Source of the DNA: Actinomycetota bacterium
Lineage (GTDB): Bacteria > Actinomycetota > Acidimicrobiia > Spongiisociales > UBA11373
NCBI GenBank assembly: GCA_003486285.1
Contig: DNGH01000057.1
Location: forward strand, 818 to 27,054
Direction: 5' to 3'
Length of the DNA: 26,237 nucleotides
A model generated the notes under the pieces. The model saw only the letters and a list, made by a program, of their open reading frames with translations. It was not told the origin of the DNA and ran no database searches. Every line of letters starts with the position of its first letter. Positions within the stretch are counted from its first letter, which is position 1. The translations under genes were made by a program, and so were the position numbers. Positions 1-26,237 of the stretch are shown one piece after another.

Positions 1-86
1 CGGTTACCGGTTTCCGGTTACCCGTTCTCCGAGCCCGCTTCCATGACGACCGGAGACTGGGGACTGGAGACTGGGGACTGGCGAGC
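1..86. repeat. Two period-7 tandem arrays, (CGGTTWC)n at 1-28 and (GGNGACT)n at 52-86, mutually complementary with G-U pairs
   Basis: Units read directly: cggttac cggtttc cggttac ccgttct; ggagact ggggact ggagact ggggact ggcgagc. Confidence 0.85.
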
Positions 87-135
87 GCCTCCCCTTTCGA
101 GGAAACGGTGGGGCCGGATCGTTACGCTTGCGGCG

Positions 136-990
136 TTGAAGCAGCCTCCCGAGATCGCCTGCATCGTGGTCAGCTACCGGAGCCCACGGGACATGGTGGC
201 CGCGGTGCGATCCATCCTCGTCCAGGACGTCCCCGTCGAGGTGGTTGTGGTCAATTCCGGGGGCGGGGAGCCGGCCGCCGCCCTCGCCGCAGCCGGCATC
301 GACGTGCCGGTCATCGACCATCCCGAGAGACTGTTCTACGGCGGTGCCGCCAACCTGGGGATCGCCGCCACCACCGCTCCTTTGGTGTCGTTGCTTGCTG
401 CGGACTGTGTCGCCGAGGCCGGTTGGCTGGCGGCTCGCATCGAACGGCACCGGTCGGGCGCCTCAGTCGTGGCCGCTGCGATCACCAACGCCTATCCCAA
501 GAACGTGTTCTCCTGGGCGGCACACGTGTTGCTGTGGTCGCCACGCATGCCCGGGGTCGCTCCAGCGCAGGCGCTGCTCTACGGCTTGTCGTTCAAGCGG
601 GAAGTGCTGGATGCAGTCGGCGGCTTCCGGTCCAACCTGCGAGCTGGGGAGGACACCGACATCAAAGAGCGCCTATCAGGCAGGTACCAACCGGTGTGGG
701 AGCCCAGGGTTCGGACCGCCCATCGCAACCCGAGGGGCCTCTTCTCCCTCCTCGCCGATCAGTACCGCCGCGGTTCCCGCAGCGTTCGGACATGGCGAGA
801 CCTGGGTCAATTGCAGGTGAGCCGCACGGTGGCCAGCAACGCGCTCCGCCGCTTCCCCTCTCTCATCAGGGTTGCCTGGGCGGCGGCGCTCCCCGGCGAG
901 CGTCGCTGGATCGCCCTGGCCACCCCCCTGGTGCCGTTGGGTGCATTCGCCTACGCCTTGGGAGCGGCGATCGGGCGGGGAGAGATCTGA
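136..990 (+). CDS. Glycosyltransferase family 2 (GT-A fold)
   Basis: IACIVVSY, VVVVNSGG, GGAANLGIAA, LAADC (DxD-like), GGF and GEDTD motifs. TTG start at 136 preferred over ATG 43 because TACGCT (123-128) lies 7 nt upstream and the ATG-43 extension translates the heptamer repeats. Confidence 0.85.
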   Translation: MKQPPEIACIVVSYRSPRDMVAAVRSILVQDVPVEVVVVNSGGGEPAAALAAAGIDVPVIDHPERLFYGGAANLGIAATTAPLVSLLAADCVAEAGWLAARIERHRSGASVVAAAITNAYPKNVFSWAAHVLLWSPRMPGVAPAQALLYGLSFKREVLDAVGGFRSNLRAGEDTDIKERLSGRYQPVWEPRVRTAHRNPRGLFSLLADQYRRGSRSVRTWRDLGQLQVSRTVASNALRRFPSLIRVAWAAALPGERRWIALATPLVPLGAFAYALGAAIGRGEI

Positions 991-1024
991 GCCCGACCCA
1001 TCGCCGCTGCCCGCATGCGACGGG

Positions 1025-2344
1025 CTACATCTCCCGATCGCCCTTGGGCAGGCTCCCCCCAACCAGCAGCCGATACGAGCCGGCCAAGATGGGGTGCGCC
1101 CTCAACCAGGTTTGCAGTCGCACGGCGCGCGAGGAGCGCAGCAGCTCCAGGTCGGCCTGGAGTGACTCCACCCGGCCGGTCGACTTCCCGGCCAGGGAAG
1201 CGGAGGCGGTCGACGCCTCGAGGGCGGCATCCAGCCGCTCACGGAGCACACCGATCTCGGCTCGGGCCGCCGAAACGCGTCGTCCGATGTCGAGCTCGCT
1301 GTGCCCCTGGGCCTCCCGTGTCGCCTGGGGAATCACGAGGGTCTGCACCAGGTGCAGGTACGCCGCCAGCTCGGCTGCCTCGGTGGAGGCGGCGACGGCG
1401 GCTTGCCCGGACCAGCCGGCAATCACATCCGCATACACCTTCTCGATGCGATCGACCGCCGCCTCGAGGCCAGCATGCGCTCTGATCCAGACCTGCACTG
1501 CAGCGGCATCAACAGGGTCGTATTGGTCCAGGCGGTCTCGAATCAGGTCGATCCGGGGCGCATGATCCAACGCAGCCATGCCGAAGTTGGCGGCAGCAAG
1601 TCCCTCGACCGTGGCCCGGGTCACCATCGGTCCCAGACCCTCCGCGCCGCACATGACCACGGCGCACCCGACCGCCATGGCCTCCATGGCGGCCCGGCCC
1701 CGGGCGAACACGATGTCGTACTCCGCCAGGATGTCCTCGGGCCGATCGAGGAACCGCCCGGTCTGGACCCCAAGACTCTCGACCTCGATGCCACGCTCCT
1801 CACACGCGGTCACCGCGAGATGATGAAAGCCGTCACCCGGTACCGCGTGGTTGTCGAACACCAGGGCGCGTTTCGCCCGCCCGGGAAGCGGCTGCGGACG
1901 CGGACGGAACCGCTCCAAGTCGACGAAGTTCGGGACCACCTCGACCATTTCGGGGGGGATGCCCTCTTCGGTGATCAGGCGTTCGCGGCGCAACGCATCG
2001 ACCGCGACATAGCGCACGATGCGAGAGAAGCGAGGTGGCATCTCCTGCCACGGCAGCCACCCGTGGCAGAAGAAGACCGCCGGGACTCCCGGAAAGTGCA
2101 GCAGGGCCTCGACCGTCGGGAGGTGGTGCTGACCGTGGATCAGGTCCGGGGGATCGTCGAGCAGCGACAGGTCCCGGACCACCGGTACTGCGCACTCCCG
2201 CACATCTTCGGCGGCCCGTCCGAGAAACGGGGAGTAGGCCATGGGGTGATGACCCCGCCGCCTGAGCGCGGCGGCGAGGTCCCGCAGATACAGCTCCGAG
2301 CCTCCCCTGACATCGAGCTTATGGTTGGTGAGCAGGATTCGCAC
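1025..2344 (-). CDS. Glycosyltransferase family 4 (GT-B fold) with C-terminal coiled-coil tail
   Basis: Starts MRILLTNHKLDVRGGSELY; PDLIHGQH, VPNFVDLERF and GRAAMEAMAVG (EAMAxG) motifs. GTG at 2344 has TATGGT 8 nt upstream. Confidence 0.88.
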   Translation of the reverse strand: MRILLTNHKLDVRGGSELYLRDLAAALRRRGHHPMAYSPFLGRAAEDVRECAVPVVRDLSLLDDPPDLIHGQHHLPTVEALLHFPGVPAVFFCHGWLPWQEMPPRFSRIVRYVAVDALRRERLITEEGIPPEMVEVVPNFVDLERFRPRPQPLPGRAKRALVFDNHAVPGDGFHHLAVTACEERGIEVESLGVQTGRFLDRPEDILAEYDIVFARGRAAMEAMAVGCAVVMCGAEGLGPMVTRATVEGLAAANFGMAALDHAPRIDLIRDRLDQYDPVDAAAVQVWIRAHAGLEAAVDRIEKVYADVIAGWSGQAAVAASTEAAELAAYLHLVQTLVIPQATREAQGHSELDIGRRVSAARAEIGVLRERLDAALEASTASASLAGKSTGRVESLQADLELLRSSRAVRLQTWLRAHPILAGSYRLLVGGSLPKGDREM

Positions 2345-2414
2345 GGGCGGATACCATAGACTCTGCGGAATCCTGGAGCGGGGGAGCCTCATTCCAAAGT
2401 TTCATCTGCCACGA

Positions 2415-3158
2415 GTGTCGCCGCGCCGTCGGCCCGCCCGCTTGTTGTCGCTGCTCGCCTTCCGCGACGAGATGCGCTTCCTGCCCGGTTACTTCGCCAA
2501 TGTGGTTGCCGAGTCGGACGGGGTCGTGGCACTGGATGACGGATCCACCGACGGGTCCGCGGAGTACGTGATGGGCCGGCCCGAGGTCCTCGAGCTGATC
2601 CGGCAGCCCGTGCAGGAGCCGCACCATTGGGACGACGCCCGCAACCACCGCCTCCTCGTGGAGGCGGCCCGACGCCATCGGCCCGACTGGCTCCTGGGCC
2701 TGGACGCCGACGAACGCCTGGAGCACGGATTCAGGGCGCGTGCCGAGTCCGAGATCGATCGGGCGCGGCGCGAGGGGTATTCCGCCTACGCCGTCTGGCT
2801 TCGCGAGGTGTGGGGCTCCCCAACGACGATCCGCATCGACGGCATCTGGGGACGGAAGCGGCATGCCCGCATGTTCGTATCCCGCGACGACCACGAGTTC
2901 CACGAGCAGAGGCTGCACTGTCATTGGGCACCGCTGAACGGTCGCCTGGCCGACGGGAGCTTCCCGCCGGCTGATCTCATCATCTACCACCTGCGCATGC
3001 GGTACGCCGAAGACCGGATCGCCCGCCGGGACCGGTACAACCGCCTCGACCCCGATCGAGAGATGCAGGCCATCGGATACGACTACCTGACCGATGAAAC
3101 CGGCATCGAGTTGGCCTCGATCGATCCCGCGCGCTCCTACCGCCCGATCCCCGCCTGA
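2415..3158 (+). CDS. Glycosyltransferase family 2
   Basis: LLAFRDEMRFL, VVALDDGSTDGS, RN..L, WLLGLDADE and IYHL motifs. GTG 2415 is the first plausible start not overlapping the divergent GT4; the exact start is uncertain. Confidence 0.82.
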   Translation: MSPRRRPARLLSLLAFRDEMRFLPGYFANVVAESDGVVALDDGSTDGSAEYVMGRPEVLELIRQPVQEPHHWDDARNHRLLVEAARRHRPDWLLGLDADERLEHGFRARAESEIDRARREGYSAYAVWLREVWGSPTTIRIDGIWGRKRHARMFVSRDDHEFHEQRLHCHWAPLNGRLADGSFPPADLIIYHLRMRYAEDRIARRDRYNRLDPDREMQAIGYDYLTDETGIELASIDPARSYRPIPA

Positions 3159-3163
3159 CCGTA

Positions 3164-3177
3164 GGCGACTGGCGACT
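3164..3177. repeat. Two copies of heptamer GGCGACT between convergent genes
   Basis: ggcgact ggcgact; same GGNGACT consensus as 52-79. Confidence 0.55.
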
Positions 3178-3181
3178 CACC

Positions 3182-3589
3182 CTACCGCGGCGCCCTCCAC
3201 GCCTCGTATGCCACCCCTTCCATCCACTCGTTGAAGTGGACGGCGCGGTGTCGTGCCTTCATCGCCTCGAACAGCTCGGCGCTCGGTGACGTCGCCAGGG
3301 CGTGCCGCACCAGGTCGAGTTGCGGTTCCCAACCTCGCGAGCCGAGTGCCTCGTCGACACCATTGCGCCAGTCGGGGAGATGCGAGGCTCCCGAGGCGTA
3401 CCGGGTGGCCAGCTTGCGGGCGAAGCGGATCGCCGCCCGCAAGGCCTTGGCTTGATCGCGGTCATGGCCCACCGCGGCGAAGGCCTCCTCCATCCATTCC
3501 GCCAGCGAGGAGTCGTCGATCTCCGCGGCCGTCTCGACGGCGCGCCGGTAGAGGGCGTCCACCAGTTCGACCGCGTCGAGTGCGCTCAC
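3182..3589 (-). CDS. Hypothetical protein, probably helical, translationally coupled to pckA
   Basis: 135-aa ORF with natural composition; its GTG start overlaps the pckA TGA (GTGA). Confidence 0.8.
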   Translation of the reverse strand: MSALDAVELVDALYRRAVETAAEIDDSSLAEWMEEAFAAVGHDRDQAKALRAAIRFARKLATRYASGASHLPDWRNGVDEALGSRGWEPQLDLVRHALATSPSAELFEAMKARHRAVHFNEWMEGVAYEAWRAPR

Positions 3590-5103
3590 ACCGCGCCGGC
3601 GATCTCGGGGAGAAGATCGCGGAAGCCGTGGAGGTGCTCACGGCGCTCGCGGTGCAGGTTGGCCACCACCTCGGCGTACTCGGTCGAGCGCTGCTGGCGC
3701 TGATAGAGGAGGCGCGGCTGCAGCATCTCGACGTCGTCCACTCCGGGAACCGCGGTGGCGACCTCGTACCCGAAGTCGGGATCGACGGTCCACTCGATCC
3801 CCCCATTGGCGATCGCCGACACGATCGCCGCGGAGGTGGCCGGGGTGATCTTGCGCGATTGCTCGTCGCCATCGGGACCACCGACCCGACCCGTGTTGAG
3901 CACGAAGACCTCGAGGGTGCAGGTGTCGAGCAGTTCCCGCAGCCGGTTGCCCTGCCACTCGTGCCGGTAGGCGAAGAAGGGATTGGTCCCCGGGACCCGC
4001 AGCGCCTTGCCCGCCTCGGCGACGCCGCCGGCACTGGTGCCCTGGGTCTCGCCGAGCATGAAGTAGGCGGCCGCCTCGTCCTTGGTGAGGCGCGACACCG
4101 CGGGGATGATGTTCCAGTTGCGATTGAGGATCAGCATGAAGTCCGCGGTCTCGACGTTGGCCGGGGCGATGAAACCCGGGATGTCGCTGGCGGCGATCAC
4201 GGCGCGGCTGTTCTCGGTGTGTGACTTGTCGAACCAATCGAGCCTTCCGTCTCCGTCGATGGCGACGTTCTCGAGGTACGACTCGGGACGGGTGGCACCG
4301 TGCCACACCGCCGGCTCCGACTCCGGGGTGAGCCCGTAGACCTTGGCAAAGGTGCCGGCCTCGGTGCCGTATACCCTGCCGCCGGGGAACAGCGCGATGA
4401 AGTCGTCCTGCACCGGAGCCCCGCCCCCGGCAGTGGAGAAGGTCGTGGTGGTCTTGCCGGTGCCCGACAGACCCACCACGAGTCCGGCGCGGCGCCGACC
4501 GTCGGTACCCATAAGTTTGAGGCCGCTGTGCATCGCCAGCCCGCCCCGCCGGTACATGGCGGCGTCCCACATCCGCAGGCCGCCCATCTTCGACTCGCCG
4601 AAGTAGTCGGCGTTGAAGACCCGGGTCACCCCGTCGTCGAGGTCGACGAGGATCCCGCGGTCGTCGGGAAAGCCGGGTGCGGTGAGGTTGGGCGTGTAGA
4701 TCACGGTGAGTTCGGGCTCCGCGGTGTCGTCGGCGGGGAAGTAGAGCAAGCGCTGCATCGCGGCCAGGTTGGCGTTCGACCGCTCCACCACCAGCCGGGT
4801 CCGCATCCTGGCCGTGGGGTGATCCCCGATGTACCCGTCGATCACGATCATGTCCCGCGTGGCGACGTAGGCATCCTGGGAGGCGGCGAGCGCGTCATAC
4901 GCCTCCCGCGAGATCACCGGGTCGGTATGGAGGTGGGACTGGTCCGAGACGATGAAGGTCGAGCCCTTGGACCGAGCCGTCACCGTGGTGACGATGTCGT
5001 AGTTGCCGAACTCCGTGAGGCGGGCCGTCGCCTGGGCCGCGGTGAGCTCACGCAGCTCATCGGGTCCGGGATTGAACAGCACCGAGCGTGCACGGATCTC
5101 CAT
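3586..5103 (-). CDS. pckA: Phosphoenolpyruvate carboxykinase (ATP), divergent type
   Basis: TARS, YFGESK, MHSG, P-loop GLSGTGKT, QDD, TENSRA and LNTG motifs; purine-rich RBS (GAGGGG) upstream. Confidence 0.9.
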   Translation of the reverse strand: MEIRARSVLFNPGPDELRELTAAQATARLTEFGNYDIVTTVTARSKGSTFIVSDQSHLHTDPVISREAYDALAASQDAYVATRDMIVIDGYIGDHPTARMRTRLVVERSNANLAAMQRLLYFPADDTAEPELTVIYTPNLTAPGFPDDRGILVDLDDGVTRVFNADYFGESKMGGLRMWDAAMYRRGGLAMHSGLKLMGTDGRRRAGLVVGLSGTGKTTTTFSTAGGGAPVQDDFIALFPGGRVYGTEAGTFAKVYGLTPESEPAVWHGATRPESYLENVAIDGDGRLDWFDKSHTENSRAVIAASDIPGFIAPANVETADFMLILNRNWNIIPAVSRLTKDEAAAYFMLGETQGTSAGGVAEAGKALRVPGTNPFFAYRHEWQGNRLRELLDTCTLEVFVLNTGRVGGPDGDEQSRKITPATSAAIVSAIANGGIEWTVDPDFGYEVATAVPGVDDVEMLQPRLLYQRQQRSTEYAEVVANLHRERREHLHGFRDLLPEIAGAV

Positions 5104-5136
5104 CTACCCCTCGTCCTCGCCTGGAGGGCGGTCAGT

Positions 5137-5988
5137 CTACGAGATGCCCGCCGCCGACGGGTTGGCCGCCATCGTCTCCGCGGCGACGACGTCGGCAAAC
5201 GCTGCGGCGAGGCGGGAGCCCACAGGACCGCCGGAAACGACGTGATCGCCGATCAGCTCGACCGGGACCACCTCCTTGACCGTCGAGAGTGCCAGCACCT
5301 CCTCGGCAGCCTCCACCCGCTCGATCGGGTAGTGGCCTTCAGCGACCGGCAAGCGCAATCGGGCACAGCACTCGAGCACGACGTCGCGAGTGATCGAGGG
5401 AAGGATCCCCAGGTCGAGCGACGGTGTCTCGATCCGGCCGCGGTGCACCCAGGCGAACGAGAAGGTCGGGCCCTCCAGCACCACCCCATCCTTCGTGAGC
5501 AGCATCGCGTCGTCGTAGCCGAGACGGCGGGCCCGATCGGTCGTCGCCATGTTCGGGGCGTACGACGTCCATTTCACTCCGGGGAAGCCAGACTCCGTGG
5601 TGGCAGGGTGCCAGGGAGCGACCATCGGGAGCACCTTGACCCGCGCCGGCACGAAGGGCAGCGGCTCCCACATCACCACGATCCGCGGTGCGGCCTCCTG
5701 CAAAGGATCACGGCCGCCGCCGGTGAGGATCACGCGGACCTGTCCATCGCCATTGGCCGCGGCGACGCGTGCCATGTCGACCCCGAGAGCGGTGCGATCC
5801 GGTGCGGGGATCGCCATGGCAGCCGCGCTCTTCTCGAGACGGTCGAGATGGGGGTCGAGGCGGAACAGAGCCCTCTGGTACACCCGGACCACCTCGAACA
5901 CGCCAAAGCCGCGGATGAACGCCCAGTCGAACACCGAGATGACGGCAGATGCGGCGTCGTGAGCGACACCGTCGATGATCACCCGCAT
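5137..5988 (-). CDS. PLP-dependent fold-type IV aminotransferase, possibly a non-canonical D-amino acid transaminase
   Basis: RGFGVFE, HLDRL, catalytic K in GVKWTSY, EGPT, LPSITR, EEVLALSTVKEVVPV; TAGGCT -10 lies 7 nt upstream of the ATG. Confidence 0.9.
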   Translation of the reverse strand: MRVIIDGVAHDAASAVISVFDWAFIRGFGVFEVVRVYQRALFRLDPHLDRLEKSAAAMAIPAPDRTALGVDMARVAAANGDGQVRVILTGGGRDPLQEAAPRIVVMWEPLPFVPARVKVLPMVAPWHPATTESGFPGVKWTSYAPNMATTDRARRLGYDDAMLLTKDGVVLEGPTFSFAWVHRGRIETPSLDLGILPSITRDVVLECCARLRLPVAEGHYPIERVEAAEEVLALSTVKEVVPVELIGDHVVSGGPVGSRLAAAFADVVAAETMAANPSAAGIS

Positions 5989-6021
5989 TCAGGCGAGCCT
6001 AGCCCCGGTACCTCGGTCCGA

Positions 6022-6075
6022 CTACGGATGATCGCCCAGGGTCGGGGGCGGTGGCGGCGGTGGGAGGTTCGTCAT
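6022..6075 (-). CDS. Candidate 17-aa proline-rich small peptide MTNLPPPPPPPTLGDHP
   Basis: ATG at 6075 preceded by GAGGAGGAG (6086-6078); 7 consecutive Pro codons; TAG at 6024-6022. Confidence 0.35.
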   Translation of the reverse strand: MTNLPPPPPPPTLGDHP

Positions 6076-6195
6076 GGCTCCTCCTCGGCGCGTGCCCCGC
6101 GCCGCGCTCGATCTGCGGGATCCGACTCGAGTGTGAGCCGGGGCGTCTCGTCCCCAAGACCGCCGCTGCCGCACCGCGGTCGTACCCTCTGGGCG

Positions 6196-9003
6196 GTGAG
6201 CACTCGGCCCCACCTCCCCGACGCCCTGGCCGGCAGCGCCTGGCAGAACCGGCCACCGGGGATCGAGGCCGCACTCGCCGACCTGGCGGCGGGCCCCGAT
6301 CCCGAAGGCACGGCGGCGCGGTTGGCCCGGGTGCTCGAATCGGCTCCGACTCTTGCCGCCACAGCCCGGGGCGATGCCGATCTGGCCGGCCGACTGGTGG
6401 CAATCTGCGGCGCCGGTCGCGCCCTCGCCGGGATCGCGGCGAACCTCGGCGACGCCGCGCTCGATGCCCTCCGCACCCCGGTCCCCCCCGGTGGGGAGAT
6501 CGCCGTCGACGCCACCGACCCGGTGCCGGCGCTGCGCCGCCAGGTCGGGGCGCGCCTGCTGGCGATCGCCGGCCTCGACCTCACCGGACGCATCACGATG
6601 CCCGCGGTGGGCGCTGCCCTCTCCGACCTCGCCGATGCCGCCGCCCGGGCGGCACTCGATCACGCCCTCGCCGGCACCGAGGTGACCATGGCCGTGATCG
6701 CCCTCGGCAAGTGGGGCGGGCGGGAACTCAACTACGCCTCCGACATCGACCTCGTCTTCGTGCACGAAGGCGACGCCGACGCCGCCACCGATGTGGCTGC
6801 CCGCTTCATCGCGCTGCTGGCGGAGCGCACCGACGGCGGGGTGGCCTTCCGCGTGGATGCCGACCTTCGCCCCGAGGGCGCCGCCGGTCCCCTGTCACGC
6901 ACCATCGAGTCCTACACCGCCTACTGGCAGCAATGGGCACATACCTGGGAGTTCCAGGCGATGCTCAAGGCGCGGCACGCCGCCGGGGACGAGGAACTCG
7001 CCACCGCCTTCCTCGAAGCGGTGCGCCCCTTCGTGCATCCGGAGTCTCTCGGCGGCGACGCGGTACGCGAGATCCGCGCCATGAAGGCCCGCACCGAGCG
7101 CCTCGTCTCCGGTCCCGACGAGTTGAAGCGTGGCGTCGGCGGCATCCGCGACGTCGAGTTCGCCGTCCAACTGCTGCAATTGGTGCACGGCCGGGCCGAC
7201 GCCGATCTGCGGTCCGCCAACACCCTCGAGGCGCTGGAGCGGCTCGGCGCCGGTGGGTATGTCCGGCCCGATGATGCCGCCGCCCTGACTGCGGCCTACC
7301 AGTGGCTGCGTGACGTCGAGCACCGCATCCAGCTCCAGGACCTGCGCCAGACCCACAGCATCCCCTCCGATGCGGCGGCACGCACCCGCCTCGCCAAGGT
7401 GATGGGATACCGGGATCGGCCTACCCAGACCGCACTCGCCCAATTCGAGGCCGATCTCGTGCGGTACCGCACCGCGGTGCGCGACATCCATGAGCGTCTC
7501 TTTTATCGGCCGCTCCTCGAGGCCTTCGCTGCGGCCGCACCGGCGGAGAAGATCGATCGCCAGCTCGTCGCCCTCGGCTTTACCGACTCGACGGCCGCTC
7601 GGACCGCGGTGGCCGACCTCACCACCGGCCTGTCGCGGCGCAGCCGGCTCATGCAGCAGCTGCTGCCCTTGATGATGGAGTGGCTCTCCATCGCCCCGGA
7701 CCCCGACCTGGGACTCGCCCAACTCAGGCTCCTCGTCGCCGGCGAGGCCGACAACGCAGCCCTGATCGGAGCCCTGCGCGACAACCCCGGCGCCGCCGAA
7801 CGGCTGTGCCGGCTACTCGGAACCTCGCGCACCGCCGGGCGCCTGCTCGATCGGCTGCCGGCCATGCTGCCGATGCTCGGCGACGACGCCGCGCTCGTGG
7901 CGGCACCACCACGGGCCGCCCTGGTGGCGGCAGCGATCGGCCGCAGCGAAGCGCGCGACGATCACCGTGCCCGCACCCTGGCCCTGCACCGCTTCTGGTC
8001 CGAGCACCTGGTGGCGACGATCGCCGCCGACGTCGCGGGTCTCATCGACGTGGTCGCAGTCGGGCGCCGCCTCACCGACACCGCCGACGCCCTGGTCGCC
8101 GGTCTGCTCGCCTCTGCCGCCGCCGAGGTGGCGGCGGAGGGCCGTACCCCGCCGCCGGTGGCGGTGATCGCGCTGGGCAAGTGGGGCGGTGGCGAACTCA
8201 CCTACGCCTCCGACCTCGACGGGTTGATCGTCTTTGCACCGACCGGCGACCCCGGCGACGCGGCCACCGCGGCCCGCGTCGCCGAATTGCTCGTGGAATC
8301 CCTGGCATCGTCCCCGCTCGGACTGCCACCGCCACCGCTCGACCTCGACCTTCGCCCTGAGGGCAAGAAGGGAGTGATCGCCCGCTCGCTCGCCTCGTAC
8401 CGCGAGTACTGGGAGCGCTGGGCCCTCACCTGGGAGCACCAGGCCCTGCTGCGATCGCGGCCCGCGGCGGGGGACCCGGCTCTCGGCGCCGAGTTCCTGG
8501 GGGCGGCTCACGCCCTGGCGCATCCGCAACGACTCGACGACGAGCAGGTGCGGGCGATCCGAGCCATGAAGGCCCGCGTCGAGCAGGAGCGGATTCCGCT
8601 CGGGGAAGATCCCGATTTCCACGTGAAGCTGGGGAGGGGCGCGCTCGCCGATGTGGAGTGGGCGGTGCAGTTGCTGCAGATGGAGCACGGGCATGCCATT
8701 CCCGCCCTGCGCACCGCCTCGACGCTGCAAGCCCTGGCGGCGCTCCACGACGCCGGAGTCGTCGATGCCGAGGACGCTGCGGCGCTCGACGCCGCATACC
8801 GCTTCTGCGCCGCGGTGCGCAACCGCCTCTACCTCCGCGCCGGACGGACCCGCGACTCGTTGCCGACCGATCCGATCGAGGCCGCCGTCGTGGCGCGATC
8901 ACTCGGATACGACCTGGCGCCCCGCACCGCATTGCGCCAGGAATATCGACGGCTCACCAGACGCGCCCGGCGGGTCGTCGAGCGACGGTTCTACGGAAGC
9001 TGA
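6196..9003 (+). CDS. glnE: Bifunctional glutamine synthetase adenylyltransferase/adenylyl-removing enzyme
   Basis: Two copies of the nucleotidyltransferase core (ALGKWGG.EL.YASD.D; DLRPEG; W...WE.QA; K.G.G...DVE). GTG 6196 has TACCCT 7 nt upstream, giving 935 aa. Confidence 0.95.
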   Translation: MSTRPHLPDALAGSAWQNRPPGIEAALADLAAGPDPEGTAARLARVLESAPTLAATARGDADLAGRLVAICGAGRALAGIAANLGDAALDALRTPVPPGGEIAVDATDPVPALRRQVGARLLAIAGLDLTGRITMPAVGAALSDLADAAARAALDHALAGTEVTMAVIALGKWGGRELNYASDIDLVFVHEGDADAATDVAARFIALLAERTDGGVAFRVDADLRPEGAAGPLSRTIESYTAYWQQWAHTWEFQAMLKARHAAGDEELATAFLEAVRPFVHPESLGGDAVREIRAMKARTERLVSGPDELKRGVGGIRDVEFAVQLLQLVHGRADADLRSANTLEALERLGAGGYVRPDDAAALTAAYQWLRDVEHRIQLQDLRQTHSIPSDAAARTRLAKVMGYRDRPTQTALAQFEADLVRYRTAVRDIHERLFYRPLLEAFAAAAPAEKIDRQLVALGFTDSTAARTAVADLTTGLSRRSRLMQQLLPLMMEWLSIAPDPDLGLAQLRLLVAGEADNAALIGALRDNPGAAERLCRLLGTSRTAGRLLDRLPAMLPMLGDDAALVAAPPRAALVAAAIGRSEARDDHRARTLALHRFWSEHLVATIAADVAGLIDVVAVGRRLTDTADALVAGLLASAAAEVAAEGRTPPPVAVIALGKWGGGELTYASDLDGLIVFAPTGDPGDAATAARVAELLVESLASSPLGLPPPPLDLDLRPEGKKGVIARSLASYREYWERWALTWEHQALLRSRPAAGDPALGAEFLGAAHALAHPQRLDDEQVRAIRAMKARVEQERIPLGEDPDFHVKLGRGALADVEWAVQLLQMEHGHAIPALRTASTLQALAALHDAGVVDAEDAAALDAAYRFCAAVRNRLYLRAGRTRDSLPTDPIEAAVVARSLGYDLAPRTALRQEYRRLTRRARRVVERRFYGS

Positions 9004-9013
9004 CTGCGGGGCA

Positions 9014-9075
9014 CCAGGTACCGGGTGCCGGGTGCCGGGTGACGACGATCTGCTGGTCGCTGGCAGCTGGCAGCT
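9014..9075. repeat. Two period-7 arrays, (CCRGGTR)4 and (GCTGGYM)3, forming an imperfect inverted repeat between convergent glnE and aroF
   Basis: ccaggta ccgggtg ccgggtg ccgggtg (9014-9041); gctggtc gctggca gctggca gct (9052-9075). Confidence 0.85.
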
Positions 9076-10111
9076 ACACGCCGCGCCCCACTGCGGTGGC
9101 CACCGCTCGGACCTGATCCATGAGTTGGCCGAATTCGGCGGGGCGGAGAGCTTGTCCCCCGTCGACCTGGGCGGTCTCCGGTGTCGGGTGCACGTCGATC
9201 ATCACGCCGTCGGCCCCTGCGGCGACCGCGGCACGGGTGAGTGCGGGAACCAGGGCACTGCGCCCTCCGGAGTGCGAGGGATCGACGATGAGGGGAAGGT
9301 GGGACAGCGCCTCGACAACGGGTACCGCGGAGATGTCCAGGGTGTTGCGGGTCTGCTGCTCGAAGGTGCGGATCCCTCGCTCGCAGAGGATCACGTTGTG
9401 GTTGCCTTCCTTGTACACGTACTCGGCGGCGTTGAGCCATTCGTCGATCGTCGCGGTAAAGCCTCGCTTCAGCATCACCGGCTTGGGCTGGCGGCCGACC
9501 TCGGCCAGCAACGTGAAGTTGGCCATGTTGCGGGCCCCGATGCGAACGAGGTCGGCATAGCTGGACACCAGTTCCACGTCGCGCGGATCGAGTACCTCGG
9601 CGACGAAGGGCATCCCGAATTCGTCGCGGGCCTCGGCGAGCAACTGCAGGCCCTTCTCCCCCAGGCCCTGGAACGCGTAGGGCGAGGTGCGAGGCTTGAA
9701 GGCATCACCGCGCAGGACGCGGGCGCCGGCCTTCTGGACCGCAGCCGCCGTGGTGAAGAGCTGATCACGGTTCTCCACGGCGCAGGGTCCGGCGATCACC
9801 ACGATGGCGTTGCCACCGACGGGGACGCCACCGACGTCGACGACGGAGTCTTCGGGGTGGAAGTCGCGGCTGACGAACTTGTAGGGCTTGAGGACCGGGA
9901 CGGCGCGCTCGACGCCGGGGAAGGCCTCCCAGGGAAGCTGCTGGATCACGGCGCGATCCCCGACTGCGCCGATGATGGTGCGGATCTGCCCCTCCGAGAC
10001 GTGCGCCTCGGCACCGATGTCCCGGAGCCGCTCCACCACGTGATCGATGTCGTCCCGGGTGGCATCACGACGCATCACGATGATCGTCGAATCGTCCTGA
10101 CCGGTCACCAC
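9074..10111 (-). CDS. aroF: 3-deoxy-7-phosphoheptulonate (DAHP) synthase, type I-beta with N-terminal ACT/ferredoxin-like regulatory domain
   Basis: IIVM..DAT N-terminus, AGPCAVE, KPRTSPY, IGARNM.N, LKRG, LCERGIRTFE, VDPSH. RBS GGAGAGGAG precedes GTG GTG, so the start is 10111 or 10108. Confidence 0.93.
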   Translation of the reverse strand: MVTGQDDSTIIVMRRDATRDDIDHVVERLRDIGAEAHVSEGQIRTIIGAVGDRAVIQQLPWEAFPGVERAVPVLKPYKFVSRDFHPEDSVVDVGGVPVGGNAIVVIAGPCAVENRDQLFTTAAAVQKAGARVLRGDAFKPRTSPYAFQGLGEKGLQLLAEARDEFGMPFVAEVLDPRDVELVSSYADLVRIGARNMANFTLLAEVGRQPKPVMLKRGFTATIDEWLNAAEYVYKEGNHNVILCERGIRTFEQQTRNTLDISAVPVVEALSHLPLIVDPSHSGGRSALVPALTRAAVAAGADGVMIDVHPTPETAQVDGGQALRPAEFGQLMDQVRAVATAVGRGV

Positions 10112-10164
10112 GCTCCTCTCCGCCCGGCGACGATAGCGCCGGGGTATATGGGCACAACGGCCCC

Positions 10165-10205
10165 GCTAGCAATTGCTAGCACTCTGTGATATTCTGCTAG
10201 CACAG
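10165..10205. promoter_or_regulatory. Palindromic operator array (three GCTAGC) overlapping a putative extended -10 (TG-A-TATTCT) of the XRE gene
   Basis: Perfect 16-bp palindrome GCTAGCAATTGCTAGC (10165-10180); TGCTAGCA at 10174-10181 and 10195-10202; TATTCT at 10190-10195. Confidence 0.65.
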
Positions 10206-10547
10206 ATGAAGCATCGGGTGTCGGAAGTCGGAGAGTTCATCCGCCAGCAGCGGGAGCGCAGCGCCATCTCGGTGCGCAACCTCGCCGACCGGGCGGGAAT
10301 CTCCAATCCGTATCTCAGCCAGATCGAGCGCGGGCTGCGCAAGCCCTCGGCACGGATCCTCAAGTCCATCGCCGCAGGGCTCTCGATCTCGGCAGAGACG
10401 CTCTACGAGCGTGCCGGACTCCTCGACGGGACCGAGCGTCCCGAGGTGATGGAGGCGATCCGCAACGACACCGCGCTGACCGAGAAGCAGAAACAGGCGT
10501 TGACCGAGATCTACCGGAGCTTTGTCGAAGGCCCCGGAGAGGAGTGA
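10206..10547 (+). CDS. XRE-family HTH transcriptional regulator (Rv0474-like)
   Basis: GEFIRQQR...SVRNLADRAGISNPYLSQIERGLRKPS...AETLYERAG is a classic HTH_3 pattern; stop overlaps the next start (GTGA). Confidence 0.93.
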   Translation: MKHRVSEVGEFIRQQRERSAISVRNLADRAGISNPYLSQIERGLRKPSARILKSIAAGLSISAETLYERAGLLDGTERPEVMEAIRNDTALTEKQKQALTEIYRSFVEGPGEE

Positions 10548-10999
10548 CCGTGAAGACGATGACCGAGAACAATGAGACCACACCCAAGGCCGGAAGCGGC
10601 CTGGTGGAGGCCACCAAGAAGGCGGCCTACGCCGCGGTGGGAGCACCCGTGGTGGCCACCCGCCGCCTGGGCCAGCTCTCCGGCAAGTGGCGCAAGGACG
10701 CCCGCCGTGAGTTCGAGAGGTGGGTGTCCGAGGGTGAGCGGATGACGGCCGAGCTGCGCCAGGGCAAGGTCGTCGACGAGATCAAAGAGAAGGTCGACTT
10801 CGACCACCTCCAGGGACGGGTCGAGCGGCTGCGTGACCAGCTCGAGGACGTGCTCGCCAACTGGCGGGCCACCTTCAAGCCGGAGAAGGCCGACGCGGCA
10901 GTCACGGATTCGGCGACCGCCGTCAAGAAGACCGCGGCTCCCGCCAAGAAGGCCACCGCTACTGCGAAGACGGGGGCGGCCGATAAGGCCGACGCCTGA
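10544..10999 (+). CDS. HBHA-like / phasin-like helical protein with Lys/Ala-rich tail
   Basis: YAAVGA motif, central amphipathic helices, C-terminal KKTAAPAKKA; follows an Rv0474-like gene. Start is GTG 10544 or ATG 10559. Confidence 0.65.
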   Translation: MTVKTMTENNETTPKAGSGLVEATKKAAYAAVGAPVVATRRLGQLSGKWRKDARREFERWVSEGERMTAELRQGKVVDEIKEKVDFDHLQGRVERLRDQLEDVLANWRATFKPEKADAAVTDSATAVKKTAAPAKKATATAKTGAADKADA

Positions 11000-11017
11000 G
11001 CCTTCGCCGGTGTTGCG

Positions 11018-11058
11018 AAAGGAGGAGGGGCCCCGCACTGCGAGGCCCCTCCCCTTTT
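11018..11058. terminator. Probable bidirectional intrinsic terminator
   Basis: Stem GGAGGGGCC (11024-11032) / GGCCCCTCC (11044-11052), flanked by AAAG and CTTTT, between convergent genes. Confidence 0.8.
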
Positions 11059-11077
11059 GCCCTCGAGATGCGCACTA

Positions 11078-11479
11078 CTACTTGACGATCACCGCGAGCT
11101 TGGCGGCGGAGGCCACCCATCGCTCCACCATCGATGCAGTGGGCAACCGGCGCACCAGCTGCTTCTGGGTGTTGATCTCGACCACTTTGGCGTGCAGCAC
11201 CGTCGCCTTCCGAGTCTTCAATTCCTTGACAGTCTCCACCCCGGCCGCCTCGAGCAGATCCGAGTACTCCTCGCCGATGCCCTTGACCCGCATCAAGTCG
11301 GCGCGATTGACCCACTCCAGGATCTGAGTTTCGGTGAGACCGGTGGCGGTGGCGAGGCGCTTGCGATCGGTTCGAGTCGCTCCCTTCTTGAGGAGCGCCT
11401 CGGTGGTCCGGACCTTGGCCTTGCGAAGCTTGGTGGCGAAGGTCAGCCCGATCCCCTCGATGGCGTCGATGGAAGGCAT
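11078..11479 (-). CDS. DUF4332 family protein (helix-hairpin-helix repeats)
   Basis: IDAIEGIG, L.KG.T..DR..LA, WVNRADLMRVKGIGEEYSDLLEAAGVETVKEL, RRLP; ATG 11479 with RBS AAAGGA. Confidence 0.9.
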   Translation of the reverse strand: MPSIDAIEGIGLTFATKLRKAKVRTTEALLKKGATRTDRKRLATATGLTETQILEWVNRADLMRVKGIGEEYSDLLEAAGVETVKELKTRKATVLHAKVVEINTQKQLVRRLPTASMVERWVASAAKLAVIVK

Positions 11480-11535
11480 CACGTTCCTTTCTCGTGTCGC
11501 CGATGCTGCCGCCGCCTTGCGGCACGGCACGGAGC

Positions 11536-12165
11536 CTACCGCGATGCAGCCGTGGCGCCACCGTGGCGCCCGCCGCCCGCGGTGAGATCGGCGACGTCGG
11601 ATGGAGTGTCGATGTCGCGGGGAGGCAGATGGTCGACGCGGACCTCCTCGACCCAGTCGGCGTGGGCCCGCAGCAACTCCGCGGCGCCGTGGTCTCCCTC
11701 GAGGGTCATGAGCCGCTCCCAGAGTTGGCGGCGGAACAGGACCGGGTTGGAGCGCTCATAGCGATATACCGGCACGATCGCGAGTCGCGACGAGTTCTCG
11801 GCGGCGTCGAGGAGCTGTTGGGGCACGTCGAGGGGGATACCGGGCTGATCTCCGAGCACCACGAACGCCAGGTCGGCGTGCGGATCGCGTGCCAGCACAT
11901 CGAGGCCGACCCGAAGCGAGGACGAGATTCCCTCCTCCCAATCGTCGTTGATCGCCACCACCGCCGAACCGAAGTCGACCTGCTCCAGGATCTCCTCCGC
12001 ACCGGCGCCGAGTACCACGACAACCCGGTCGACGGGCCACTGCAGCACCGACTGGACGACGTGCTCGAGCAGGGGCCGGTCCCGATAGAGAACGAGCTGC
12101 TTGGGGTGCCCCAGTCGGCGGCTGGCACCACCGGCGAGGACCACCGCTGCCGTGGTGGACGCCAT
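11536..12165 (-). CDS. MocA/MobA-like nucleotidyltransferase (probable molybdenum cofactor cytidylyltransferase)
   Basis: VVLAGGASRRLG.PKQL, N..WEEGISSSL, LGDQP, NPVLF, GD.GA, DIDTPSD; TACTGT lies 6 nt upstream of the ATG. Confidence 0.9.
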   Translation of the reverse strand: MASTTAAVVLAGGASRRLGHPKQLVLYRDRPLLEHVVQSVLQWPVDRVVVVLGAGAEEILEQVDFGSAVVAINDDWEEGISSSLRVGLDVLARDPHADLAFVVLGDQPGIPLDVPQQLLDAAENSSRLAIVPVYRYERSNPVLFRRQLWERLMTLEGDHGAAELLRAHADWVEEVRVDHLPPRDIDTPSDVADLTAGGGRHGGATAASR

Positions 12166-12267
12166 ACCGGCACAGTAGCCCGGACCCCCGGCGGCCCATT
12201 TCCCCTCCGCGGCGCGGGGGTGCGTCCGGCGTGGCAATCTTGTACCGACATCTGCCAGGAGGATCCG

Positions 12268-13383
12268 TTGATCGTCGGCGTGCCCCGTGAGATCAAGACC
12301 GAGGAACATCGCGTCGCCATGACCCCCATCGGAGTCCGGGAGCTGGTGGCTCACGGTCACCGGGTGGTCGTCCAGGCCGGCGCCGGGAAGGGATCCTTCA
12401 TCGAGGATGCCGACTACGTCGCCGTCGGGGGCGAGATCCTTCCCGATGCCGCCGCGGTATTCGCGGCGGCCGAGATGATCGTCAAGGTCAAGGAGCCGCA
12501 GCCCGCCGAAATCGCGATGCTCGGCAAGCAGCACCTGCTCTTCACCTACCTGCACCTCGCCGCCTACCCGGCAGAGGCCAAGGGCCTCTTGGAATCCGGC
12601 GCCACCGCCATCGCCTACGAGACGGTGCAGCTGCCCAACGGCACTCTCCCCCTCCTGGCTCCGATGAGCGAGATCGCCGGGCGCATGGCCGCCCAGGCGG
12701 GGGCGCATTACCTGGAGCGGCCGCATGGCGGACGCGGCGTGCTGCTCGGTGGAGTCACTGGAGTCGCCCCGGGACGGGTCACCGTGCTCGGGGCGGGGAT
12801 GGCCGGACGCAACGCCGCGCTGATCGCCGCCGGCATGGGTGCGGAGGTGTTCGTGCTCGATCTGAACATCGCCACCTTGCGCCACCTCGACGAGTTGCGC
12901 TGGCCGGGCGTGACCACCGTGACGTCGTCCCGCCTCGCCATCGAGAGGTACGTCCTCGCGTCCGATCTCGTGGTGGGAGCGGTGCTCGTCCCCGGAGCCC
13001 GGGCCCCGATCGTCGTCACCGAGGACCTGGTGAAGGCGATGCGGCCGGGGAGCGTCATCGTCGACATCTCGATCGACCAGGGCGGATGCATCGCCACCGC
13101 ACACGAGACGACCCACACCAAGCCGACATATGTCGAGCATGGAGTGGTCCACTACGCGGTGGGCAACATCCCCGGCGCGGTGCCCCACACCGCCACCTAC
13201 GCGCTCACCAACGCCACGCTCCCCTACGTCGTGGCGCTGGCCGAGGGAACCCGCGCCGCAGTGGAGAAGCACCCGGAACTGCTGGGCGGCCTCAACGTCG
13301 CCGGCGGCAAGGTGACCAACGCCGCGGTGGCGGACTTCCTCGGGGTGAAGCTGACCGACCCGATTACGGCGGCCGGCGGCTGA
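12268..13383 (+). CDS. ald: Alanine dehydrogenase
   Basis: VGVPREIKTEEHRVAMTP, VKVKEP, FTYLHLA, PMSEIAGR, G.G.AG, DISIDQGGC, V.NIPGAVP.TAT; TTG start with CAGGAGG RBS; 371 aa. Confidence 0.97.
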   Translation: MIVGVPREIKTEEHRVAMTPIGVRELVAHGHRVVVQAGAGKGSFIEDADYVAVGGEILPDAAAVFAAAEMIVKVKEPQPAEIAMLGKQHLLFTYLHLAAYPAEAKGLLESGATAIAYETVQLPNGTLPLLAPMSEIAGRMAAQAGAHYLERPHGGRGVLLGGVTGVAPGRVTVLGAGMAGRNAALIAAGMGAEVFVLDLNIATLRHLDELRWPGVTTVTSSRLAIERYVLASDLVVGAVLVPGARAPIVVTEDLVKAMRPGSVIVDISIDQGGCIATAHETTHTKPTYVEHGVVHYAVGNIPGAVPHTATYALTNATLPYVVALAEGTRAAVEKHPELLGGLNVAGGKVTNAAVADFLGVKLTDPITAAGG

Positions 13384-13398
13384 TCACAAGCTAAGCGG

Positions 13399-13842
13399 TC
13401 AGCCAGATGGCGTCAGGACCGCCACCAGGCGGTCCTGGAGGTAACCGAGGTAGGTGAGGAGAGCGATCTCCGGGTTGCGCTCGGGATCGGCATCGTCCTC
13501 CCAGCCATCGGCGACGATGCCGAGGCGTCCCGCCAGCACCAGCCGGGCCTCGCCGATCACCCGCATCCACGCCTCGGCTTCCTCGGGGTCGAGGGTGTCG
13601 GCCGCGGCGGCCCGCCGCAGAACCGACCGATCCTCCCGGCGCAGGTCGTCGAGGGAATCGCCGACGAGCTCGCGATAGCGCGCCTCGGCGGCAGGATCGT
13701 CGGCATGGACCCGGTAGTCGAGACGGCTGTCGGCGTCGCCGGACTGCTCGAGAAGCTCCGGGAGCGAGGCGAGAAGTTCCCGGGTGCCGGCATCGAGGTG
13801 AACCCGGACCCGATCCCCCCGGCGACTGAAGGGTTGGGTCAT
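13399..13842 (-). CDS. DUF2017 family protein
   Basis: D....A..YR.L....L, EAEAWMRVIGEARLVLAGRLGI, YLGYLQD.LV; ATGA-coupled downstream of clpS, the usual actinobacterial arrangement. Confidence 0.85.
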   Translation of the reverse strand: MTQPFSRRGDRVRVHLDAGTRELLASLPELLEQSGDADSRLDYRVHADDPAAEARYRELVGDSLDDLRREDRSVLRRAAAADTLDPEEAEAWMRVIGEARLVLAGRLGIVADGWEDDADPERNPEIALLTYLGYLQDRLVAVLTPSG

Positions 13843-14126
13843 CCCCGCTCCAGCGTGGCCCAGAGGCCATGGTGGTGGAGGCGGTGGCAATCGGACTCGG
13901 CCTTCTCCAACGGACCGCTCGCCACGATGGCGCGGCCCTCGTGGTGCACCTGGAGCATGAGCCGGGTCGCCTCCTCCACCGTGTGCCCGAAGAGCTTGCG
14001 GAACACCCACACCACGTACGACATCAGGTTGACCGGGTCGTTCCACACCACCACCTGCCAGGGGCGCTCGACCTCAGGGGTCTCATCGGTGGCGGGCTCG
14101 CGGACGCGGCTGGGGGCGACCGTCAT
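13839..14126 (-). CDS. clpS: ATP-dependent Clp protease adaptor ClpS
   Basis: PWQVVVWNDPVNLMSYVVWVFRKLFG...A..LMLQVHHEGRAIV..G...GLWAT. Confidence 0.97.
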   Translation of the reverse strand: MTVAPSRVREPATDETPEVERPWQVVVWNDPVNLMSYVVWVFRKLFGHTVEEATRLMLQVHHEGRAIVASGPLEKAESDCHRLHHHGLWATLERG

Positions 14127-14353
14127 CTGCGGTCGACGGGCTCCCGGCCCGACAGCCGGGCGGCGAGACGCTGCGCGTTCAGCCAGTCCTCGAAGTCGGC
14201 GCGGGACACCCGCCACTCCCGGCCCATCTTCACCGCAGGGAGCTCCCCGGTGCGCAACACCCGCGTGACCACGAAGGTGGAGACTCCCATGTACTCGCAG
14301 ATGTCGGCGACCGACAGCCACTCCTTGGCGAGTTCCACCCTGATGCGCTCCAC
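14123..14353 (-). CDS. Small excisionase/MerR-like winged-HTH protein (HTH_17, BldC-like)
   Basis: WLSVADICEYMGVS..VV......GELPAVKMGREWRVSRADFEDWL; TACCCT lies 6 nt upstream of GTG 14353; stop overlaps the clpS ATG. Confidence 0.88.
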   Translation of the reverse strand: MERIRVELAKEWLSVADICEYMGVSTFVVTRVLRTGELPAVKMGREWRVSRADFEDWLNAQRLAARLSGREPVDRR

Positions 14354-14397
14354 GAGGGCAGGGTACCGGTGGGTTGCACTCGGGGGAAGAGGCGTCG

Positions 14398-17160
14398 CTA
14401 GACCGGGCGGGTGATCAACTCGATGACCGCGTCCCAGTCGAGGGCGGCGCCCGCGGCCATGGCCGCGGCCGCCCGCTCCGGTCCCAACGACGCCATCACC
14501 GATTCCAGAATCCTTGCCTGACGCCCCGACAGGGTCCACCACAGTGCCGTGCCACTCTCTTCGAGCGCCCGAACCGCACCCAGGGCGCGTCCCGCACTCT
14601 CGAAGTCTCCCGCGGCGACGTCGAGGCCGGCACGCAGTACGAGCATCACCTGCGGGAGCCAGGCCACGCGCAGCTCCGGGTTGGCAAAAGCCTCCGCGGC
14701 ATGCTGGACGAAGCGCCGGCTCGCCTCCGGGTCTCCCAATTCGGCGTCGCACACCGCGAGGAAGGCGCGCCCGCTTCGGGCGTAGTCGTCCAATCTTCCC
14801 GCCTCGGCCTGCTCGATGCCCCGTCGGAAATGCTGCTGAGCCGATGCCGGTGATTCGACTGACAGCTCGAAGACCCCGGCCTGCCAGTACTGCTCGGTGA
14901 GGCGGTGCGTGGAGCGCAACTCCGTGGAGGCCGCGATGGCCTCCACGAACCGTTGCCGTGCCGTGGCGACATCACCGGCACGCCCGGCACCCTCGGCGAG
15001 GTTTCCGAGCGCCACCGCGATCGCCGCCCGGTCATCGATGCGACGCGCGATCGCGAGCGCCTGCTCGTTGAGGGGAACCATCTCATCGAACCGCCCTGCT
15101 GCTTCGTGAGCCGCAGAGAGGTTGATCAACGCCGCGGCATAGCCCTGGCGCAGCAGCGCCGGGTCCGCCCCGCTCGCATCCAGTGCGACATAGAGGCGTA
15201 CCGCCTCCTGCAACAGCGGCACCGAATCCGGGTGCCGCTCCGTCCCGCTGAGGAGCGACCCCAGGCCGAGCAGACCCTGGGCTCGGACCAAGCGGGAGGC
15301 CTCCTCTCCTGCCGCGGCGACCGTTTGCTCCAACCAGGCGACACCCTCCGACCAGCGACTCTTGAACCACCAGAAGCGCCAAAACCCGCCGGCGATGGCA
15401 AGTGCGAGGCCCCCTTCGCCAGCTTCCACTGCCCAGGTCATCGCCTGGCGGAGGTTGTCCAGCTCGGTGTCGATGCGCTCCCACCACATCACCTCGTGCG
15501 GCCCGCGGATGTTGTGGCCGGCCTCGATCGCCAACTCGCGGAAGAAGTCGGCATGCTTGCGGCGGAATACCTCGGCCTGGCCCGACTCGTCGAGACGGTC
15601 ACGGGCGAACTGGCGCAGTGTCTCCAGCAGGCGGTAGCGGGCGTCCTCCCCGGCGGTGTCGACGGCGACGAGAGACTTGTCCACCAACGCCGGGAGCAGT
15701 TCGAGCACCGCCAAGCGATCGAGGTCGGAGGCAGTGCCGACCTCCTCGACGGCTTCGAGCGTGAACCCACCCTGGAACACCGAAAGCCGCTCGAAGAGTC
15801 GGCGCTCCGGCTCGTCGAGCAGTCGATACGACCAGTCGATCGCCGCCGCCAGGGTCTGCTGTCGGGGTAGGGCCGTACGACTCCCCCCGGTGAGCAGCCG
15901 GAACCGCTGGTCGAGATTCTCTGCGATCTGGTGCGGAGTGAACGTGCGCAACCGCGCCGCCGCCAGCTCCAGGGCGAGGGGCATGCCGTCGAGGCGGCGG
16001 CAGATCTCGATGACCGAGGGGGCCATCGCCTCGGTCAGATGAAACCCCGGCTGGCTGGCCTGGGCCCGCTCGATGAACAGTCGAACCGCATCGAAGCCCT
16101 CGAGATCCGCAACCGGGACTTGCTCACCCCGCTGGGGCATCGCCAGCGAGGGCATCCCATAGGCCACCTCGCCCGAGACTCCGAGCAGTTCACGGCTGGT
16201 GGCCACCACCCTGCATTCGGGAGCCGCGGCCACGATTCCTGATACGAATTCGGCCGCACCCGCGATCAGGTGCTCGCAGTTGTCCACCATGAGAAACGCC
16301 ACCCTGCCGGCGAGGTGCTCGACGATCGCCTCCCGAATCGTCCTTCCCGGTGCCTGACCCACCCCCAGGGCGTCGGCAGCGGTGGCGTCGATCAGGTCGG
16401 GATCGGTGACGGCTCCTAATTCGATCAGCCAGGTCCCGCCAGGGAACTCGTCGCCCAGGTCTGCGGCAGCCTGGATGGCGAGCCGGGTCTTGCCGGAGCC
16501 GCCGACCCCGGTGATGGTGAGCACCCGCGTCGTGCCGATCAACCGCTTCACCTCGTCCAACTCCTGCTGCCTCCCCACGAAGGAGGTGACAAACGTCGGG
16601 AGGTTGTTGGGCACCACATCCGGAGTGCGCAGCGGTGGGAAGCGGCCCGCAACGCCTTCGACATCGAGCTGATAGATCCGCTCCGATCCGGCGAGGTCGC
16701 GCAGCCGGTGCTCGCCCAGGTCGCGCAGCGCGACCTTTTCCGGCAGATGCGAGCCGGCGATGCGCTGTGCCACCAGGCTCACCACCACCTGGCCCCCGTG
16801 GGCCACGGAGAGGAGCCGTGCGGTGCGGTTCAGCACCTGCCCGAAGAAGTCCCCCTCGCGCTCCTCCACCTCGCCGGTGTGGATCGCCATGCGAACCTTG
16901 AGGGACCCGATGTCGGGATGGGCCACCTCGGCAAAACGGCGCTGAGCATCGGCCGCCGCTGCCATCGCGTCGGTTGCCATCCCGAACACGCAAAAGGCGC
17001 CATCACCGGAATGCTTGAACACCCGCCCGTCATGGCTCTCGACCAACTTGCGCAGTAGATCGTCGTGATCGCCGAGGGCCTTGCGCATCGCCTCGGGGTG
17101 CAACTCCCAGAGGCGCGTCGAGCCCTCGATGTCGGTGAAGAGGAAGGTGAGGGCGGCCAC
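14398..17160 (-). CDS. Class III adenylate cyclase fused to a STAND (NB-ARC-like) ATPase and TPR-like repeats
   Basis: TFLFTDIEGST, FKHSGDG, RMAIHTGE and DFFGQVLNRTARL cyclase motifs; Walker A GVGGSGKT, Walker B MVDNCEH, GMPLALELAAAR; helical C-terminus; TAGGTT 6 nt upstream of GTG. Confidence 0.92.
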   Translation of the reverse strand: MAALTFLFTDIEGSTRLWELHPEAMRKALGDHDDLLRKLVESHDGRVFKHSGDGAFCVFGMATDAMAAAADAQRRFAEVAHPDIGSLKVRMAIHTGEVEEREGDFFGQVLNRTARLLSVAHGGQVVVSLVAQRIAGSHLPEKVALRDLGEHRLRDLAGSERIYQLDVEGVAGRFPPLRTPDVVPNNLPTFVTSFVGRQQELDEVKRLIGTTRVLTITGVGGSGKTRLAIQAAADLGDEFPGGTWLIELGAVTDPDLIDATAADALGVGQAPGRTIREAIVEHLAGRVAFLMVDNCEHLIAGAAEFVSGIVAAAPECRVVATSRELLGVSGEVAYGMPSLAMPQRGEQVPVADLEGFDAVRLFIERAQASQPGFHLTEAMAPSVIEICRRLDGMPLALELAAARLRTFTPHQIAENLDQRFRLLTGGSRTALPRQQTLAAAIDWSYRLLDEPERRLFERLSVFQGGFTLEAVEEVGTASDLDRLAVLELLPALVDKSLVAVDTAGEDARYRLLETLRQFARDRLDESGQAEVFRRKHADFFRELAIEAGHNIRGPHEVMWWERIDTELDNLRQAMTWAVEAGEGGLALAIAGGFWRFWWFKSRWSEGVAWLEQTVAAAGEEASRLVRAQGLLGLGSLLSGTERHPDSVPLLQEAVRLYVALDASGADPALLRQGYAAALINLSAAHEAAGRFDEMVPLNEQALAIARRIDDRAAIAVALGNLAEGAGRAGDVATARQRFVEAIAASTELRSTHRLTEQYWQAGVFELSVESPASAQQHFRRGIEQAEAGRLDDYARSGRAFLAVCDAELGDPEASRRFVQHAAEAFANPELRVAWLPQVMLVLRAGLDVAAGDFESAGRALGAVRALEESGTALWWTLSGRQARILESVMASLGPERAAAAMAAGAALDWDAVIELITRPV

Positions 17161-17195
17161 GAGCAGAACCTACCGGCCGCAGCCCGGCTCTGCTC
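17161..17195 (-). terminator. Possible hairpin downstream of the small peptide gene, overlapping the cyclase -10
   Basis: GAGCAGA (17161-17167) / TCTGCTC (17189-17195) with inner CCGG/CCGG; no U-tract. Confidence 0.3.
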
Positions 17196-17208
17196 CTCCC
17201 GCCGCTGC

Positions 17209-17334
17209 CTACGCCGGCACCTTCTCGGGCTCGGGCGCCTCCTCCGGCACGAGATAGGGCTCGTCTGCCGGGATCTCCTCGGGCATCACCAGGGGCTCGA
17301 CGACGATCACGCGCTGTTGCTCTCCGATGTCCAC
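17209..17334 (-). CDS. 41-aa acidic Pro/Glu-rich peptide [41 protein letters not shown]
   Basis: GTG at 17334 with RBS GAGAGGAG 5 nt upstream; GC3-rich codons; overlaps the upstream gene end by 28 nt. Confidence 0.75.
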   Translation of the reverse strand: MDIGEQQRVIVVEPLVMPEEIPADEPYLVPEEAPEPEKVPA

Positions 17335-18116
17335 GGCGGCTCCTCTCTTGCGATCAAGTACTCGGTGATCACTGCCCACGCCACGGCGTGCGACTGGTAT
17401 CGACTGCCCCAGCGCACCACGGTCTGCTCCGGGTCGTGGAACGCCGCGGTGACCATGCCCGGCGAGTCGGTCGTGAGCCATCGTCCCCCGGCCACCAACC
17501 CCAAGGCCACCACTCGGGCGTGTTCGGCCCGGTACCCGCGGGCGTGCTCGACCACCTTGCCGCTCAGCTCCACCAGGCCCATGGCCCCGACGCGGAGCAC
17601 CCCGAATCCCGTGAGTAGGAGCTCGGGATGCTTGGCGGTGTAGATGCCGCAGGGAGGCGTCCCGCACCGGCCGTCGCTGTGGGGCACCTCGGTGCGGCCG
17701 TTGCCGCGGGCACACCCCGCGGTGAGCCAGGGGTCCTTCCACTCGAGGCGCGCCCCCATCATTCGTCCGTCCCGGATCTGCCACATCCGGTAGGAGCGAA
17801 TCGGCACCGGCGACCAGGCCTCGCCGTGCTCGCGGCGCAGGCGGTCGATCTCATCGTCGAGCACCAGGGCAAGACCCTTCTCGAAGCCGGCCAGCTCCTG
17901 ACGGAGCCGGTGCCGTTCGGCGGTGAGCTCGGCGATCTGGTCGTCGATGAACCGCAACCGGCCGCGCCCGCTGCGCAACCGGTCGTCGAGGCGCTGCGCC
18001 GGGGGGACTTCGGGAACGCCATAGCGCACCTGGTACTGGCGCAACTGCGCGGCGAGGCGGCCGAGACAAGGCCGATCGGGGTCGGGGGGATCGGCGGAGG
18101 TGGCCGGAAGCGCCAT
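17307..18116 (-). CDS. Uncharacterised protein with N-terminal coiled coil and a C-x10-H-x4-C-x4-C-GIY cluster
   Basis: 269 aa from ATG 18116 (TACCTT 7 nt upstream); motifs [31 protein letters not shown]. Confidence 0.82.
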
Positions 18117-18210
18117 GGCGCCGAAGGTAGGGCATCGAACAGGTGTTTGGCAAGGCCCGGGTGGAAGCGGGTTTTCGCGTTCTGGGGTCACCCCACGAGG
18201 CGCACCGGGC

Positions 18211-18402
18211 GCCGTCCATCCATTCGGGACGGGTCGACCCGAGGGTGGCCAGCACCGTCGGAGCGATGTCAACGTCCCCGGACTCGACAACGGGTTCGTC
18301 GCGGGATCGTCGGTGTTCCCCACCTACGGGTGGGCCAATCCGCTGCTCACCATCATCGCCCTGGCATTGCGCCTGTCGGACCACCTGGTGGCGGAGGATT
18401 GA
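18211..18402 (+). pseudogene. C-terminal remnant of a GMC-family oxidoreductase
   Basis: AVHPFGTGR...[38 protein letters not shown] matches the GMC C-terminal consensus (H.xGTxR; V.G..NL.V.G.SVFP....NPTLT..ALA.RL..HL); no N-terminal FAD domain upstream. Confidence 0.85.
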
Positions 18403-18411
18403 CGCCCACCC

Positions 18412-18439
18412 CTACACCATCAGGTGTATCGGGGTGTAG
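18412..18439. promoter_or_regulatory. Inverted-repeat operator upstream of vapB
   Basis: TACACC-ATCA-GGTGTA (18413-18428), plus a second GGTGTAG (18433-18439) overlapping a TAGACT -10 candidate (18437-18442). Confidence 0.6.
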
Positions 18440-18452
18440 ACTCACCGCGCAC

Positions 18453-18653
18453 ATGTCGCGAACCAACATCGAGATCGACGACACCCTGATCGCAAGAGTG
18501 ATGCGGCGCTACCGGTTGGCCACCAAACGCGAAGCAGTCGATCTGGCGTTACGCCGCGCCGCCGGGGAGGCCCTCGATCGCGCCGAGTTGTTGGCGCTGC
18601 GCGGCACCGGATGGGCGGGCGACCTCGACACCATACGAGCGGATCGCACGTGA
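18453..18653 (+). CDS. vapB: Type II TA antitoxin VapB (ribbon-helix-helix)
   Basis: [27 protein letters not shown]...G.GW.GDL; 66 aa; GTGA overlap with vapC. Confidence 0.93.
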
Positions 18654-19045
18654 TCCTGGTCGATACCTCGGCATGGATCGAGTACCTGCGCGCCACCGGG
18701 TCGCCAGCAGATCGTCATGTCACCGGATTGGTGCGGCGCAACGGCTACGGCGTAACCGATGTCGTGGCAGCCGAGTTGGCAACTGGAGCTCGCACCACGG
18801 CAGACCTGGCTCGCATCCGGGGCATCGCCGACTCGGGGGTGTTCTATCCAGTGCGGCCTCTCTTCGACTATGAGGTGGCCGCCGACCTCTACCGGACCTG
18901 CCGGGAGGAAGGCTCCCAACCGCGGTCACTCGCCGACTGCCTCGTGGCGGCTGTGGCCATCAACAACGACCTGCAGGTGCTGGCGGTCGATCGCGACTTC
19001 GAAGTGATCGCCGCTCGGAGCGAGCTGCGGCTCGTCTCCCTCTGA
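18650..19045 (+). CDS. vapC: Type II TA toxin VapC (PIN-domain RNase)
   Basis: [36 protein letters not shown]; the acidic PIN residues are present. Confidence 0.95.
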
Positions 19046-19048
19046 CCG

Positions 19049-20107
19049 CTACTGCCCGGCCACGCTCAAGACGGGGGCACTGAGGTCGTTGCACCGGGTC
19101 ACCGATCCGTAGGCAGCCGCAGCGGTCTCGTCGACCAGCGGCACCTGCCAGGTCCACACCTCCCCCGCGGCCACCGGGTAGCGCTCGAGCAGGCCAGTGC
19201 AGCCCCGCATCACCGACCAGCGATTGCCCGGAGGCACCACGAACACGGTGTAGAGCCCGGGGTCGACCTCGAAGGCGGCCCGCCCGCCGGCATCACTGAG
19301 GGCAAACCGTCCCGCCCCCACAGCCGGAGTGAGAGTGACGAACGCCCCCGCCACCGGCACCACGATGGTGCTCCCGTCCTCCTGGGCCACCGACCCGGTG
19401 ACTGCGATGGCCAGCATGCCATTGCCCGCGACCAGAACCGACGGGAGTGTCGTCGTCGTCACACCGGGGCCGCCGGATGCGGTGGGCCGGCCCGAGGTGG
19501 CGACGGTGTCGAATACCGCAGGTACCGACTCCGGCGCGGTGATCGCCGCCGCCGCCACCCCGAGTTCCAGGGCGATGAGCGTGGCCAACACCCGCACGTC
19601 GGCCCCCACGAACACCTTGAGGCGATCGAGGCGCCGCCACAACCCGACCGCCACGATCGGGGCGATCGGGAACACCGGGGCGATCACCCAGAACTCGTCG
19701 ACACCGAACCAGAGCATCACGATCGCCGCCGCCGCGGTCGGCAGCCACGAAACCGGTGACAAGGTCATCGGATTCGCCGACCGGGCGGCCCGCCGCCGCC
19801 GCGGCTCCCGGGGGATCTTGTCGACCCGGTCCGGTGCGTAGGCGACGGTGATCGACCCGGTCAGCGGAGCCTCGGTGCGGGGTGCGGGCAACCGCATCTG
19901 GGCCGCGGCGACGTAGAGCAGCGGGAAAACCGGGAAGAGGAGCAGGTGCCAGGGACCCTCGATGCCGAACCACGCCACCGCCGCCGCCACCGCCGCCGAG
20001 GCGGCGAAGGGCTGCAACACCGCCCTTCCCCGGGGCTGCAAGCGGACGCGGACCAGGAGCGCCACCGTGGTGGCGCTCCACAGCCAGTTCCATGGTGTGA
20101 TCGGCAT
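19049..20107 (-). CDS. Hypothetical multi-pass membrane protein with C-terminal extracellular beta-sandwich (carboxypeptidase-regulatory/Cna-B-like) domain
   Basis: Several hydrophobic segments in the N-half, Thr-rich linker, then PVAGAFVTL...SDAGG.A.FEVDPGLYTVFVVPP, typical of prealbumin-like folds. Confidence 0.7.
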   Translation of the reverse strand: MPITPWNWLWSATTVALLVRVRLQPRGRAVLQPFAASAAVAAAVAWFGIEGPWHLLLFPVFPLLYVAAAQMRLPAPRTEAPLTGSITVAYAPDRVDKIPREPRRRRAARSANPMTLSPVSWLPTAAAAIVMLWFGVDEFWVIAPVFPIAPIVAVGLWRRLDRLKVFVGADVRVLATLIALELGVAAAAITAPESVPAVFDTVATSGRPTASGGPGVTTTTLPSVLVAGNGMLAIAVTGSVAQEDGSTIVVPVAGAFVTLTPAVGAGRFALSDAGGRAAFEVDPGLYTVFVVPPGNRWSVMRGCTGLLERYPVAAGEVWTWQVPLVDETAAAAYGSVTRCNDLSAPVLSVAGQ

Positions 20108-20287
20108 CCCGTTCCCGCTCGAGGGCGCTGAACGCTAGGGCAGAAGTCGGCACACCGGTTGCGGCGGGGTCCGCGAAATCAATCCCTGGCCAAACCCCTT
20201 GAGTCGCCCGCGACCGCTTGATAGGAATTGCGCACCGTCACCCGCCGCCCGGCGTGGACTTCCCCCGACGGAGACGAAAGGGGACAC

Positions 20288-20590
20288 GTGGAGGTAAGCG
20301 GGCACCCCGATCTCATCCACCTCGGGCGACTGCTGCGCGATCGGATGGATCGCACCCTCGAGGCGGAGATGGAGGCGGCGCGTGCCGCCGCCCGACGCAC
20401 CCGGACGCTGCGCGACCTCCTGCTCTCGGCCGAGGATGCCGCCTCCCGGATCTACCTCACCGCTTCGGATGGGTCACTGCACAGCGGGGTGGTGAGCGCG
20501 GTCGGCGCAGATCACGTCGAGATCAACGCCTCCGGGGTTCCCCACATCGTGGCGCTCGGCCACGTCGTCGCCGTGGAGGTGCGCCAATGA
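20288..20590 (+). CDS. Small hypothetical protein heading the tad operon (helix plus possible Sm-like beta domain)
   Basis: GTG with RBS GAAAGGGG; 100 aa; ATGA overlap with cpaB; GVVSAVGADHVEI beta pattern. Confidence 0.75.
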   Translation: MEVSGHPDLIHLGRLLRDRMDRTLEAEMEAARAAARRTRTLRDLLLSAEDAASRIYLTASDGSLHSGVVSAVGADHVEINASGVPHIVALGHVVAVEVRQ

Positions 20591-21156
20591 AGCGGGTCCA
20601 CCTCGACCTGCGCCTTGCCGGCGCCGCAGTGCTCGCTCTGATCGCTGGCGCGGGAGTCCACACCCTCACCCGACCCGTCGCAACGGTCGAGGTGCTCGTG
20701 GCCGCAGAGGCGCTTCCGCCGGGGGTGCGACTGGGCGATCTCGCTCTCACGATCGGCTCGGCGCCGCCGCTCCCGGGTCTGGTTCGCGCCGAGCAGGCCG
20801 AGGCGCTTGCAGATCACACGCTCGGCGCGGCACTCGCCCCCGGGGATCCGATTCTCGCAACGCTCCTGGTATCCCCTCCCGGTGATCGCCCCGACGTGGC
20901 CGCCCTGACCCTCGATCCCGCGCACGCGGTGCAGGGCGACCTCGTTCCTGGGGACCGTGTCGACATCTACGTTTCGGCACTCGGCTCGACGGAGCTTCTG
21001 GCCAGCGACGTCCTCGTCCTCGCCGCCAGCACGGGAAGCGGTGGTCTCGACGGTGGCGACACCTCGCTCCTGCTGGCGGTGGATGAAGATCTCGCCGCCC
21101 GACTCGTGGCCGCAGTGCACAACGCCGAGATCGATCTGGTACGGCGGGGCCGATGA
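20587..21156 (+). CDS. cpaB: Flp pilus assembly protein CpaB/RcpC (SAF domain)
   Basis: N-terminal TM, VLVAAEALPPG..L (SAF), L.PGD.I, L.PGDRVDIYV, V.VLA, LLLAV; tad context. Confidence 0.85.
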   Translation: MKRVHLDLRLAGAAVLALIAGAGVHTLTRPVATVEVLVAAEALPPGVRLGDLALTIGSAPPLPGLVRAEQAEALADHTLGAALAPGDPILATLLVSPPGDRPDVAALTLDPAHAVQGDLVPGDRVDIYVSALGSTELLASDVLVLAASTGSGGLDGGDTSLLLAVDEDLAARLVAAVHNAEIDLVRRGR

Positions 21157-22178
21157 CGCTACGCGTCGCCACCGTCCTCTCCGCCAGGGAGTGGGAATCG
21201 CGCCTCGTGGCCACCGCCCGGGCGTCCGCCGCGGTGCGGCTCGTCCTCCGCGCCTTCCTCCCGGACGAGGTGCTCGACCGAAGCCACGAGGTCGATGTCG
21301 TCGTAGTCGGATCGGAGACGCCGTGGGCGTCGGCTGCCCGTCTCGGCGCATGGATGCGCGCCGGGATCCGCGTCGTCGGCGTCCATCCCGTAGGCGATCG
21401 TCCCGCGGCTGATCGGCTCGCCGCGGCCGGGGTGGATCTGGTCCTCCCCGACGATCTCCCCGCCGAGGCGATCCTGCGAGAGATCAGGCTCATCGAGCCG
21501 GCCGCCGAACGCTCCCAGCCGACGCATGCGCTCGTCGTGATCACCGGCGCCGCCGGCGCCCCGGGCCGCACCGAGATCTCGCTGACGCTGGCGTGGATCG
21601 CGTCAGGACGCGCCCGATGCACCCTCGTGGACGCCGACCTGGCCGCACCCTCGCTGGCGGTTCGGCTCGGGATTCCGCCCCGTCCCGACCTGGCAGACGC
21701 CGTCGATCACGTCCACGAGTCCGGTTCGCTACCCGAGGGCCTCCTGCATCCGGTGGGGAGGCTCCGCATCCTCACCGGCTCGCATCGTCCGGGCGAGCCG
21801 CCGCTGCGTCCCGAGCCCGTGTTCGACGTGATCGATGCGGCGCGAACCGCGGCGCCGGTGGTCGTCGATGCGGGGGCTTGGCCGCAGGGCGGGGAGATCG
21901 TCAAGTCTGCGACCACGGCGATCGTCGTCGCCGAAGCATCTCCGACCGGGCTGGTTCGTGCCGCGGCGATGCTTGCCGAGTGGGCGGGTCCCCCGCCACG
22001 CCTCGTCCTGAACCGGGTCGGGTCGCATGCTGCCGAGGCACTCATCGCCGCCCGCCGATGGACCGGCCTCGAGCCTGTGGCGCTCGTCGCATTTCGCCGC
22101 AACGTGATGCGCACCTCGCGGCGCGGCGGACGACCCGACGGTCACATGTTGAAGTCGCTGCAACGGGTGGCTTGGTGA
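21153..22178 (+). CDS. CpaE/TadZ-like protein (receiver-like N-domain plus MinD/ParA-like domain)
   Basis: VVITGAAGAPGRT deviant P-loop, LVDADL, VVVDAG, LVLNRV; ATGA-coupled between cpaB and cpaF. Confidence 0.8.
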   Translation: MTLRVATVLSAREWESRLVATARASAAVRLVLRAFLPDEVLDRSHEVDVVVVGSETPWASAARLGAWMRAGIRVVGVHPVGDRPAADRLAAAGVDLVLPDDLPAEAILREIRLIEPAAERSQPTHALVVITGAAGAPGRTEISLTLAWIASGRARCTLVDADLAAPSLAVRLGIPPRPDLADAVDHVHESGSLPEGLLHPVGRLRILTGSHRPGEPPLRPEPVFDVIDAARTAAPVVVDAGAWPQGGEIVKSATTAIVVAEASPTGLVRAAAMLAEWAGPPPRLVLNRVGSHAAEALIAARRWTGLEPVALVAFRRNVMRTSRRGGRPDGHMLKSLQRVAW

Positions 22179-23107
22179 GCGGCGACTTCCTTGCGGGTGT
22201 CATGGACGACCCTCGCGTCGAGGAGGTGATCGTGCTCGGTGGCCACCGCACCTTCGTCGTCCGCGATGGCGTCAAGGTGCTGCTTCCGGAGGTCGTCGAT
22301 CACGAGGAGGTTCGAGGATTCGTCGAGCGCCTACTCGCCGGGACCGGACGCCGTCTCGATCTGGCCAGCCCGATCGTGTCTGCTCAGCTCTCGGATGGAT
22401 CTCGAATCCACGTCACCGGACCCCCGGTCACCCACCCGGGGCGACTCAATGTGCAGATCCGGCGGTTCGTCCTCGCCGCCGGTGGCCTGGAGCGTCTCGT
22501 GGAGCTCGGATCGATGCCGGCGGCGGTCGCCGACTTGCTCGCCACGGCCGTGCGTGAGGATCGAACCATCCTCGTGGCTGGAGCCCCGGGAGCGGGCAAG
22601 ACGACCCTGGTCAACTGCCTCCTTGCCGAAGTGCCACCGGATCGGCGCGTCGTCACCTGCGAGGAGGTCTTCGAGATCTCCGTCGACCTGCCCGACATCA
22701 CCCAGATGCAGACTCGCGAAGAGGGATTGGATGGTGGTGGCGCCATCACCCTGCGCGATCTGGTCCGATCGTCACTGCGACAGCGGCCCGATCGCATCGT
22801 CGTCGGCGAGGTGCGTGGCCCCGAAGCCCTCGATCTACTCCTTGCCCTGAACGCCGGCTGCTCGGGCCTCGCCACCCTCCATGCCAACTCGGCGATCGAT
22901 GCTCTCGACAAGGTGGTGGGCTACTGCGTGCTGGCCGGCCACAACGTCATCGTCGAGTACGTGAGATCGGCGCTCGCGTCGGTCACCGATCTGGTGGTGT
23001 ACCTGCGGCGGGTTCCCGGGGCGCGCTACATCGAGCAGGTGCTCGAGGTGGCCGGGTGGGATGGCGTCTGGAGCCACCGGGTCCTGTACGAGTCGGAGCA
23101 CCGATGA
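22175..23107 (+). CDS. tadA: Tad secretion ATPase CpaF/TadA
   Basis: DP.VEEV, RLDLASPIVSAQL.DGSR, Walker A GAPGAGKT, E..E, LRQRPDRIVVGEVRG, TLHANS; GTGA-coupled start. Confidence 0.93.
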   Translation: MSGDFLAGVMDDPRVEEVIVLGGHRTFVVRDGVKVLLPEVVDHEEVRGFVERLLAGTGRRLDLASPIVSAQLSDGSRIHVTGPPVTHPGRLNVQIRRFVLAAGGLERLVELGSMPAAVADLLATAVREDRTILVAGAPGAGKTTLVNCLLAEVPPDRRVVTCEEVFEISVDLPDITQMQTREEGLDGGGAITLRDLVRSSLRQRPDRIVVGEVRGPEALDLLLALNAGCSGLATLHANSAIDALDKVVGYCVLAGHNVIVEYVRSALASVTDLVVYLRRVPGARYIEQVLEVAGWDGVWSHRVLYESEHR

Positions 23108-23880
23108 GGGCCGTAGCGGTGCTCGCCGCCACCGGCTCTCTGGCCGTCGTGCTGAGCCGGCCGCACCGGGTATCGGTGACCCTCCCGGACGCGGCTCTCA
23201 TCGCGAGCTCGGGCATCGCCTTCGTGGTCGGGACGCTCGCGGCACTCGCCCTGGGGTTACACGGAATGGTCCCGATCGCGGTCGGTGTGTTCACCACCAC
23301 GCTGCCGGGAGCCCGCCGGCATCGCTCCCGGGAGCGCGACCTGCGGCGCGAGGCGGCGCGCTGGCCCGACTTCCTGGCGGCGGTCAGGAGCCGATTGGCG
23401 ACCGGGGTTGCCATCCCGGCGGCGTGCGCCGACGCCGGACGCCACATCGGGGGCCGCTTCCTGCTGCTCACCGCGCCCCCGGGTCTGCCGTTTGCCGACG
23501 TGATCGCAACGGCCCGCCACGAGTGGTCTGAGCCTCTCGCCGATCGCATCCTCACGACGCTCGAGGTCGCCAACGCGGTCGGAGGATCTCATGTCGGCGT
23601 CGTGCTGGGGACGCTGGTTGCGTCGGTGAACGACGACCTGCGGCTGCGCCGGGCCCACGATGCCGCACTGACCGAACAGCGTCTCACCGCGGCGGTGGCC
23701 CTGCTCGCACCCTGGGTGATCCTGGCCCTGAGCGTCGCCACGAACCCGGTGTCGGCGGAGGCCTTCTCCACCTCCACCGGCAACCTCATCATCGGCGGGG
23801 GACTCGCCGCCACCGTCGTGGGGTACATCCTCGCCCGGAGGTCGGCCCGGCTGTCGCGCCCCCCGAGGTTGTTCTCATGA
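23104..23880 (+). CDS. tadB: Tad inner-membrane platform protein TadB (T2SSF family)
   Basis: WPDFL..V.S.L..G, GG.....VL..L, C-terminal two-TM hairpin; follows tadA. Confidence 0.85.
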   Translation: MRAVAVLAATGSLAVVLSRPHRVSVTLPDAALIASSGIAFVVGTLAALALGLHGMVPIAVGVFTTTLPGARRHRSRERDLRREAARWPDFLAAVRSRLATGVAIPAACADAGRHIGGRFLLLTAPPGLPFADVIATARHEWSEPLADRILTTLEVANAVGGSHVGVVLGTLVASVNDDLRLRRAHDAALTEQRLTAAVALLAPWVILALSVATNPVSAEAFSTSTGNLIIGGGLAATVVGYILARRSARLSRPPRLFS

Positions 23881-24602
23881 CCGCCATCCTGATCGGGGGC
23901 GCATTCGGACTCGGCGTCCTCGCCGTGCGGGCGCACCGCGTCGAGCCCGGGATGTACCTCGGCGAGACCCCCACTGCCGCGGTCCGCTGGGTGCGCCGCG
24001 GGCACCACCTCCCAGCGGGAGCCATGTGGGGAGGGGGCACCGGCCTGATGGCGGGAACTGCTGCCCCCGGACGGACCGCTCCTCTGATGATTCTCGGAGC
24101 GCTCGCCGGTGCCCTCGTCACCCGCGCCGTCGCCACCACTCGGATGCAGCGCCGCTCCCGGCATCTGGCGCAGGAACTTCCCACGATCGCCGACACGCTC
24201 GCTCTCTACGTCCTTGCCGGCGAGTCGGTGGTCGGCGCCATACGGCGCCTCCTCGCCGCGTGCCGCGGAGTGGCCGCGGAGGAACTCGCCGCGGCGGCCG
24301 CCGACCCGGCAGGTCTCGAGACGGGGCTGCGTGCTGCAGCCGTCGGGTCGAGCCATCCCGACGCTGCCCGGCTCTACGAGTTGCTCGGACATGCGCACCG
24401 CACCGGGGGCCGGCTCGCCGAGTCACTGACGGAACTCGCTGCCGACTACCGCGCCGCGCTCACTGTCGAACTCACCGCCGAAGGCGGGCGGCGCGCCCTG
24501 GCGGCATATGGGCCGATCCTCGCCTTCATGATCCCCGTCACCCTCGTCTTCCTCATGTACCCGACCCTGGCAGGGCTCAGGGCCCTGTCATCCAACCCAT
24601 GA
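23877..24602 (+). CDS. tadC: Tad inner-membrane platform protein TadC (T2SSF family)
   Basis: ELP..AD.LAL...AGES, TGG.LAESL..LA...R, P...F..P..LVFL.YP; ATGA-coupled. Confidence 0.88.
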   Translation: MTAILIGGAFGLGVLAVRAHRVEPGMYLGETPTAAVRWVRRGHHLPAGAMWGGGTGLMAGTAAPGRTAPLMILGALAGALVTRAVATTRMQRRSRHLAQELPTIADTLALYVLAGESVVGAIRRLLAACRGVAAEELAAAAADPAGLETGLRAAAVGSSHPDAARLYELLGHAHRTGGRLAESLTELAADYRAALTVELTAEGGRRALAAYGPILAFMIPVTLVFLMYPTLAGLRALSSNP

Positions 24603-24614
24603 AAGGAGAGGCCA

Positions 24615-24788
24615 GTGTCCATCTTCCATCGATTCCGCTCCGACGAGCGGGGAGTCACCACCGTCGAGTGGCTCGGCATGGCAGCGATCGCCGTTCTGGT
24701 GATTGCAGTCCTGCTGCCGCAGGTTCGCGGCGCAGCCGAAGACCTGTGGAACTCGATCGTCGGACAACTCACCGGATTTCTCGCCTAG
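24615..24788 (+). CDS. flp: Flp family major pilin (57 aa; absent from the supplied ORF track)
   Basis: MSIFHRFRSDERG|VTTVEWLGMAAIAVLVIAVLL: class III signal peptide with G at -1 and E at +5; strong RBS AAAGGAG. Confidence 0.9.
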   Translation: MSIFHRFRSDERGVTTVEWLGMAAIAVLVIAVLLPQVRGAAEDLWNSIVGQLTGFLA

Positions 24789-25144
24789 ATGCCGGAAGCG
24801 TGGTGCTGGAGGAGGTCGCCGCGATCGCGGCGACCTTCCTCCTGCTCACCGTCATGGTCCAGGTGGCCACCGCCATGACTGCCCGCTCTGCTGCAGACGC
24901 CGCCATCGCAGCCGCGGTCCGCCGCGCTGCTCTCCCCGATGCCGACCTCGTGCTCGAGGAGTCACGGCTCGCAGAGGCAATCACCGCGATGGTTCCCGGA
25001 GTCACCGCGGTGACGGTGGACCTGCAGAGGGGTGCTTGGGCGGCCGCCGGGGTCGCCCACTTCGAGTGGATCCCGCCAGGCCCGGTGCTCGTCCCGATTC
25101 GTATCACTCTCCGAGCCGAGGTTCCCCTTGCGGTCGAACCATGA
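24746..25144 (+). CDS. TadE-like minor pilin
   Basis: RISRLDAG|SVVLEE plus a hydrophobic helix. The nearest in-frame start upstream of the cleavage Gly is GTG 24746, inside flp, so the start is uncertain. Confidence 0.75.
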   Translation: MELDRRTTHRISRLDAGSVVLEEVAAIAATFLLLTVMVQVATAMTARSAADAAIAAAVRRAALPDADLVLEESRLAEAITAMVPGVTAVTVDLQRGAWAAAGVAHFEWIPPGPVLVPIRITLRAEVPLAVEP

Positions 25145-25493
25145 ATCCGGATCCGTCCTCGCCGCCGATCTGGTCCTGGCGGCCGCCATCATCCTCGTGG
25201 TCTCGGCCACGGCCACCGCCTTCGGGACGGTGGCCGGCGCCGGCCAGGATCACACCGAAGCCGCCCGCAATGCCGCGGTCGTCGCGGCCCGCGGCGAACT
25301 GGATCGAGCCCTCGACGTCGCGTCACGGCTGTCGCCCGGGTCCGAAGTCTCGATGTCCGTGTCGGCCGATCGAATCGCGGTACGGATCTCCTCGGTGGTC
25401 GCCACCCCGCACCCGGTGCTCCGCTGGACCAGCCTCACGGTTCGCGGCGAAGCCGCGGTCCCGGTGGCCCCGTATCGCTCCGGTCGTGGCTGA
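25128..25493 (+). CDS. TadE/TadF-like minor pilin
   Basis: TTG start with GAGG upstream; MRSNHESG|SVLAADLVLAAAIILVV; AARNAA..AA motif. Confidence 0.75.
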   Translation: MRSNHESGSVLAADLVLAAAIILVVSATATAFGTVAGAGQDHTEAARNAAVVAARGELDRALDVASRLSPGSEVSMSVSADRIAVRISSVVATPHPVLRWTSLTVRGEAAVPVAPYRSGRG

Positions 25494-25872
25494 GAGAGGC
25501 GCGGCTCACCTCGTTCTGGTGGCGCTGCTGTTTGCGGCCACCCTGATGCTGGGGCTGGCTGTGGACATCACCCGCATCGGCATCGCGTGGCGCGAGGCCT
25601 CTCACCTCGCCGCTGCGGCCGCGGAGGCTGGTGCCGGATGGATCGACGTCACGGCGGCGCGCGACGACCGGATCGTGGTCGACCCGGCCGCCGCCAGGAC
25701 CGCGGCCCGAGCGGTCGCCGGTGGCGGTGGCAGGGTCGTCGTGGTCGACGCGTCTCCCCACCGGGTGTGCGTGCGGGTATCGATCCGGGTCGAGCCGAGC
25801 CTGCTCGCACTGGTGGGGGCCGCCCCCAAGGACGTGGCCGCCACGGCCTGCGCCGAACCCCGCGTCGGCTGA
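25486..25872 (+). CDS. TadG-like minor pilin
   Basis: MAERG|AAHLVLVALLFAATLMLGLAVD...A..AA.AGA; two Cys in the C-terminal beta region. Confidence 0.82.
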   Translation: MAERGAAHLVLVALLFAATLMLGLAVDITRIGIAWREASHLAAAAAEAGAGWIDVTAARDDRIVVDPAAARTAARAVAGGGGRVVVVDASPHRVCVRVSIRVEPSLLALVGAAPKDVAATACAEPRVG

Positions 25873-25937
25873 GCCTTATCCCCCCATCCCTCGCGGCCCC
25901 CGACCCCGGTGTCGAGGGCCGGGTACTCTCGCGTCCC

Positions 25938-26237
25938 ATGACCCAGCTCGGACTGCTCGCCGAACTGGTCGAGGACGTCGCCAAGGACCTCGGCCCCCAG
26001 GTGGAGTCGCTCACCCAGGATCAGATCGACTGGTTCCCCCGGCCCGAGGGCAACTCGATCGGGGTCACGATCTGGCATCTGGCGCGGGGCATGGACCTGC
26101 TGGCGGCGCGGGTGATGCGCGGCGAACCGGCCGAGAGCGAGATGTGGCACACCGCGGGATGGCGCGATCGGACCGGATACGACCCCCGCGGCGTCGGGTA
26201 CGGCGGCTGGGGTGTGATCACCGGCTACACCTGGCCC
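25938..26237 (+). CDS. DinB-superfamily protein (partial, runs off the window)
   Basis: My translation, not in the track: MTQLGLLAELVEDVAKDLGPQVESLTQDQIDWFPRPEGNSIGVTIWHLARGMD; the NSIG..IWHL motif is typical of DinB; TACTCT 8 nt upstream. Confidence 0.8.
   Translation, partial: MTQLGLLAELVEDVAKDLGPQVESLTQDQIDWFPRPEGNSIGVTIWHLARGMDLLAARVMRGEPAESEMWHTAGWRDRTGYDPRGVGYGGWGVITGYTWP

Follow-up and report, generated by a model that had tools for sequence, protein, structure and literature searches.

Among described systems, the closest to the locus considered here are the pairs MbcA-MbcT, DarG-DarT and TriX-TreX, in which a toxin of the ADP-ribosyltransferase (ART) fold is matched by an antitoxin or immunity protein. 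In the 26,237-nt stretch of actinobacterial DNA that we analyzed (hereafter the window), a 41-codon ORF overlaps the end of a gene for a larger protein, its partner. Like the three systems named above, this is a two-gene, presumably coupled pair with a small acidic protein encoded beside a protein whose structural model weakly resembles an ART, and it shares with them a patchy distribution over both chromosomes and phages. A type II toxin-antitoxin pair would be expected to have adjacent, usually overlapping genes whose products form a complex; adjacency and overlap are seen here, and the complex is a weakly supported co-folding prediction. By predicted structure or language-model features, the nearest named neighbors of the conserved domain of the partner are DUF7666 (PF24703) and Phage_T4_Y00F (PF26820), both phage-borne, as are some copies of the pair. 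Sequence comparisons indicate that the peptide and the domain gene constitute an unnamed two-gene module of Actinomycetota chromosomes and phages, in which the genes nearly always overlap and may stand in either order.

The small-protein gene lies on the minus strand at positions 17209-17334, comprises 41 codons and a TAG stop codon, and opens GTG GAC ATC GGA, the GTG start codon being at 17334-17332; the assignment is based on the translation, the homologs and the third-position differences between them. The GC3 of the ORF is 0.90. The window itself has 68-73% GC, and many spurious ORFs overlap genuine genes there. Within 17209-17334 (minus strand) we distinguish a head, residues 1-14, and a Pro/Glu-rich tail, residues 15-41. 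Translation reproduced the composition given in the first-pass annotation: prolines at residues 14, 18, 22, 26, 30, 34, 36 and 40; eleven acidic residues (D2, E5, E13, E19, E20, D24, E25, E31, E32, E35 and E37) and two basic ones (R8 and K38); and two 12-residue units, EPLVMPEEIPAD at residues 13-24 and EPYLVPEEAPEP at residues 25-36. The ribosome-binding site had been placed inside the upstream gene, and this is where it lies: a Shine-Dalgarno-like sequence, GAGAGGAG, occupies 17340-17347 (minus strand), its GGAG standing 5 nt before the GTG and inside the partner coding sequence, which ends with a TGA at 17309-17307. A GGAG-type site is found at the equivalent place in relatives of the peptide and in the phage copies.

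Two further features had been singled out in that annotation, a strict proline period and an internal repeat, and they fared differently. Shuffling the tail 10,000 times yields six successive prolines at period 4 only about 5 times. The two 12-residue units, in turn, share 6 of 12 residues, all of them Glu or Pro, and 21 of 36 bases, and 10% of the shuffles with the prolines held fixed match equally well, so that the repeat is the weaker evidence of the two and mostly a by-product of the even proline spacing. The period-4 run is kept in 19 of 22 close homologs and absent from distant ones. Even spacing, most often of 4 and next of 2 residues, is nevertheless a trait of the whole family: in 144 cluster representatives, distances of 4 (39%) or 2 (29%) residues separate neighboring prolines, against 3 (11%) or 1 (4%). 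The strict period 4 and the 12-residue repeat are confined to close relatives, and the family-wide features are the head and an even-spaced Pro/acidic tail. In an extended chain, such spacing would bring the prolines to the same side.

A word-indexed search retrieved 22 close homologs of the peptide, which are small proteins of 39-58 aa with 69-100% identity; hardly any variation occurs in their first 15 residues, which end in (I/V)VEPL. A family profile built from 20 diverse copies was then scored against 1.84 billion cluster representatives (clusters at 50% identity) with no length limit, and 204 proteins matched at E ≤ 0.001. Of the best 150 of these 204, nearly all have 29-92 aa and align with the profile from their first position onward. 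As a signature the family has M-[DNQE]-I-G-x-x-x-R-[VI]-I-x-V-E-P-[L]-x-[LV]-P, with an almost invariant head, M-D-I-G-x-x-x-R-V-I-x-V-E-P, among relatives (in its simple form, M-[DNQ]-I-G-x3-R-x-I-x-V-E-P). Members have a length of about 29-75 aa, with a median net charge of -5 and a tail of about 15 to 60 residues that contains about 23% Pro and 21% Asp and Glu and varies in length and sequence up to the C-terminus (...KVPA, ...PVRR, ...AIRP or ...PSRT). Every copy has an ATG, GTG or TTG start codon at the equivalent place, and close relatives differ mainly at third codon positions (for example, 20 differences versus 6 and 4). The head is conserved also in copies whose head codons lie outside the partner gene, and its conservation therefore belongs to the peptide itself. 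This pattern shows that the gene is under purifying selection in its own frame and that the 14-residue head has stayed almost invariant over phylum-level distances. We regard it as almost certain, from these comparisons, that the 41-codon ORF is a real microprotein gene; the hidden gene proposed at first pass has homologs, and its reading frame is conserved in them with third-position differences predominating.

No family was assigned to the peptide by Pfam, NCBIfam, PHROG and PADLOC, and the same scans of 20 diverse peptides likewise returned none. TBLASTN of the window peptide against phage and plasmid collections gave one chance match, to a minor tail protein, in the former and nothing in the latter, and Rfam, promoter and terminator scans around the locus found nothing relevant. 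The public runs that contain the stretch are soil and other metagenome DNA assemblies, with no RNA run listed among them.

The partner gene occupies 17307-18116 on the minus strand and encodes 269 aa as called in homologs, the longest ORF extending to 18323 (338 aa). Its N-terminal part, residues 15-97 (17826-18074, minus strand), is a predicted coiled coil, modeled by AlphaFold2 as helices 15-32 and 38-97. The C-terminal "CGIYA" domain, delimited by alignments and by the AlphaFold2 domain model, spans residues 99-265 (17322-17822, minus strand); it is about 165 aa long and contains a C..H..C..CG[IV]Y cluster and a G-x-V-x-E-x-x-G-Y-R hairpin. Ten residues do not vary among 19 diverse bacterial copies, namely R110, W112, W126, C135, P145, C156, G157, Y159, E190 and R196; H146 and C151 reach a conservation of at least 90% in the alignment, and distant paralogs have C...H...C-x-C. 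The residue pattern C135-x10-H146-x4-C151-x4-C156 (17649-17714, minus strand) is that of a putative zinc-binding cluster, and we infer that it binds zinc. Architectures differ around the domain: the N-terminal coiled coil of the window protein is missing from the membrane-anchored, bare and phage forms found elsewhere.

Scans with Pfam, NCBIfam, PHROG and PADLOC assigned no family to the partner or to eight variants of it. In a sequence-profile search of PDB the whole partner matched coiled coils only and the domain matched nothing at E ≤ 10; Foldseek against PDB gave no match at E ≤ 0.001 with either the whole model or the domain model. Since coiled coils also filled the list in an exhaustive structural comparison with the whole model (VIA wide search), residues 99-265 were refolded alone (pLDDT 88, pTM 0.85). 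With the domain model, most of the top 50 structures in the VIA wide search are proteins of the ART fold, a split beta-sheet, and no match of any kind is above Z 5.0, a range that the tool calls common. The best are the pertussis toxin S1 subunit (Z 5.0, rmsd 4.5, 107 residues aligned) and TreX (Z 4.9, rmsd 4.0, 103 residues aligned), followed by EcPltA, scabin, diphtheria toxin, PARPs, DarT, MbcT and Arr. TreX is also the best ART entry of the Foldseek search against PDB (TM 0.39/0.48), without significance at E ≤ 0.001. ARTs have a catalytic triad, H-Y-E or R-S-E, on strands 1, 2 and 5 in that order. R110, Y159 and E190 follow one another along the sequence as such a triad would and are invariant in the 19 bacterial copies; in the four phage homologs of the partner E190 is replaced by Met. 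We place an ART-superfamily fold of the domain somewhat below an even chance.

The similarity to DUF7666 is likewise structural. TM scores are 0.30-0.34 by query and 0.26-0.55 by target, and 0.45-0.49 by query in a separate comparison; DUF7666-type phage domains match in BFVD with Foldseek E-values of 7e-3 to 5e-2; and T4 Y00F is linked to the domain by language-model features only (0.89), which we take as a lead. Neither family has a sequence match to the partner, and Pfam scans of all partner variants were blank. The PF24703 model did not match in the genome of the window, in a search that matched no control genome either.

The two genes overlap out of frame by 28 nt (17307-17334, minus strand), from the start codon of the peptide to the TGA of the partner, the peptide being read in frame minus 1 relative to the partner. 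In relatives, too, the genes overlap by 10 or 28 nt. The codons for M-D-I of the peptide (ATG GAC AT) force W-T at the C-terminus of the partner; because the head is conserved without the overlap, the frequent C-terminal W-T of the partner is a by-product of the peptide codons. The check proposed at first pass, a homolog search that records the upstream gene, identified this gene as the relevant partner, linked to the peptide across relatives. The domain adjoins the peptide in 19 of the 22 loci that were read first. A strong domain match (E < 1e-30) was found in 29 of 61 relatives, and a peptide match in all 29; the genes are adjacent in 26 of these, 3.4-4 kb apart in two (G020 and G029) and 196 kb apart in one (G011), all given as counts since related genomes are not independent samples. 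Two of the genomes counted, G051 and G177, are unpublished; their weak peptide matches (E 0.30 and 0.007, respectively) are not confirmed copies, and none of our conclusions depends on them. The genome with the 196-kb distance, CP129495.1, is complete and carries the peptide alone at the syntenic site, which shows that adjacency is not obligatory. Two genomes of the same genus (G005, 96% complete, and G006) lack both genes, and the peptide-like matches in domain-less genomes start elsewhere than residue 1 and look like composition matches.

Gene order varies with lineage. In another Actinomycetota family, where 10 of 16 sampled genomes have the pair, the peptide gene comes first and overlaps, by ATGA, the gene of a domain protein that is bare and 190 aa long; the subgroup of peptides beginning MQIG shows the same order and overlap. 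Distant partner paralogs with a multi-helix membrane N-terminus are each followed by an overlapping peptide of the type MDIGxxxRVWEVEP. Variants of the head (RVIIVEP, RIIEVEP, RVWEVEP and RTIVVEP) track partner subtypes, a correspondence that fits co-evolution and also shared descent. Over the phylum the distribution is patchy (18 of 301 genomes sampled), and some genomes harbor several copies.

In one whole family the module occupies a syntenic chromosomal site, between Tad pilus genes on one side and HTH_17-ClpS-DUF2017 on the other. In the window its neighbors are a VapBC pair and a STAND NTPase, and in another locus it adjoins a resolvase. We also considered a functional link to the cyclase-STAND-TPR gene downstream of the peptide and rejected it; this gene follows the peptide in the closest relatives only and is replaced in CP129495.1 by a GGDEF gene on the opposite strand. 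The syntenic site, together with the coiled-coil and membrane-anchored forms of the partner, fits a housekeeping regulator as well as a conflict module.

Phage copies were reached via the partner protein only and not via TBLASTN with the peptide. The partner model matches a protein of Streptomyces phage BRock (Foldseek E 2e-5), and TBLASTN with the domain yielded six Streptomyces phage records. The pair is present in four Streptomyces phages: GiJojo (gp5 and gp6), BRock (gp216 and gp215), pSt2308 and LuckySocke (gp6 and gp7). The phage homolog of the partner is 240 aa long (hhalign 98%, E 8e-14), and its gene overlaps the next ORF, which has 52-60 aa, is of the M[DN]IG...EPL type and opens MNIGNIVSTVQSEPL or MDIGKVVSVVQAEPL. 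The head of these phage peptides aligns with 17 columns of the family profile (E 1.4e-4, probability 53%); their tails are acidic but not proline-rich. Viral contigs of IMG/VR (L076, L077, L082 and L083) also contain the pair. The first-pass annotation had mentioned MxIG...VEP peptides in other actinobacteria and their phages, and such peptides do exist in other Actinomycetota and in the four phages.

The two genes being linked in this way, we are fairly confident that the peptide is a physical partner of the domain. Co-folding of the two proteins scored 0.43, the best of three controls scoring 0.00, and this counts as weak support, as does any pass up to 0.60 (58 of 80 solved complexes attain the mark, as do 2 of 110 mismatched pairs). 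No interface was returned; at least 56% of contacts are common to the runs, and with a pLDDT of about 50 the fold of the peptide is uncertain. The account that we favor, and consider reasonably probable as a whole, is that the peptide serves as a small subunit, coupled to the partner in translation, whose head does the docking and which probably acts as a regulator or inhibitor. The overlap of the genes would couple their translation, so that peptide and partner are made together. The hydrophobic strand of the head, R-V-I-x-V-E-P, would dock on the domain, probably by strand addition, for which the long beta hairpin at residues 177-209 is a candidate site, and the fast-evolving, acidic, evenly proline-spaced tail would stay extended and regulate it, most likely by masking or inhibiting the domain or its basic or nucleic-acid-binding surface. 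In this respect the peptide would be comparable to antitoxins or immunity factors that are intrinsically disordered; an inhibitory or antitoxin-like role, which is suggested by analogy, is put forward tentatively. A still more specific version, which we regard as speculative, is that the pair is a new conflict or regulatory module whose zinc-cluster enzyme, distantly related to ARTs as well as to DUF7666 and Y00F, is checked by the coupled microprotein or modifies it, the head providing docking and the tail setting specificity.

A sharper form of the favored account is a toxin-antitoxin or phage-host conflict module, with a toxic enzyme as the partner and a labile acidic antitoxin or immunity peptide. 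The patchy distribution over the phylum, the multiple copies in some genomes, and the copies in phages, in viral contigs and beside a resolvase are all in line with it, as is the position of the window module next to a VapBC pair and a STAND NTPase. The top structural matches include toxins that are paired with immunity proteins or antitoxins (TreX, TreTu, MbcT and DarT), and the related DUF7666 domains are fused in phages to RHS repeats and Imm5-like domains. However, every one of these structural matches is weak, PADLOC gave no match, and the position of the module is syntenic and core-like across one family. Coiled-coil and membrane-anchored forms would be unusual for a toxin, and the distance between peptide and domain can be as large as 196 kb. 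On balance we consider a conflict module rather doubtful.

Alternatively, the peptide could be the substrate of its partner, that is, a leader with a hypervariable core modified by a Cys/His-cluster and possibly ART-like enzyme (for example, by ADP-ribosylation of Glu or Asp), giving a RiPP-like or tagged product. Part of this had been anticipated by the first-pass annotation, which spoke of a leader/core precursor, and the conserved head with its variable tail does match the leader/core pattern of RiPPs, though it is not specific to them; moreover, an enzyme-like protein adjoins the peptide in most loci, and ADP-ribosyltransferases dominate the wide structural search, all at Z 5.0 or less. 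What the precursor idea lacks is the machinery: Pfam and NCBIfam scans of the window neighbors and of the related loci read revealed no known RiPP enzyme, protease or exporter, and the matches of the neighboring cyclase to RiPP-system models are far below the cut-offs (27.8 versus 400 bits and 85.6 versus 1125). In addition, Cys is absent from the tail and Ser or Thr are rare in it, and phages have a non-proline acidic tail in its place. We therefore consider the substrate role improbable. The other roles proposed at first pass, a modifiable tag and a nucleic-acid-mimic inhibitor, were not borne out either; a tag resembling Pup is unlikely because the C-terminus of the peptide is not conserved.

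Two explanations that deny the peptide a function as a separate protein are both very improbable. The first is a regulatory leader or attenuator, in which proline-rich, EF-P-dependent translation tunes the neighboring gene and the peptide itself is functionless. Pro and Glu-Pro pairs slow ribosomes, as is established for EF-P and MgtL-type leaders, and the ORF is rich in both and overlaps its neighbor. Yet the amino acids of the head are invariant while the codons vary, the variation being synonymous; the ORF follows the partner in this lineage and precedes it in others; the downstream gene differs between lineages; and phage copies without the prolines keep the head. The second is that the peptide is a C-terminal extension of the partner, joined to it by a minus-1 frameshift that is either programmed or a sequencing error. 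Consistent with this, the peptide lies in the minus-1 frame of the partner, a frame that in the window has no stop over 150 codons upstream, and the geometry of the overlap is conserved. It is contradicted by the start codon and GGAG-type site at the equivalent place in every copy, by the closure of the frame just upstream in several genomes (open frames of 46-58 aa), and by the reversed gene order of other lineages and the stand-alone copy; furthermore, among the best 150 of the 204 profile matches, drawn from 1.84 billion representatives of any length, the peptide was never fused to a partner-type larger domain. Finally, a chance ORF, such as the many spurious ones that overlap real genes in this GC-rich window, is refuted by the hundreds of homologs with a common start and head, the synonymous pattern and the conserved pairing, and its probability is negligible.

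Whatever its role, the peptide represents a family of microproteins that numbers at least about 200 clusters at 50% identity and comes with an almost obligatory partner domain. Pfam, NCBIfam, PHROG and PADLOC contain no model for either family, and genes of about 40 codons are often missed by annotation pipelines. As cultured Streptomyces phages carry the partner domain, the pair is directly testable in laboratory strains, and it offers a first handle on the phage-associated group of DUF7666-like domains. If the partner is indeed an ART-like enzyme that is controlled by, or acts on, a disordered acidic peptide, this would be a new regulatory arrangement for the superfamily.

In comparison with known systems, the pair has no sequence relation to MbcA-MbcT, DarG-DarT or TriX-TreX, its structural matches being at Z 5.0 or less. 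Compared with the antitoxins of ART toxins, the peptide is of much smaller size and lacks a folded domain, and its partner has coiled-coil or membrane-anchored forms. With RiPP precursors it shares a short ORF beside a candidate enzyme and one conserved and one hypervariable end, but it differs from them in having no known modifying enzyme, protease or transporter, no Cys/Ser/Thr patterns, and a tail that ranges from about 15 to 60 residues. The similarity to the polyproline region of TonB and to procyclin-type (Glu-Pro)n spacers is one of acidic, even-proline composition only; one family member matches TonB_N at E 0.073 and another Trypan_PARP at E 0.97, and the window peptide, with 41 aa in all, has neither a membrane anchor nor the C-terminal domain of TonB. 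Like Pup, the peptide is small, acidic, probably disordered and actinobacterial, but the GGQ/GGE C-terminus of Pup is absent from the family, in which the C-terminus is variable and the N-terminus invariant, and no PafA or Dop genes were present in the loci read. We found no published description of the pair in the literature searched. Enzyme-like proteins with a small coupled partner are known as a kind; this particular pair, with its signature, is not.

The invariant start of the peptide gene, ATG GAC AT(A/C) GG, lies within the 3' end of the upstream gene, and the same nucleotides encode, out of frame, the C-terminal W-T of the partner protein (window 17307-17334; loci L025, L053 and L065-L068 of relatives). 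At these loci the W-T is often extended to W-T-S-E-S/N-N-S-A. Because the invariant codons of the peptide encode W-T out of frame, the seemingly conserved end of the partner is a by-product of the gene overlap.

The domain CGIYA also occurs in membrane-anchored paralogues of 385-474 aa (L065:913-2334; L066; L067:1001-2155; L068:1752-3002), which have several N-terminal hydrophobic helices and extra cysteine residues C-terminal to the domain; an MDIGxxxRVWEVEP peptide comes after every one of them. In some genomes the module is present in tandem or in several copies: in G015 (L006, contig C47) two domain genes flank one peptide, and in G213 the peptide was matched three times, with a distance of 700 nt between two of the matches (L049/L050, contig C2 near 847 kb).

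Copies of the module were also found in four Streptomyces phages: GiJojo (L072, 2196-3079), BRock (L073, gp216/gp215), and pSt2308 and LuckySocke (L074, L075). All are located close to one end of the genome, with an HNH endonuclease gene on one side and a ribbon-helix-helix gene on the other, and precede a minor tail or collagen-like gene; in three of the four phages the small ORFs share the conserved C-terminal sequence ...EITPEIKEDIFA.

On the partner side of the window, a pair of overlapping plus-strand genes (18455-19045) diverges from the partner-peptide operon and encodes a VapB-like antitoxin (stop near 18653; protein end ...TIRADRT) and VapC with a PIN domain (18611-19045; PF01850, E 2e-12). 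Further along, the ORF at 20218-21156 (+), whose product has a membrane helix at its N-terminus, encodes a putative Flp/Tad pilus protein resembling CpaB/RcpC; in relatives the matching place is occupied by Tad genes (RcpC, T2SSE, T2SSF).

Downstream of the peptide gene, the string HTH_17 - ClpS - DUF2017 (about 13399-14380, -) is conserved and marks the syntenic site of the peptide gene family-wide, including the complete genome CP129495.1, where the peptide gene keeps this site though the partner domain is 196 kb distant. The gene order peptide, then cyclase-STAND-TPR, is restricted to the closest relatives; in the window, the latter gene (14398-17160, -) starts 48 nt past the peptide gene. 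Its 920-aa product joins a STAND/NB-ARC NTPase and TPR repeats to an adenylate/guanylate cyclase domain, and shows weak, sub-threshold matches to TPR and cyclase models of RiPP systems and to the Pycsar cyclase.
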